Shown piece after piece: positions 1 through 64,000 of a stretch of 64,000 bases of DNA. The notes beneath the pieces are model-generated. The model saw only the letters and a program-made list of their open reading frames with translations, made no database searches and had not been told where the DNA came from. The stretch spans positions 3,800 to 67,799 of the forward strand of contig JAHFMX010000001.1 of the NCBI GenBank assembly GCA_023267635.1, in the 5' to 3' direction. Source of the stretch: a bacterium (lineage in GTDB: Bacteria > Patescibacteriota > Minisyncoccia > Phycocordibacterales > UBA5272). How positions within the stretch are numbered: position 1 is the first letter of the stretch; every line of letters starts with the position of its first letter. Position numbers and translations under genes: made by a program.

Positions 1-834
1 TCCTATGATAATTGCCCAATGTAGAAAACGCTGTGAAGTAATAAACCTTGAAATATAGACCAAGAGTGCAACGCTTACAAAGAATACAACTTGAAGTGCT
101 GTAACAATTTCTGTATCAAGCGGGTGAGGGGTTAAGTACGGAGGAAGTGCTCTGTATGAAATGAAGGCCCCATAGAGAGCAATGAGGATTAGAAATCCAT
201 AGTCATAGAGTTTTAGTCTTAATGAAGAATACGCTGTTGTCATTACTAGCATAAGAGTCATACCGAAAAGGAAATAAGAAGCGTGACGCACAAGGAGTGT
301 TTTTGCTATGAAGGTGTTTTCTACATTCAAGAAATATGCAGCAATACTTACTATAAACCAAAGAGCTGTAAACCAACGTACATGTTTCCATGAAAAGAGG
401 TAGACGAATAATCCAATAGCGACATAGAAAATAAGTTCTATTACAAGAGACCAGTACGCGGCATCTACGAGCCGTGTGTACCCGAAGAGATTTCCCAGAT
501 TTTCACCAAGCATGGTCATACTAATAAGGTACTCAGGGAATTGCACTGGATTACCATTTGGTACAAGAAGCGTGAGAATATATGTGAGCGTACAAATAAT
601 CCAAAAGAGCGGGAAGAGACGAATGAATCGACCAAGAGCAAAAGCTTTTGTTGAAGCATTGGCTACTGATTGAGAAATAACAAACCCACTAATGATGAAG
701 AAAAGAGGGACTCCAAGATTTCCGTACCTATACCAAGAGAGTTCACCGGAGTAGCCTAAGAAGTAATGAAAACTCATTACCCAAAATGCTGCAAAAAACC
801 TAAGGATGTCTAGGAGAGGGAAATAGGATTTCAT
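1..834 (-). CDS. Acyltransferase family 3 (OafA/YrhL-like) integral membrane protein, N-terminal part; the gene runs off the window start
   Basis: Hand translation of the minus strand from ATG at 834..832 is stop-free to base 1: MKSYFPLLDILRFFAAFWVMSFHY..., the typical Acyl_transf_3 N-terminus, followed by many TM helices. It is absent from the ORF track because it has no in-window stop. Confidence 0.55.
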   Translation of the reverse strand, partial: MKSYFPLLDILRFFAAFWVMSFHYFLGYSGELSWYRYGNLGVPLFFIISGFVISQSVANASTKAFALGRFIRLFPLFWIICTLTYILTLLVPNGNPVQFPEYLISMTMLGENLGNLFGYTRLVDAAYWSLVIELIFYVAIGLFVYLFSWKHVRWFTALWFIVSIAAYFLNVENTFIAKTLLVRHASYFLFGMTLMLVMTTAYSSLRLKLYDYGFLILIALYGAFISYRALPPYLTPHPLDTEIVTALQVVFFVSVALLVYISRFITSQRFLHWAIIIG

Positions 835-1639
835 GAGTGTTCGTCTAAGTATACTGGTATGGTACAATAGTTCAATGAAAGACGCTTTTAAAACAGTTTT
901 AGGTCTTAATGCTGTATCTTTATTAGTACTTCTAAACTCTGGATTACGTGCATTTTTGCTTGCATCAAAATCAGCTTTTACAGCTGCTCATGTTTACGAT
1001 TCCAAGAATCTATTGTCTATACCTGAAGTGAAACTTGAAACCATTCTTAATGGAATTGAACCGGTGGTCGCGCTTTCGGTTGCAAAAAATGAAAGCGGAA
1101 GAATGCCTTTAGACCAAGCGATTTCACTCTTGTCGGTTCTCGTAAAAGAGCAGCCAAAAGAAGTTCTTGAGATTGGTACATTTAACGGACATACTACCAG
1201 CCTTATGGCACAAAACTTAGAAAATGCCATTATTCACACAGTAGATTTGCCAGAAGATTTTTCGTCAGAAGTTGACACGCTGAAAGATATTCCGAAAGAT
1301 GATTTTCATCTCATAAGCAAAAGAGAAGTGGGGAAAGAATATAAGAATAAGAGGTTCTCACATCGCGTTGTGCAGCACTTCGGAGACTCTGCAGTGTGGG
1401 ACTTTAAGGAGGCAGGAAATCCAACGTTCTTTTTTATTGACGGATCTCATACATATGAGTATTGTAAAAGTGATACTGAAAAATGTCTGGAGTTATGTAA
1501 AGGTAAAGGTACTTTTTTATGGCATGATTGTGACTTTGGACACCCTGGAGTGGTAAAATTTTTAGCTGAGTTTCGTAAGGGTGGATATGATGTAATGAGA
1601 ATACAGGGCACTCCACTTGCTTACTTAAGTATTAAGTAA
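833..1639 (+). CDS. Class I SAM-dependent methyltransferase (Methyltransf_24 / TylF-MycF-like O-methyltransferase)
   Basis: 268 aa; LEIGTFNGHTTSLMAQNL matches SAM-binding motif I, and FFIDGSHTYEY matches the family's acidic/aromatic motifs. The likely true start is the internal M (MKDAFK..., about 875). The listed start shares CATG with the divergent acyltransferase start. Confidence 0.55.
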   Translation: MSVRLSILVWYNSSMKDAFKTVLGLNAVSLLVLLNSGLRAFLLASKSAFTAAHVYDSKNLLSIPEVKLETILNGIEPVVALSVAKNESGRMPLDQAISLLSVLVKEQPKEVLEIGTFNGHTTSLMAQNLENAIIHTVDLPEDFSSEVDTLKDIPKDDFHLISKREVGKEYKNKRFSHRVVQHFGDSAVWDFKEAGNPTFFFIDGSHTYEYCKSDTEKCLELCKGKGTFLWHDCDFGHPGVVKFLAEFRKGGYDVMRIQGTPLAYLSIK

Positions 1640-1818
1640 TAAAGTATCATCCCTATAAATTGTTAAATTCAAATCTACTGTACTTATATTGCAAAGAAAT
1701 GAAACATCAGATTGAAGTTGGGGGGTGCAAGGAGGGAAGTATCTTCAGTAATGTTTATTTGCCACGTATCGTGTAGCTGTTGAAGGTAGGAGCTGGCGCG
1801 TGACGCTTCAAGAAAAGC

Positions 1819-2286
1819 TTGGCACGAGTAGTTAATTGCATGTATTTAACTAGTATAGCGCATGTTACAATAGTCAGTATGTATCGGAAATATGCTTTAA
1901 AACATGGTGCTAATTTTCTTCAATTTAGTAAATATTTTATTGTCGGAGGGGTAGCTTTTATTTTTGATTTCTCGGTACTTTTTGTTCTTACTGAATATTA
2001 CGCTGTCTCTTATTTAACATCCGCTGCGGTTGGGTTCATTGTTGGACTCAATGTTAATTACTTTCTTGCCAAGTATTTTGTTTTTAAAGAATCAAAAATT
2101 AAGAATCAAAAAAAAGAGTACATGCTTGTGGCAGCGGTAAGTTTCTTCGGGTTGGCACTTAATCAAGGACTTATTTGGGGTTTGACAGAATTACTTGGCG
2201 TGTACTATCTTTTTTCTAAAATAATTTCAACAGTAATTATTTTTGTTTATAATTTTATAGTCCGTAAGATTTATATTTTCACATAA
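1819..2286 (+). CDS. GtrA family protein (polysaccharide synthesis membrane protein)
   Basis: 155 aa with four predicted TM helices; size and FLAKYFVFKE-type motif are typical of GtrA-like proteins; located in a glycan cluster. Confidence 0.55.
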   Translation: MARVVNCMYLTSIAHVTIVSMYRKYALKHGANFLQFSKYFIVGGVAFIFDFSVLFVLTEYYAVSYLTSAAVGFIVGLNVNYFLAKYFVFKESKIKNQKKEYMLVAAVSFFGLALNQGLIWGLTELLGVYYLFSKIISTVIIFVYNFIVRKIYIFT

Positions 2287-2299
2287 TTAAAACATTCCT

Positions 2300-3415
2300 A
2301 TGAGTATCTCTATCAAGAACTTAATCCTACCTCTCATTATTGGATGCGTCGCTTTAACTTTTGTTTTCTCTCAGAATGGTTTTCTTAATGTTCAGACTGA
2401 TACACCTGTATACACTGATCAAATACGGTATTTTGACGGAGAGATTCAGCCAACTGAAAATACAAAACTTCGATCTTTTAAACCGTTTTACGGCATCGTC
2501 GGGTCATTTTTAACACCATTTTTAAGTCCAAGTGAGGCTATTTTAGCTATTAATATAATTTTTTATTTTGGTCTCATTATTTCTACATTCTTTTTTCTTA
2601 AGTTGCTTGGATTTAGTGAATTCTACTCATCGATTGGCGCTTCGTGGGTTGCCACTGGGTATCCTGTTTTAAAATACGGACTAGCGTTACTTACTGATAT
2701 TTCTGGATGGTTTTTTGCAGGTGCTTCTTTGGTAATTTTTCTACTGGCTATTAAACAAGAAAAAATAAAATTATTTATCTTGGCATCAGTGGTAGCCTTT
2801 GTAGGCTCTTTGTGTAAAGAAACAGGAATACTGGGCTTACTTTTTGCGGGGATGTATTTAACAACCCTATTTCTTTTTGAAAGGAAAGTATTGTACATTA
2901 AGCAGCTTTGTGCCGTCGCCATTCCGTTTATTATATTGCAGGGTCTACTTATATACATACTATTTACTACGCAAGCAAATGGAGTATCTTTTTTTGATTG
3001 GTTTTTGTTTAATAAAAATGGGGTAGGGTACGGGCTCCACACTTTGTATTATTTCTCCTTTACAGAAATGGCAACTTTCAGTGTGTTGTGGGTATACGGA
3101 CTGTATTCAGTATATGTTGTTGGTAAAAATCTTAGTTCTTTTCCAAAAAAGAAAGTTATCACTGGAGTTTGTCTTTTCTTAGCCGTCCTTCCTCCTCTGA
3201 TTTGGCCAGTTTTTCTAACACGAGTATTATATATTGGCTATTTATTCATAATTCCTGCAGCACTCCTAGGCCTCTCTTTTTGGGAAGAAAATAATAAAGA
3301 AAAGAAAGTTTTATATAAAACTTTCTTAGTTCTTCCTATTATTGTTTCAGTCTCACTACTTCTTGTCGCTAATGGAGGATCTTTATTTTCTTTAATTAAC
3401 CAAAACGGTTATTAA
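2300..3415 (+). CDS. Polytopic integral membrane protein (possible glycosyltransferase-like or polymerase-like membrane protein)
   Basis: 371 aa, more than 9 hydrophobic segments, no recognisable catalytic motif; context is a glycan biosynthesis cluster. Confidence 0.35.
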   Translation: MSISIKNLILPLIIGCVALTFVFSQNGFLNVQTDTPVYTDQIRYFDGEIQPTENTKLRSFKPFYGIVGSFLTPFLSPSEAILAINIIFYFGLIISTFFFLKLLGFSEFYSSIGASWVATGYPVLKYGLALLTDISGWFFAGASLVIFLLAIKQEKIKLFILASVVAFVGSLCKETGILGLLFAGMYLTTLFLFERKVLYIKQLCAVAIPFIILQGLLIYILFTTQANGVSFFDWFLFNKNGVGYGLHTLYYFSFTEMATFSVLWVYGLYSVYVVGKNLSSFPKKKVITGVCLFLAVLPPLIWPVFLTRVLYIGYLFIIPAALLGLSFWEENNKEKKVLYKTFLVLPIIVSVSLLLVANGGSLFSLINQNGY

Positions 3416-4842
3416 TAACTTACCGCCTTTATTTTGTATTCGTAGACCGAATTTTTACCACCTTCTTTCAGAAACTCCTCCGCGAGAGCAAAACCTGATT
3501 CTATAGAGTTGTCAGAATTATTGTATTTAAACATTCCTGTTCTTCCTAATAAAGCTGTATTGTTATGCTCTAAGTGGTTAACTATAATATCCAATTTTCG
3601 TTTGTAATCAAGATCATAAAAAGGATATGCGTATTTTACGCGAACCACTAGAGAGGATTCCACGTCGCTGCGCTCTAGATAGTTAACCTTAATTGAGTCA
3701 GATATTGTTTTTTCTACCAGCTCAGCATCTGTCATTTGCCATTCTTTTGTATCTTGGAACGCCGTTATGTCAAAGCATACAGATGTTTTACCCTCTGGAC
3801 ACATAAGAGGTGACCAATTGCTAAATTCAACCGCGCGGTTGTAGATAATATCTTTGTCAGGAAAGTAAAGCCAATGATCATTTGAAAGCTGGGGTTTGTT
3901 AATGAAAAGGTAGACAAAAATAATGTCCATATATTTTATTTCACTAAGAGATTTTTCAACTTCTAAATTTTTTCTTTCTTGAAGATTATAGTATGTCTGA
4001 AGAGGGATAGTTGAAACTAGACCTCCATAGGTTACAGTTTGTTCTTGCCCATTAAGACTGTATGTAACAATCTTATTTTCTGTGTTTACAGATAATACGT
4101 TTGCCTCTATTTCTATCTTGGCTCCATTGTTAGTTGCCGCCCGCGCTAGTGCGTCACACATTTCTTGAATACCGCGCATGGGGTAGTAAAACGGCCCACC
4201 GTCTGGTGCCAAGCTGTCATCTTTAAGATTGTAGCTTGAGAAATCAAGAGTAAGAATTTTTTTAATAACTCGTTTAATAAGCTTCCTCATATTTTCTCCT
4301 TGGAAGCGTTGGTCTGCCCAGTCGGCTGAAAGATTTTTTGGATCTGTACGCCAAATTTTAGATGTGTATGGATAACACATAACATTGTATAGTTGTTTTC
4401 CGTAGAGATGAATGAACCATTCTTTATACGACTGAAGCTTGTTGGTTTTTCGATATCGTTTCGCTACTTGATTCCAGAGAAACGAAAATCCACTTGCAAT
4501 GCTTTGGTGAAGCGGCATTGCTGCCAAAAGTTGTTGGATTTCAAAAGGATATTTGAGGTATCGATTAAACATATAGATACGACTCTTTTTGATGTGTTTC
4601 TTCATCTCAAGACCAGGGAGGTTCATTACTTCATTGAGAAGTTCTTTGTTATTTGTGTGAAATCTGTGTGCGCAATAATCTAGATAAAAACCATTATGTT
4701 CAATTGATCGAGAAAGTCCACCAATAAAATCTTCCTTTTCGAGGATGAGTACTGATTTTCCGTGGTCAGTAATTCTTTTGGCAAAACCTAGTCCAGAAAC
4801 TCCTCCGCCTAATACCACGTAATCATAATGTTTTATTTCCAT
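3412..4842 (-). CDS. FAD/NAD(P)-binding oxidoreductase (amine-oxidase / UDP-galactopyranose-mutase-like)
   Basis: N-terminal Rossmann dinucleotide motif YDYVVLGGGVSGLGFAKRI; 476 aa. Confidence 0.5.
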   Translation of the reverse strand: MEIKHYDYVVLGGGVSGLGFAKRITDHGKSVLILEKEDFIGGLSRSIEHNGFYLDYCAHRFHTNNKELLNEVMNLPGLEMKKHIKKSRIYMFNRYLKYPFEIQQLLAAMPLHQSIASGFSFLWNQVAKRYRKTNKLQSYKEWFIHLYGKQLYNVMCYPYTSKIWRTDPKNLSADWADQRFQGENMRKLIKRVIKKILTLDFSSYNLKDDSLAPDGGPFYYPMRGIQEMCDALARAATNNGAKIEIEANVLSVNTENKIVTYSLNGQEQTVTYGGLVSTIPLQTYYNLQERKNLEVEKSLSEIKYMDIIFVYLFINKPQLSNDHWLYFPDKDIIYNRAVEFSNWSPLMCPEGKTSVCFDITAFQDTKEWQMTDAELVEKTISDSIKVNYLERSDVESSLVVRVKYAYPFYDLDYKRKLDIIVNHLEHNNTALLGRTGMFKYNNSDNSIESGFALAEEFLKEGGKNSVYEYKIKAVSY

Positions 4843-4845
4843 AAT

Positions 4846-5757
4846 TTAGAGTTCGTTTTTAAATTCCTGACTATATTCTGATAAGCACACCTTCCAGTTG
4901 CGCATATGGTTAATACCACGAAGTGTGAGTTTTGTGTTGAGTAATTTTTCAGAAGCTGGTCGTGGGGCAAAGTATTCATTTTTGAAGTAATCAGAGTTCA
5001 CTCGGGTAACTTTAATGGAATCTGATAATCCTAGTAATGAAATAAATTCTACAGCAACATCATAACGACTGCAGCTTCCTTCACATACCTGATTGTATAA
5101 ACCATAGTATCCACTATCTATAACCTTTAAAATGGAGTCCGCAAAGTCTACAGTGTAGGTGGGGGTGCCTAGTTTATCGTCCACCACAAAAAGCTCTTTT
5201 GAGCCAGATTTAATCTGTTTATAAATTTTGTTTATAAATTTTTTATCTTTTTCTTTTCCTCCGCCCATCATCCAACCTGCGCGGAAAATATAGTAATCAC
5301 TAAGATATTTTTCTATGAACTGTTCACCGTAATATTTTGATTTTGCATAGTAACTTAGCGGATTAGGGGTATCAAAATCTGTATACTCATCTTTTTCTCC
5401 ACCAAATATACCTGCTGTAGAGATGTACACAAGAAGTGCATTATGTTTCTTTGAAAGGACTGCCGCATTTTCTGCCCCAAGAGCATTTGTGGCCCAAGCA
5501 TTTTCTATGTTTTTTTCGCAATATTCAAGATCTGTGAGGGCAGCTAAGTGAAAAACTATAGTTGGTTTCCATTCAATAAAAACCTGCTCGTATTCTTGTA
5601 TGCTTCTTACATCAAGCTTGCTAAGCCAAGGTTCATTAAGATCAATATCAGTTGCACGCACATTCTCTAACCCATATTTTTCAATGGATTTTTGATAAAA
5701 AGCTTTTCCCAGCATCCCGCCGCAACCAGCGATAAGGACGCGATTATGAGGAGTCAT
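4846..5757 (-). CDS. NAD-dependent epimerase/dehydratase family protein (nucleotide-sugar reductase, RmlD-like)
   Basis: N-terminal VLIAGCGGMLGKAF glycine-rich NAD-binding motif and YAKSKYYGE (YxxxK catalytic dyad of SDR-like sugar enzymes); 303 aa. Confidence 0.55.
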   Translation of the reverse strand: MTPHNRVLIAGCGGMLGKAFYQKSIEKYGLENVRATDIDLNEPWLSKLDVRSIQEYEQVFIEWKPTIVFHLAALTDLEYCEKNIENAWATNALGAENAAVLSKKHNALLVYISTAGIFGGEKDEYTDFDTPNPLSYYAKSKYYGEQFIEKYLSDYYIFRAGWMMGGGKEKDKKFINKIYKQIKSGSKELFVVDDKLGTPTYTVDFADSILKVIDSGYYGLYNQVCEGSCSRYDVAVEFISLLGLSDSIKVTRVNSDYFKNEYFAPRPASEKLLNTKLTLRGINHMRNWKVCLSEYSQEFKNEL

Positions 5758-5833
5758 GGTGGAAAGTATAGCATAGCCAGCAAGGTTTTATATAAATATT
5801 CCCATCAGTAATGACACAGTCCAATATTAATTT

Positions 5834-6952
5834 GTGCATGGTACACTGTGTTACATAATGAAGGATAAAAAAGTGCATTTTTTCAAAGAATTCGTATTTT
5901 TTTCTGCTGGTCCAGTTGGCGATCATGCCCTAATCGTAGATTATGCTAATCGTTTTTTTGAGTCTACAAAAAAAGCTTCAGTTATTTTAATGAAGCACCC
6001 CAGCGCTTTTCTTCAGGATATGGCAATTCCATATTTTGATCACATTTCTTATATTGGTTTCTCAGGTTTATTGGGAAAATTGAAAATGATTTCTTTTGCA
6101 GTTTCTAGTATATGGATTCCAAGATGCTATGTGCTAGTGCTCCCGATACCGCCTCCCACTTACTTAAAAGTATTTTCATTTTTTATACGGTTTTTTACAC
6201 GAAGCAGAATGGTAGCCCTTGATTCCTTGTGTGGGTTTTCTATTCCAGGTGGGCCAGTTCCTTCAGGTCAGTTTGTTGGCAAAGGAAATTATATTCCAGC
6301 GAACGTCTCCACAGAACTTTATTATGAGGGGGCGAATCGTATGCTTGTATTCTTGGGCTATGAACCTGTTGCGCAAGTTCCTAGACTGAATTACATAGAT
6401 ACTCCCGAAGTACTTTCACAGTTTAATCTAAAGGATAAAAAGTATATAGCGATGCATGTGCGCGCATCTGGTTTTGATAGATCACTTCCAGCAGACAGAT
6501 GGAATAAGATTATTAAGGAAGTATGCGAAAAGCTTCCTGAGGTGGTATTAGTTTTTACGGGAATAAAAGAAGATATTCCCTTTATCCAAGAATCACTGGA
6601 AGGGGTTCCTCAGGAAAGAATGAGACTTATCATTGGAGTGACTATGCAGAAACTTCTTACAGTGTACGCTCACGCCAAATTAAACATTACCGTCCATACA
6701 GGCAATGCTCACCTTATTAATATGCTTCATGTTCCGACAGTTACAGTTAATTTCAAAGGTGTCCACATGTTCAGATTTAGTTATAACGAGAAAGGAGTGG
6801 AATTGTTCTCTCCAGACGGGTGTATGTGTCACCCCCTTGAGCGGAAATGTTCTCTAGTTGAATATAAGGGTCAGGGATATATGGCATGTCTGTTTAACAT
6901 TAAAGATGAAGATGTAATTAAGGCAGTTATTCAAAAATATAATGAAAAATAA
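5834..6952 (+). CDS. Glycosyltransferase family 9-like (heptosyltransferase-like)
   Basis: C-terminal pattern LVFTG...TGNAHLINMLHVPTVTV resembles the GT9 donor-binding region (DTGxxHLAaAlgtPtVal). Confidence 0.4.
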   Translation: MHGTLCYIMKDKKVHFFKEFVFFSAGPVGDHALIVDYANRFFESTKKASVILMKHPSAFLQDMAIPYFDHISYIGFSGLLGKLKMISFAVSSIWIPRCYVLVLPIPPPTYLKVFSFFIRFFTRSRMVALDSLCGFSIPGGPVPSGQFVGKGNYIPANVSTELYYEGANRMLVFLGYEPVAQVPRLNYIDTPEVLSQFNLKDKKYIAMHVRASGFDRSLPADRWNKIIKEVCEKLPEVVLVFTGIKEDIPFIQESLEGVPQERMRLIIGVTMQKLLTVYAHAKLNITVHTGNAHLINMLHVPTVTVNFKGVHMFRFSYNEKGVELFSPDGCMCHPLERKCSLVEYKGQGYMACLFNIKDEDVIKAVIQKYNEK

Positions 6953-8189
6953 AATAAACAACGGAATAACGTGGCTTGGAGAAAAATTTGAATTTGATTC
7001 TCATTATTTTGTAAAGAACTCACTCTGGCTTTTAATGGGACAGGTGATGATGTCTCTTGCTGCGTTGCTTGCCACAGTTTTTTTGGCAAACTTTGTTTCA
7101 CAACAGAACTTAGGAGATTACCGTATGATTATTGCTATTTACGTAACTTTGACATTCTTTGCTCTTCCCGGTGTTGGACTAGCCCTTATGCGCTCTATAG
7201 CAAATGGTAATGATGGAGCGATGAAAGAAGCAATTAAAATAAAAACAAAGTTTTCAATCCTATCAATTGTTATTGGAATGTTACTCGCTCTCTATTTTGG
7301 TATTTATAGAGAAAATATTTATTTCGGTTTAAGTATATTAATTGCAACGCTATGTTTACCGTTTATAGAAAATTTTTCTCTATATACCTCCTTTCTCCTT
7401 GGAAAACATGATTTTAAATACAGTTCTTTTAATGCAGGTCTTGTTAAATTGTTTTCTGCTATATCAGTAATATTTGCTTCTTATTTTTACCCAACGGTTG
7501 TTATTTTAGTTGCCGCCTTTTATCTATCTCAGGTGATTGTAACTTTTTTGCAATATAAAATTTTACTTAAAAAATTCCCTATACAAAACAATAAAAAAGA
7601 TGAAGAAATGCTTCCTTATGCCAAGCACATAACGTATGCAGGGATTTTTAGTATGCTTTTTGGACAGGCGGATAAATTTATTCTGTATCATTTTTTTGGT
7701 CCTGTTGTTCTTGCTAAGTTTTGGATAGCGTCAACTATTCCACAAGAGATCAGTAGAGTGATTGGGACTGTCTCAAAAGTGGTTTTTCCTAAATTTGTTA
7801 AGATGGAACATAATCATACAACCAAAAAAATATTATTTAAAAAATTTTGGTTACTAACTATTTTTCTTATTTTATTGTCGTTAATGTATTCTTTAATCGC
7901 TTATCCATTTTTTGATCTCTTTTTTCCTCAATATATAGACGAAGTTCCAAAGTCAATGGTACTTATGTTTGCTTTTGCCGTCACCCCAAGTATGCTTGTT
8001 TGGCACTATTACACAGCAAAAAATAATATTAAAGTTATATACATCAATAGTATGGTTGACCCTGTACTTCAAGTGACTTTATATATTATTTTAATTCCAT
8101 TCTTAGGTGTTTGGGGTTTGGTATATGGTATTTTTATAAAAACAGTAATAATGAACGTATTAGCTTGGCACGTGTTCAGTAAGTACTAA
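6942..8189 (+). CDS. Oligosaccharide flippase (Wzx-like, MOP superfamily) / polysaccharide biosynthesis protein
   Basis: 415 aa, 12-14 predicted TM helices, typical Wzx size and topology, within a glycan cluster. Confidence 0.6.
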   Translation: MKNKINNGITWLGEKFEFDSHYFVKNSLWLLMGQVMMSLAALLATVFLANFVSQQNLGDYRMIIAIYVTLTFFALPGVGLALMRSIANGNDGAMKEAIKIKTKFSILSIVIGMLLALYFGIYRENIYFGLSILIATLCLPFIENFSLYTSFLLGKHDFKYSSFNAGLVKLFSAISVIFASYFYPTVVILVAAFYLSQVIVTFLQYKILLKKFPIQNNKKDEEMLPYAKHITYAGIFSMLFGQADKFILYHFFGPVVLAKFWIASTIPQEISRVIGTVSKVVFPKFVKMEHNHTTKKILFKKFWLLTIFLILLSLMYSLIAYPFFDLFFPQYIDEVPKSMVLMFAFAVTPSMLVWHYYTAKNNIKVIYINSMVDPVLQVTLYIILIPFLGVWGLVYGIFIKTVIMNVLAWHVFSKY

Positions 8190-8191
8190 TT

Positions 8192-9298
8192 TTATTTTTG
8201 TTTTTTAGAATCTAAAAAATTTATAACTATTTTTTTTATTTTTTGTGAGGCTTTACCGTCTCCATAAGGGGATACACCTTTAGCTACTGACTTGTAGTAC
8301 TCTTTATTGTCTAGTAATTTATATATTTCCTTTTTTATTTTATTTTTATTATGTCCAACTATTTTTGCGACTCCGCAAGACACAGCCTCTGGTCTTTCCG
8401 TGTTTTCTCTTAAAATCAACACAGGCTTTCCTAACGCTGGTGCTTCTTCCTGTACTCCACCACTGTCAGTAAGTATGATATAGCTATCCTTCATTGCCTT
8501 TACAAAATCAAGATAGTCTAGCGGTTCTATTAATTTTATGTTTTCTACATTAGATAATTTCTCTTTTGCTAAATTTTTTACGTTAGGATTTGGGTGAACA
8601 GGATAAATAAAGTTTACGTCTTTTCTCTCCTTTGCGATTTCTAAGATGGTATCAAATATTTCCTCTATTGATTTACCGAAATTCTCCCTTCTATGACATG
8701 TTAGTAGTATATTTTTTGTGAGGCCGCTAGGTTTATTTTTTATAGTTTTTGATAATATAAGTAAACTATCTATAACAGTATTTCCTGTGATAAATGTATT
8801 TTTCTTTATGTTTTCTTTTCCTAGATTATCTTTTGATAATTTTGTAGGGCAAAAGTGTAAAGTGGCAAGACCAGACACCAGTAGTCTGTTCATTTCTTCA
8901 GGAAAAGGGTCATAGATGTCATTCGTTCTAAGCCCTGCCTCCACATGCCCTATGGGAATTTTTAAGTAAAAGGCCGCAAGAGAGGAGGCTAGTACTGTAC
9001 TAGTATCACCTTGTACCAACAATAAATCTGGTCTTATTTCACTCAGCTCTTTATACGTTTTAGTTAAAACATTATTTTGAATATCCACTAATGATTGGTT
9101 TTCTTTCATTATATCCAATTCAATGTCTGGTTTTATTTTAAAAAGTTTGAAGATAGGTTTTAATAGTTCCTTGTGTTGCCCAGTAGAAATTGTAATTAAC
9201 TGTATATTTTTATCTTTTTTAAATAAAGATATTATGGGTGCCATTTTTATCGCCTCAGGTCTGGTTCCAATTATTGCAACTATTTTATATTTACCCAT
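8192..9298 (-). CDS. wecB: UDP-N-acetylglucosamine 2-epimerase (non-hydrolysing)
   Basis: N-terminus KIVAIIGTRPEAIKMAPI plus HVEAGLRT and the DSGGVQEEAP motif are diagnostic of WecB/MnaA; 368 aa. Confidence 0.85.
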   Translation of the reverse strand: MGKYKIVAIIGTRPEAIKMAPIISLFKKDKNIQLITISTGQHKELLKPIFKLFKIKPDIELDIMKENQSLVDIQNNVLTKTYKELSEIRPDLLLVQGDTSTVLASSLAAFYLKIPIGHVEAGLRTNDIYDPFPEEMNRLLVSGLATLHFCPTKLSKDNLGKENIKKNTFITGNTVIDSLLILSKTIKNKPSGLTKNILLTCHRRENFGKSIEEIFDTILEIAKERKDVNFIYPVHPNPNVKNLAKEKLSNVENIKLIEPLDYLDFVKAMKDSYIILTDSGGVQEEAPALGKPVLILRENTERPEAVSCGVAKIVGHNKNKIKKEIYKLLDNKEYYKSVAKGVSPYGDGKASQKIKKIVINFLDSKKQK

Positions 9299-9300
9299 AT

Positions 9301-10056
9301 TTATTTTAATTTATTGTGATACTTTATTTTGTACAAAACTTTATTATATAGTTTTTTCCAATCAAACAAAACGTAGTAGGCGGCTTTTAAAAGCATAAGA
9401 AAGTATCTTTTTGGTTTATATTTTAAAGGTTCCCATGTTGCATTAAAATGATGCCTTGTGTAACACCCTTCGGGTATTTTATATCCATATACGGTGGCGT
9501 TTGCGCAAAATACATTATCTGGATATACGTGTAGGTCTTCTTTTCCTATTTGGTATAGATTATTTCTTTTTATACCGTATTTATTGCACATAATATCCGA
9601 AATGGGGTGTACATTTGCAGTGTAGTCTATTACACCATCTTTTATAAAATGTTTAGTGTCGTACCATTTAAGTAGATCATTAATCCAAGGGTGATTTTTA
9701 GTTGCTCCCATTATAGCTGTTATGGGAAACATTGGGCTCTCAAATCCCGTAAAAGCAGAATGCTCTAAAAAAATATCGATAGGTTTATATATCTCCAAAT
9801 CAGAATCAACATAAACACCCCCATATTCTTTTAATGCGTATAGGCGAATGTAATCAGAAACAAACGCCCATTTTTTTAAACTATATGCCTCTTTTACATA
9901 TTGGTGAGATTCTATATCAAAATTTTCTTCATTCCATTCAATTATTTTATAATCAGGGCAGTATTTTTTCCAACTATCAATACACCTTAAAACTAGAGCT
10001 GGTTTTGGATTTTTTCCAACCCAGACAAAGTGTAAAATTTTTGGTATTTGTTGCAT
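9301..10056 (-). CDS. Glycosyltransferase with DXD motif (Gly_transf_sug / GT32-like)
   Basis: IPKILHFVWVG...YKIIEWNEENFD is typical of this GT family. The start is trimmed to M42 (ATG at 10056) to avoid overlapping the upstream GT2 gene; the track lists 9301..10179. Confidence 0.6.
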   Translation of the reverse strand: MQQIPKILHFVWVGKNPKPALVLRCIDSWKKYCPDYKIIEWNEENFDIESHQYVKEAYSLKKWAFVSDYIRLYALKEYGGVYVDSDLEIYKPIDIFLEHSAFTGFESPMFPITAIMGATKNHPWINDLLKWYDTKHFIKDGVIDYTANVHPISDIMCNKYGIKRNNLYQIGKEDLHVYPDNVFCANATVYGYKIPEGCYTRHHFNATWEPLKYKPKRYFLMLLKAAYYVLFDWKKLYNKVLYKIKYHNKLK

Positions 10057-10060
10057 ATTA

Positions 10061-10825
10061 TTAGTAGAGTATACGCAAGATACGGATAAATACATAGAGA
10101 AGGAACGTTGGATGGTAAGCGATACCGAGACGCACGCCTTCATAGAATAAAATGGAAAGTGTTTCAAACTTTTCTCCACGGGTTCGCTTTCTGAAGTTTA
10201 ATCCGTTACGTGCATCGTATCCGTCAGTGAGTGTGCTGTTGTGATTGTGGTAGAACATTTTCTCCGTGAGTCCTAATTGATAGAAGAAGAGCCACTCTTC
10301 TCCTTGCTTCACATGTATAGGAAAACGAATAAGATGAATAGCTGAAGTATTAATGGTATGAGTTACGTCACCCTTACATCTTTTCAAGAGAAGGTAGTCT
10401 CGTATGTATGAATATGAAGTATCAGACTTTTTGATCTGAGTGAGAGATGTACCGTCTTTGTCAGCTCGATTAGTGATAAACCAGCTTTTGTGAGGGTGAG
10501 ACAATATAAGTTCATGCAGAGAGGAAAGAGTGTCGGATGCAAAGTAATCATCATCGTCTAAAAAGATAATCCAGTTAGATTCTGATGAGACCTTATCAAG
10601 GGCTGTGTTACGTGTAAAATTTACACCGCTGTTGGTTCGGTTGGTGTGGTAGTGGATTCTAGAATCATTAATTGATGAAGCAAACGTTCTATACGTTTCG
10701 TCGGTTGGTGAATCATTAACGATAATCATTTCCCAATCTTGATATGTTTGTGCAAGCACTGATTGCACAGCTCGAACAAGCAAATCCTTCCGTTTATATG
10801 TTGGGGTTATGATACTGAATCGCAT
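10061..10825 (-). CDS. Glycosyltransferase family 2
   Basis: Canonical GT2 N-terminus FSIITPTYKRKDLLVRAVQSVLAQTYQDWEMIIVNDSPTD and a DDDD motif. Confidence 0.8.
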   Translation of the reverse strand: MRFSIITPTYKRKDLLVRAVQSVLAQTYQDWEMIIVNDSPTDETYRTFASSINDSRIHYHTNRTNSGVNFTRNTALDKVSSESNWIIFLDDDDYFASDTLSSLHELILSHPHKSWFITNRADKDGTSLTQIKKSDTSYSYIRDYLLLKRCKGDVTHTINTSAIHLIRFPIHVKQGEEWLFFYQLGLTEKMFYHNHNSTLTDGYDARNGLNFRKRTRGEKFETLSILFYEGVRLGIAYHPTFLLYVFIRILRILY

Positions 10826-10830
10826 AGAGA

Positions 10831-11529
10831 TTAAATGAACCCTAGAAGTTTTTTAAGGATTGGTTTAATACCAAGAAATTCAACTACTTTTTTCCCAATT
10901 CCGTAGATTCCAATTTTCTTAAAAAACTTATTAAGTGGATGACCCCAGGAGTAATGCCATAAGTGAACCCCGATAACTTCAGGCCCAAGATCTTGTCCTT
11001 TGTATTCATTAATGTGTTCACTATCGAATGGGTAGAAAACTTTTGGAGGATACACGACGAGCGCACTCTTATCTGCATAGTTTTCGTATATTTGAGAAAG
11101 AACACGAGGGATGGTGATTGATTCTTCGACGTGTGTATCATAAAAATCGCGACACTGTGTGATAAAAGGATGGCGAGGCACAGAGCCAATCATGCCTGCG
11201 CTAACAGTTCCAGGAGTTTCTTCTCCAAGTACACATGATGCTTCAGCAAGCGGAGAGAGAGATTGAAGCAGTAGCATGTCGGTGTCCAAATAAAATCCAC
11301 CCTCTGATTCTAGAATATGAAGACGAGCATAGTCTGCAACAAAGGCCCATCTTTTTTCATTGTACATACGAGAGGCAAACGGGAAATTTTCAAACGGAAA
11401 ATTAATCTCGTTCCATTCTTTTATTTCGAAGTCGGGGCATGTTTTTTTCCAACTTTCAATGCAGTCAATGATTGCATCGCTTTTTTCGTTATTACCAAAC
11501 CAGCAGTAGTGAATGACTTTTGGAATCAT
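10831..11529 (-). CDS. Glycosyltransferase with DXD motif (Gly_transf_sug / GT32-like), paralog of 9301..10056
   Basis: IPKVIHYCWFGNNEKS...FEIKEWNEINF. The start is trimmed to the internal M (ATG at 11529); the track lists up to 11601. Confidence 0.6.
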   Translation of the reverse strand: MIPKVIHYCWFGNNEKSDAIIDCIESWKKTCPDFEIKEWNEINFPFENFPFASRMYNEKRWAFVADYARLHILESEGGFYLDTDMLLLQSLSPLAEASCVLGEETPGTVSAGMIGSVPRHPFITQCRDFYDTHVEESITIPRVLSQIYENYADKSALVVYPPKVFYPFDSEHINEYKGQDLGPEVIGVHLWHYSWGHPLNKFFKKIGIYGIGKKVVEFLGIKPILKKLLGFI

Positions 11530-11575
11530 AGAGTTTATGCACCCATTATACCACCGTGGTATAATTTCCTTTACT

Positions 11576-12385
11576 ATGGGGAAAAGCCAACTTGAGCACA
11601 ATATTGCTGTTCATAATAAAATTGCCAAAAAGTACGAAGCGTTACATGGTGAGATTTATAATGAAGTAGAACAGACTCGTCTTAGACGGGGCTTGGAAAA
11701 AGCTTTGGCACACGTGGAAACAAAAAGTTCCACACTTGTTGCTCTTGATTTTGGGTGTGGCGCAGGAAACCTTACTTATCATTTAACGGAGCTTGGTTGT
11801 GAGGTGATTGCAGCAGATGTTTCAACTGGGTTTTTGAATCTAGTGGCGTCTCGAAGCTATAAAAAGAAAGTTACGACGATTCAATTAAATGGTACTGATT
11901 TGGAGGGGATTGCTAATGCGAGTGTGGACGTAGTTGCTATGTATTCTGTCCTTCACCACGTTCCTGACTATCTTTCTCTTATGAAAGAATTTGCACGTGT
12001 GCTGAAACCAGGAGGGGTTTTGTACATTGATCATGAGGCGTCCTCCTTTATGTGGAAAGGAAATGAGTATGAACATTTCCAATCAGAAATGAAGAGTAAG
12101 TCAGCTGTAGATTTTAAAAAATATTTTGTACTGACAAATTACATAGACAGAGGTATCAGAATGTTTGGTAATCCAAAGTATCAACGAGAAGGGGATATAC
12201 ATGTGTTTAAGGATGATCATATAGAATGGGGTGCTGTTCGGGATGAACTTGTAAAACATACAGTTATTTCAATTGAAGAAGAGGATTATCTTTTGTATAG
12301 AAGAAATTACAGTAAAGAGGTGTACGATCTTTGGAAGAACAAGATGGGGGACATGCATCTTTTGATCGGAAAGAAGGCTTTATAA
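11576..12385 (+). CDS. Class I SAM-dependent methyltransferase
   Basis: LDFGCGAGNLTYHLTELGCEVIAADVS (motif I) and VLHHVPDY...LKPGGVLYID (post-I/II). The track ORF begins at 11513; in-frame starts exist at 11513, 11537 and 11576. Confidence 0.7.
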   Translation: MGKSQLEHNIAVHNKIAKKYEALHGEIYNEVEQTRLRRGLEKALAHVETKSSTLVALDFGCGAGNLTYHLTELGCEVIAADVSTGFLNLVASRSYKKKVTTIQLNGTDLEGIANASVDVVAMYSVLHHVPDYLSLMKEFARVLKPGGVLYIDHEASSFMWKGNEYEHFQSEMKSKSAVDFKKYFVLTNYIDRGIRMFGNPKYQREGDIHVFKDDHIEWGAVRDELVKHTVISIEEEDYLLYRRNYSKEVYDLWKNKMGDMHLLIGKKAL

Positions 12386-12485
12386 GCAATACAAAACAGC
12401 TCGTGTCAACCAGAAGAGGAAGGCTTTTGTCGTGGTACACTTTACGTATTATTCAGATAGTACGTGAGTTTAATAATTATTTAGT

Positions 12486-14699
12486 ATGCAAAGTATTTTG
12501 AAGAAAGTGGTGTGGGGGTGTCTCTTACTCATTCCGTTTGTTGCGCTCTATGTAGCCAGCGGACATTCACTAGACCTCCTTAATCGGGGAACGTCTGGCA
12601 TGTATTTCCCATTCATTTCCGGTAAGAACATGGTGTTTAGACTGCTTATTGAGATTGCCTTCTTCGGGTGGGTAATCCTTGCTCTTAAAGATGCGAGCTA
12701 TCGTTTAAACATTCGGAAGTCGCCACTTCTTATTGCGTATTCTGTTTTTATGGTAATTATTCTTCTTGCTGATATCTTTGGGCTCGATCCATTTAAGAGT
12801 ATTTGGAGTAACTTTGAACGAATGGAAGGGTTCGTTGGGCACCTTCATCTCTTTGCATACTTTGTGGTGCTTTCAGCTATGCTTCGTACAGCTGCGGAGT
12901 ACGGAAAAATGTTTAAGGCGCTTATTGCTTCAAACATTGCAGTGCTTGTATTCGGATACGGGCAACTGCTTGGAGCAAATGGATACATCTTCTCGCAGCT
13001 CTTACCTTCCGTTGCTGCAAAGTTTTCAGCAGCGTTTCCAATTCACATGAGTGAGAATCGACTTGATGCCACGCTTGGAAACTCTGCGTACTTTGCTATT
13101 TACTGTCTCATGTTTATTTTCATCCTTGCTCTACGTTGGTCAGGGGAGAAAGAGGGAAAGAAAACATGGTTATATCCAACGCTTATCGCACTTAACCTCA
13201 TTGCGCTTTTCTACACAGGAACTCGAGGAACGCAAATCGGACTTCTTGTTGGAGGTTTTATGACGCTAGGGCTTATTGCTGTGGCTGAAAAAGGAAAGGC
13301 GAGAAAAGTTCTTGTTGGAGCCATCATTGCAGCTGTGGTTGTTATTGGTTCAGTGTTTGCATTTAAAGATTCTTCATTTGTTCAGTCATCTCCAACGCTT
13401 GCTCGTTTTGCAAGTATTTCCCCAACGGATTTAACAGGAATGAGTCGTTTGTCTATTTGGAAAATTAGTTACGAAGCATTTAAGGAAAAACCAGTACTTG
13501 GGTATGGACAGGATAACTTCAGCTATATCTACGCAAGCAAATTTCTTCCAGAGAAAATGTGGAATTTGGAGAGTTGGTATGACCGATCACACAATGTATT
13601 CTTTGACTGGCTTGTTGCTGCAGGAGCGCTTGGTCTAATCGCATATCTTTCTCTTTACGTCGTAGCACTTTGGCTTATGTGGAGAAAGAAGAATGATATG
13701 CCTTTCAGAGAGAGGGCCATTATCACAGGTGCGCTAGCTGGGTACTTTGTACACAATATATTTGTGTTCGATAACCTTGTAAGTTACATTTTGTTCTTCT
13801 TCTTACTTGCATACATTGCATTTAGAACAGGGACACAGGGTGAGGTATTGGGAGGAAAGGGGGTGAGTGATGATCAGATGAACATGTTGTACCTTCCTGT
13901 GGTTGGAATTTTGCTCGTAGCTACGTTATATGTTCTTGTATACCGTCCGTTTATGGTGAATAGACTTCTTGTGCGAGGTTTGGACATTAATCGACTTATC
14001 CAAACAATGCCGTTTGCAGATGCTGTAAAAGTACAGCAGGCAGCATTTGAGAAAGCTATTGCATTGCATACAGTGGGTTCTGAAGAAGCTCGTGAACAAT
14101 ATCTTCAGACAGCGGTAAGAATTGCACAGGTTACTATTCCAGAGGATGTTCCAGCTGAGGATAAACTAAAGTCAGTACAAGCAGTTAATTCTATGATTGA
14201 AGGGGCCCGTAAAGATATTGAGAATTCATATGAAGCTCATAAGAATGATGTACGCATGCTTTCTATCTATGGAATGTTCTACAACGGTATCGGAGATGGA
14301 GTTTCTGCAGAGAAGGTATTAACTCAAGCACATTTGGTTGCTCCTAAAAAGCAACTAGTGTCATTTGATCTTGTGCGAGCATATCTCCTTACCGGGAAAA
14401 CAAATGAAGCATACACACTTGCACGAGAGACGTTTGATAGTGCTCCAGCGTATGGTGATGCTGCAAAAATATACTTACTTTCTTCAGTGTATGTAAAGAA
14501 GTGGAGTGAGGCACGTGCCTACCTTACATCAAAAGGACAGACGGTGCCGTTTGACGCAGATATTCTAAGCGCTCTTGTAAGTACTAAACAAATAACACTT
14601 GCTATTCAGCTCTTGAATGAACTCAAGCAAACAAGCCCAGAATATACAGCTCAAGTGGATGCGTATATTAAACAACTTCTTGCAGCTCCTACAAAATAG
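12486..14699 (+). CDS. O-antigen ligase family (Wzy_C) membrane protein with large C-terminal soluble helical/TPR-like domain
   Basis: 737 aa; 10-12 TM helices in the N-terminal about 450 aa with a YTGTRGTQIGLLVG-type Wzy_C loop, followed by a hydrophilic C-terminal about 280 aa. Confidence 0.55.
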   Translation: MQSILKKVVWGCLLLIPFVALYVASGHSLDLLNRGTSGMYFPFISGKNMVFRLLIEIAFFGWVILALKDASYRLNIRKSPLLIAYSVFMVIILLADIFGLDPFKSIWSNFERMEGFVGHLHLFAYFVVLSAMLRTAAEYGKMFKALIASNIAVLVFGYGQLLGANGYIFSQLLPSVAAKFSAAFPIHMSENRLDATLGNSAYFAIYCLMFIFILALRWSGEKEGKKTWLYPTLIALNLIALFYTGTRGTQIGLLVGGFMTLGLIAVAEKGKARKVLVGAIIAAVVVIGSVFAFKDSSFVQSSPTLARFASISPTDLTGMSRLSIWKISYEAFKEKPVLGYGQDNFSYIYASKFLPEKMWNLESWYDRSHNVFFDWLVAAGALGLIAYLSLYVVALWLMWRKKNDMPFRERAIITGALAGYFVHNIFVFDNLVSYILFFFLLAYIAFRTGTQGEVLGGKGVSDDQMNMLYLPVVGILLVATLYVLVYRPFMVNRLLVRGLDINRLIQTMPFADAVKVQQAAFEKAIALHTVGSEEAREQYLQTAVRIAQVTIPEDVPAEDKLKSVQAVNSMIEGARKDIENSYEAHKNDVRMLSIYGMFYNGIGDGVSAEKVLTQAHLVAPKKQLVSFDLVRAYLLTGKTNEAYTLARETFDSAPAYGDAAKIYLLSSVYVKKWSEARAYLTSKGQTVPFDADILSALVSTKQITLAIQLLNELKQTSPEYTAQVDAYIKQLLAAPTK

Positions 14700-14994
14700 G
14701 GGTACAATTATGAGGTGAGCGCCAATTGGCGTGCCCACAAAATAAATGAATGCCTGCGCATTGGGTCATCTTCGGATGGCCCTTTACGTTTTTAAGATAA
14801 AATTACTTCATCTGCTTTGTTACGGAAGAATTTTTCGCCCGCGAAGTACTATCCGTACATCTTGGTTGAAAAATTCTTCCGTGCCTCGCATCTAAAGCAA
14901 TTTTATCTTAAAAATATTTGCAGACCTACCTAAAGGTGCTGTGATTTTTTGGAAACGTCCATTTTAAAGTGAGGAATAATGGTACACTTCTAAG

Positions 14995-15348
14995 ATGGAT
15001 ATCTGGAAACACGGAACGTATGTAGACATGTGGTCTATTGTTCACCTCTTATCAGGTTTTGTGCTCGCAGGACTTTTCTTTTTGTTTGGGTTTTCTTTTT
15101 CAGTTGCGATTATTGCGTCAGTGTTTCTTCTTCTGTTTTGGGAAGTTTTTGAGGCTGTTGTTAAAATTGTCGAACCATCTATCAACGTGATTGTCGACAT
15201 CATCATCGGGTTTGTTGGATTCTTGGTAGGAGCTCAGCTTTTCTACATCATGGGCTGGCCAGCATCACATGTACTGTATGGACTTGTTCTTACGATCGCC
15301 CTTGCAGTATGGGGATTTGTGGATTTCTTGAAGAGGGGATATAGGTAG
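14995..15348 (+). CDS. Small integral membrane protein (hypothetical)
   Basis: 117 aa, four hydrophobic helices; intergenic space lies on both sides. Confidence 0.4.
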   Translation: MDIWKHGTYVDMWSIVHLLSGFVLAGLFFLFGFSFSVAIIASVFLLLFWEVFEAVVKIVEPSINVIVDIIIGFVGFLVGAQLFYIMGWPASHVLYGLVLTIALAVWGFVDFLKRGYR

Positions 15349-15456
15349 GGTATACTAAGGAAGTGGAACTCATCGCAATTCGTTGCGGTGAGCGACCGCG
15401 CTCACATAAGGCACTTATTTTGGAGCATGCCACGCTCACCACCACGGTTTGCGAGG

Positions 15457-15496
15457 CAAAAGAAAAACGATATCGTAAGATATCGTTTTTCTTTTG
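15457..15496. terminator. Bidirectional rho-independent terminator between convergent genes
   Basis: Perfect 18-bp inverted repeat caaaagaaaaacgatatc/gatatcgtttttcttttg with a 4-nt loop (gtaa); the A/T runs are inside the stem, so it functions on both strands. Confidence 0.65.
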
Positions 15497-15503
15497 CTAC
15501 ACA

Positions 15504-16685
15504 TTAACAGTCCTCTATTGACCATGATCCATTCGCGATAATTTTTACTTTAGGTTTGGCGTCTGTAGCTATGTGAAGTAATCCAGTGGATGCAATCATG
15601 AGTCCATTGTCAGTTGAGAGTGCGTGGTCAGGTACAAAAAGAGTAAACCCATCACTCTCAGCTAGGTTTTTAAGAGCGTGTCTAATATGGGTGTTTGCAC
15701 TCACCCCACCACCAACAATAAGCGTCTTTGCACGAGTTTCATACATTGCCTGCTTTACTTTTGAAACCAACACGTCAGTCACTGCATTTTCAAATTCAAG
15801 AGCAAGCATTCTTTTCGTTATATCATCGATAGGTTTTCGCTTGTTTACACGAATAAGAACGGCAGTCTTTAGACCACTAAAAGAAAAAGCTAGATCGCCA
15901 CTATTAATCATAGGACGGGGGAGACGTAAATCCTCGTCTACTACTAGCCCTTCTTTGCGGGCATGCTCTGCAAGTTTTGAAATCTGAGGCCCTCCTGGAT
16001 ATGGGAGATCAAGCATTCTTGCTGCTTTATCAAAAGCTTCACCAACGGCGTCGTCTCGCGTTTTTCCTATAACTTTGTATGACCTCCATTTTGGAATACG
16101 AACAAGTTCTGTGTGTCCACCTGAAATAAGAAGAGCGACAGCTGGAACGTCCAGTTCAGGAATTTCGTAGTTTCCATCAGTATGTGAAAGTACACTTGCC
16201 ACAACGTGCCCTTCCATGTGATTGATAGGGTAGAGGGGGATATCCCACACCGTATGAAGAGCAAGAGCGCCACCAATACCCACCCACAACGCAGGCTCAA
16301 GTCCAGGTCCTGATGTTACAGCAATGGCATCGATAGCTGGTTTTTGTATACCTTCAAAGAGCACTTTCATTGCCGCTAGCATTTCAGGCTCTCGTTCTAG
16401 AAGCGTTTCTAATTTTTTACGTTCTGTGTTTGGAATGTGATGAGTGTTCGTACGCTCAATGAGGAGATCTGCTTCATCTAAACATTCAGCAATCAATTGA
16501 GTTAGCGCTTTAGCGTGTTCTCGTTTTGCAAGAGCTGGGAAAACGCCCCCGTATTGCGCATGAAGATCTACTTGGGAAAGAACCTTATGAGAAAGAACTT
16601 CAAAGCGCACCTGTTTGCCACGAAGTCGTTTTACAATCGATACTGCCGTTTCGTCACAACTTGTTTCAATCGCAAGGAGAATCAT
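15504..16685 (-). CDS. tsaD: tRNA N6-adenosine threonylcarbamoyltransferase
   Basis: MILLAIETSCDETAVSIV N-terminus and HMEGHV metal-binding motif (Kae1/TsaD signature); 393 aa, slightly long. Confidence 0.9.
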   Translation of the reverse strand: MILLAIETSCDETAVSIVKRLRGKQVRFEVLSHKVLSQVDLHAQYGGVFPALAKREHAKALTQLIAECLDEADLLIERTNTHHIPNTERKKLETLLEREPEMLAAMKVLFEGIQKPAIDAIAVTSGPGLEPALWVGIGGALALHTVWDIPLYPINHMEGHVVASVLSHTDGNYEIPELDVPAVALLISGGHTELVRIPKWRSYKVIGKTRDDAVGEAFDKAARMLDLPYPGGPQISKLAEHARKEGLVVDEDLRLPRPMINSGDLAFSFSGLKTAVLIRVNKRKPIDDITKRMLALEFENAVTDVLVSKVKQAMYETRAKTLIVGGGVSANTHIRHALKNLAESDGFTLFVPDHALSTDNGLMIASTGLLHIATDAKPKVKIIANGSWSIEDC

Positions 16686-16710
16686 AGAGTATGCAGTATA
16701 CCAGATTGAA

Positions 16711-17730
16711 TTAGTGGTCTGCTGGAAGTACGTTACTTATATTTTGAACCAGTCCTTGAGTTTCGTAATTACCCACAGTCAACCACGTAGGTAATCCAAG
16801 AGAACAAATTCCTTTTCCGTCTTTCGCTAACGCCATACCACCAGAATTACCACTATCAATTTTCGCAGATACGAAATAGTTCGGTTCCCCAGTTTGAGAT
16901 GTGTCATACCCAGAAATAATGCCGTTCGTTGCTGTTCTAAATACTGCAGGAACGGTTCCTATTGTTTCCAGAGTTACTGTTGAGTCTCTTTTTGCATAGG
17001 CTGGGTATCCGATAATAACAACAGGTGTTCCAATCGGAGTAGGAGAAGTACATTTTCTCACAGAAGATACAGAATAATTATAGTTCGCAATAGGAACACT
17101 TGTGCTTGAAAGAGATTCTCCAATAGCAAGAACTGCTTGATCAGTATGTACGTTGAATGTGTACACTGATGGGCTAAGTGAAAAGACTCCAGTCGTCGTG
17201 TTTGCATTACTTGTCATAACAACAACACATTTTTCAGCATCTTTCACAACATGGTAGTTGGTAAGTACTGCGCGCTCTAATTCTTTGAAAGTAAAAAGAG
17301 ACCCTGAACCACTTGTTATTCCTAGTGGTGTAGTACAGACGATTTGAACAACGCCTGTTACATACGGAGCAAGATCAGTAGAGGAAATAACAATTTCTTT
17401 TTGTATGTTTGATTGATCTTTCAGTGTTTGTGTTAGAGATTTTACTTGGGCATTTGTTTTTTCTGCTGCAGTCTTTGTTTTCTCAAGTTCGGTTTTAGCT
17501 TCAGTGAGTTCTACCTGTTGAGCTGATATAAGTTTATCTGCCTCTTCTTCCTTGCGAATACGTTCTTCTGTCTGTAGAGCCGCTAGTTCTTTCTGAATCT
17601 TTTCTGTGGTAACTACTTTTTGATAGAGCTTATACCCACCATAACTTACAGCAAGCATGGAAGCTAGAAAGAAAACGAATCCAATAAGAAGGATGTGCCA
17701 CGTGAGGGTAAGGGTAATTCGAGGCTTCAT
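16711..17730 (-). CDS. Membrane-anchored trypsin-like serine protease (S1-like) with coiled-coil linker
   Basis: N-terminal TM helix, then a heptad-rich segment (TEERIRKEEEADKLISAQQVELTEAKTELEKTK); TNYHVV (His region) and GNSGG (Ser region) trypsin-fold motifs. Confidence 0.5.
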   Translation of the reverse strand: MKPRITLTLTWHILLIGFVFFLASMLAVSYGGYKLYQKVVTTEKIQKELAALQTEERIRKEEEADKLISAQQVELTEAKTELEKTKTAAEKTNAQVKSLTQTLKDQSNIQKEIVISSTDLAPYVTGVVQIVCTTPLGITSGSGSLFTFKELERAVLTNYHVVKDAEKCVVVMTSNANTTTGVFSLSPSVYTFNVHTDQAVLAIGESLSSTSVPIANYNYSVSSVRKCTSPTPIGTPVVIIGYPAYAKRDSTVTLETIGTVPAVFRTATNGIISGYDTSQTGEPNYFVSAKIDSGNSGGMALAKDGKGICSLGLPTWLTVGNYETQGLVQNISNVLPADH

Positions 17731-17744
17731 GGGGTTGTGGGGGA

Positions 17745-18218
17745 GTGCTTGATAGGTTAGAGTATATCATGATGAAACTCCTGATTTTAAGCATTGGTAA
17801 GGGCAAGGATGCTCTTACAGATGACCTTATAAAGCATTTTGAAACGCGTATTTTACGCTATGTACCTATTGAATGGGTGTATCTTGAACATGAAAGCACG
17901 AAAGTAAAAGAAGGGGAGAAGCTCCTTAGTCATATTAAAAAGGAGGACTATGTGGTGCTGCTCGACGAAAAGGGGAGAGACATGAAAAGTGAAGCTGTGG
18001 CAGAACTCATAGAAAACAGAATGCTTGATTCAGTTAAAAGAATGGTCTTTATTATTGGTGGGGCATACGGCGTGTCAGATGCTATACACGTACGTGCAAA
18101 CTATACATGGAAACTGTCTTCGCTCGTATTTCCTCATCTTCTTGTGCGAGTTATTCTTGTGGAGCAGTTGTATCGGGCAATGACGATTTTAAAAGGAGAA
18201 AAATATCATCACGAATAG
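17745..18218 (+). CDS. rlmH: 23S rRNA (pseudouridine1915-N3)-methyltransferase
   Basis: KLLILSIGKGK..., VVLLDEKGRDMKSE, FIIGGAYGVSD, ...YRAMTILKGEKYHHE are SPOUT RlmH hallmarks; the real start is probably the internal M near 17772. Confidence 0.8.
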   Translation: MLDRLEYIMMKLLILSIGKGKDALTDDLIKHFETRILRYVPIEWVYLEHESTKVKEGEKLLSHIKKEDYVVLLDEKGRDMKSEAVAELIENRMLDSVKRMVFIIGGAYGVSDAIHVRANYTWKLSSLVFPHLLVRVILVEQLYRAMTILKGEKYHHE

Positions 18219-19155
18219 TTCGTAGGCTTTCTTTGATATCATCAAAGGTTTTCTCTCTGCATACATTCATAAGTTCTTCTTTATCTGCCGCTGTTAACGC
18301 TAAGCTTTTCCCTTGGTTAACTGAATACATGATAGCTTCTTTATCCTCCACATGACCAAGAGCGAGTGCGTGCCCTAATTCATGAATAAGTACACGTTTA
18401 AGTGCCACGGTATTTCCATATTCGTAAATAGTAATCATACGAGTGTTTGGGTCATATGTTCCTTCTTCGAATTCCCGCAAAGTGTTTTGGTTTAAGGTAC
18501 TAATTTTTTCATTAAGCGTACTGACAACCTGATTGTGGTCTTTGTCATAATTTTTGATACGTTCTACTAAGACATTGAAGCGAGCAATATTTGCATTCAG
18601 AGAAAGACGCTCTGTTTCTAGCGATGCTGCAGCGCGCTCAAGTCTCTGGTAGTCCTCTCGTGGCGCTCCGCCTTGTGAGTTCCAGTATTCTATTTCTTCA
18701 TTATGTTTTGTCAGTCTAGCGTTATAGGCTTTTGTTTGAGCTGTAATAGTATTCTCGAGCGCATCGTATTCCTTTTTTAAAGAATCAATGGTTTCTTTAA
18801 TGGTGCTGAGTTCTCCTTTTTCTTCGTCTATCGTTCTCTGTAGACGCTCATTCTTAATCGTGGTTCTTTGTCGTTCATCGTATACGAACGTAATCTGTAT
18901 ATCTCCTCCTGTTTCGACGTGCGTTAGTAATTTATTTTCTTTGTATGAAGCATTCCAAATATTTGCGGCTTCTTCGCTGTAGAGTTTCACTGTCTCCTTT
19001 GAAATAGTAAATTGAGGATCGATAGGTCCAACGCTAAATGTCTTAGGTAGGGCGCAGGGGTTTCTAAAAAAAGACTGTACTCCAATATATCCCGCATAGA
19101 CTATGCAGCAGATAAGTATAAAACTGAAACCTTTTTGTATAAAAGCGCGAACCAT
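18151..19155 (-). CDS. Membrane-anchored zinc metalloprotease of the metzincin type (HExxHxxGxxH) with coiled-coil region
   Basis: N-terminal TM helix; long charged heptad region; C-terminal IHELGHALALGHVEDKEAIMY is an HExxHxxGxxH motif with a Met-turn. Its 3' end overlaps convergent rlmH by 68 nt. Confidence 0.6.
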   Translation of the reverse strand: MVRAFIQKGFSFILICCIVYAGYIGVQSFFRNPCALPKTFSVGPIDPQFTISKETVKLYSEEAANIWNASYKENKLLTHVETGGDIQITFVYDERQRTTIKNERLQRTIDEEKGELSTIKETIDSLKKEYDALENTITAQTKAYNARLTKHNEEIEYWNSQGGAPREDYQRLERAAASLETERLSLNANIARFNVLVERIKNYDKDHNQVVSTLNEKISTLNQNTLREFEEGTYDPNTRMITIYEYGNTVALKRVLIHELGHALALGHVEDKEAIMYSVNQGKSLALTAADKEELMNVCREKTFDDIKESLRTIRDDIFLLLKSSLPDTTAPQE

Positions 19156-19420
19156 ACTTCCATTGTCATCTGTTTTCGACAGTCTGTCCAGAGATATGGA
19201 GTTTTAAGATTACAGCCATTCTTCGGTGGACTACGGGCACGAATTTTGGAATCAAGTTGCTAAAGAAATAGAATATTTAGCGTGGGTATTAAAAGAATAA
19301 TGTGCTAAAAATAAAGGTTAAATTAAGCGAACTTGCATTTGTGGGTTCAAACCTGTAGAGTAAGCGTTCTGAGGAGGTCTTAGTTATACACTGTGCAATA
19401 TACACACAAGTAGATATACT

Positions 19421-19450
19421 AGAAATACAAAACACCCCCAAAGGGGTGTT
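19421..19450 (-). terminator. Rho-independent terminator downstream of the small Cys-rich ORF (minus strand)
   Basis: aacacccc-caaa-ggggtgtt hairpin followed on the minus strand by UUUUGUAUUUC. Confidence 0.5.
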
Positions 19451-19474
19451 AGGGCAAAAGGAGGTTCGAGCTCC

Positions 19475-19717
19475 TTAAGCAGAACGCTTAAGCATAAGTC
19501 CTGTCACAATTTGTGATGGGATTTTTGCTTTCTTGGCGTGAAGTGCACAAGAACGGGTGTCCTTGATAGGCCAGCACTTGTGGCCATATGTTGATGCATA
19601 GCGACGCTTGCCCTTGCGGGTTACGTAAGCCACACAAATGTCTGCACATGTGCAGACTGGGTTTGAATTAGACATAAGTCTGTGTTCAATTTCCCACGAG
19701 GGTTGTCCTGACAGCAT
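19475..19717 (-). CDS. Small cysteine-rich basic protein (hypothetical; possible Zn-ribbon)
   Basis: 80-aa ORF (66 aa from the internal M) with CxC...C...C...C and many K/R; no confident match to ribosomal L28/L31/L33/S14 recalled; may instead be part of a non-coding region. Confidence 0.25.
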   Translation of the reverse strand: MLSGQPSWEIEHRLMSNSNPVCTCADICVAYVTRKGKRRYASTYGHKCWPIKDTRSCALHAKKAKIPSQIVTGLMLKRSA

Positions 19718-19739
19718 CAGCTTGTGGACATCTGCACCC

Positions 19740-20107
19740 TGAACCGCTCACCTTTTATGTAGGAAAACGGCGGTTAAACAAAAACTGGGCAAGAATCTAT
19801 TGCTAGATTTTGCCCAGTTAAAACCCAACTATTGCGTTCGGTACTAACTACACAAAATCTAATCTGGCTACGTTTCGTAATTATGATGAAGATTAGATAA
19901 CAAAAAATCCCTTAGACCGACACTCTCACGGGAACGGCAGTATTGCTACTGTTGTTCCCATAACTAGTGGATTGCCAGCATGGAACATTTTATTGTTCCC
20001 GCTAGAATGCCCGTCTAAAGGATTTCGGTGCTACTTCGTGGTGTCGGTCGCTCTGTTGTGCTTAGTATCCCTACCAAGCGAGCTTCTGTATTCAGTTTTC
20101 AATCTCA
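19740..20107 (-). ncRNA. Candidate structured non-coding RNA (unclassified)
   Basis: On the minus strand there is a 13-bp closing stem GACCGACACCACG...CGUG(AGA)GUGUCGGUC enclosing nested hairpins GGGAAC..GUUCCC with a CAGUA-GCAA-UACUG GNRA tetraloop; no long ORF; the promoter is immediately upstream. Confidence 0.3.
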
Positions 20108-20114
20108 CTTGTAT

Positions 20115-20143
20115 ATTATAGCACATTCATTGAAAAAACACAA
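20115..20143 (-). promoter_or_regulatory. Sigma70-like promoter (TTGTGT-17-TATAAT) on the minus strand, reading into the structured region
   Basis: Minus-strand -35 ttgtgt (20143..20138), 17-nt spacer, -10 tataat (20120..20115). Confidence 0.4.
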
Positions 20144-20144
20144 G

Positions 20145-20300
20145 CTATTTTTGAGTTTTTTCGTTAAAATTTCCCTCAAGAAAAATTGTTTTACCATCTT
20201 TTTTTATAATTTTACCTTCACGCAAAAGTCTGTTGTGTATTTGTTGCAATACCTCTCCTAGTTCAGTTACAGCTTTTATTGTTTCTTCAGATAGTTTCAT
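20145..20300 (-). CDS. Small ORF (51 aa), hypothetical; translationally coupled to the upstream small ORF
   Basis: Hand translation: MKLSEETIKAVTELGEVLQQIHNRLLREGKIIKKDGKTIFLEGNFNEKTQK. Its ATG overlaps the stop of the upstream ORF in an ATGA; not in the ORF track (<60 aa). Confidence 0.3.
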   Translation of the reverse strand: MKLSEETIKAVTELGEVLQQIHNRLLREGKIIKKDGKTIFLEGNFNEKTQK

Positions 20301-20467
20301 TTTGTTTTTTGTTGTATTTTTAGTTTTAACCCCTCCGAAAGAACTGTCAGCAACAAATCGCCAATTTCATTTATTTCTTCGTCATTAAGTTGTTGTGAAA
20401 AACCTTCTCTATAAGAATTGTCCATTGCCGTCCTTAAATCCTTTATGGCTTTGGTAGAGAGTTGCAT
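20297..20467 (-). CDS. Small ORF (56 aa), hypothetical
   Basis: Hand translation: MQLSTKAIKDLRTAMDNSYREGFSQQLNDEEINEIGDLLLTVLSEGLKLKIQQKTK. ATGA overlap with the next ORF. Confidence 0.3.
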   Translation of the reverse strand: MQLSTKAIKDLRTAMDNSYREGFSQQLNDEEINEIGDLLLTVLSEGLKLKIQQKTK

Positions 20468-20668
20468 ATTTATTCTTTTTTATAGAGGTGAGGATTTTGT
20501 TCTCTGTCCGCTTTGAATAACCATTCAAAAATAGGTACAAGTCCTTTAATTTCTTCTTCAGTTAATTTTCTTTGCTTCTTATTTTTCATTTATTCTTGTT
20601 CTAGTAGTTCACGATGTTCACATGGTCACCATTATGTCTGATATATGAGATTTAATTATGTATAAGTA

Positions 20669-21730
20669 CTAAAACGTTGTAGGTAACATATCAAAAAGTC
20701 TCTTTGTTTCAATTCTTATTTGCTCTCTTAACTTAACATCCATAATAGCAGATTCAAGTAAGTCCATAGCAGTCTTAACATTTCCAAATTCTCCTGCCTT
20801 CACCATTCTTGCTAGGTTGAGGTACCCCACTAAAGCAAAACGAACATATTCTTTGTGTTTATAAAGTAAGTTGAAATCAGGGGTTGGGATATTGTTGTGT
20901 GCTTTAGGGCTGTCTTTAGCTATTTGTGCAAAAAAAGAACCGTGAACAAAGTCACACCTAGCTTTGTATAAATCTTTTTTAATTTCATCTTCAATAGTCG
21001 GAAACCTTTCAGAAAGAAGAACGGCGACTCTTTTTCTCAGGCGATAAACAACCTCTTGGTTTTGAGAGTCTCCTGCTGTAAATAATGCTTCAAGAATAGT
21101 AGCCATTTCAGCAGATTCTCTTTGCCAACCAAAAGATGTTTTAGAATTTTCATAATCCTTAAGACCGTAATAGAGGAACGATGCTGAAAACAATCTCCAA
21201 TCTTCTTTATCCCAATGTTGTATTCTATCCAAATTCCAAGAACCATATTTTGTCTGTACAAGTAACAATTTATAAAAATTAACAAAAGCCTCTGTTTGAA
21301 AAAACGAAGCAGTCTGTGTATGAAAATAATCAAAATAATTTTTTTCGTGTTCTGGTCTAGTAATACCCATATCATTAACATAACAGAGTGGGTACAAGAA
21401 GTTAGGAGAATAAAGGTTCAAAAGGAAAATAGTTTCTGCATAGTTAAAAATACCTTCTTCAATTGTGTCTGGAATAAGTAATCCCCACGAAACTTTTTCA
21501 AATTGTTTTTCTGTTATACCGAATAAATCTCTACTTTCGGCTAATTTATAATTTCTCTTAACTGTATCATTTATTGGAGGTATTTTTTGCTGTATTTTCT
21601 CTACAAATTCATCAAGAGTGAACTGTTTTAAATCCCAACATTCATAGCCATCTTTGATAGCTAAAACTTTATCCTTTTGTGTTATAGGGTTTCCTGTAAA
21701 GGCAAGAAATATGGTCTTTGTTCTATTCAT
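20669..21730 (-). CDS. Hypothetical protein with C-terminal HEPN-like Rx4HG motif (putative RNase/abortive-infection-type), third gene of a 3-gene operon
   Basis: 353 aa; ...YKARCDFVHGSF... gives R-x4-H-G, followed by an amphipathic or hydrophobic helix; its start overlaps the upstream gene's stop by 4 nt. Confidence 0.4.
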   Translation of the reverse strand: MNRTKTIFLAFTGNPITQKDKVLAIKDGYECWDLKQFTLDEFVEKIQQKIPPINDTVKRNYKLAESRDLFGITEKQFEKVSWGLLIPDTIEEGIFNYAETIFLLNLYSPNFLYPLCYVNDMGITRPEHEKNYFDYFHTQTASFFQTEAFVNFYKLLLVQTKYGSWNLDRIQHWDKEDWRLFSASFLYYGLKDYENSKTSFGWQRESAEMATILEALFTAGDSQNQEVVYRLRKRVAVLLSERFPTIEDEIKKDLYKARCDFVHGSFFAQIAKDSPKAHNNIPTPDFNLLYKHKEYVRFALVGYLNLARMVKAGEFGNVKTAMDLLESAIMDVKLREQIRIETKRLFDMLPTTF

Positions 21731-22857
21731 ATAATTTTTCTATTACCCGCACGTTTTAATAATTTATTAAACAGTCTTCGTGAAGAGCTTCTATAAACAA
21801 AAGCTTTAAGTTTTCTTGGTGTTGGGAAAGAAATATTATCAGTATACTCTTCCCACTTAATTTCATAGTCACAAAAATAACCTCTTCTACTTTTTTCAAA
21901 CTGCTTTTTTACTGCTAAGACAAAGAAGAGTAAAGCTATATCAATATGCGACTGCCACTTCTCAAAATTAAAATTGCTCAGTTTTACCTTATCACCGTGA
22001 ACTATACTATTTCTAAGTCGGTAAAACTTCTCTGCCCATATTCCTTTTTTACTCAGATATTCAAGGCTTTTAGGATTTGTCTTCTTATCCCAATAACTTA
22101 CATACTTTTTTTCTCCATCTAAATCGGAAATTGCTTGAATATTCCTTTTGAAGTGTTTTCTTTGTTGGGTTTCGGGAATAGAAAAGATAGCTTCAAAAGC
22201 AGACATAAATAAAAGGATACGTGCTTTATTACTTAAATGATTAGAGTTGTAATAGCCCTCCATACAGATTTGTGTTGAGTTAATTATTCTTCTGTATATT
22301 TTTGGTTTATGAGTTTTTAAATAAGTGAGTTCTGAAAAAATTTCGCCATCAAGAGTATAGTTGGAGGGGGTTGGAACAAAACTTGGTGTTAGAAAGCGAA
22401 TTTTATCTAGCGTATATCCAGCCTTACTGAATCTTACAATTTCACCAGAAGTCTCAGCTACGTGGTCGCTATCTAAAGTAAAGTTTTGGTAAATAACGTC
22501 AAAGTTTTCTGATGTTGCCATCCGATGCCCAGAATTAACATTAGAAATCCCAGTATTGTTGTTTGAAACGAAAGAAAGAAACAAGGTTGCTCTTGCCTCT
22601 TGAATTAGCTCAATTTCCTTTTGTGTAAAAGGTTGAAACTTGTTTCCTGTTATTTCTATAACGCCAATGTTTTTTACATTCCCGTGATGGGTTATGTGTG
22701 TAGCAAAGATTTTTTCAAGTTTTGTTTTTAAGACTTCATCTTTAATATAATCATCTTTTTTCTTATCAAAATTCCAAACCCTTAAGAAACCAAGATTAAT
22801 TTCGTCAAAACCATTCATAGATAAGTATGGGAAATATGCTACTTGGTAATAGTTCAT
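21727..22857 (-). CDS. Hypothetical protein with C-terminal HEPN-like Rx4HG motif, second gene of the operon
   Basis: 376 aa; ...YRLRNSIVHGDK... gives R-x4-H-G, followed by a hydrophobic helix (IDIALLFFVLAV). Confidence 0.4.
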   Translation of the reverse strand: MNYYQVAYFPYLSMNGFDEINLGFLRVWNFDKKKDDYIKDEVLKTKLEKIFATHITHHGNVKNIGVIEITGNKFQPFTQKEIELIQEARATLFLSFVSNNNTGISNVNSGHRMATSENFDVIYQNFTLDSDHVAETSGEIVRFSKAGYTLDKIRFLTPSFVPTPSNYTLDGEIFSELTYLKTHKPKIYRRIINSTQICMEGYYNSNHLSNKARILLFMSAFEAIFSIPETQQRKHFKRNIQAISDLDGEKKYVSYWDKKTNPKSLEYLSKKGIWAEKFYRLRNSIVHGDKVKLSNFNFEKWQSHIDIALLFFVLAVKKQFEKSRRGYFCDYEIKWEEYTDNISFPTPRKLKAFVYRSSSRRLFNKLLKRAGNRKII

Positions 22858-22859
22858 AC

Positions 22860-23840
22860 CTATACATTTTCAAACTTAACACCTACTCTTCCTGCCAAGA
22901 CAAGAAAGAAATATAAAATCAAGTTAGAGTTTGATAAGTTACACTCCTGAATACTTATTTGTCCGTGGGCAACCTTATGTCGTAGGGTGTAACCAAGAGG
23001 TTCAAATAAAACAAACTTTATCTGTTCACAAAAGTCCCGCCCCCATTTATTTTGAAATTTTTCAGAACTTAAATACTCAGAAGATAAAGTTTTTATTTGG
23101 GTAGAAATCTCTTTCCCTCTGTTCAAGGAAACGATATCTATTCCAAGCTTTTCTGAAATATATAGAAATACTCCTTCAAATTGAGGTATCAAAATATGAA
23201 TAGCAGAAACATAATCATTATTTAAATATTTATCGATGCCCACCTCTATAAGTTTCAAATTATTTTCTGGGAAAATACCAGAACTACGAAGATAACTTAT
23301 AAAATTTTCTTTATCTAATCCTTTTTCTTTTAAACTTGTAAAAATTCTAGAGAGAAAAAGTTCACTAATTATTCCCTGACATATGGAATACATTTGTATG
23401 GTCCAAGCAAGGTTTCCATCAGTTCCACCCTTTACAAGATGGCCAGATTCAGACCTAGTAGACAAGTTAGCTATTTGGTAAGAAATTGGCATATTCCCCT
23501 GAGCAGTTTTCTCAACATCAGCCATTACTGGATACAACACTAAGCTTGCTCCTATCTTCTTTAAGATTTCTTCAATCGTTCCCTCTAAGATTGGGTTAAT
23601 GGCCTTTTCTATGTCTTCGTTAGGAACTTGTTGCTCAACAGAAAGTTCTTTATATGCAGATTTTGATTTACGATTCATCTCGACAACTTTATTTTTGCAA
23701 AAAGTGACAGAAGTAGAGTCTCCTAAGTTGCGAGCAATTTCGGTTGCGTCGGTATATAAAAAAGAGGATGAGAAAAAGTCCCCACTTTCTTCTGCAGTCT
23801 TGGCTTCCTCTAGCTTCAATTCTAGGTCTTCTTTTTTCAT
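22860..23840 (-). CDS. Hypothetical protein with C-terminal HEPN-like Rx4HG motif, first gene of the operon
   Basis: 326 aa; ...TLRHKVAHGQIS... gives R-x4-H-G, followed by a hydrophobic helix (LILYFFLVLAG). Confidence 0.4.
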   Translation of the reverse strand: MKKEDLELKLEEAKTAEESGDFFSSSFLYTDATEIARNLGDSTSVTFCKNKVVEMNRKSKSAYKELSVEQQVPNEDIEKAINPILEGTIEEILKKIGASLVLYPVMADVEKTAQGNMPISYQIANLSTRSESGHLVKGGTDGNLAWTIQMYSICQGIISELFLSRIFTSLKEKGLDKENFISYLRSSGIFPENNLKLIEVGIDKYLNNDYVSAIHILIPQFEGVFLYISEKLGIDIVSLNRGKEISTQIKTLSSEYLSSEKFQNKWGRDFCEQIKFVLFEPLGYTLRHKVAHGQISIQECNLSNSNLILYFFLVLAGRVGVKFENV

Positions 23841-23929
23841 TTGAGTATTGCTTACTTGCTTAATATATCACAAATATAACAATTATGATTACCTCCTTAT
23901 TTTAAGGATTTTAATGGTATAATTACTAT

Positions 23930-24583
23930 ATGAGTTCAGGTGAATTACAAGTTAATACGCCAAACAAATCTATAATCGTGGAGACAAAAACTGCACTAAC
24001 TTTTGGTATCGCTAGTGCATTAAAAAAGAAGATACTTAACGGTGAAGCATTATTCAAAAAAGACTCTCCAGTTATGATTGAAGTTGAGGCAAATACAAAC
24101 GGAGAAATATCAAATAAAACCATTACAATTCCTGCAAATACTGTTATGTCTTGGATTAAAAGAGATATGGTTATACCAGACACAAAGAAGACACTAAGAG
24201 ATTATCTAAACGAAGCCAGAGAAGAGCGAGCTGATGCACTAACAAAAAGGCAAAAACAAGAGATTAAACACCTTGCAATGAGGGAATTGGTGAAGATGGT
24301 TGCTATGCCAACTGAAAGCAATAGGAAGGAGATTATCGTTAACTATGCTAAAGATAAAAGTGGTGATGATGTAGAGCAAGGCAAAGCCGTAAGAACAACC
24401 ATAGGAGATGATGCCGAGAAGATGAGACTTAAAGCAAAAAACCTTCACTATATTTTGGACCACCTCGATGATGACTTTAAGAAACAGAAAGAGAAGTTAA
24501 ACAGTACACCACATACCTTCTCATTCTTGGCTTTAGCTGAAAAAGAACAGGAGATGATTAGAGAAGGGAAAATAAAGGCTTAA
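23930..24583 (+). CDS. Hypothetical protein (highly charged, K/E-rich)
   Basis: 217 aa, no recognisable motif. Confidence 0.3.
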   Translation: MSSGELQVNTPNKSIIVETKTALTFGIASALKKKILNGEALFKKDSPVMIEVEANTNGEISNKTITIPANTVMSWIKRDMVIPDTKKTLRDYLNEAREERADALTKRQKQEIKHLAMRELVKMVAMPTESNRKEIIVNYAKDKSGDDVEQGKAVRTTIGDDAEKMRLKAKNLHYILDHLDDDFKKQKEKLNSTPHTFSFLALAEKEQEMIREGKIKA

Positions 24584-24595
24584 TAAAACTTTGTT

Positions 24596-25537
24596 TTAGT
24601 TTTCTTTTACAAACTTGTCGTAGGCTTGCTGGATTAAATAAATACCATACTCTAATTCTTTCTCACTACTAATTTCAACGGATGATATATCTTGTTTATA
24701 GTATTTAATACTGTTCTCGTTATAATAGACTTTTTTCTCTGGGTCTTTAAAATCTTCTGGTTTGGTTCTAGTAAAATCAATACGTACTTTATTACTAGAA
24801 ATATGACAATAGAAAATGTTTCTCCAATTATTTGGTAATTGGAAAGATATGTAAGACTTTGTCGGATGTGCTACAACTTCTGAATCAATTATTGAAATCT
24901 TTTCTTTCAATTGTGAATAAAGTTTCTTACCATTCCCATCTGGTTTACTGGAAAGATAGTCATCTTCTGAATAATTCTTTACTTCTTTAGAAACTTTATT
25001 AACCTCACTATTTGAAATACCTAATGTCTCTATAGAAGCTTTAGTGCCAGAGCTTTTAATTTGTAGATATTGCAGTACGTCTCCTTCATACCTAGTAACT
25101 TCCCACAATTCAATTGGTAAATCTCTAAAGTTAATAGCTTCAAGCTGGTGAACTGTGAAAGACCTCGTTAGAAACAAAACTCTCATTTGGGACCAATCAA
25201 AATCTGCTTTCCCTTTTTTCTCTTGAAACTTTTTGTTAAATTCTAAAACAAACTCTGCCTGATTATTTAAAATTAAAGAAAGGTATGCAAAACCTTGGTC
25301 AACAACACTAAAACTTTTTTCACGCTTATATTCAATTACAACAAAAGATTTTTTATAAGTATCGTATGCGAGAGTATCTATACGTAAATTATTATGCTGA
25401 AATTCACTAGCCACAAATTCGAGACCAAATATCTCGTTTAAATTTTTTTCGGTTACACTTTGTAACTCTCTTTCTAAAGAAAAAGGTTTTTCCTTTATTA
25501 GAGCTAACTTCTCCTTGCTGTTACGATAAAGTGACAT
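24596..25537 (-). CDS. Putative PD-(D/E)xK nuclease superfamily protein
   Basis: N-terminal block LRIDTLAYD...SFVVIEYKREK matches the D...(D/E)xK core of restriction-endonuclease-like folds (similar to DUF1016/YhcG-type proteins as recalled); 313 aa. Confidence 0.4.
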   Translation of the reverse strand: MSLYRNSKEKLALIKEKPFSLERELQSVTEKNLNEIFGLEFVASEFQHNNLRIDTLAYDTYKKSFVVIEYKREKSFSVVDQGFAYLSLILNNQAEFVLEFNKKFQEKKGKADFDWSQMRVLFLTRSFTVHQLEAINFRDLPIELWEVTRYEGDVLQYLQIKSSGTKASIETLGISNSEVNKVSKEVKNYSEDDYLSSKPDGNGKKLYSQLKEKISIIDSEVVAHPTKSYISFQLPNNWRNIFYCHISSNKVRIDFTRTKPEDFKDPEKKVYYNENSIKYYKQDISSVEISSEKELEYGIYLIQQAYDKFVKEN

Positions 25538-25690
25538 ATGTTTATATATTTCTATTATACACTCTTTAAAATGGTGTGCGAATGTCTTTGTTAGCTTTAG
25601 CTGAAAAAGAACAAGAGATGATTAGAGACGGAAAACTAAAGAGAATATAATAATATAGATGGCATAAGGTATAATTAAACCATTTCAATT

Positions 25691-28183
25691 ATGCAAATTC
25701 TTATTACCTTAGCACTCATAGCCTTAACTGTTACTTTATATAAAAAATATAACAAAGCGAAGGAACATAAACGAATTCTCAGTCTATTGCTTACACTTAA
25801 AGACTATGAGACTGAGTACCTAACAGCACTCAAAGAATTTTACGATTTTGAGGACACAAAGTGGTTCGTTAGTGACAGACAATATCAATTATGGAAAACG
25901 AAGTATCAATATCTAGCGGAAAAGTTCAATCCCATTTTCATCGATATTGAAACTAATGACCCTTTTAAAAAAATCATTACAGACTTTGCTGACCGTTTTT
26001 TTGATGGAAGAAAATTATTTATTGATAACTTTAACGAAAACTTTGTAAAAAAAGAATCGCCTACAATCGAAAGTATTTTGAATGATAAAAAAATAAACCA
26101 TAACAATGACCAAGTAACGGCAATAGCCTCCGATGAAGATAACACTCTATTGGTCGCTGGAGCTGGTACAGGGAAAACTACTACAATTTTAGGTAAATTA
26201 GCATATTTAATTGAAAGGGCTGGGGTAAAACCAGAAGAGATACTACTCTTATCATTCACTGGACGTGCTGTTGATGAATTAACAGAAAGAATACATAAAA
26301 CATTCCCTGATAAAAATATCAAAGCACTAACTTTTCATAGTTTTGGTCTATCTGTTATAGGTGAGTCTCTTGGAGAAAGGCCAGACCTAGCATTCCCCAC
26401 TACAGTTTCTCGACAAAAGTTTTTGGACGAACAGTTTGATTTACAACTAAAAAATCCAGAATTTTTACATAAAGCAGTTGAATACTTTGCATATTATTTT
26501 AAACCAGTTATTCTCGAACCAGCATTTCAAAATCTTGATGACTATTACAAGTATTCCAAGACGGAACAACATATGACTTTAAAAAAGGAATTTTTAAAAA
26601 GTCAGCAAGAGGTTATGATTGCAAATTTTTTGTATATGAATGGCATACGTTATGAGTATGAAAAGGCCTATAAACACAAGACCGCTGATAAAGATTACCA
26701 ACAGTACAAACCAGACTTTTACTTATCTGATTATGACATTTATATCGAACATTTTGGAATCGACCGTAATGGTAATACTCATTTTTCACAAAATGAATCA
26801 CAAAACCTTTCTAAGACAAGAAAATACAACACGGAGATGGAATGGAAAAGGAATTTACACAAACAACATCAAACCAAACTTCTCGAAACATTCAGCTATG
26901 AATTTACTGAAAGAGATTGGAAGGATAAGCTTACCAAAAATCTAAAGCTATATAACGTTGAGTTTACTTCCATCAATAAAGATGAAATTATGAAAGAGCT
27001 TCGGTCCAGTGGCAACGTAAAAGAAATTGCCCAGCTCTTTGGTGTCTTCTTGGGTTTAACAAAATCAAATGGCTACACTGTAGACAAATTACAAGATGTT
27101 ATTTTATCTAGAAACAATAATCGAGAATTAGCTTTTTTTGAAATCTTTTCCCCAATTTATCAAGCTTATGAAGAATATCTTATTCACCATAAACAAATTG
27201 ATTTTGATGATATGTTAATTAAGTCTTCGCGATTTGTGAATGATGGTCTCTACAAGCACCAGTTCAGATATATTATTATTGACGAATTTCAAGATTTTTC
27301 TGTTAGTAAATACTTACTAGTAAAAGCACTTTGTGACCAGAGTCCTACTACTAAACTTTTTTGTGTGGGAGACGACTGGCAATCAATATTTCGTTTTTCT
27401 GGTTCTGATATTTCTCTGATGACCAATTTTGAAGAATCTTATGGTTTTACAAGGAAAAATCAATTAGTACTCACAAACCGTTTTGCTAACGGACTTGCAG
27501 TAATATCAAATAAGTTCATTTTAAAAAACCCAAGCCAAATAAATAAAGAAGTTAAATCTGCAAAAATGGAGACTGGTAATCCAGTGGAAATTCGATACCA
27601 AAAAAAGAAAAGTGATGCGGAGGAGCTTATACATGAAATACTTTCAACAATTAATAAATCTACATCTGATAATAAAGATAAGATAAGTGTATTTTTGCTT
27701 GGACGCTACAACTATAATAAACCAGACAACTTTTCGGGTTATTCAAGAGAATACAAAAATTTATCAATTGAATTTTTAACTATCCACGCATCGAAGGGTG
27801 CCGAAGCAGATTATGTGATTATTCTAGATGTGGTTTCAGGAAAACACGGCTTTCCTTCTGAAATAACAGATGACCCATTATTAGAAATAGTTCTAAGTAA
27901 GAGCGACTCATACCCACATGCAGAGGAGAGAAGGCTTATGTATGTCGCAATGACGAGAGCTAAACATAAAGTTTATATTATTACTGAAGATAGAAAACAG
28001 TCTGTATTCATTTTAGAATTGGAAGGGTCAAATAGGTCCGAGATAGAACACAAACAGTGTAATGAGTGTGGAGGTGAGATGATTCAAAGAAAGAGTTCCT
28101 ATGGCCTATTTTGGGGCTGTAGCAACTTCCCTGATTGCTCATACACAATTAGCACAAAGAGAGGTTATCAGAACAACCGTTAG
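25691..28183 (+). CDS. UvrD/Rep-family (SF1) helicase with N-terminal TM helix and C-terminal C4 zinc ribbon
   Basis: Walker A AGAGTGKTTTI; UvrD motifs (IIIDEFQDFS, FCVGDDWQSIFRF, TIHASKGAEADYVII, YVAMTRAK); C-terminal CNECGG...CSNFPDC topoisomerase-type Zn ribbon; N-terminal hydrophobic MQILITLALIALTVTLY. Confidence 0.65.
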   Translation: MQILITLALIALTVTLYKKYNKAKEHKRILSLLLTLKDYETEYLTALKEFYDFEDTKWFVSDRQYQLWKTKYQYLAEKFNPIFIDIETNDPFKKIITDFADRFFDGRKLFIDNFNENFVKKESPTIESILNDKKINHNNDQVTAIASDEDNTLLVAGAGTGKTTTILGKLAYLIERAGVKPEEILLLSFTGRAVDELTERIHKTFPDKNIKALTFHSFGLSVIGESLGERPDLAFPTTVSRQKFLDEQFDLQLKNPEFLHKAVEYFAYYFKPVILEPAFQNLDDYYKYSKTEQHMTLKKEFLKSQQEVMIANFLYMNGIRYEYEKAYKHKTADKDYQQYKPDFYLSDYDIYIEHFGIDRNGNTHFSQNESQNLSKTRKYNTEMEWKRNLHKQHQTKLLETFSYEFTERDWKDKLTKNLKLYNVEFTSINKDEIMKELRSSGNVKEIAQLFGVFLGLTKSNGYTVDKLQDVILSRNNNRELAFFEIFSPIYQAYEEYLIHHKQIDFDDMLIKSSRFVNDGLYKHQFRYIIIDEFQDFSVSKYLLVKALCDQSPTTKLFCVGDDWQSIFRFSGSDISLMTNFEESYGFTRKNQLVLTNRFANGLAVISNKFILKNPSQINKEVKSAKMETGNPVEIRYQKKKSDAEELIHEILSTINKSTSDNKDKISVFLLGRYNYNKPDNFSGYSREYKNLSIEFLTIHASKGAEADYVIILDVVSGKHGFPSEITDDPLLEIVLSKSDSYPHAEERRLMYVAMTRAKHKVYIITEDRKQSVFILELEGSNRSEIEHKQCNECGGEMIQRKSSYGLFWGCSNFPDCSYTISTKRGYQNNR

Positions 28184-28217
28184 TATCAGGAATCATTCCA
28201 GATTCTTTTCCACAGAG

Positions 28218-30902
28218 TTACTTACCAAATAGTCTTACCAACTCATCAAAGTTTTTTGCAGGGTTCTTTTCGTACTCTTCTTGCTTCACGTAAAGGGCTT
28301 TATATATAACCTTGCTCTGTCTTGCGTTTACATCCTCACACCACTTTTGAAGTCTTTCAAATTTAATTTTATCGTCTTCTTCTTCGCGACCCTTAGTTTC
28401 AATAATAAAAACTTGTTTGTCGTCTACTTTTACGAAGAAATCTGGGTAATAGGTAGCAATAAAACCTTCACTGTTTTTATACTCAATACGAAGTGCGTTA
28501 GCTTCTTTATTTTGGAAATTTTTAGCATAAGAAATAATCCCGTCACATTTTTCTAGAAAAGCACAGAACTCAAGTTCAAAATTACTATCACCAACAATTT
28601 TATTGAATACTGATTTTTTAGGAATGAGAAATGATTTATCATTTACAACAAAAGGTCTTGCCTCACTAACTTTTATATAATTCTTTATTTCAGTATCACC
28701 TTTATCTTGGACCGTAAGTTCATTTATAGATTTTTTGAATGCCTCTTTTATAAGTTTTATATATTCAACCTCAGACAGATTTCGTAACACATTCAAATCA
28801 GTAAGCTCTACTTTATCTTCAAACATATTATTCTCAATAAAGTCTTTTACTTTTGCAAATAAAATATCATAACATCCAAATAGCCTCATCTCTCTCATAA
28901 CAGCTTGAGCAAAGAAACCTACAACACTTTGGTAGTTTGGCTCAATATTACCATCAAGAATGGTTGTATGGTGCTTTTCTTCAGCCACAACATCTTTGAA
29001 GACTATCTCTCTTTTCTCTTCTTCTGTAAATGATTTTATTTTTACTTTTTCATTACCAAAATTTGATACATCTAAATTAGAAAGATTTTTATATTCCCTC
29101 TGTATTCTTGCTGTCATTACAGGTATTTCAATATCAAGTTTCTCAATATCTTTATTCTCATTTTCTTTGTCCACTTCAATAACTGTCGGTGAAATTGGTT
29201 TTGAACCACCACCCATAAGTCTCTTTTCAAGAAGAACACCTTCTCCTTTTATGCTTTCAATGAAATCCATAAAAGCTGGAGTCCCAATAACACTCACATA
29301 TTCATCAATGTCATCTCTACCAAAATACATCCTTCTCAAACCTCTCCCCAATGTCTGTTCTGGTAAGATTTTACTATCGGAAGCAAACGGACGAAGTCCA
29401 ACGATAGTGGTCACATTCTTAACATCCCAGCCTTCTTTAAGCATCATAACTGAAATAATTACCTTGTAAGGACTTTCCCAACTATCAATCTTGTTTGACT
29501 GCTTACGAAGCTCATCTAACTCTTCCTTGTTCTTACCTGATATTGTTTCTGATATTTCACCACTTTTATTTGTGTGAATAGTTAGGACTGCACCTTTCAA
29601 ATATGCAAAACTACTTTCTATATACTCAGCAACTTCATCACAATTCTTTGTATCGTCAGTCATAATAAAAAGTATCGCTTTCTTTCCTGTCTTTTGATGC
29701 TCTTCATATACTTTCTTCCATTCCTCAATACCAAGGTTGATAAAATCTCTATACTTCTCACTAAATAAAGTACTTTGCTTTTCTATCAATTTCCCTCTAC
29801 TTGCTTCATCTGGTACAACAGGTTGCTTTACTACTCTTTGATGTATTGCTTCAACCAGAGGATAATCTGATATAGTTTGTACGAAGATAGAACCATCCTT
29901 TTTCTTTGGTGTTGCTGTAACGTCAATCTGCAAAGAAAGTGCTCCACCTTTTTGTTTGAGTTTATTATCTATGTCACGAATAGATTTTAACCAAGCGTTC
30001 TCTTCGTGAATATGATGTGCCTCATCATTGATAACAATTAGTTCATCTATGTCACGAATAATCATACCCAAATCAACAGTTGAGTCGTTTGTTTTCGTTA
30101 CTGGTTTATCACCAAGAAAATATCCAGTACTATCTTCATCATCAGAACTAAATTCTTTTATGTCACTTTCAAAAACTCTGTGTATGTTCGTAAGAAATAT
30201 ATTTCCAGTATCTGAAACATTTTTCAAATCATCTTGTAAATGCAGAGTGATTTGAAAATCATCTTGCCAGTTTTGACCCATATATCCATTATCTGGCAAC
30301 ACTGGGTCCAAGAAAAATATCTTATTACCCTCAAAGTCGGATTTTAGTCTTTCAAACACAATAACGTTCGGAGCAATCAATAAAAAGTTATTTGCAAGCT
30401 TTGAACCTTCTTCGTATAGCTTATGGAAATATGCCCACGCAATAAGTAAACTCATTACCTTTGTCTTACCTGCACCTGTAGCCATTTTTATAACAAGACG
30501 AAGCCATTCCTCGGTGAACATCTGTGGACTTAAAACACCAGTAGAGTTGTAGCGTATCAAATCATATTTATCTTTTACTTGAGCAACCTCATAGAGCCAT
30601 ATGACAGTTTCTAAAGCTTCTCTTTGAGAAAAATAATATCGGAAATTATATGAAGAGCCGTCGTTATTATAGAGAGTGTGCTCTTCTTTGAACCACCATG
30701 TAAGAAGTGACTTTGATGTCTCGCTGGCACCGTCATAATTATTATCTCGCCATTCTTTTACTTTCTTACGAAGCTCAGCAACGAGTGGAGGAATAAGTTT
30801 TTCAAAACCTTTCTCACGTAAAACTTCATCAGCAGGAAACCATCTGATTTCAGGGTTAAGAATTGCATATGGGTCTCTTGGAAAATCTTTGTGTAGTGCC
30901 AT
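28218..30902 (-). CDS. Type III restriction enzyme Res subunit (SF2 helicase + C-terminal PD-(D/E)xK endonuclease)
   Basis: Walker A MATGAGKT, DEAH box VINDEAHH, C-terminal YYPDFFVK...FIIETKG nuclease motif; directly downstream of the mod gene. Confidence 0.7.
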   Translation of the reverse strand: MALHKDFPRDPYAILNPEIRWFPADEVLREKGFEKLIPPLVAELRKKVKEWRDNNYDGASETSKSLLTWWFKEEHTLYNNDGSSYNFRYYFSQREALETVIWLYEVAQVKDKYDLIRYNSTGVLSPQMFTEEWLRLVIKMATGAGKTKVMSLLIAWAYFHKLYEEGSKLANNFLLIAPNVIVFERLKSDFEGNKIFFLDPVLPDNGYMGQNWQDDFQITLHLQDDLKNVSDTGNIFLTNIHRVFESDIKEFSSDDEDSTGYFLGDKPVTKTNDSTVDLGMIIRDIDELIVINDEAHHIHEENAWLKSIRDIDNKLKQKGGALSLQIDVTATPKKKDGSIFVQTISDYPLVEAIHQRVVKQPVVPDEASRGKLIEKQSTLFSEKYRDFINLGIEEWKKVYEEHQKTGKKAILFIMTDDTKNCDEVAEYIESSFAYLKGAVLTIHTNKSGEISETISGKNKEELDELRKQSNKIDSWESPYKVIISVMMLKEGWDVKNVTTIVGLRPFASDSKILPEQTLGRGLRRMYFGRDDIDEYVSVIGTPAFMDFIESIKGEGVLLEKRLMGGGSKPISPTVIEVDKENENKDIEKLDIEIPVMTARIQREYKNLSNLDVSNFGNEKVKIKSFTEEEKREIVFKDVVAEEKHHTTILDGNIEPNYQSVVGFFAQAVMREMRLFGCYDILFAKVKDFIENNMFEDKVELTDLNVLRNLSEVEYIKLIKEAFKKSINELTVQDKGDTEIKNYIKVSEARPFVVNDKSFLIPKKSVFNKIVGDSNFELEFCAFLEKCDGIISYAKNFQNKEANALRIEYKNSEGFIATYYPDFFVKVDDKQVFIIETKGREEEDDKIKFERLQKWCEDVNARQSKVIYKALYVKQEEYEKNPAKNFDELVRLFGK

Positions 30903-30904
30903 AT

Positions 30905-33013
30905 TTATATTTTTACATCAATCACCCTAGTAGTATCATTACCAAAAATGTCTACGATTTTTACTGCAACCTTATAGTCTCCTTTCGGTAATTCCTTTGG
31001 AGCTGAAACTAGCTCTAGACCTCTATTTTTCTTTGTACGGAAACTTTGCCATTCGTTATCAAAAATATAATCACCAGTCCAAACATCTTTTTCGTTATCA
31101 CCATCCATAACTTTAATAACTTCTTTTCTGTCTGCAAAATTATAATCAACAGCCCAGTAATCAATCCAGTCAGTCCATTTTTTAGTAAGAACCTCTCTTG
31201 AAACAATCTCAGTACTCTTATCTTTTGACACTTTTATCACTTGCCCATTCTCAACAATGACCTTTGACCTTCCTGCTTTTAACTCCTCATCAATAGCACC
31301 ATTGTCTTGATTGTAAAACACGGAAAAATCAGTAAGCTCAATAGAAAGCTCTTTCATATTTCCTCTACCTTTAATAATTGACTTAACATCAATATAAGCA
31401 ACATCATAGAAATTAACTTGACCTTTTTCTACTGCACGTTTATCAAATACTTCTCGTGGAATTATCTTGAATGCAATATCAACACCTTCTTTATGAAAAC
31501 CGTGTCTATCAATACCCATATCATAATCAAATGCTAAAATATCAATCTTTGTGAAATCTTTCCCTTTACATTCATCAATCACATCTTGAATAAATTGTTC
31601 TGATGTAGGCATATTTATTGGACCAACAGCCACAAGTCTGTCTCGTTTTTTACCAACTACATTTACAAAGCTATCAATTGGCTCCGCTTTATACGCAGAA
31701 AGAATAAGTTTAATAAACTCTTTTTCTTTTTTATCTGCTTGCTTAAATCTTTCTTCAGCACGCAAATCATCATTAGTGTTCAAGAAACTTTGCCTTTCAT
31801 ATCTACCCATATTAAGTATTTCAAAAGCACGAAAATCTTTCCCACTCTTCTTTAGTTCTCTTTGTGCACCAATCATTCTTTTTCGCGAAGTATGAATACC
31901 AAACTTACCTAAGTCTGTCCCAATCCATTTTCTTCCAAGTTTTTCAGCAACTGCTAATGTTGTTCCAGAACCACAAAAAAAGTCAGCAACTAGGTCATTA
32001 TTATTTGTTGATGCTTTTATTATTCTCTCGAGTAATTTTACAGGTTTTTGTGTTGGGTATCCAAGTAGTTCATCTCTTGATATTTGTCCACCAGCTGGAA
32101 TATCATCCCACCAATCCTGAGGAACTCTTCCTTGTTCATATTCTGAAACATCTTTCCCAGCAAAGGGTATACCTCCAACTTTTGACTCAGCGTATTTTCT
32201 TCTATTTAAAGTTGCTTCATCATAAGGAACTAAAATATCTTTAGCGTTGAAGATAGGATTTCTAGATTTTGAATAAAATAAAATAGTGTCATGCTTTTTA
32301 GGGAAGGCTGTCTTTACTGGTGAAGGACCTTTGTAAGCCCATATAATCTCATTCATAAAATTATTCACTCCAAATATTTCATCAAGTATCAAACGCATAT
32401 GAGCACTTAGTCTCCAGTCACAATGAACATAAATACTACCATCTTCAGCTAAAAGTTCGTGCATTAGTTTTAGTCTTTCATAAATCATTGCAATAAAACT
32501 ATCTGCTCCTTTACCCCAAGTATCTCGATACGCAATCTCTTCAATAACTGAAGGTTTTTTTGTAAAACTTTCTGTGTCATCGCCTTCACCAATTTCAATA
32601 TCCATCGAAAAATCAGCTCCCACATCAAAAGGAGGGTCAATATAGACAAGCTTTAGACCTCCTTGTGCTTCTATCTCCTTTCTCATTGGACCGTTCTTTA
32701 AAGAAGAAAGAATAAGTTTATTGTCACCCCATATAAGTTTATTGGTCCAACCAGCAACTTGCTTACCTGAAAAATCAAACAGAGTACCTCTACCATCACC
32801 AAACTCCTTACCTTCTCTTGGCTCATCAATCTGTTCGATTACTTGGAATGGTAAAACAACATTTGTCACTTCATTTGACTTACCATTCCAAACAAGCTCA
32901 ACTTCTCTGTCATCTTTGAAAAGCAAAAAACGATACTTTTCTGGAAGTTCTTTACCAGCTTCAAGATACTTCATAATATCTCTTTTTTCGTTCTCCGAAA
33001 GATTTAATGCCAT
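30905..33013 (-). CDS. Type III R-M system DNA methyltransferase (Mod), beta-class N6-adenine/N4-cytosine MTase
   Basis: Motif IV YIDPPFDVG precedes motif I DFFCGSGTTLAVAEKLGRKWIGTDL; 702 aa; 2-nt gap to res. Confidence 0.7.
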   Translation of the reverse strand: MALNLSENEKRDIMKYLEAGKELPEKYRFLLFKDDREVELVWNGKSNEVTNVVLPFQVIEQIDEPREGKEFGDGRGTLFDFSGKQVAGWTNKLIWGDNKLILSSLKNGPMRKEIEAQGGLKLVYIDPPFDVGADFSMDIEIGEGDDTESFTKKPSVIEEIAYRDTWGKGADSFIAMIYERLKLMHELLAEDGSIYVHCDWRLSAHMRLILDEIFGVNNFMNEIIWAYKGPSPVKTAFPKKHDTILFYSKSRNPIFNAKDILVPYDEATLNRRKYAESKVGGIPFAGKDVSEYEQGRVPQDWWDDIPAGGQISRDELLGYPTQKPVKLLERIIKASTNNNDLVADFFCGSGTTLAVAEKLGRKWIGTDLGKFGIHTSRKRMIGAQRELKKSGKDFRAFEILNMGRYERQSFLNTNDDLRAEERFKQADKKEKEFIKLILSAYKAEPIDSFVNVVGKKRDRLVAVGPINMPTSEQFIQDVIDECKGKDFTKIDILAFDYDMGIDRHGFHKEGVDIAFKIIPREVFDKRAVEKGQVNFYDVAYIDVKSIIKGRGNMKELSIELTDFSVFYNQDNGAIDEELKAGRSKVIVENGQVIKVSKDKSTEIVSREVLTKKWTDWIDYWAVDYNFADRKEVIKVMDGDNEKDVWTGDYIFDNEWQSFRTKKNRGLELVSAPKELPKGDYKVAVKIVDIFGNDTTRVIDVKI

Positions 33014-33350
33014 AGAGTAATAGTAATTTTAGGTATATTTAAGGGGGTGATACCTTAATGTGACAACTATATAATAACATGAAAAAAAAGAATTCTCGCC
33101 TTGTTCTACAAAAATAATTATTAGTTTACAAAACCTAATCTTTAGTATAGTTAAAGGAAATGACTTAACTTTAACTATAGATATTTTATAGTTAAAGTTA
33201 GGACTCTATTTTTTTCTTTTTACCCAATACTTTTTATAAACAATATCAAACAAAATCCCAAAAGCTTCATCTACTTTTTTCTGGTCTTCTGCAGAAGAAT
33301 TTTTGTCATAAACATATGTTACTTTTATTTCTTTTTCTTTCTTCATACAG

Positions 33351-33944
33351 TTAATAAGAAAATCCTTCAGAAACAAAAGAATAGGCATTCGTTCGATTAG
33401 AAAAACTTATTGATATTGGTATAGTGTCCCCAGTCTCATCATCAAAGGTATCAAAAATAGATATTAAACTAATGTATATTTTTTGTATTGGGTCGTGGTC
33501 TTCTTGTTCTTTATAAACTCCACACAAACAGTCGTGTATTGATTTTATATAATCCCATAATGCAGTCCATATATCTTCTAAGGAAAGATTATCACTCTCT
33601 GCAATTTCTTTTTTTCGTTCATCTGTAACATCTTCTAAATAACATTTAATATCTTCATAAGACAATCCTAGTTTATTGAAATCAATAGTTTTATCTGATG
33701 ATACTTCAGTAAAAAAATCATTATGAATTCTGTTAGTAAAGTTTGTAACTATAAAAGAAGATGCAACTGCATATATAAACACTCTTCCTTTTTTGGTATC
33801 TCCGTCCGTTACAAGAAAACGATTATTTTTTTCAAATAATTTATAAGCATCTAACCCCCAATTGGACTCTTTTATATTATCACCCGTGTAGTCAGAGAGT
33901 TGATTAAAGGTGTCTACAAATATCTCTTTTGTTTCTTTTTCCAT
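33351..33944 (-). CDS. Hypothetical protein
   Basis: 197 aa, acidic, no motif recognised; stop/start adjacency with the upstream small membrane protein. Confidence 0.3.
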   Translation of the reverse strand: MEKETKEIFVDTFNQLSDYTGDNIKESNWGLDAYKLFEKNNRFLVTDGDTKKGRVFIYAVASSFIVTNFTNRIHNDFFTEVSSDKTIDFNKLGLSYEDIKCYLEDVTDERKKEIAESDNLSLEDIWTALWDYIKSIHDCLCGVYKEQEDHDPIQKIYISLISIFDTFDDETGDTIPISISFSNRTNAYSFVSEGFSY

Positions 33945-33947
33945 AAA

Positions 33948-34283
33948 CTATTTAATAACTTTCTTTGTGTTGCGAGCAGAGATTCTTCCAACTACAGCTT
34001 CACCTAAAGCAATTACCGCACCAATAAAAGCACTTATAGAGTAGCCGAAATTATATCGCACAAATGAAAAGTATATTATTCCCAAAAGACAAGCAACAAC
34101 ACTTATAAGTAAGACGAGATGTTTTGTCGTATTTTTATGGCTCGAATCAACTCCAAAATCTTTCAATACCTCTCTTACATCAGAAGATTTTAGTATTCTA
34201 ATCTTAAAGAAAATACCATCCCAGAGAGGCTTAAAAACACTATACGAAAAAAAGATAACGACCATCGCAATAATGAAAGTCAT
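33948..34283 (-). CDS. Small membrane protein (hypothetical)
   Basis: 111 aa, three hydrophobic helices. Confidence 0.3.
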   Translation of the reverse strand: MTFIIAMVVIFFSYSVFKPLWDGIFFKIRILKSSDVREVLKDFGVDSSHKNTTKHLVLLISVVACLLGIIYFSFVRYNFGYSISAFIGAVIALGEAVVGRISARNTKKVIK

Positions 34284-34521
34284 AAGAGGTTGTGTCTACT
34301 TGATAAACCCTCTAGGTAACTTATAAAACAAAATAGGCCCCCTAGTGGTGCTCACAAGAAGATGACCGAAGTCACGCATCCTGTTTCCACATAGAGAGCC
34401 TATGCTATACACGATGCGTAACAACCAACCCCCTTATAAGGGGTGTTTCGATATCTTCTTGTGAGCAAATGTATTATAGCACTTTCATGAAAAGATATTA
34501 AGTAAGTGATAGAATGATAAA

Positions 34522-35409
34522 ATGAATAAAGTAGACCATAAATTAAGCAATGAGTATTTGGAAGGTCTATTCAAAAACTGGTTTAATTTCAAGATAATAA
34601 AAATTTTAGCAGATGTCATAGAAGAAAACTTTAGCAAACAACAAATTACAGATATTTTAGAACCATTAGATGTTAAAGGTCTATCTATAAATAAAAATGA
34701 ATCCGAAAAAAATTCTATTCTAAAAATTTTTATTGACCTAAAAGAATACACTAAAACAAAAACATCCACAGAATACGAATACTATAGGGACACTATACTT
34801 GGAGTCCCTAATGGTGATGAAATGATAGTTTTCATCATAGAAGAGTTTATGGATTTATTTAATCATAAAATAAACAAAGTCCGTAGAAAGGCTTTTGCAG
34901 AATGGATAGGAGACATAGTTGCCCTCTGTAATTTAATTTTAGAAATTGATTCAGGTGATGACTACATAATATTAACACCAGATGAGTACAGAGACTTTTT
35001 ATATGAGAAAAAAGAAAAAGAACTCATTCAAAATAACCCTAATTATTTTGAAGAAATGTACGGTGGGACACCCACTAAAGACAATAGGCAAGTGATACAT
35101 ACTCTTGAAATACAAAAACTAGAAAATGAGTACGCAAAATTAACTGTTTTTATAAATAAAGAGTACGAAAAACCTATGACATTCAAAAGAGGTAAGAATT
35201 GGAGTTACATGTATAGCCTTGCACAAAATGAAGGAGTCTATGACCAGAAAGACTTTATGGATTATTTTAATTCTAATCAAACAAATCCTTTGTATAAAAG
35301 GTATGGGTTTGAGGTATCTAAAATTCTTAGACAAGAAAGTGGACAAATACTACCTAATATAAAAATTGAGATGATAACAAAGAAGAAAGTTACTCAAAAT
35401 AAAACTTAA
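34522..35409 (+). CDS. Hypothetical protein
   Basis: 295 aa; no motif recognised; followed by the terminator hairpin at 35447..35479. Confidence 0.35.
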   Translation: MNKVDHKLSNEYLEGLFKNWFNFKIIKILADVIEENFSKQQITDILEPLDVKGLSINKNESEKNSILKIFIDLKEYTKTKTSTEYEYYRDTILGVPNGDEMIVFIIEEFMDLFNHKINKVRRKAFAEWIGDIVALCNLILEIDSGDDYIILTPDEYRDFLYEKKEKELIQNNPNYFEEMYGGTPTKDNRQVIHTLEIQKLENEYAKLTVFINKEYEKPMTFKRGKNWSYMYSLAQNEGVYDQKDFMDYFNSNQTNPLYKRYGFEVSKILRQESGQILPNIKIEMITKKKVTQNKT

Positions 35410-35446
35410 GAAAAGGTAAAAAAACTTAAGGCTGTGGATAACTATG

Positions 35447-35479
35447 AAAAACACCACCGATGAGGTGTTTTTGTTTTGG
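35447..35479 (+). terminator. Rho-independent terminator
   Basis: aaaaacacc-accgatga-ggtgttttt hairpin followed by gttttgg. Confidence 0.55.
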
Positions 35480-35586
35480 TTAAAAAGATGGTCTTCCGCG
35501 TATTTTAAGCATAAATTAAATTCTAAAATTTACAAAGGCAAACAGAAAAGTAAATTGTTTGCACTTAATAATTAAATAGATAAATT

Positions 35587-37722
35587 ATGTTAGAAAACAT
35601 TATGTTAGTTGAGGCATTGAAGCTTCAAGAAATTGGCTGGAGTATTATTCCAGTTGGACAGGATAAAAAGCCGTTAATAAGCTGGGCTGAGTTCCAAGAA
35701 AGAAGGGCTAGTAAAGATGAGATAAAAGCATGGTTCAAGAAATTTCCTAAAGCAAATATAGGAGTTGTTACTGGACCAATATCTAATCTATTAGTTTTTG
35801 ATATTGACGCTAAACACGGGAGGACATCTGGAGAGTTCCAGTTCCCTGTAACAGTATGCTCAAATACTGGGGGTGGAGGAGAACATTACTTTTTTAAGTA
35901 TCCAAAGTTTGAAGTTCATAATTCAGCAGGATTACTTTTTGGCGAAGGGGTTGATATAAGAGGTAAAGGTGGTTACATTGTTTTACCACCATCTTTACAT
36001 TTATCTAGTAAGTATTATGAATGGAAAGAGTTTTGTTCTCCATTTGATTTAGAACTTGCTGATATACCCGAATGGTTAGAAACTGCGTTATCAAAACAAA
36101 GTAAAAAAGAAAGTCCAAAAATGTATGAAAAGGACTCATCTGAAATAATAGAAGGAACAAGAAATGATACCGCTGTATCTGTTGCTGGGAAGATTATAAG
36201 TGAGACATCAAAAGAATTAAGGAGTTCTGTTGGTTATAAAAAATTTATAAAATGGAATTCCTTGTTAAGTTCTCCTCTTTCAGAAGAAGAGTTAAAAGCT
36301 GTTTGGAAAAGTGTTTGTAAATATGACAATAAAGACGTATCTAATCTACTAAAAAACAAAGAAGCAAAAGAAGAAAAGAAAGTATATAAAACTTCATACT
36401 TTGATGGTAATTATCTTTATGAAATGGTTCATAATAAGGAATTAGACAAAACATTCTTTATTCGTTGTGACAGTAAAAATAATATAGACACTGTTGATAA
36501 AATAGCGTCAGGTGAAAGAGTGTATTTCCCATTACCTCCAACACATATGTTTGTTGATAAATCTGTCGTTCTATTCCCATCTGAAGTTGCACCATATCTC
36601 AATGAAAAAGAATTATTAAGTGAGATTCGTGCATTCATACATAAATATGTAGACATTAGTGAAGAGTTCGAAGAAATATCTACATATTATGTTTTACTAA
36701 CTTGGTTGTACGATAAGTTTTATGAACTTCCGTACCTTCGTGCTAGAGGTGACTATGGTAGTGGAAAATCTCGTTATTTAAAAACTGTTGGCTCAATATC
36801 ATACACACCAATATTTACAGCTGGAGCAACAACAGCAAGTCCTATATTTAGAATTATTGATGAAGTTAAAGGAACTCTAATACTAGATGAGGCTGACTTT
36901 GCGAAGAGTGATATGACTTCTGATATAGTAAAGATACTTAACACTGGATATCAGAAAGGTGTATCAGTTTTACGTGCTGAAGGTAAAGGAACTTTTGAGA
37001 TTAAAGCATATGAAGTCTTTGGTCCAAAAATTATTGCAACCAGAGAAAGTTTTTCTGATAGTGCTCTTGAGAGTCGCTTTCTTGTTGAGGAAATGGGGAA
37101 GAGTGATTTACGTGCAGATATACCGAGAGAAACTCGTAAAGGGTTTGATGAAGAAGCAAGAAATATCCGTAATAAACTTTTGAAGTGGAGGTTTGATAAT
37201 TACTTCCTTGAAGTAACAGCCAATACTGAAGTAATAAAAGGTATACATCCAAGGTTAAACCAAATAGTCCTACCTTTGTTATCAATCATTAAAAATGATG
37301 ATGCTAAAGAAAGTCTGAAAGAATTTATTGTTAAATATAATGATGACCTTATTGCCGATAGAGGACTCACCAAAGAAAGCGATATCATTTTCGCAATTCT
37401 AAAGTTAGAGCACAATGGATTTAATGAAAATCTATTTACTGTAAAACAGATATCAAATGAAGTAAATAAACTCATTGATGAAGAAATTGACCAGATAAGC
37501 CCACGCAAAATGGGGTGGTATTTGCGAAAAAAACTACAGCTGAAAACTGGCAAAACTCGTGCTGGTTATGTTCTTAATCTGGAGCAAAACAGAGATAGAG
37601 TTAACTTTTTAAAAGATAGGTATGGTATAGCAGACGAAGAAGTGTACGGTGAACAAGTGAACAATGTGAATGTCGTAAGCATTGCTGAGAGCATAATGGA
37701 GAATAATAAAAATATTCTCTAG
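35587..37722 (+). CDS. Bifunctional DNA primase/polymerase (Prim-Pol) N-terminal domain protein with C-terminal helicase-like/DUF region
   Basis: N-terminus GWSIIPVGQDKKPLISWAEFQ...NIGVVTGPISNLLVFDIDAKHG matches the Prim-Pol (bifunctional DNA primase/polymerase N-terminal) family and its catalytic DxD; 711 aa; adjacent to the recombinase. Confidence 0.6.
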   Translation: MLENIMLVEALKLQEIGWSIIPVGQDKKPLISWAEFQERRASKDEIKAWFKKFPKANIGVVTGPISNLLVFDIDAKHGRTSGEFQFPVTVCSNTGGGGEHYFFKYPKFEVHNSAGLLFGEGVDIRGKGGYIVLPPSLHLSSKYYEWKEFCSPFDLELADIPEWLETALSKQSKKESPKMYEKDSSEIIEGTRNDTAVSVAGKIISETSKELRSSVGYKKFIKWNSLLSSPLSEEELKAVWKSVCKYDNKDVSNLLKNKEAKEEKKVYKTSYFDGNYLYEMVHNKELDKTFFIRCDSKNNIDTVDKIASGERVYFPLPPTHMFVDKSVVLFPSEVAPYLNEKELLSEIRAFIHKYVDISEEFEEISTYYVLLTWLYDKFYELPYLRARGDYGSGKSRYLKTVGSISYTPIFTAGATTASPIFRIIDEVKGTLILDEADFAKSDMTSDIVKILNTGYQKGVSVLRAEGKGTFEIKAYEVFGPKIIATRESFSDSALESRFLVEEMGKSDLRADIPRETRKGFDEEARNIRNKLLKWRFDNYFLEVTANTEVIKGIHPRLNQIVLPLLSIIKNDDAKESLKEFIVKYNDDLIADRGLTKESDIIFAILKLEHNGFNENLFTVKQISNEVNKLIDEEIDQISPRKMGWYLRKKLQLKTGKTRAGYVLNLEQNRDRVNFLKDRYGIADEEVYGEQVNNVNVVSIAESIMENNKNIL

Positions 37723-37953
37723 TAGTTTTGAAAGTGGTACAATGGAAGAGCTACACAGACAAGACGAATATGACAGAAGATTGAATCCTGAAGGGGGTCT
37801 ACAATCGTCTTTGTGTAGCAACAATGTACTGTCTTGTAGTTCCCCTTCAGGTTTCTTTGATTCTAATCTCATTTCCGAAGAAGATGCTCTTGATTACCTT
37901 GCTGAGGTATATGTAGACATCTACTTCGATTATATTAAAAAACAAAAATAACC

Positions 37954-39492
37954 ATGCAACCTAATTTAAAAAGAGCTGTTGGATATTATCGTGTATCCAC
38001 AAAAGAACAAGTTGAGGAAGGGAACAGTCTTTCTACTCAAGAGAAAATTTGTAAAGAATGGTCTCGTAAAAATAATTACGAAATAGTAGAACAGTTTATT
38101 GAACAAGGAGAGAGTGCGAAAACTGCGGATAGAACAGAGTTACAAAAACTTTTTATTTATTGTGCTAATAAAAAGAATAACATTGAAGCTGTTATCATCT
38201 ACAAACTAGACCGTATAAGCCGTAACACTGATGACTACAGTCAAATTCGTCTTCTGTTAAAGAAATATGGGGTAGAAATAAAATCTACCACAGAGTTCTT
38301 TGAGGATACTCCTGTGGGTCGTTTTATGGAGAATACAATGGCTAACATTGCACAGTTTGATAACGATATACGCTCTGAGCGTTCAGGTGGCGGTATGCGA
38401 GAAGCTGTTCGTGATGGTCGTTATGTGTGGATGGCACCTGTTGGATATATCAATACTAAAGTAAATGGTAAAGCTACCATTGCTCAAGACCCACTAATGG
38501 CTTCACTTGTTCGTGAAACTTTTGAACTTATTTTAAAAGGCACTCGCACAGTAGAAGAGGTTCGAGTAATTATGGAAGAACGAGGTCTTACTCTTAAAAA
38601 TGGTAAACCACTTGGAAAGTCATACTTCTATAAAGTATTTAAGAATAAGCTATATATGGGGATAATTGAAAAGTTTAATGAAACCCACAAAGGTCTATTT
38701 GAACCAATCATCTCTGAGGATGTATTTAATCAAGTCCAACGTATTCTAAGTGGGAAAGGACGTAAGGAGGTTCAGTATAAAAAAGATAGTGATGATTTTC
38801 CTCTTCGTCGTTTTGTGATAGACAAAGAGAGTAGAAAAATTACTGGAAGTTTTTCAAAAGGAAGAAAAGGTATCAGATATCCATTCTATCGCTTTGGTGG
38901 GAACGGCTCGAATTATAACCGAGATAAATTTGAAGAGCGGTATCAATTATACGTAGATAAATTTTCTTTTACAGAAGAACAGAAGGAAAAATTAGCATCT
39001 AAGATACGAGAACATTTCGGTGTGGCAGTAGAGAAAGAAAAGAAGGATGTTAAAAAACTTTCTTTACGCATCTCTGAACTTCAAACACAACAAACCTCAC
39101 TTATAGATAAAAATCTTAAAGGCATTATTAGTGACGAATTACTCACAAGGCAACTTAGCACCATTGAAGAAGAGTTAATCAGTACAAAACTTAATCTCAC
39201 AAATGCAGAGCAAGTTACTTTTGATGTTGATAAGGCGATGAGTATAATTTCACCATTCCTGAAGACACCTAGTGAGGTGTGGGAGATGGCAGAAATTGAT
39301 AATAAACTCAAATTACAGTGGTTCCAATTCCCATCTGGAGTGTTCTTTGATGGAGAAATATTTGGAACCACTAAAGTAGCTAGTATTTACAATGTAAAAT
39401 CCACGTTTTTGGACGTGGATTCTACTGCTGTGGGCGATAGAGGAGTCGAACCTCTGACATCCACAACGTCAATGTGGCGCTCTACCAACTGA
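37954..39492 (+). CDS. Large serine recombinase (resolvase/invertase N-terminal domain + recombinase domain + zinc ribbon)
   Basis: N-terminus AVGYYRVSTKEQ (catalytic Ser motif) ...IYKLDRISRN; 512 aa; the last 62 nt (about 20 codons) overlap tRNA-Val on the opposite strand. Confidence 0.85.
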   Translation: MQPNLKRAVGYYRVSTKEQVEEGNSLSTQEKICKEWSRKNNYEIVEQFIEQGESAKTADRTELQKLFIYCANKKNNIEAVIIYKLDRISRNTDDYSQIRLLLKKYGVEIKSTTEFFEDTPVGRFMENTMANIAQFDNDIRSERSGGGMREAVRDGRYVWMAPVGYINTKVNGKATIAQDPLMASLVRETFELILKGTRTVEEVRVIMEERGLTLKNGKPLGKSYFYKVFKNKLYMGIIEKFNETHKGLFEPIISEDVFNQVQRILSGKGRKEVQYKKDSDDFPLRRFVIDKESRKITGSFSKGRKGIRYPFYRFGGNGSNYNRDKFEERYQLYVDKFSFTEEQKEKLASKIREHFGVAVEKEKKDVKKLSLRISELQTQQTSLIDKNLKGIISDELLTRQLSTIEEELISTKLNLTNAEQVTFDVDKAMSIISPFLKTPSEVWEMAEIDNKLKLQWFQFPSGVFFDGEIFGTTKVASIYNVKSTFLDVDSTAVGDRGVEPLTSTTSMWRSTN

Positions 39493-39503
39493 GCTAACCG
39501 CCC
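39431..39503 (-). tRNA. tRNA-Val (anticodon GAC)
   Basis: Hand-folded cloverleaf: acceptor GGGCGGT/ATCGCCC, D-arm GCTC-AGTTGGTA-GAGC, anticodon stem CCACA/TGTGG with loop TTGACGT, T-arm AGAGG-TTCGACT-CCTCT, discriminator A; no encoded CCA. Confidence 0.8.
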
Positions 39504-39544
39504 GAATGTCTTAAATATACCATATCAAATAGACCTCTCCCAAG

Positions 39545-39573
39545 TTGAAAGAAGTGTCATTTCGTGGTAGTAT
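39545..39573 (+). promoter_or_regulatory. Sigma70-like promoter upstream of tRNA-Glu (TTGAAA-17-TAGTAT)
   Basis: -35 ttgaaa at 39545..39550, 17-nt spacer, -10 tagtat at 39568..39573, about 45 nt upstream of the tRNA. Confidence 0.4.
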
Positions 39574-39620
39574 ATTTTTTACTTGGCTGTACTATTGTTA
39601 CCTGGTACAGACATATTGAC

Positions 39621-39692
39621 GGCCCCATCGTCTATCGGTTAGGACACCGGCTTTTCATGCCGGTAAGCGGAGTTCGACTCTCCGTGGGGTCA
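39621..39692 (+). tRNA. tRNA-Glu (anticodon TTC)
   Basis: Acceptor GGCCCCA/TGGGGTC, anticodon stem CCGGC/GCCGG with loop TTTTCAT, T-arm CGGAG-TTCGACT-CTCCG, discriminator A. Confidence 0.8.
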
Positions 39693-39798
39693 CCGAGTCG
39701 AGTGCTAGTTCGAGCACTCGAGAAGGGTCGTCACAGACCCTAAAAACAAAAAGAGCTAACGAATATTTCGTTAGCTCTTTTTGTTAGAAAAGTTACTT

Positions 39799-41082
39799 TT
39801 ACACTTGAATAGAAATAGTTTTATTTTTCAAAACTAAGTTACTTTTTATACAATCAAGAACCGACCTTTTTTCTAAAACTGTCCCATCCCTCAAAACAAA
39901 TTTCATATAATTTCTCAAGTCTACTTTTTGTATATCTGCTGTATTATCTTTTCCCAAAAACATTGCTTGCAGTTTCTTAAATTTCTTGATTTCAAGATTT
40001 AACTTCTCGTTGAGTTGTACCTCGTTAAGATCTAGAGTGCTTGCCATTTTCTGAAATTCTTTCAGCAGATCATCTTCGTTTATAGCAGAATTTGTACACT
40101 TTCTGTCTTTGGATTTCGTACATCGATAATATACATGTCTGTTTACTCCGCCACTTTTTAATTTCTTAAATTTCTCATCTGCTGTAATTCCAGATCCACA
40201 TGCTCCGCATTTAACTATTCGAGTAAAGGCAAATTCCTTTCCGTGACTTTTAATAACCTGTGTCTTAATAGAAGCACGAACATCATCGAAGAGTTCTTTT
40301 GTTATTATCGGCTCATGTTTACCCTCGTACCAATTTCCACTTCCCTGTGGGAATTCAAATCTACCGTAATAGAAAGTATTATTGATAATTTTAAAGATGT
40401 TTCCGATACTTAAATAAAACCCTCGATGTGTCTTAAAGTTAATTTCATATCTTAGCCATGAATATACTCTCATGCCACTCCATCTTTCATATGCAATCTT
40501 CTCAAATATCTGCTTAATAATCGGTGCGCGATCCGGATCAATTTCAACCTCACATTTTGCTAGTCTTTCATTTGGTTTTCTGTATCCAGTTGGTGGTTGT
40601 ACTGGCCATAGTCCCATTTCGCACCTTGCTCTCATTCCTCTTTTAACATTAATACTTTTATTATCATTCTCCAACTTCGCTTGAGAACAAAGAATCATTA
40701 AAAGAAACTTATCACTCGGAGAGTTAGTAAATGTCTGACCAAATGTTTTAATTTGAGCTAGTTTCTTTTGATCTATTCTATCTACAAGCTTCCCCAGATC
40801 TCCTGCATTTCTCGAAAGTCTATCGGGTGCCCAAGTAATTATTGCGTTAAAGATACCATCATCAATATCTTTTAAAATCTCTTCAAACACGGGCCGTTGC
40901 CCCGACTCTTTCGCCGAGTGAGATTCTTTTCTTATTTCTGTAACATTCAAACCTTCACGCTCGGCTATTTGCCTCATCTCTTTAATTTGAGAATCAATAG
41001 AAAGAGCTTGTTTTTCTTCAGCTTCGGTTGATTTACGAGCATATAAACAATACTTTAAGTTATCTTTTGTTGTTTCTATCAT
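39799..41082 (-). CDS. Large serine recombinase (paralog of 60687..62006)
   Basis: KYCLYARKSTE (catalytic Ser), SIDSQ, TWAPDRLSRNAGDLG, C-terminal CGACGSG zinc ribbon; 427 aa. Confidence 0.85.
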   Translation of the reverse strand: MIETTKDNLKYCLYARKSTEAEEKQALSIDSQIKEMRQIAEREGLNVTEIRKESHSAKESGQRPVFEEILKDIDDGIFNAIITWAPDRLSRNAGDLGKLVDRIDQKKLAQIKTFGQTFTNSPSDKFLLMILCSQAKLENDNKSINVKRGMRARCEMGLWPVQPPTGYRKPNERLAKCEVEIDPDRAPIIKQIFEKIAYERWSGMRVYSWLRYEINFKTHRGFYLSIGNIFKIINNTFYYGRFEFPQGSGNWYEGKHEPIITKELFDDVRASIKTQVIKSHGKEFAFTRIVKCGACGSGITADEKFKKLKSGGVNRHVYYRCTKSKDRKCTNSAINEDDLLKEFQKMASTLDLNEVQLNEKLNLEIKKFKKLQAMFLGKDNTADIQKVDLRNYMKFVLRDGTVLEKRSVLDCIKSNLVLKNKTISIQV

Positions 41083-41390
41083 ATATACATTAATGACAGA
41101 ACCATAATCCCTGCATAGTCTATGCAGAACTAAAAATGCGTAGCATGGTCGCGATACCTCCTTTATTTATGGGTCCTTTTGTGATAAAATTTGAATTGTA
41201 CCCCATAGTGTTTTTTATATTTAGTGCTTTGTCCCCGAAAGGACTGTTTTCTCTCACCTGTTATAGGCAAAGAGGGGCAGTCCGAGTTCCATAACAGGAA
41301 CCTTTCGGGGTAGCACCGCTATGGGGTACGGCTCGGCTGTCCCTTTTTGTCTTTTTAATTAGCGACAGCCGAGACATAGATCCGTACCCT

Positions 41391-43097
41391 ATGTCTCACA
41401 ACAACTCTGAAAAAGAGCTTTTAGCTCATATAAGTGATCTCGAAAAACAAGTTAAGGTCTTGAAAGACCGGAAGAAATTTGGACTGGTTTGGGAGGATAA
41501 ACCGGAAGATGTCGTTTTACAATGCGAAACAAATGTTCCAATTCTGAGAGAGATTAAAAATAGAAAGTTAGTTTCTGATAATCATATACATTCCAATATT
41601 TTAGTCGAAGGAGATAATTATCACTCACTTTCTGTTTTGAACTATACACATAAGAGTAAGATCGATTTAATTTATATTGATCCACCGTATAACACAGGCG
41701 CAACAGATTGGAGATATAACAATGATTATGTTGATAGCAATGATCAATGGCGACACAGCAAGTGGATTTCTTTAATGAGAAATCGACTATCTTTAGCAAA
41801 AAATCTTCTATCAGAAAGAGGAATAATTTATTGTGCTATCGATCACTATGAATTGTTCACACTAGGATTGCTGTGTGATGAAATTTTTGGTGAATCAAAC
41901 AGACTTGGCGTTATAACGGTTATTCATAAACCTGAAGGAAGACAATTTGCTAACTTCTTTAGCCCATCGAATGAGTTTATGTTGGTATATGCAAAAAATA
42001 AGGCGTATGCTTCTTTAAACCAAGTAATTTTAGATGATGAACAGAAGGAACGTTTTTCTGAGTTTGATGATAAGGGATCGTATTATCTAAAAAACTTTAT
42101 AAGATTGACTGATGGTAAATATAGTCTGAGAGAAAATGCTCCTGATGGTTTTTATCCAATATACGTCAGTGAAGATCTAGGCTCATTTAGTTTAGAAAAT
42201 AAGAAAGGTTACCTCGAAGTATACCCAATTACAGACAGAGGTGTAGAAAGAACATGGAAAACCTATGGGGACACTTTTATGAAGAAAGTGGATGAAGGAA
42301 ACATTATTGCAAAATCAGAAAATGGAAAGATAAATATATACGAAAAGCTTCGTGAAGATCAGGTTATTAAAACCCATTGGAATAAAAAAGAATATCACGC
42401 ATATCATTACGGGACAAAGATTATTGAAGAAATACTAGGAGTCAAAAAGTTTGACTTCCCAAAGTCATTAAACCTTCTCATTGATGTTTTAAAACTAAGC
42501 ACACAAAAAGATTCAACAGTTTTAGACTTCTTTGCGGGATCAGGAACAACTGGACATGCAGTTTTGGAGCTCAACAAACAAGATGGCGGAAATAGAAGGT
42601 TCATCCTCTGTACCAATAATGAAAACCAGATTGCTGAGGAAGTTACTTACGAACGCATCAAGCGTGTAATCAAAGGATACAAGAATAAGAAAGGAGAAAA
42701 AGTTGAAGGACTTGGAGGTAATTTGTCGTACTACAAAACTGATGTCGTAGATATTGAAAGACTGCAGAGGATTTCAGACGAATCAAAGATCAAGATCACG
42801 TATCAAGCAGGAGAAATGATTGCTATTCGTGAGAATACTTTAAATGAATACGACAAAAACGATTGGTGGCAGATTTTTGAAAACGAAGAAAAGAAAACTG
42901 CTATTTATTTCAAGGAAGATAAATCAAAACTTCCTGAGCTGGTAAAACTTCTTGAAAAAGAAAACAAGCCGACCGTTCTTTATATCTTTGGCTGGGGTAA
43001 GAACGAATACAAAAACGAGTATTCGACCAAGAATATAAAAGTCGAAGATATTCCAGAACCAATTATTGAGGTCTATAAAGAAATAAATAGAATTTAA
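41391..43097 (+). CDS. Type III R-M system DNA methyltransferase (Mod), beta-class
   Basis: Motif IV IYIDPPYNTG precedes motif I DFFAGSGTTGHAV; 568 aa; 4-nt gap to the downstream helicase-nuclease. Confidence 0.7.
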   Translation: MSHNNSEKELLAHISDLEKQVKVLKDRKKFGLVWEDKPEDVVLQCETNVPILREIKNRKLVSDNHIHSNILVEGDNYHSLSVLNYTHKSKIDLIYIDPPYNTGATDWRYNNDYVDSNDQWRHSKWISLMRNRLSLAKNLLSERGIIYCAIDHYELFTLGLLCDEIFGESNRLGVITVIHKPEGRQFANFFSPSNEFMLVYAKNKAYASLNQVILDDEQKERFSEFDDKGSYYLKNFIRLTDGKYSLRENAPDGFYPIYVSEDLGSFSLENKKGYLEVYPITDRGVERTWKTYGDTFMKKVDEGNIIAKSENGKINIYEKLREDQVIKTHWNKKEYHAYHYGTKIIEEILGVKKFDFPKSLNLLIDVLKLSTQKDSTVLDFFAGSGTTGHAVLELNKQDGGNRRFILCTNNENQIAEEVTYERIKRVIKGYKNKKGEKVEGLGGNLSYYKTDVVDIERLQRISDESKIKITYQAGEMIAIRENTLNEYDKNDWWQIFENEEKKTAIYFKEDKSKLPELVKLLEKENKPTVLYIFGWGKNEYKNEYSTKNIKVEDIPEPIIEVYKEINRI

Positions 43098-43101
43098 TCA
43101 T

Positions 43102-45429
43102 ATGTTTGCACTTAAACCATTCCAAGAAACAGCGATAGCTAAACTGAAGGATCAGTTTCTTTCATTATGGAAATCGCCACACGATAACATACCTCTTATC
43201 TTTAAATCTCCAACCGGATCAGGGAAAACGATCATGCTAGCCCAATTTCTCCGTGATCTTATAGGAGATCCTCGATTTTATGGAAACGATGTTGCCTTTG
43301 TATGGCTTACTTTTAACGAAGAATCGTATGTACAAAGTAAAAACAAACTCTTTTCATACTATGGTGGTGCTTCCGAACTAGACCTTTTGGATCTTAACGA
43401 CCTCACCAGAGGAAAATTGAATAAAAATTCTGTTTTCTTTATCAACTGGCAAAAAGTCAAAGGAAAATCAAAAGAAAGTAGAAAACTCCGAAAAGATAAT
43501 GAGTGGGGTTTAACCTTTGATAGTTTTATAGAAAAAACAAAAAATGACGGTCGCAAGTTTGTAGTAATAATCGACGAAGAACATATTGGATCCGATACAG
43601 AGCTTGCACAGGAAATCATTGATGGCCTTATTCAGCCGAAAATAACTATCCGTGTTTCTGCTACACCTAAATATCTCCCAAACGCAGAAGATATCGCTGA
43701 ACAAAAAGGTGGATTTGTGCAAGCAAAGCGAGAAGATGTTATTGAAGCAGGACTGATTAAGGAAAAGATTATTTTCCAGACGGAAGAAGATCTCAATCGA
43801 AAGGACTTCAAAGGAATGGATCAGGACGAAATTCTTCTTGAACTTGCATACCAAAAGCGATTAGATCTCATTGAATACTATAAAGAGGTCGGTGTCGAAG
43901 TGAATCCTCTTGTAATGATCCAGCTCCCCAATGACGATCAAGCAAGCAAAGATATAACTACAACTAATAAACAATCTATAGTTCTTAGCTATTTTAAAGA
44001 AAAAGGAGTGTTGGAAGATGAAATTGCTATTTGGCTTTCTCAGGAAAAAATAAACTTAGAATCCATCGAGGATAATAAGTCACCAATATCATTCTTACTC
44101 TTTAAACAAGCCGCTGCTACTGGCTGGGATTGCCCCAGAGCGAGTGTTTTAGTTATGTTCAGAGAGATCAGAAACCCAACATTCGCTATTCAAACTGTTG
44201 GTCGTATTTTGCGTATGCCTTTTGGTATACATTTTGCAATACCAGAATTGAATCTTGGTTATCTATACACGAACTACAAGCGAAATGAGGTGTTAGCAGA
44301 ATATGGAAAGAATAAGACCGACAATCGTCCTGCTATTTATGGAAGTTATAGAAAACCAGAGATTGAATCAATAACAGTTGAATCGGTATTTATGAGCCGA
44401 ACTGATTATAATGACCTCGGAGACTCTTTCCAAGAGACATTTAATGAAGTGGCAAACAAATACTTTGGAATTGGAAAGGATAATCCTGCTCAGGTAATCA
44501 AGAAACTAGAAGCAAAGAGTTTAGAAACTAAACCAAGTGTCACTAATGGTCTTATCGTAGGAGTTGAAATTGACGACTATGATAATTTCACCAAAGAACT
44601 AATTACTGAAGGAGGAAGCCATGACCAAGAAATATCTCAGCATGATCTTGAGCGACTTTATAATTTGCTTTGTTTTAAATTTGTCTCTCATCAAGCTGAT
44701 GAAAACAAAAAGTTTGCTCCTGAACGATCTTGGGGCAAGTTAAAGACAGCACTTAATGTGTGGCTCTTAAAAGTAACTGGAGAAAATCGTCAGAATATCT
44801 ACAAGATTGTAGTAAACGATCTGCTCAGCCCGACAAGCATATTTGCTCCTATTATTGGTATGGCTCTTGAGCAATATCGTCCAATTCGTGAGAAAGAAGT
44901 AAACAAAAAATCTGAACGTTCAAAGCGAGTTGAAACTATCGAGATTCCACGAGAGACACTTTTCTTCACGGATCAGTATGAAGAGATAGAAGTTAAAAAG
45001 TGTGCTATGCAACCTTTTTATATCGAGAAAGATTATAAAGGGGAAGACAATGAAAAAGAGTTTATTAAATTCCTTGAATCAAGCAAAGACGTAGTTTGGT
45101 GGTATAAAAATGGAGATTCAGGAAGTGAGTTCTTTTCGATTTCTTATTATAATCAAGACGAAAATAAGGAAAAACTTTTTTACCCCGATTGGATATTTAG
45201 GACAAAAGATACCGTTTATATCGTAGACACAAAGAAAGGATCTACTGCTGAAATATCCGATACTAAATACAAAGCAGAAGCATTGCAAGAATGGCTTAAA
45301 AGCAAGAAAAACTTTGCAGGAGGTATTGTTGTTCAAGACGGCCCAAACGGCTGGAAGATCAACCAGAATGACAAATACTCTTACACTCCCTCTTTTGATA
45401 AATGGAACAACTTGAAAGATGTTCTATGA
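43102..45429 (+). CDS. Type III restriction enzyme Res subunit (helicase + C-terminal PD-(D/E)xK)
   Basis: Walker A SPTGSGKT, DEEH box IIDEEH, C-terminal YPDWIFRTKDTVYIVDTKKG nuclease motif. Confidence 0.65.
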   Translation: MFALKPFQETAIAKLKDQFLSLWKSPHDNIPLIFKSPTGSGKTIMLAQFLRDLIGDPRFYGNDVAFVWLTFNEESYVQSKNKLFSYYGGASELDLLDLNDLTRGKLNKNSVFFINWQKVKGKSKESRKLRKDNEWGLTFDSFIEKTKNDGRKFVVIIDEEHIGSDTELAQEIIDGLIQPKITIRVSATPKYLPNAEDIAEQKGGFVQAKREDVIEAGLIKEKIIFQTEEDLNRKDFKGMDQDEILLELAYQKRLDLIEYYKEVGVEVNPLVMIQLPNDDQASKDITTTNKQSIVLSYFKEKGVLEDEIAIWLSQEKINLESIEDNKSPISFLLFKQAAATGWDCPRASVLVMFREIRNPTFAIQTVGRILRMPFGIHFAIPELNLGYLYTNYKRNEVLAEYGKNKTDNRPAIYGSYRKPEIESITVESVFMSRTDYNDLGDSFQETFNEVANKYFGIGKDNPAQVIKKLEAKSLETKPSVTNGLIVGVEIDDYDNFTKELITEGGSHDQEISQHDLERLYNLLCFKFVSHQADENKKFAPERSWGKLKTALNVWLLKVTGENRQNIYKIVVNDLLSPTSIFAPIIGMALEQYRPIREKEVNKKSERSKRVETIEIPRETLFFTDQYEEIEVKKCAMQPFYIEKDYKGEDNEKEFIKFLESSKDVVWWYKNGDSGSEFFSISYYNQDENKEKLFYPDWIFRTKDTVYIVDTKKGSTAEISDTKYKAEALQEWLKSKKNFAGGIVVQDGPNGWKINQNDKYSYTPSFDKWNNLKDVL

Positions 45430-45489
45430 GACAAGTGCAAACTATCTTCAACGATAAATAATTATGACTATGAAACCTAGTCGAATTTT

Positions 45490-46545
45490 TTAGTCAGTAT
45501 TACTCATGGTAAAGAAATAATTATTCTTTAACCTCTCAGAAAATCTGTAAGTATCAGCATGAGAAAGAACGCCGAGATAGGACATTAAAGTTGCATGTAC
45601 TTTGTCTTTTGGGATTTCTTCTCGCTTATAGAGTAATATCTTTTCATTTATTTTCCGCAAAGCACGTTTCTGTGTACGCTTACGAACCAAAGTAAAATGT
45701 GGGAATAATACATATCCAAGATAATCAATACCACGATTAAATTTAGTAATCGAGATTTTCTTCGGGTGTATTTGGATCTTCATTTTTTCTTTTAGAAAAG
45801 AACGTATCTGAGACAATAAATGTATGAGATATTCTTTATTCTCGCTTACTACAACAAAGTCATCAGTATATCGTGCATAATGTTTCACCTTGAGTTCGTG
45901 CTTCATAAATTGATCAAAAACATCCATATACACATTCGCAAAAAGTTGAGACGTTAAGTTACCAATTGGTAAACCGCATCTCTCAAAGAGAGTAGATCTA
46001 CTACTTGTAAAACTTTCCACCACTTCTGTCAGGAGGTCCATCAGTTCCTGGTCCTTGATCCGGGAATCAAGCATGGAAAGTAAAATCTCGTGATTAATTG
46101 AATCGAAAAACTTCTCTATATCGCACTTCAAAATATATACATTTCTTGTGTTATTTTTACTTGCTTTGTAGAGCATGGAACGTAGCGCGCTAACTCCTTT
46201 ATGAGTACCTTTACCAATACGACACGAGAAAGAATTATAAATAAAAGTCTTCTCATAGAGTGGGTATAAAGTACTCATGATTGCATGATGAAGTACTCTG
46301 TCTCTCACTTGCGCTTTATGTATATGGCGACGTTTAGGATCTGAAATATAGAACCCGGTATACCCACTGTGGCGATAGGTATGAGATTTTAGTTCTCTGT
46401 GAAGCGAGAATATTTCTCGTTCAAGACTTTTCTCAAAAAGAAGTACATCCGCTTTCTTTTTCTTGTCACGCCTGAACTCTTCCCAAGCGAAAAACAGATT
46501 TTCTGGAGTAATAAGCTTATTAAATAAATTCGTATAGATTCTCAT
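45490..46545 (-). CDS. Diversity-generating retroelement (DGR) reverse transcriptase
   Basis: RT motifs; YARYTDDFVVV (YxDD catalytic box); LPIGNLTSQLFANVYM (the IGxxxSQ motif characteristic of DGR RTs); lies next to Avd, TR and VR. The track lists 45490..46605; the likely start is MRIYTNLF... at 46545. Confidence 0.8.
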   Translation of the reverse strand: MRIYTNLFNKLITPENLFFAWEEFRRDKKKKADVLLFEKSLEREIFSLHRELKSHTYRHSGYTGFYISDPKRRHIHKAQVRDRVLHHAIMSTLYPLYEKTFIYNSFSCRIGKGTHKGVSALRSMLYKASKNNTRNVYILKCDIEKFFDSINHEILLSMLDSRIKDQELMDLLTEVVESFTSSRSTLFERCGLPIGNLTSQLFANVYMDVFDQFMKHELKVKHYARYTDDFVVVSENKEYLIHLLSQIRSFLKEKMKIQIHPKKISITKFNRGIDYLGYVLFPHFTLVRKRTQKRALRKINEKILLYKREEIPKDKVHATLMSYLGVLSHADTYRFSERLKNNYFFTMSNTD

Positions 46546-46890
46546 ATGAATGATAATGATGTTCCAATATTGCGTAAAATTCATGAGTTGTATAAGACAT
46601 TCCATGAATACAGAAATCTAGTTCCCAAACAAGAACGATTCTCTGTGTACGAACGTACAGAAAATATCATCATTGATATCCTTGAGCTTGTGCTTGAGGC
46701 AAGTTATATTCCCAAAGAAAGAAAAGTAATTCTTCTAGAAAAGACGAGCGTAAAACTCAATATCGTGAGATTTTTTATTCGTCTTATGAAAGAAAGTAAA
46801 AGTCTTGATCTGAAGAAATATACACTCCTGCAAGGAATCATTGATGAGGTTGGTCGTATGCTTGGTGGCTGGATAAAGTCTAGTAAGTAA
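46546..46890 (+). CDS. Accessory variability determinant (Avd) of the DGR
   Basis: 114 aa, helical, C-terminal ...DEVGRMLGGWIKSSK resembles the Bordetella phage bAvd C-terminus (EVGRxLGxW) as recalled. On the opposite strand to the RT; the two start codons abut in CATATG. Confidence 0.55.
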   Translation: MNDNDVPILRKIHELYKTFHEYRNLVPKQERFSVYERTENIIIDILELVLEASYIPKERKVILLEKTSVKLNIVRFFIRLMKESKSLDLKKYTLLQGIIDEVGRMLGGWIKSSK

Positions 46891-46939
46891 TAACAAAAGG
46901 TATCCGCTACGGATACCTTTTGCGCTTAATTGATACTTC

Positions 46940-47059
46940 GGAACGAAGGCGGACACCGAGCCATAGTTGTCATTGGCATTCGACACGTTGTTGGTGTTGA
47001 ACTTGAGCTTGTCGTCGTTGAAGTTGAAGAGCGGAGACCCCGAGAAGTCGCCATCCGCA
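46940..47059 (-). repeat. DGR template repeat (TR)
   Basis: 120-nt match to 47441..47560 with 18 mismatches, every one at a TR adenine in the minus (coding-sense) orientation; AAC-rich when read in frame (NFNDDKLKFNTNNVSNANDNY). Confidence 0.8.
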
Positions 47060-47345
47060 ACCGGAGCTTTTACCACTTTCTGCCCATTCCACAAATCACG
47101 AAGTATGATATTTCGCATAAGTCACGATTCTGTATTTAATCTGACAACACAATTGCTTGTTTGTCTTAGAAAGCAGTAAGCAGTATCTCTAGAGCAACAA
47201 CACTGTCACAAAAACCGTAATCGTTGTGATCCTGATTGCATTTTCTCACAGGAGAAAGAGTTCGGTGATAGTAATCCGTGAACTACTATGCACTAACCTA
47301 GACTCACTAGGTAGTATATCAAAAATATAAAAATTGCCTTCGGCA

Positions 47346-47374
47346 AAAGAAAAAATGGCCTCGCAAGCGAGGCC
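47346..47374 (-). terminator. Rho-independent terminator after the DGR target gene
   Basis: GGCCTCGC-aagc-GCGAGGCC hairpin followed on the minus strand by AUUUUUUCUUUU. Confidence 0.55.
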
Positions 47375-47430
47375 ATTCAAGGGTTCAAGGATCAAGGAGC
47401 CAGAAGACTCAAGACCCCAAGGTGGAAGGA

Positions 47431-48366
47431 TCAACCCTGTGGAACGAAGGCGGACACCGAGCCATAGTAGTCATCGGCATCCGACACGCGGTCGGTGACG
47501 AACTCGAGCCCGCCGCCGCCGAAGTAGAAGAGCGGAGACCCCGAGAAGCCGCCAACCGCATACGGAGCGTACTCGTCGCCGGCGCAGTCGGTGTGCAACT
47601 GCTCCCAGCGGACGTAGCGTTCCGGGTGGACGAGTGCCATGCAGCCGAGCGCGAACGCGCCGAGACCGAATTCGTTCGCCGTGAAGCACTCGCGTGCGCG
47701 ACGGACGGAACGGCCACGGTGGCGCATGCCGTACTGGACGGGGACGATCAGGATGTCGCCATTCTGCCCTTCGGCGATCAGGTCGAGCGCGTGGAGCGTG
47801 CGAGCCGATTGCTTCAGGTAGCGGTTCCCCGTTTCGCCTTCGCGGTAGTTGTAGAAGTTCCGCGACTTGCCGAGCTTCTCGAGAACGAGGTCGATGGCGC
47901 GACAGTACTTCTCGGCGGGGTCGGTGACCTCGGGGAAGAAGCGCTTGGCGACGGCATCCACCGACGGGATCGCGAACCAGCCTTCGGCGCCTTGCGGCAG
48001 CTTCATGGTGGGTAGCGTCTTCTCGATGAACTCGCTCACGTAGCCGAGCGACAGGCCGAACTCCTTCGCGAGGATGTCGACTTGCGCGCCGATCGGCTTC
48101 GGACCGCGGTACTCCTTCGGGTACGTGTAGCTGGATTCCACCTCCTCGCTCGCGAACTGGTCGGTGACCGACAGGTTCTTGATGAGTTGGATGGCCGCTT
48201 CACGGATGCCCGCGGAGAACTCGTTGCCGTGTTCGATCACGCGCTGGGCGCCGGGGTTGTCGAGGCCGACCTCTTCGAGGACCTTGTCGATCGCATCGGA
48301 GCCGAAGCGGTTGATCTGCTTCAGTTGGCCGGGGGTGGCTTGGGACTGCTGAGTAATCGCATTCAT
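47431..48366 (-). CDS. DGR target (variable) protein with C-terminal VR; function unknown
   Basis: 311 aa; VR at the C-terminus; the gene is about 65% GC in a roughly 33% GC background; no signal peptide is obvious. Confidence 0.7.
   Translation of the reverse strand: MNAITQQSQATPGQLKQINRFGSDAIDKVLEEVGLDNPGAQRVIEHGNEFSAGIREAAIQLIKNLSVTDQFASEEVESSYTYPKEYRGPKPIGAQVDILAKEFGLSLGYVSEFIEKTLPTMKLPQGAEGWFAIPSVDAVAKRFFPEVTDPAEKYCRAIDLVLEKLGKSRNFYNYREGETGNRYLKQSARTLHALDLIAEGQNGDILIVPVQYGMRHRGRSVRRARECFTANEFGLGAFALGCMALVHPERYVRWEQLHTDCAGDEYAPYAVGGFSGSPLFYFGGGGLEFVTDRVSDADDYYGSVSAFVPQG
47441..47560 (-). repeat. DGR variable repeat (VR) at the 3' end of the target gene
   Basis: Counterpart of the TR; encodes the last about 40 aa (...PLFYFGGGGLEFVTDRVSDADDYYGSVSAFVPQG); the 3'-most 27 nt are identical to the TR (IMH-like GC-rich segment). 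Confidence 0.8.
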
Positions 48367-48506
48367 TGCGTTATCTCCATGGAAAGGTACTACTTTTCGG
48401 TTTGGACTGTCGAAACAGGTACCAGGAATCTGGTCTATATACTATATCACAAAATACACTAAAAGTCAATAGATTGAAATTGCTTAACACTAAAGGATTT
48501 TTAGTG

Positions 48507-50063
48507 TTATTCCACGTCAACGTAATCTGGATGATACAGAATGCTGTCGTCGCTATCACCTAACCAGAACATGATAATTGTTCCCTCGCTTGCATGCTTC
48601 TCCGTTGTTGCATTGATGAGAAGCGAGAATGCATCAGCTAAGTCATCGTGTTTTTCCACTCCAAACCCAACTAGTTGCTCAATGAGGTTCTCACAGCCTT
48701 GTCGTGGAAATTTAATGATTCCAGACTTTATGGATGTGGATGTAAGCGATAGTCGTGTTCGTTTGTCTCCTTTTGGTTTTATTGCCTCTGCTTTAATGCC
48801 ATGCATGTCTAGCATTTGAGGTAATGCTTCTTGGTAAGAAACACTTTCCACAAAGATGGTATCTCTATGGTCACTCAGCATGGTACTTTTGACATTTTTC
48901 ATCAACTCAACTTGCGCTGGGAAATTAAGCTTTTTCGCGATCGGATTAGGGAGAATGTAAATTCTCATTTTTTCTCTACGGCTATACACGTGCGCAAATA
49001 CAAGAGCGGTAAAGTCTGCAGAATCTTTTTCAGAAATTGCTAAGTCAATGCCGACATAGGTACCTCGATATCCTTTATGTCTTGTTCCAGGCAGTTCATC
49101 ATAGTACTGGATCCATTCTGGATAGATGACTTGGTCATCACTTGGAATGATACGAAGAAGGTATTCTCGTTGCCACGATGCTTCGCTAGCAACTTTAAGC
49201 TTCTCGTCTTCAACATCTTTCGCTGTTGGGTATTTACCAGGCCACAAGCAAACATCTTTCTCATCAAGTAGCGGGTATTCCTTGAATACTCCTTTTGTCC
49301 TACCTTGAGCAATCTCTTCTTTGATTCGCATAAGTAGTGAATCTTCGTGAAGCAGGTTACCAACAATGATAAGGCGAGTCTTTCTGTCTCCTGACGGAAT
49401 GACTTCGCTATAGAGCCAGTTGTATGTTCCATTGCGACCTTCTCTTGTTTTAGTAGATTGCACATCCTCCACGTCGTCGCAGATTATCAAGTCTGGACGA
49501 TGTTGGTTGTGGCGTATGCCTCGGATACTCTGTTCAGTTGACGCAACGGTAATTCTTGCACCATGCTTTTTGAAGACGATAGAGAATGAACCCCACTCGT
49601 CACTTTCTTCCTGGAAAGGACCCAGATCTTTCTTTAAAACATCGTTACCCTCAAGTTCGGTGCGAATGTTCATCATGTGCTGTTTTGCTTGCGCTCTAGT
49701 CTGACAAAAGATCACGCAAAACTTCTTTTGCTGTTTTCCAAGAATCGCCCAGATTGGGTATGCAGTTGTAATCATGGTTGATTTACCAGATCCACGGAAC
49801 GCTACCACGTACAGATTTTCTGTTGGACTATGTTCAAGATAGTGAATTACTTCTTTCTGAAAATCTGCCGTTTCATACTTTACATAGTGGGCGTAGTAGA
49901 AATGAAAGAAATATAAGAAGCTATCTTTGGTAATGGATGTTCTCACTAACCTATCTTTCATCATCTTATTCACCAACTTTGTTTCTATGATTTTATTCAT
50001 GACTTTTGGTATTAATCTTTTTAATGGATTTCGATTTGGTGATGGACGCAAGTTTAAGCGCAT
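48507..50063 (-). CDS. Phage terminase large subunit-like protein (ATPase + RNase-H-like nuclease)
   Basis: Walker A AFRGSGKST, Walker B LIICDDVED, C-terminal nuclease-like VGIDLAISEKDSADFTALV...; 518 aa. Confidence 0.65.
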   Translation of the reverse strand: MRLNLRPSPNRNPLKRLIPKVMNKIIETKLVNKMMKDRLVRTSITKDSFLYFFHFYYAHYVKYETADFQKEVIHYLEHSPTENLYVVAFRGSGKSTMITTAYPIWAILGKQQKKFCVIFCQTRAQAKQHMMNIRTELEGNDVLKKDLGPFQEESDEWGSFSIVFKKHGARITVASTEQSIRGIRHNQHRPDLIICDDVEDVQSTKTREGRNGTYNWLYSEVIPSGDRKTRLIIVGNLLHEDSLLMRIKEEIAQGRTKGVFKEYPLLDEKDVCLWPGKYPTAKDVEDEKLKVASEASWQREYLLRIIPSDDQVIYPEWIQYYDELPGTRHKGYRGTYVGIDLAISEKDSADFTALVFAHVYSRREKMRIYILPNPIAKKLNFPAQVELMKNVKSTMLSDHRDTIFVESVSYQEALPQMLDMHGIKAEAIKPKGDKRTRLSLTSTSIKSGIIKFPRQGCENLIEQLVGFGVEKHDDLADAFSLLINATTEKHASEGTIIMFWLGDSDDSILYHPDYVDVE

Positions 50064-50490
50064 GTCGAACTATCTTTGCTTGATCTGGTGTTAGTTCTTC
50101 ATTGTCTTCAGCAGTGCTAATTTCAAGCTTGTTCTTGTAGTTGTCGTTTCGGTGCCTCAACCAAAAACTAATCGCAGGATAGTTTTTCTCTTTTATAAGT
50201 GTGAGTAATTGGCTTTCGCTCATGTCATTTACAAGCGCTACGCCATTTGCTAGCGATTCATCCATTTTCTTGGCGAACATTTTATCCTCACGTCGCCAAC
50301 GGTAGACACTGTTTCTTGATACTCCGGTTTTCTCGCAAGCAACTTGAATTATGGGAACCTTCTCGAGCTCTGCAAAGAATTGGTCTTGTAGCTTATTCTT
50401 TTTCATAGATTGCTTTGTTACCAGTAAGAGCCTCGTAACGCTTGATGATGAGGTCACAGAATCGGGGTTCCAAATCCATTCCGTACACAC
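49993..50490 (-). CDS. Helix-turn-helix protein, phage terminase small subunit-like
   Basis: 165 aa; IIQVACEKTGVSRNSVYRWRRED HTH; paralog of 63080..63490; located between the methylase and terminase large subunit. Confidence 0.45.
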   Translation of the reverse strand: MCTEWIWNPDSVTSSSSVTRLLLVTKQSMKKNKLQDQFFAELEKVPIIQVACEKTGVSRNSVYRWRREDKMFAKKMDESLANGVALVNDMSESQLLTLIKEKNYPAISFWLRHRNDNYKNKLEISTAEDNEELTPDQAKIVRHALKLASITKSKSIKKINTKSHE

Positions 50491-51739
50491 GGCGACCTAG
50501 CTGTTCACCCGCAAGTAAAGTACTACCTGATCCAAGGAAACTATCTAAAATGATGTCCCCGGGCTTTGTACAGCGTTTAATGGCCTTCTCATGCAGTGTT
50601 ATTGGCTTACTTGTGGCATGCTGGTATTCTTTTGATGGAAGTCGCTTTGCTGTCCAGATTTCAAGAAAGTTATCTACCTGAGCAATGAGATCATTACCTG
50701 TAGTAAATTCTTTATTCATGACCTCATTGAGATCTTGAATGGATTCAGCAAGGTGCGGTCGTCCGCGAGTGCCATATACCGCAGGTTCGTATGCTTTATT
50801 GCAATACACTTTCGGCACAGGATTTTGTGAGTTCTTGAGCCATAGACACACACGCTTGTTTGCAACACCAAGCAAACGGTAGATCTCTTGAATAAGACCG
50901 ATGTACACTTGGTCGCAGTAGTAGAAGACGTGAGTGTCTGGACTGGATACCGAGAGGGCGGCGCTAAGAGAATCTTTGATGAAGGCTTTGTATTCTTCGT
51001 ATGAGCGAGTATCATTTACACTTCCGCCGTAGTCTTTGTTGCCACCAATGCCACCGTTGTAGTCTATGGAAATGTTATACACGGGATCCGAATAGATCAT
51101 GCTTGCCTTCTCATCACCGAATAACCGAGCCAGATTCTTTGGATCGGTTGAATCGCCACAAAGGATCTTGTGTTTACCGAGGCGGATGAGATCTCCCAGT
51201 TTTGTCACTGGTTCTATGATTTTCTTTAATTCTTTGTCGACATCGAACGCGTCTTCCTTGGTTTCGTTATTCTCATCCCAGAATTTCGCAAGCTCAATCT
51301 GATCGAATCCTGCAAAGGAAAGCGTTTCCATGTCGAATGACTTAAGGAGGTCGTAATCCCAGTCACCACCGAGCTTGTTGGAGCCGATGAGGTATTCCTT
51401 GGCTTCTTGTTCAGTAAGCTTACGATTGGGGACTCTGATATCTATCTGCTCTTCACCACGTTCAAGGAGTTGTAACGCTCGAATGCGCTGATGACCTGCG
51501 AGAATTGTCCCGTCATAATCTACCGCCGGTATTTCTACGAGATTAAACTTCTTAAGACTTCGCTTGAGATCTGACATTTGCTTGTCAGTGATCTTGCGAG
51601 GATTGACCTCTTGGGGAATGAGATTGTTTACACGTTTTTGGACCGTCGTCCATGTGAGTTTTTTCATGCTGATTTTATTTATTAGTTGTAAATAAAATGC
51701 ATGGAACAGAAAATGCCTATCCCACGCACGAAATAACAA
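50393..51739 (-). CDS. ParB-like nuclease domain fused to DNA methyltransferase (beta-class N6/N4 MTase)
   Basis: N-terminal ParB/Srx motif (LVEIPAVDYDGTILAGHQRIRAL), DPPY-like SDPVYN, C-terminal motif I ILDSFLGSGSTLLAGEQLGRR. Confidence 0.65.
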   Translation of the reverse strand: MLFRAWDRHFLFHAFYLQLINKISMKKLTWTTVQKRVNNLIPQEVNPRKITDKQMSDLKRSLKKFNLVEIPAVDYDGTILAGHQRIRALQLLERGEEQIDIRVPNRKLTEQEAKEYLIGSNKLGGDWDYDLLKSFDMETLSFAGFDQIELAKFWDENNETKEDAFDVDKELKKIIEPVTKLGDLIRLGKHKILCGDSTDPKNLARLFGDEKASMIYSDPVYNISIDYNGGIGGNKDYGGSVNDTRSYEEYKAFIKDSLSAALSVSSPDTHVFYYCDQVYIGLIQEIYRLLGVANKRVCLWLKNSQNPVPKVYCNKAYEPAVYGTRGRPHLAESIQDLNEVMNKEFTTGNDLIAQVDNFLEIWTAKRLPSKEYQHATSKPITLHEKAIKRCTKPGDIILDSFLGSGSTLLAGEQLGRRVYGMDLEPRFCDLIIKRYEALTGNKAIYEKE

Positions 51740-51843
51740 AAGCCGATTGCTTATTATTATTTCTTGCGCGAAATAGGCATGTCCTCGTGGAGATACACTA
51801 TTCTACTTTTTACTACGCAGAAACTAACACTTATATTTTATTC

Positions 51844-52254
51844 CTAACCTTTTCCTTTTGCAAGACCGCGGATGATCCGTTTGCCATTCTTGCTGTTCAT
51901 AAACTCTATTGTATCCTTGCCTGGCACTACGGGTATTCCATCATTCGGGAGTGCAATTAAGACCTTGTACCCATTCGCTTCTTCTTTCTGAACCATTCTT
52001 ACGAAATCAGGATCTGTTTTTAGAAGGTTGAGAGTAAACGTCCGATTTTCAGAAAATGCAGACTTCTCAATATTTGAGTAAATACGATCAGGACTATCTG
52101 TCTCGAACGCCTTTTGTACTTTTTTACCAACCGAAGGAGTAGGTGCTCTTTTAGCAGTATGAAGTGCAATATCCGTAATGCGGATGATTTTATATTTCTG
52201 TCCGTTTTTCATGACAGCTGGCTTTAGTTCGAGTTTGTAGTCCATAAACCTCAT
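51844..52254 (-). CDS. Hypothetical protein
   Basis: 136 aa; its ATG overlaps the stop of the upstream 40-aa ORF (TAATG). Confidence 0.3.
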   Translation of the reverse strand: MRFMDYKLELKPAVMKNGQKYKIIRITDIALHTAKRAPTPSVGKKVQKAFETDSPDRIYSNIEKSAFSENRTFTLNLLKTDPDFVRMVQKEEANGYKVLIALPNDGIPVVPGKDTIEFMNSKNGKRIIRGLAKGKG

Positions 52255-52376
52255 TACTTCTTATTCTTTACCCACTCCACATTATCAGGATTGTTCTGTG
52301 CCTTTTTCTCAGTCACGAATCTACCTGTTTTTGCATCGTGAGGCTGCTCGTTGTTCCAATTATGCTTCTTGCTCAT
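52254..52376 (-). CDS. Small ORF (40 aa), hypothetical, translationally coupled
   Basis: Hand translation: MSKKHNWNNEQPHDAKTGRFVTEKKAQNNPDNVEWVKNKK. It lies between two co-directional genes; not in the ORF track (<60 aa). Confidence 0.25.
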   Translation of the reverse strand: MSKKHNWNNEQPHDAKTGRFVTEKKAQNNPDNVEWVKNKK

Positions 52377-52385
52377 ATGTTTATA

Positions 52386-52658
52386 TTATAGATTATTATG
52401 GATCCAATTTGATACATCTTGTGGAAGGTTAACCCAAGCAGCTGTATCTTTAGTAACAGTTACAACAAGAACCTTATCGTTCGCATCTGTATGCTTTTGA
52501 ATTTGGTTCCTAGTTTCTTCTGCGGTAAAGTTGTTCTTAATCAACCAAACTGATTCCAGCGGTTTCGCCCACACGGCGTATGACTTGAGAAAGGTGATCA
52601 AAGATGTGTAATCCTTGTTCGGTTTAATAAGGTCGTATGATACTAGGTGAGTGAACAT
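52386..52658 (-). CDS. Hypothetical protein
   Basis: 90 aa; first gene of a 3-gene minus-strand cluster. Confidence 0.3.
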   Translation of the reverse strand: MFTHLVSYDLIKPNKDYTSLITFLKSYAVWAKPLESVWLIKNNFTAEETRNQIQKHTDANDKVLVVTVTKDTAAWVNLPQDVSNWIHNNL

Positions 52659-52770
52659 TTGTTTATTATGGTTATGCTGTTAAGTTTGTCAGGGGTTATA
52701 CCTGATAAATCCAGTTTATCAGAATGAAAAGTATCTTGTCAAATCAAATTGAAAAGTATATAATATCAAC

Positions 52771-53100
52771 ATGAAAATACCAGAAAATAAAGGGGAATTT
52801 ATCGGCAAGCAGATCAAGAAAGCGCGTGAAGAGGAAGATATTTCACAGCTTGAACTGGCTAAGGCTGTGGATTTTGAGTCTGCAACAGCAATTTCCCTCA
52901 TAGAATCTGGCGAAAGGAAAATTACTGCAGAGAATCTTGAGAAAATAGCCATCGCCTTAAAAAAAGACATTAAGTACTTCCTGGGGACAGAAGACGAACC
53001 TGTAACTATCGAAGTTGCTTTGCGAGCAGAAAAAAATCTCTCCAAAGAAGACAAGGACGCATTGCTTCGATTCATTGAGCTAGCGAAGAAAAAGAAATAA
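52771..53100 (+). CDS. XRE-family helix-turn-helix transcriptional regulator
   Basis: GKQIKKAREEEDISQLELAKAVDFESATAISLIESGERKITAENLEKIAIAL is a classic HTH_3 (Cro/C1-type) domain. Confidence 0.75.
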   Translation: MKIPENKGEFIGKQIKKAREEEDISQLELAKAVDFESATAISLIESGERKITAENLEKIAIALKKDIKYFLGTEDEPVTIEVALRAEKNLSKEDKDALLRFIELAKKKK

Positions 53101-53598
53101 ATGGAATACACCGATACAGACCTTGGTCCTCGAAAAACTTCAGCAAAAAACCTTGCAAAGAAGCTGATAAAGGATTCTAAGATCAAAGAGGCTCCTGTAT
53201 CGTTAAGAATTGTTATAGAGTGCCTCCAAACGACGCACGATTTGCGCGTAATCGCTCACGGATTTAGCGACCATGTTTCTGGTCTACTTATGAGATGCAA
53301 GCAACTCGACGAAGAGTATTTCGTCATAGGATTCAATGAGAACCAACCTTGGTGCAGGCGTAGATTTACCATTGCCCACGAGATAGGACATCTTCTTTTT
53401 GGTCATACATGTAATCAAAGTGATGATAAGGATCACAACGAAAAGGAAGCAGATATATTTGCGGCGGAGTTGTTAATACCAAAGGAATTTTTGAAAAAGG
53501 ATTTTAAGATTACTCCAAAGATTCCAGATTTAGCCAAGAAATATCTCGTAAGCCAACAGGCAATGGGTATTAAGATCACGACGGACCGTCTTATCTAA
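53101..53598 (+). CDS. ImmA/IrrE family metallo-endopeptidase (DUF955)
   Basis: FTIAHEIGHLLFGH HExxH motif; its start abuts the XRE regulator's stop, giving the canonical XRE-ImmA pair of mobile elements. Confidence 0.75.
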   Translation: MEYTDTDLGPRKTSAKNLAKKLIKDSKIKEAPVSLRIVIECLQTTHDLRVIAHGFSDHVSGLLMRCKQLDEEYFVIGFNENQPWCRRRFTIAHEIGHLLFGHTCNQSDDKDHNEKEADIFAAELLIPKEFLKKDFKITPKIPDLAKKYLVSQQAMGIKITTDRLI

Positions 53599-53601
53599 AA
53601 C

Positions 53602-53976
53602 ATGGGAACAACAACGCCACTAGGACCAGAATTTGTCAGCCAAATGGTAACCATGCTGTTAAATGGCGTTCAGGAAGGTACCGTTAAGGCTTATCAAATG
53701 CTTTGGGGTATATTGATTACTTTTCTCAAAGCGCACTGGATTGGCGTTACAGAGATTCTTCTTGGTTTTCTTGTTATTGCTTTTCTAGTCTTCCTATTTA
53801 CTGGAAGGTGGGCAATGCTTGGGAGCGTGCTCAACCGTTATTTCTTCTTTGGATTCCTATTTATCATGGGCCTTATCTTTGGACCACAAGTGTTTGCAAA
53901 TACTTATTTCGAGATAGTTTGGGTTGTGCTTGGTTTGGTTGTCTTTATTGTCATTGGCAAAATCTTCAGGAAATAG
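53602..53976 (+). CDS. Small membrane protein (hypothetical)
   Basis: 124 aa, three hydrophobic helices. Confidence 0.3.
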   Translation: MGTTTPLGPEFVSQMVTMLLNGVQEGTVKAYQMLWGILITFLKAHWIGVTEILLGFLVIAFLVFLFTGRWAMLGSVLNRYFFFGFLFIMGLIFGPQVFANTYFEIVWVVLGLVVFIVIGKIFRK

Positions 53977-54172
53977 TTACAACTGCATGTAACTATTTAA
54001 GTCTTACCTATGTCACTTTTGTCACTTTTTAGTCGCTCGACAAGGGTCGATTTGATATACTAGAAACAATTGGAAAAGCCTTACGGGGTAAGGAACCTCA
54101 CGGTCGCACCTCGAGAAGGCTCACCTTCAACAGCTAGCACGAGAAGGTTCGTTTTCAAGGAGTTTTTAGTAT

Positions 54173-54754
54173 GTGAAAATTAAACACCCTTCCAAGAATC
54201 GAACCTCCTCTGCGGTGCGATTGTATGCTCTCGCAGTTAGAGAAATAGGAAGCAATGATGAACTTGATTATATTCATTTAGTATCAGCGATTGAAATACT
54301 TTCCAAGAATTATGTACTACCTGCGAATCATGAACCTCTTTTATCAGTGTTAGATCAAATAAGAGAATTATTAAGAGGTGCAGGTGCGGAAGCAAAAAGT
54401 GAATTAGGTAATCTTTTTGAACAAAGAAAATCAACAATGAAATTTGTCAGCTTTATCCAGAAGTATTCTGGAGACAGCGTGCCAGAAAGACCGACATTAG
54501 ACGCACTAGAAAATAAGGTCTATAAAGATAATTTACCGAACGCATTAAAGAGAATATATAGAGCAAGATCAAAGTTCCTCCACGAAGGAAGCTCGATGTA
54601 TATGAGTATTCCGGGCATGACAGTAGGTAATTGTGACTATGACAGCTCACTAGGCGGAACCATAGGTAATAGAGAGCTTGACCCAGAAGAAAAACTTCCA
54701 AGTATATCCTTCTTTGAAGGTTTAGTTGGGATCTGTTTACTAAATTATCTTTAA
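54173..54754 (+). CDS. Hypothetical protein with HEPN-like Rx4H(E)G motif
   Basis: 193 aa; ...YRARSKFLHEGS... has the same Y.aR....HxG pattern as the three tandem genes at 20.6-23.8 kb. Confidence 0.35.
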   Translation: MKIKHPSKNRTSSAVRLYALAVREIGSNDELDYIHLVSAIEILSKNYVLPANHEPLLSVLDQIRELLRGAGAEAKSELGNLFEQRKSTMKFVSFIQKYSGDSVPERPTLDALENKVYKDNLPNALKRIYRARSKFLHEGSSMYMSIPGMTVGNCDYDSSLGGTIGNRELDPEEKLPSISFFEGLVGICLLNYL

Positions 54755-54816
54755 TTCTTACATCTTAAATATAAAGACACTTGCATTTATTTATAAGGAT
54801 ATGCTAATATCCTTAT

Positions 54817-55113
54817 ATGACAGATTTATGTGAATCAATGAACAAGTTTGGCAAGGGCATTGGGAGTGCTCCGCGGTATCGTATCGTGGAAGCGTTGTTT
54901 TCCGGTCCAAAAACAGTCGGAGAACTTGCAAAAAAAACAAAGCAGTCTCAACCCCTCGTATCCCAGCACTTGCGTGTTCTTAAAGAAACAGGACTAGTGC
55001 AAGATGAACGGCGGGGACAAGAGGTCTTCTATACACTCAACAGTGAGCACACCATTCGCCTCCTCAAACGTCTTTCGGAGGAACTCAAGCCGAAGAAAAA
55101 TCGAAAGACGTAA
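54817..55113 (+). CDS. ArsR/SmtB-family metalloregulator
   Basis: LFSGPKTVGELAKKTKQSQPLVSQHLRVLKETGLVQDERRGQEVFYTL is a winged-helix ArsR signature. Confidence 0.75.
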   Translation: MTDLCESMNKFGKGIGSAPRYRIVEALFSGPKTVGELAKKTKQSQPLVSQHLRVLKETGLVQDERRGQEVFYTLNSEHTIRLLKRLSEELKPKKNRKT

Positions 55114-55149
55114 GATCGTTTATTTATTAAATTAACTTGTAACAAACTT

Positions 55150-55770
55150 ATGAAAACATCACAACAAAATATAAAAATTAAAGTTATTATCGGCAGTACA
55201 CGACAGAGTCGTTTTAGTGAGAAACCTGCAGGATGGATTTTTGAAGAAGCAAAAAAACTGGAAGGCGTGGAGGTCGAGCTTTTGGACTTGCGCGATTATC
55301 CGATGCCATTTTTTGATAGCCCTATTTCGCCTTCGATGGGGAAAGGTCAATACTCAGACGAGGCAGTAAAGAAGTGGGCAGAAAAAATAAACGATGGGGA
55401 CGCATTTATCATAGTCACGCCAGAATACAATCATGGCTATTCTGCCGTGCTTAAAAACGCTTTGGATGTTATCTACCCAGAGTGGAACAGAAAGCCGGTC
55501 GGTTTTGTCAGCTATGGCAGTGCGCTCGGCGCGCGTGCCGTAGAACAGCTTCGCCAAGTCGCGGTCGAACTTCAAATGGCGCCGATAAGAAATGCGATCC
55601 ATGTCCCTGTTGATATCTTTATGGCGGCAATGATGGGCAAGGGACCGACGGGCCCTGAAATGTTCAAACCAATCCGCGAGGGCATGATGGGAGATCGTGT
55701 ACAGATTTTCTTGGACGAACTTCTCTGGTGGGCAAAAGCCCTTAAAGTAGCGCGAACAAAAAGCGCGTAA
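55150..55770 (+). CDS. NADPH-dependent FMN reductase family protein
   Basis: IKVIIGSTRQSRFSEK...AFIIVTPEYNHGYSAVLKNALD matches the FMN_red family. Confidence 0.7.
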   Translation: MKTSQQNIKIKVIIGSTRQSRFSEKPAGWIFEEAKKLEGVEVELLDLRDYPMPFFDSPISPSMGKGQYSDEAVKKWAEKINDGDAFIIVTPEYNHGYSAVLKNALDVIYPEWNRKPVGFVSYGSALGARAVEQLRQVAVELQMAPIRNAIHVPVDIFMAAMMGKGPTGPEMFKPIREGMMGDRVQIFLDELLWWAKALKVARTKSA

Positions 55771-55786
55771 TATTTTTAACTCAACT

Positions 55787-56413
55787 ATGAAAATTGCAAT
55801 TTTTGGAGCCACAGGAGGAACCGGGCAAGCATTAGTCAAACAAGCTTTGGAAAAAGGTCATAGGGTAACCGTTCTTGTGCGTAACCCGGAAAAGGTTGAG
55901 ATAAAACATGCCAATCTATTGATCGTTAAGGGAGATGTCTTAGACGCGGTCTCTGTTGAGAAGGCGGTCGCGGGTCACGATGCGGTGCTCGTGGCGTTGG
56001 GTGTCAAGCCGCCTTCCAAAGCAAAAGTTGTTGGCCCGGGTACTAAAAATATTATTGAAGCCATGAAGAAACATGGCATAAAGCGATTGATAGTTGAGTC
56101 AGCAATGTTTATGGACGATACGGTGAGAAAAAATAGTTTTCTCATTTCTCTTTTAACAAAAACATTTATGAAGGGAATATATGCGGACAAGTTAGTGCAA
56201 GAGGTGGCGGTTAGAGAAAGTGGTTTGGAATGGGTCATCGTCCGCCCAGTAGGTTTAGCCAACGGCCCCAAAACAGAAATATACAGGTTTGGAGAAGGTC
56301 TAAAATTAAAAGGATTATTCCCGATGGTCTCACGCGCTGATGTAGCTGATTTTATGCTTAAGCAATTAAGCTCCAACACCAATCTTAATAAAGCTGTGTT
56401 GGTTACAAATTAA
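55787..56413 (+). CDS. NAD(P)H-binding (NmrA/SDR-like) oxidoreductase
   Basis: MKIAIFGATGGTGQALVKQALEKGHRVTVLVRNPEK. Confidence 0.7.
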   Translation: MKIAIFGATGGTGQALVKQALEKGHRVTVLVRNPEKVEIKHANLLIVKGDVLDAVSVEKAVAGHDAVLVALGVKPPSKAKVVGPGTKNIIEAMKKHGIKRLIVESAMFMDDTVRKNSFLISLLTKTFMKGIYADKLVQEVAVRESGLEWVIVRPVGLANGPKTEIYRFGEGLKLKGLFPMVSRADVADFMLKQLSSNTNLNKAVLVTN

Positions 56414-56423
56414 TTATAATTCT

Positions 56424-57041
56424 ATGAAACAAAAATTGAAATTATACTTCGCTCCTAGTGCTTGCTCCCTTGCTCCCCATATCGCTCTTCGCGAGGCGGT
56501 CATGGAATTTAATTTAGAGAAAGTTGATATTCGTGCAGGTAAGACTGCCTCGGGGGAAAACTATGGAGATATAAATCCTCTGGGGTATGTTCCCGCACTT
56601 CAGTTACCGGATGGTTCCATTCTTACTGAAGCCGTTGCGATTTTACTCTACATAGCCGACCAGAAACCTGAAATAGGTCTTGCGCCAGAGCCGAAAACTG
56701 CTACTAGGTATCAACTGTATCGTTGGCTTACATTTATATCATCAGAGATACATAAAGGATTTGGCCCTCTTTTCAACCCCGCGCTACCGGAAGAACAGAA
56801 AAACATGACGATTGAACGGCTCAAAAAACGCTTTGCTTTCATAGACAAGTATTTAGAGGGGCGTACGTGGCTTGTCGGTGATTCGTTTACTATTGCTGAC
56901 ATCTACATGTTCGTTTGTCTTAGTTGGACAAATCATATGCAGATAGATTTAAGCCCATGGAAAAATATACAATCATTCCTTACGCGCGTGGGAGAAAGGT
57001 CGGCAGTTAGAGAAGCGTTAGCGGCTGAACAACAACCATAA
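56424..57041 (+). CDS. Glutathione S-transferase
   Basis: N-terminal thioredoxin-like GST domain (LYFAPSACSLAPHIAL...LGYVPAL..DG..LTEAVAILLYIAD) and C-terminal GST helical domain. Confidence 0.75.
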   Translation: MKQKLKLYFAPSACSLAPHIALREAVMEFNLEKVDIRAGKTASGENYGDINPLGYVPALQLPDGSILTEAVAILLYIADQKPEIGLAPEPKTATRYQLYRWLTFISSEIHKGFGPLFNPALPEEQKNMTIERLKKRFAFIDKYLEGRTWLVGDSFTIADIYMFVCLSWTNHMQIDLSPWKNIQSFLTRVGERSAVREALAAEQQP

Positions 57042-57337
57042 TGTATTGGTATCTTCTTATAGGATTTCTGCTCGGCAACGGCATGCCACATTTTTTGTTC
57101 GGTTCTGCCGGCAAGATATTCAGGACGCCGTTTGGCAAAGAGTCCAGTCCTCGCTTGAATGTCGGTTGGGGTTTGTTTAACTTTATTCTGGCTACTTTAC
57201 TTGTCTGGTGGAGAGTATCTGCACAATCACCGGAAATATCCGACCTTGTTTTTCTTCTTGTCGGATTCTGGCTTGTGGTAATTATGTTCGGCGTCTCACT
57301 CCGTATGTTCATAAGTAATAAAACAAATGCAAATTAA
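57041..57337 (+). CDS. Small membrane protein (hypothetical)
   Basis: 98 aa, three hydrophobic helices. Confidence 0.3.
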   Translation: MYWYLLIGFLLGNGMPHFLFGSAGKIFRTPFGKESSPRLNVGWGLFNFILATLLVWWRVSAQSPEISDLVFLLVGFWLVVIMFGVSLRMFISNKTNAN

Positions 57338-57776
57338 AGAACTTGGACATGTCGTTTTATATGTAAGAAACCTTAAACAGTCGGCTGATTTTTATCGTGA
57401 TATATTAGGGTTTAAAGAATTATTTAGAGAAGGACCTACCGCCGCTTTTTCCTCGGGACGAACACATCATGAGCTTTTGCTTATCGAGGTTGGTGGAAAT
57501 CTAGAAACAGATACACAGGTTAGCCCCGGCCTGTACCATATTGGCTTTAAGATGGGTGACGGGCATGAGGCGATAGAAGAGGTCTGGAAAGAACTCAAGG
57601 AAAAAGAAGTTACCATCGTTGGCACGGGCGACCATACTATCACCCACAGTATTTACATTCTTGATCCGGATGGAAACGAGCTTGAGCTGTATGCAGATAT
57701 GGGTGATGAATGGAAAAAGAATCCTCAAGCTATAATGTCAAAAACAAAACCCCTTCATTTAAGAAACCATAATTAG
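57327..57776 (+). CDS. VOC family protein (glyoxalase/bleomycin-resistance/dioxygenase fold)
   Basis: LGHVVLYVRNLKQSADFYRDILGF and HIGFKM... metal-ligand motifs. Confidence 0.7.
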   Translation: MQIKELGHVVLYVRNLKQSADFYRDILGFKELFREGPTAAFSSGRTHHELLLIEVGGNLETDTQVSPGLYHIGFKMGDGHEAIEEVWKELKEKEVTIVGTGDHTITHSIYILDPDGNELELYADMGDEWKKNPQAIMSKTKPLHLRNHN

Positions 57777-57783
57777 AATTAAT

Positions 57784-59898
57784 ATGGAAAAAACACAAAA
57801 TCACAGCACACATTCATATAACTGCCCGATGCATCCAGAAATCGTGCAGGACAAGCCGGGCATGTGTCCGGAATGCGGCATGAATCTTGTGCCTACCAAA
57901 GCACCGGCAAAAAAGAATGAGCACATTGACCATGACAAACATGCCGGCCATAAAACGTCTTCTTTTCTGATGAAGTTTTGGATTTCGCTTGTTTTCACCA
58001 TCCCGATATTTTTCTACTCCGAAATGGCGATGATGGTGTTTGGCATTCGGGGACCGGAATTTCCCGGCTGGCAATATGCGCTCCTCGCGCTCGGCACCGT
58101 TGTCTATTTCTATTGCGGATGGATATTCCTCGTGGGCGCGTATCGCGAGCTTCGAGCGCGACTTCCCGGCATGATGACGCTTATCGCCATCGCCATCACC
58201 GCCGCGTATGCGTACAGTCTGTTCTCACTGTTGTTGGGCGACATACAGGAACTTATCTTCGAGCTCGCATCTCTTATCACCATCATGCTTCTTGGCCATT
58301 GGATCGAGATGCGGTCAGTGCAAGGCGCGCAAGGCGCATTAAAAGAATTGGCAAAACTCATGCCGGATCAGGCAGAGGTTATTCGAGGTGATAAGACCGA
58401 GATTGTCCCATTAAGCGAACTTAAAGTTGGTGATGTCGTATTAATCAAACCCGGAGCAAAAGTTCCAGCTGACGGAAAAATTATAGATGGTCTTTCGGAG
58501 ATGAATGAGTCTATCATTACAGGCGAATCTAAGCCAGTAGAAAAATCAAAAGGAGACATGGTCATTGCCGGTTCTATCAATGGCGATGGCAGTCTCAAAG
58601 TAGAAATAGAAAAGATCGGCGAGAGTACCTTTCTTGCCGGTATCATGCGACTCGTCGCGGACGCGCAGGCTTCCAAGTCGCGCCTACAGATGCTCTCCGA
58701 TCGAGCCGCGCTGTATTTGACGTTCATCGCTATAGTCGGTGGTGGGATAACCTTTGTCGCATGGCTCATTGCGGGGGGAGGCATCATAACCGCTACCGAG
58801 CGGTTAGTGGCTGTGCTCATCATTACCTGTCCCCACGCACTCGGTCTCGCTGTTCCTCTGGTGGCATCGATCTCAACAACAATGGCGGCGCGCAATGGTC
58901 TATTGGTTCGTCAGCGCATGGCGCTTGAGTCGGCACGAAATATAAATATAGTCCTCTTTGATAAAACCGGCACTCTTACAAAGGGAGAGTTCGGCGTGGA
59001 CACTATTGTTGTAAGTGAGGGCGTGACCGAGAACGAGATTCTTAAGACAGCCGCATCGGTCAACAGTCATTCAGAGCACCCGTTGGCAAAGGCCACGGTT
59101 AAAGAAGCAGAGAAAAGAAAGGTTGCGCTTCTAGATGTCAAAGACTTTACCCGTGTTGCTGGCAAGGGAGCAAAAGGTCAAATTGAAAATAGTGAGGTCT
59201 ATGTCGGCAACGACGACTTTCTTAAGGAGAACAACATCAAACCCTCATTTGAATATAAAAATAAAATAGATGCGCTCTCCAAGCAAGGCAAAACCGTCAT
59301 CCACGTCGTCGTTGATAAAAAACTTATAGGAAGCATGGCCCTTGTTGATGTTATCCGAGAAGAATCACGAGAAGCGATCAAAACACTCAAAGCACACGGT
59401 GTTAAAACTGCCATGATCACCGGCGATTCCGAAGACGTTGCCACATGGGTATCAAAGGAACTCGGTATTGACGAGTATTTCGCCAAGGTCATGCCGGACC
59501 AGAAGGCCGAGAAAGTTAAACTGCTTCAGAGTAAAGGTCAAAAGGTTGCAATGGTTGGCGATGGCATTAATGACGCACCGGCTCTTACTCAAGCTGATCT
59601 CGGCATTGCCATTGGTGCGGGTACAAACGTGGCCATTGAATCGGCTGGTATTATCCTTGTGAGGAATGATCCGCGCGATATTCCGAAGATATTTAATCTC
59701 TCCCGCCTTACCTACAACAAGATGATCCAGAATCTTTTCTGGGCGACTGGCTATAACGTCGTCGCCATTCCGCTTGCGGCCGGAGTCTTAGCTTCTAAGG
59801 GCATCATCCTTCAGTCATGGCTCGCGGCGGTATTTATGTCGGTCAGTACCGTAATTGTCGCATTTAATGCGGTGCTTTTGAGAAGGCAAAAAATTTAA
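57784..59898 (+). CDS. Heavy-metal translocating P1B-type ATPase (CPH-type, copper-exporter-like) with N-terminal Cys-rich metal-binding domain
   Basis: CPH transmembrane motif (IITCPHALGLAVPL), DKTGTLT phosphorylation site, GDGINDAPAL hinge, N-terminal YNCPMHPEI...CPECGM. Confidence 0.85.
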   Translation: MEKTQNHSTHSYNCPMHPEIVQDKPGMCPECGMNLVPTKAPAKKNEHIDHDKHAGHKTSSFLMKFWISLVFTIPIFFYSEMAMMVFGIRGPEFPGWQYALLALGTVVYFYCGWIFLVGAYRELRARLPGMMTLIAIAITAAYAYSLFSLLLGDIQELIFELASLITIMLLGHWIEMRSVQGAQGALKELAKLMPDQAEVIRGDKTEIVPLSELKVGDVVLIKPGAKVPADGKIIDGLSEMNESIITGESKPVEKSKGDMVIAGSINGDGSLKVEIEKIGESTFLAGIMRLVADAQASKSRLQMLSDRAALYLTFIAIVGGGITFVAWLIAGGGIITATERLVAVLIITCPHALGLAVPLVASISTTMAARNGLLVRQRMALESARNINIVLFDKTGTLTKGEFGVDTIVVSEGVTENEILKTAASVNSHSEHPLAKATVKEAEKRKVALLDVKDFTRVAGKGAKGQIENSEVYVGNDDFLKENNIKPSFEYKNKIDALSKQGKTVIHVVVDKKLIGSMALVDVIREESREAIKTLKAHGVKTAMITGDSEDVATWVSKELGIDEYFAKVMPDQKAEKVKLLQSKGQKVAMVGDGINDAPALTQADLGIAIGAGTNVAIESAGIILVRNDPRDIPKIFNLSRLTYNKMIQNLFWATGYNVVAIPLAAGVLASKGIILQSWLAAVFMSVSTVIVAFNAVLLRRQKI

Positions 59899-59920
59899 TA
59901 TAATTTAACTAAAAACTAAT

Positions 59921-60304
59921 ATGGAAATACAAAACAAATACATTCCCGGGGTCTGTAATATAGGCGACGAGGAAATTAAAATGCGGAAACGATCGGGCTG
60001 GGGCGGTTTGATTGCCACGATAATTCTTTGGGGGATTTTCGTTTGGTTCAATATCCCACCAATATGGCGACTCACGCTTTTCTTTCCCACCATGATGTCG
60101 GCAACTGGTTTTCTGCAGGCATACATGCATTTCTGTGCTTACTTTGGCTTTGCATCACTGTTTAATTTTGGACCGAATGTTGGCAATACAGATAGCATAT
60201 CGCAAGCTGAATTCCGCGCAATGGACAAAAGAAAAGCTTGGCAGATTGTTACCTATTCTATTCTTATTGGTTTGGCAGTGGCTTTTCTCGCCTACATTTT
60301 TTAA
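59921..60304 (+). CDS. Small membrane protein (hypothetical)
   Basis: 127 aa, four hydrophobic helices. Confidence 0.3.
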   Translation: MEIQNKYIPGVCNIGDEEIKMRKRSGWGGLIATIILWGIFVWFNIPPIWRLTLFFPTMMSATGFLQAYMHFCAYFGFASLFNFGPNVGNTDSISQAEFRAMDKRKAWQIVTYSILIGLAVAFLAYIF

Positions 60305-60686
60305 TCTACAGATATTTTCGCACATGATTTTTGGGTGGGTCCGCATATAAAGCAGTTAATAAGAAAGCCGAAAAGCAATTTAATATAAAAATGGTCGCAT
60401 TTTGGGGAATATTTCACGATCTTTTTGCGTTAACCATTCCTTTTGTTTGACACTTTTGGAATATTTTTTTTGACGGCATGAGTTTAGCCGACATTCCCAG
60501 GTCTGACGCAATTGAATCTGCGCCACAGGAAACTTTGCCGATTTTTCATCTTACTTCAATGCTTTATACCGTGAGCCATAGCGCGATCGTGCTCCTTGTA
60601 AAATAAGTTTTTTTAAGTTGCTGAGTGAAGTACCGTTGGTAGGGTGATTGTCCAAATATATGATTAATTCATAATTTTTAAAGTCA

Positions 60687-62006
60687 TCACGAAATAGTGA
60701 TGACTTTGTTTTTTAGTGTGATTTTAGAATTTAAACATCTTAAGAATTCTCTTTTTTCTTCTGTACTTCCTTCAACTAAAATAAACTTTGCATAATTTCG
60801 TATATCAATATCTTTTACTGCTACTTGAACTTTAGTACCAAGTAGCATTTGTTGAAAAAGTTTAAATCTCCTTACTTCATTTGTAATTCTTTCTTTCATT
60901 GGAACCACTTGAATATTGAGATCATCAATGAGGTCTTTAAGTTGTTCCACTAGGTCTTCTTCATTGATAAATCCACAAGCGCAATTCTGATCTCTAGTTC
61001 TTGTGCATTTATAGTAGACATATCTATGAACATTACCATTCTGCTGATGTTTAAACTTTTCATCTGCTGTAATTCCTGAGCCACATAATCCACATATCAT
61101 GATTCTTGTAAAAGCAAATTCTTTTTGTTCTGATTTTGGTTCAAATATTTGACTCTTTATTTTCTCTTGCACTAAATCAAAGAGTTCTTTTGTGATGATT
61201 GGAGTATGTGATCCGTTATACCAATTTCCTGAGCTTTTAGGGAACTCAAATCTTCCATAGTAGAAGTGATTTTGTAGTAACCGATAGAAATTACCTAAAC
61301 TTAAATGTATATTGTTCTCGGTCTTAAAATCTTTATCATCTTTAAGCCAACCCCATACCTTTCTACCAGACCACCCATCATAGCCAACTTTTTCAAACAT
61401 CTGTTTAATAAGAGGTGCTCTATCTTTGTCTATAATAGACTCACACTTTTGATCCATTCTTTTAAACTTCGTATATCCAGTAGGAGGACGACATGGCCAT
61501 AATCCCATTTCAACTCTTGCTCTTAAACCTCTCTTAACATTGATACTCTTATTATCATTCTCTAACTTTGCCTGAGAACACAAAATCATTAACAAGAACT
61601 TTTCATTAGGTGAGTTAGAAAAAGTTTGTCCATATGTTTGTATGTGTATTAATTTTCTTTGATCCATTAAATCAACTAAACTACCTAAATCTCCAGCGTT
61701 ACGACTTAATCTATCAGGTGCCCACGTTAGTACTCCATTAAACTTTCCTTGGTCTATATCTTGTAATAGCTGTTTATATACTGGTCGCTGTCCTGAAGCT
61801 TTAGCGCTATGTGATTCTCGTTTAACTTCTACTACATACAGTCCTAAACGCTCTGCTATTGCCTGCATTTCTTTGATCTGTGAATCTATCGACAGTGCTT
61901 GCATTTCATCTGACTCAGTCGATTTTCTGGCATATAAGCAATATTTAACTCTTACTTCTGATAAAGTTACAGTACTATGTATCTTTCCAATTGTTCTTGT
62001 TTCCAT
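60687..62006 (-). CDS. Large serine recombinase (paralog of 39799..41082)
   Basis: KYCLYARKSTE, SIDSQIKEM, TWAPDRLSRNAGDLG, CGLCGSG zinc ribbon; 439 aa. Many identical blocks with the 39.8-kb copy, and the same upstream palindrome. Confidence 0.85.
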   Translation of the reverse strand: METRTIGKIHSTVTLSEVRVKYCLYARKSTESDEMQALSIDSQIKEMQAIAERLGLYVVEVKRESHSAKASGQRPVYKQLLQDIDQGKFNGVLTWAPDRLSRNAGDLGSLVDLMDQRKLIHIQTYGQTFSNSPNEKFLLMILCSQAKLENDNKSINVKRGLRARVEMGLWPCRPPTGYTKFKRMDQKCESIIDKDRAPLIKQMFEKVGYDGWSGRKVWGWLKDDKDFKTENNIHLSLGNFYRLLQNHFYYGRFEFPKSSGNWYNGSHTPIITKELFDLVQEKIKSQIFEPKSEQKEFAFTRIMICGLCGSGITADEKFKHQQNGNVHRYVYYKCTRTRDQNCACGFINEEDLVEQLKDLIDDLNIQVVPMKERITNEVRRFKLFQQMLLGTKVQVAVKDIDIRNYAKFILVEGSTEEKREFLRCLNSKITLKNKVITIS

Positions 62007-62274
62007 ATTATATTAATGACAGAGATCACTAGTCTTGCTAAGTCTATGCAGAACTAAAAAAGACGACATTATGAGAAGAATTATTGTCTACAAAAATGCC
62101 TTAGCAAAAGAGGTTATTTGCGATATAATCAATAGATTAATACAAGAGTATTAAGTGGAAAAATTTGCAGTAGCCTAGCCCTTTAAGCAATTAAAGATAT
62201 GGTGGAAAAGTCCTATCAGATCAAAAACCCCATCATGTGGGCTTTGCTCTGATAGGCCATATCTGGAAACGGAT

Positions 62275-63108
62275 ATGAAGGTCGTAAGACCTTACTCACG
62301 TGGTGGGATTTTTGCTACCCAACGAGAGATTACTAAGTCCTATCAGACATATATGAACCAATCAGTATCTCCTTTCGGAGATCATTTTAAATATTTAGTA
62401 GAAGAACGAATCAAAAACTTTTGGGGCTACGGTAACCTTAAAAGTGATATATGGTTTGTCGGAATGGAAGAAGGTCATAGTGGAGATATTGAAAGTTTAG
62501 TCAAAAGACTAGAAGCTACGAAAGATAAAGAGATGTTAGATATTTATGATGATATGAAGCATGATGTTGCTCATATGAAATGGTTTGAAGAAGGAGCAAA
62601 AACTCAAGCAACATATCGTCGATTAATTTACATATTACTCTATCTTAAGAATAAGGTAGAGCCAACAATAGAAGAGATACGACAATTTCAAATAAAAGAA
62701 TTTGGTAGAAAAACATCAAATCATACAGCATTAGAATTAATGCCACTTCCTGCAAAATCTATTAATGCTAAAGATTGGGTATACAAGGAAGCAAATGTTG
62801 AAGGACTACATACTCGAAAAGAATACTTAGCGACATATAGACCAAAACGAATAGCACGATTACGTGAATTAATTTCTAAGCATAAACCAAAGATTGTTAT
62901 TTTCTATTCCAGAGTATATTTACCAGAATGGAGAGAAACGATACCTGTACCTTTAGAAGAAATTAAGGATACTAAACTTCACATAGCAAAAGACCACAAC
63001 ACGTTATATGTTGTAGTCCCTCACTCAACCTCTTACGGCATATCACTTAGTGATTGGAAGAAGATTGCAGAAACCTTACTTAGTCACCATACTCATCGTC
63101 GTCATTAA
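62275..63108 (+). CDS. Hypothetical protein
   Basis: 277 aa, no motif recognised. Confidence 0.3.
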   Translation: MKVVRPYSRGGIFATQREITKSYQTYMNQSVSPFGDHFKYLVEERIKNFWGYGNLKSDIWFVGMEEGHSGDIESLVKRLEATKDKEMLDIYDDMKHDVAHMKWFEEGAKTQATYRRLIYILLYLKNKVEPTIEEIRQFQIKEFGRKTSNHTALELMPLPAKSINAKDWVYKEANVEGLHTRKEYLATYRPKRIARLRELISKHKPKIVIFYSRVYLPEWRETIPVPLEEIKDTKLHIAKDHNTLYVVVPHSTSYGISLSDWKKIAETLLSHHTHRRH

Positions 63109-63490
63109 TTTCACCGACTTGATCAGACGGCATATTTAATGGATCAATAGTATCGATAGTAATTGAAGTAATTGGTACAAATGGTTTCTTCCAAAAATCT
63201 TTTGGTCGTGGTCGCATGTACTCTTTTTTATGATTATCAAGATAATACTGGATAGCACGTAGACTTCCATTATTGATATGAGATACAAGCTTACTCTCTG
63301 CAAGATCTATAATGGACTCCACCCCACATGAAAGGGCAAGGTTAACACTTTCTTGAAACTCTTTGTCTTCCTTACACCAACGATAGATTGTATTCCTCGC
63401 TAATCCTACTTTCTCGCAGGCGACGGAAATATTTGGAACGGTGTTAAGTTGTTCAAGAAATGCTTGTACCTTTTTATCCTTTTTTGCCAT
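63080..63490 (-). CDS. Helix-turn-helix protein, phage terminase small subunit-like (paralog of 49993..50490)
   Basis: ISVACEKVGLARNTIYRWCKED HTH; same gene order as the 50-kb module. Confidence 0.45.
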   Translation of the reverse strand: MAKKDKKVQAFLEQLNTVPNISVACEKVGLARNTIYRWCKEDKEFQESVNLALSCGVESIIDLAESKLVSHINNGSLRAIQYYLDNHKKEYMRPRPKDFWKKPFVPITSITIDTIDPLNMPSDQVGEINDDDEYGD

Positions 63491-64000
63491 TTTGGATAAC
63501 CTTTGCTTTTTTGCCTGTTAACGTTTCATAGCGACGTATTGTTAGATCGCAAAATCTCGGCTCGATCTCTACCGCATACACCTTACGCTTGAGCTTTATT
63601 CCAGCCATGATAGTACTTCCTGAACCAGAGAAACTGTCGAGAATGATGTCGTTCATTCTTGTGCAACGACGGATCGCTTTCTCGTACACTTCGGGGGGCT
63701 TCATAGTGCTATGCTCGTACAGATTTGATGGAAGACGTTTTTCCATCCATACAGTGAGGTGATCGTGTGCTTGTTGTAATAATTCATTACCTGTTGTCAT
63801 GTCGTCATTCATGACTTCGTTTAAGTCATTCACACCTTTTGTGATATATGGCTTATTACGAGTACCGTAGGTGCACGGTTCATAGCTTTTATTGAAAGCT
63901 ATCTTAGGTGTACAATTTTGGCTGTTTTTTAGCCAGAGACATACACGACGGTTAGTGATACCAAGTTCACGATAGAGTACTTGTATCTGCCAAATATACG
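63474..64000 (-). CDS. DNA methyltransferase (paralog of 50393..51739), 3' portion; the gene continues beyond the window end
   Basis: Motif I ILDSFSGSGSTIMAGIKLKRK. Hand translation upstream of the track's GTG start is stop-free to base 64000 and matches the paralog (WLKNSQN...YEP..YGTR...DLNEVMN). Confidence 0.6.
   Translation of the reverse strand, partial: YIWQIQVLYRELGITNRRVCLWLKNSQNCTPKIAFNKSYEPCTYGTRNKPYITKGVNDLNEVMNDDMTTGNELLQQAHDHLTVWMEKRLPSNLYEHSTMKPPEVYEKAIRRCTRMNDIILDSFSGSGSTIMAGIKLKRKVYAVEIEPRFCDLTIRRYETLTGKKAKVIQNGKKG

Follow-up and report, generated by a model that had tools for sequence, protein, structure and literature searches.

ORF-bounded GC enrichment of target genes in diversity-generating retroelements of Patescibacteria

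Diversity-generating retroelements (DGRs) carry out targeted protein hypermutation, and no other natural system in prokaryotes is known to do so; Patescibacteria show a significant enrichment in DGRs (Roux et al. 2021, PMC8144416). The cassette described here lies in a stretch of 64,000 nucleotides (contig JAHFMX010000001.1 of assembly GCA_023267635.1), the whole of which is referred to as the window. It resembles the Patescibacteria/CPR 'DGR clade 2' (Roux et al. 2021, PMC8144416) in its reverse transcriptase (RT), Avd and TR, in its C-terminal VR, in its adenine-specific differences and in the host range of its homologues, which is Patescibacteria. CPR targets without a recognisable domain or transmembrane segment have been described (PMC8144416), and the same holds for the target in the window. 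'DGR clade 2' is almost entirely cell-encoded (PMC8144416), whereas the present cassette stands beside terminase genes in a prophage-like element.

The best comparison among phages is with the DGR of Bordetella phage BPP-1 (mtd-avd-TR-brt) and other phage DGRs, with which the locus shares the anatomy of TR-to-VR mutagenic homing. Both of its repeats also close with a conserved GC-rich 3' block that is IMH-like, and a hairpin follows the VR, two features that may correspond to those of the phage DGRs, although the hairpin looks like a terminator. The locus differs from the phage DGRs in that Avd is on the opposite strand, with its start codon abutting that of the RT, and in the extent of the GC enrichment, which ends at the VR/TR in 12 of 13 phage DGRs and here takes in the entire target ORF.

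Deviation in the GC content of a whole DGR, with a criterion of 5%, has been used as evidence of horizontal transfer (Wu et al. 2018, PMC5758913). As in those islands, the GC content here departs from that of the host, and far beyond 5%. In the islands of Wu et al. (PMC5758913) the whole DGR deviates, whereas here only the target ORF and TR do so, the RT, Avd and spacers being host-like; unlike the earlier islands, this pattern of target ORF and TR deviating alone recurs in every lineage examined. A GC or codon anomaly specific to the target is not mentioned in the accessible DGR literature, which includes Roux et al. 2021 and Wu et al. 2018. The clade-wide, ORF-bounded GC anomaly of the target appears to be new, in a DGR of a known kind.

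Cassette anatomy and the GC-rich island

The features of the cassette are listed below in window coordinates.

45490..46545, minus strand: DGR reverse transcriptase (Pfam RVT_1, E = 1.2e-28), GC 0.35
46546..46890, plus strand: Avd accessory gene (Pfam bAvd PF22296, E = 4.8e-17), GC 0.34
46893..46923, no strand assigned: palindromic hairpin with a 14-bp stem, between the TR 3' end and the Avd stop codon
46940..47067, minus strand: TR, GC 0.53 overall and 0.69 at non-A positions
47068..47430, minus strand: AT-rich spacer from the target stop codon to the TR, holding the 3' UTR and terminator, GC 0.41
47353..47378, minus strand: terminator-like hairpin and T-run, 53 nt past the target stop codon
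47431..48366, minus strand: DGR target (variable protein) ORF, 311 aa, which is the GC island itself
47441..47568, minus strand: VR, the last ~44 target residues, aligning to the TR at an offset of 501 nt
48386..48423, minus strand: inverted repeat with GGTACC...GGTACC arms in the AT-rich 5' leader, read from the sequence
48441..48469, minus strand: promoter-like TTGACT-17-TATAGT (10/12, extended -10), ~75 nt upstream of the target start
48507..50063, minus strand: large terminase TerL, directly upstream of the target (Terminase_6N/6C just under the Pfam cut-offs)

Read along the minus strand, TerL is followed by the target (with the VR), the spacer, the TR, Avd (oppositely oriented) and the RT. 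The mechanical ORF of the RT extends to 46605; its likely start is the ATG at 46545-46543, and the alignment with its relatives begins at MRIY.... The RT shares 33-36% identity with its best matches among annotated phage DGR RTs (32.5% with that of Bordetella phage BMP-1). Avd runs on the strand opposite to the RT, TR and target, and the same orientation was found wherever related loci yielded an Avd homologue, including 38 of 38 RT-anchored cassettes. The palindromic match at 46893..46923 is kept in the related loci L017, L019, L020 and L023, and hairpin-type leaders recur 5' of target homologues. As TerS, a ParB-methyltransferase and a serine integrase are encoded near the cassette in addition to TerL, it belongs to a prophage-like element.

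The TR/VR repeat pair is 128 nt long. Its 124-nt core contains 21 mismatches, 19 of which fall at TR adenines. At the 3' end a 23-nt GC-rich block, GGCTCGGTGTCCGCCTTCGTTCC, is identical in TR and VR, and divergence sets in directly after it, in the manner of IMH/IMH*. The non-adenine positions of the TR have the same GC content (0.69) as the target gene. Apart from the TR, no paralogue of the target was found within the window. Judged by its RT, its Avd and a TR/VR pair with adenine-specific mismatches, the locus is functionally a canonical DGR.

The target protein gave no Pfam or PHROG match. It has 2424 database homologues, and those with a source name are all from Patescibacteria. Its AF2 model (pLDDT 85) matched nothing in the PDB or BFVD when searched with Foldseek.

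Sliding GC in 200-nt windows rises from 0.41 at 47200-47399 to 0.635-0.68 at 47400-47799, stays at 0.59-0.65 as far as 48399 and then falls to 0.425 and 0.375. On inspection of the sequence, these edges coincide with the start and stop codons of the target. The target ORF (47431..48366, minus strand) has a GC content of 0.640, with values of 0.64, 0.42 and 0.86 at the first, second and third codon positions (GC1, GC2 and GC3). GC and GC3 are 0.348 and 0.34 for the RT, 0.342 and 0.31 for Avd, 0.412 and 0.39 for TerL, and 0.441 and 0.46 for the ParB-methyltransferase. The promoter, leader, 3' UTR and VR-TR spacer share the host-like composition of Avd and RT, and the promoter-like site, the AT-rich leader and the terminator-like hairpin all lie outside the GC-rich block.

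The GC content of the whole window is 37.4%. It is mildly uneven: most of the sequence has values of 0.28-0.44, and the mobile-element part (48.5-60 kb) has values of 0.41-0.51. ORF-length windows outside the target region have a mean GC of 0.369 (sd 0.045, maximum 0.519), which places the target ORF ~6 sd above them. Among 46 non-overlapping ORFs of at least 150 aa, GC3 exceeds 0.52 in the target alone, the other 45 lying between 0.19 and 0.52.

A previous reading of this DNA without database searches (the sequence-only reading) had proposed a sharply bounded GC-rich island at a DGR target gene. The island is real (64% GC against 37% for the window; GC3 0.86 against 0.19-0.52), and its assignment as the DGR target gene is correct. 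The edges proposed at ~47400 and ~48370 lie within 30 nt of the stop codon and within 4 nt of the start codon, respectively. The background had been put at ~33%, which is too low, the window measuring nearer 37%. The TR, described as far more GC-rich than its flanks, is indeed so, but more weakly than the ORF (0.53 overall, 0.69 at non-A positions). The antisense Ala/Arg/Gly-rich ORFs that had been pointed out are present, for example at 47422..48015 on the plus strand (197 aa). The GC and codon-usage profile that had been suggested as a check leaves the target an outlier despite the mild GC heterogeneity along the window.

The exact target protein is on record on four contigs. Loci L001, L002, L083 and L084 (from runs SRR14366791, SRR14366796, SRR7877885 and SRR7877888) cover both GC junctions and match the window at 100% in the intergenic and downstream flanks. 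L083/L084 depart from the window at 16 of 131 positions in the VR and at 1 of 805 in the remainder of the ORF, with no difference in the flanks just named. Because contigs from the four runs span both junctions and differ almost only in the VR, the locus is an active DGR and not a chimera; its diversification, seen between samples, is confined to the VR.

Recurrence in related loci and in phage controls

Species-representative genomes were scanned with the target family alignment, yielding 80 loci. The target homologue was richer in GC than its flanks in 80 of 80 Patescibacteria loci, by +0.144 to +0.149 on average (range +0.04 to +0.29), and it was the most GC-rich ORF-length window in 54 of the 64 loci of at least 8 kb (median z = 4.4). 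In every related locus where an RT or Avd was found, the target exceeded it in GC; the values for the target and the adjacent RT/Avd were 0.629 and 0.274 in L067, and 0.648 and 0.324 in L030. The mean profile of 67 homologous loci climbs from 0.38 to 0.53 within 20 nt of the start codon and drops from ~0.6 to 0.41 at the stop codon. No sampled host genome matches the target in GC content, and hosts at 0.55-0.58 carry targets that are higher by 0.06-0.10.

To avoid ascertainment through the target, a further set of cassettes was obtained by searching metagenome contigs with an RT alignment, and TR/VR pairs were located in them through adenine-specific mismatches. Outside the VR, the target was more GC-rich than the RT in 33 of the 33 measurable cassettes (mean 0.533 versus 0.359, minimum difference +0.056), and target GC3 was the highest of all ORFs in 20 of 20 RT-anchored loci. 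The VR-bearing ORFs of this set form at least six BLAST clusters, and two of the other clusters showed no profile similarity to the family of the window (hhalign probability 0.1-0.2%). Ancestry of a single protein family is rejected as the cause, as unrelated VR-bearing ORFs are also enriched. A requirement for an adjacent RT is likewise rejected, since targets with no RT within 3-10 kb show the same GC excess. The GC excess is a clade-wide property of Patescibacteria DGR targets and extends across unrelated families.

As controls, 13 DGRs from outside the Patescibacteria were used, a small set consisting of phages only (Bacillus, crAss-like, Bacteroides, Butyrivibrio, Pseudoalteromonas, Shewanella, Aeromonas and others). 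These 13 have a GC-rich VR and TR. The GC3 of the target outside the VR lies within ~0.07 of that of the RT in 12 of them, and the outlier (+0.11) is a partial ORF of 69 aa. A general trait of DGR targets is rejected on the grounds that these controls are enriched in the VR/TR only. The earlier remark that it is unusual for a target to be compositionally foreign to its own RT holds against the 13 phage DGRs, but in this clade of Patescibacteria DGRs such targets are the rule.

Allele exchange, substitution pattern and codon usage

Pairwise identities of RTs and targets are only loosely correlated (r = 0.53). The window is 88% identical to the related loci L020 and L017 in the RT, 91-93% in Avd and 82% in TerL, while the targets are 55-63% identical (55% for L020, against 88% for its RT). 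The VR-TR spacer, host-like in composition, is 82-83% identical to those of the same two loci, the targets of which have a GC content of 0.51-0.52, far below that of the window. Nucleotide homology between the window and L020 runs through TerL and is not picked up again until 47760, within the target's C-terminal third, which is conserved; in the resumed segment the window carries G or C at 33 of the 36 GC/AT differences. Target residues 60-200 are closer to alleles of the L003 type than to those of the L020 type. The viral contig L177 is 89% identical to the window in the RT, 82% in TerL and 46% in the target, and L018 and L021 share 93% of target residues and 57% of RT residues. The closest divergent allele is that of L085, with 92.5% nucleotide identity in the ORF and 72% in the flanks; its upstream intergenic region is AT-rich and 80% identical to that of the window. 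Compared in this way, the target ORF behaves as an exchangeable module that is swapped between cassettes. Recombination between the conserved end of TerL and the conserved C-terminal/VR-TR region replaces the target ORF among related elements.

Third-position changes outside the VR were polarised on 20 terminal branches of the target family tree. The lineage of the window itself was left out, since L083/L084 offer one non-VR difference and the next relative is too distant. There were 182 GC-to-AT and 126 AT-to-GC changes, a GC-to-AT fraction of 182/308 = 0.59. Neutral relaxation to the GC content of the flanks predicts 0.76, and none of 20000 simulations gave a fraction as low as 0.59. In the sub-clade nearest to the cassette of the window (GC3 ~0.5, hosts at 0.34-0.43 GC) the two classes stood at 49:48. 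These counts indicate a fixation bias favouring GC that acts on the target genes. The terminal-branch fraction being 0.59 and not 0.50, some net decay of GC is conceivable. The spectrum of these non-VR third-position changes comprised A>G 50, A>C 9, A>T 8, T>C 50, T>G 17 and T>A 9, and the per-site rate for A (0.096) was not above that for T (0.120).

Codons ending in C dominate the target of the window: AAG is used 13 times and AAA 0 times, TTC 17 and TTT 0, and ATC 14 and ATT 1, with 15 CTC, 14 CGC and 25 GGC. Of the four bases at fourfold sites, A is the least frequent (0.024 in the window target, 0.127 family-wide). In comparison with host ORFs at matched fourfold GC (GC4), the targets have a higher C/(C+G) (0.55-0.60 against 0.50-0.53) and less A relative to T. 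Targets exceed their own RTs by ~+0.30 in GC3, +0.17 in GC1 and +0.12 in GC2, and they exceed the other ORFs of the same loci by +0.06 to +0.15 in GC1 and GC2. The effect is confined to the ORF and is strongest at synonymous sites. The only tRNAs encoded within the window are tRNA-Val(GAC) and tRNA-Glu(UUC).

Explanations of the GC excess and their implications

The reading that we prefer, with a probability of roughly 0.7, is a GC enrichment, clade-wide, ORF-bounded and mainly synonymous, which is maintained above the composition of the host and is not of foreign origin, with selection on codons or nucleotides as the favoured cause. The enrichment consists of G/C-ending and especially C-ending codons, and target GC would be kept above that of the host through the GC-favouring fixation bias. 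In this reading the TR is GC-rich only as the master from which the VR is copied. As the driving force we favour selection that acts on the coding sequence through its codon or nucleotide composition, in view of the exact ORF bounds, the dominance of third positions and the preference for pyrimidine-ending codons. Two observations speak against it. Codons ending in A are shunned even in cases where a UNN tRNA ordinarily makes them the preferred choice, which leaves simple translational optimisation a poor fit, and GC1 and GC2 are raised by 0.06-0.15, as would be expected from a general nucleotide-level pressure, GC-biased gene conversion included. Gene conversion of this kind is the main rival, though an unlikely one. 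The target ORF would be a recombination hot spot (through allele swaps and possibly conversion between paralogues) at which heteroduplex repair favours G:C, and GC would be raised wherever homology permits, namely in the ORF. The strongly discordant histories of target and RT, the mosaic breakpoint near 47760 and a fixation bias towards GC accompanied by recombination all suit it, as do the climb of GC1 and GC2 with GC3 in roughly the proportions of genome-wide GC pressure, the persistence of the excess in targets that have no RT beside them and the avoidance of codons ending in A. It is a strand-symmetric process, however, and at fourfold sites the targets favour C over G and T over A more than matched host ORFs do; GC changes very abruptly at the start and stop codons, and homologous flanks common to near-identical relatives remain AT-rich. 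To our knowledge, the GC3 shift of +0.3 to +0.5 also far exceeds the effects reported for bacterial GC-biased gene conversion. Selection and biased conversion are two candidates for the cause, between which the data do not decide. A narrower proposal, that GC/C-ending recoding of the whole ORF is a functional requirement of Patescibacteria DGRs, serving either the working of the retroelement or the expression of the hypervariable protein, is put forward tentatively and is doubtful at present. Such recoding might limit the homing of cDNA to the VR, control translation of a protein with an ever-rewritten C-terminus or suit expression in a different cellular context.

The remaining explanations carry far less weight. 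Recent acquisition of the target and TR from a high-GC donor, with no amelioration so far, had been suggested by the sequence-only reading, and the codon usage is indeed like that of a bacterium of 65% GC. The cassettes most similar in RT, Avd and TerL have other target alleles with a lower GC content, so the allele in the window did come in by replacement. The same excess nevertheless occurs throughout both sets of related loci (80 of 80 and 33 of 33), unrelated target families included, no sampled host matches the target composition and the named homologues all come from genomes of the Patescibacteria type. The allele is accompanied by an AT-rich spacer, TR flanks and upstream region, its non-coding flanks having no atypical composition, and the third-position substitutions are far from neutral amelioration (0.59 against 0.76) and lack the expected decay. 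A one-off import is rejected on its recurrence across loci and on the substitution test; the donor explanation is largely refuted and now improbable, and the evidence favours the alternative named in the same reading, unusual composition constraints. A still smaller chance attaches to collateral mutagenesis, in which the DGR RT would sometimes copy the whole target mRNA and A-to-N errors would erode the adenines of the ORF. The rarity of A at fourfold sites and an A/(A+T) somewhat below that of matched host ORFs agree with it. The expected A-specific transversions outside the VR are, however, contradicted by an ordinary, A/T-symmetric spectrum with an A rate not above the T rate; T is depleted besides A, the UTRs of the same transcript are unaffected, and whole-gene A-to-N mutagenesis is rejected. 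An assembly chimera, joining a gene of a high-GC organism into a low-GC contig, would account for the abrupt change of composition and for nothing further. It is rejected, and its probability is negligible: contigs of four other runs bridge both GC junctions with flanks that are 100% identical, and the same architecture occurs in more than 100 loci. The VR is moreover matched by a TR on the low-GC side, an argument already made from the repeat match and now strengthened by the bridging contigs.

For the annotation of DGR loci, the results advise caution, in that atypical GC should not be read as horizontal transfer or misassembly. A gene-specific GC3 shift of 20-50 points within the limits of an ORF is a strong signal, and composition provides a simple marker for finding DGR targets, including those far from any RT. 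If the recoding is a functional requirement, composition alone would flag DGR targets in Patescibacteria genomes, remote ones included. If selection is the cause, the pattern would tell something of what the expression of hypervariable proteins requires or of how homing is restricted, and if biased conversion is the cause, it would be an unusually strong bacterial example. The enrichment points to an unrecognised constraint or biased process on the hypervariable-protein genes of these ultra-small bacteria.

Features outside the cassette and in related loci

Two features were located at higher window coordinates than the DGR cassette:

57784-59898, ATPase-like ORF of 704 aa (phrog_12316)
62172-62293, full-length LOOT RNA (RF03000, 83 bits)

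In GC richness the ATPase-like ORF ranks second in the window (GC 0.49, GC3 0.52), and the GC of the whole 48.5-60 kb block is approximately 0.41-0.49 versus 0.30-0.37 across most of the remaining window. The LOOT RNA adjoins a serine integrase gene (60687-62006).

Among the loci carrying related cassettes, the RT homologue of L033 (9075-10178) contains two in-frame stop codons; the gene may be a pseudogene or use an alternative code, or the stops may be sequencing errors. Family-bearing MAGs are labelled 'uncultured Gammaproteobacteria' or 'Saccharibacteria' at L007, L015, L016, L021, L025, L036, L046 and L054, and one of the MAGs so labelled is a 1.0-Mb chromosome. These appear to be placeholder names and not genuine taxonomic assignments.

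Hairpins and the RT-Avd junction

An inverted repeat and a hairpin were recorded in the cassette region:

48386-48423, inverted repeat GGTACC...GGTACC, in the same place as the hairpin leaders of the homologues
46893-46923, 14-bp-stem hairpin that follows immediately on the TR, ahead of the Avd stop codon

Hairpin-forming leaders lie immediately 5' of the RBS in many target homologues (L012, L013, L018, L040, L042, L047 and others); one such leader reads ATGAGGYRGC...GCYRCCTCAT, and CCGGARCGAYTCCGG comes next. In the profile averaged around the target start codons, these leaders explain the GC bump between -60 and -20. The hairpin at 46893-46923 is kept as a palindromic match in four related loci (L017, L019, L020 and L023). 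It may act as a terminator in both directions or belong to the DGR RNA.

The start codons of RT and Avd are both held in a single CATATG (46543-46548), back to back on opposite strands with no intergenic space. Avd is again on the opposite strand in related cassettes.

Target allele exchange and VR diversification

In one phage lineage, with TerL 77-82% identical, the position between TerL and the TR is taken by no fewer than four distinct target alleles with identities of 41-63% (window 47760-48595; L020, L176 and L177). The breakpoint of homology between the window and L020, a close cassette, lies within the target at approximately 47760.

The window was also compared with L083 and L084, near-identical contigs that come from separate sequencing runs. 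Neither the intergenic nor the downstream flank showed any difference. Within the target gene, 16 of 131 VR positions (47441-47568) differ, versus one of 805 positions outside the VR. This contrast is DGR diversification between samples, viewed directly.
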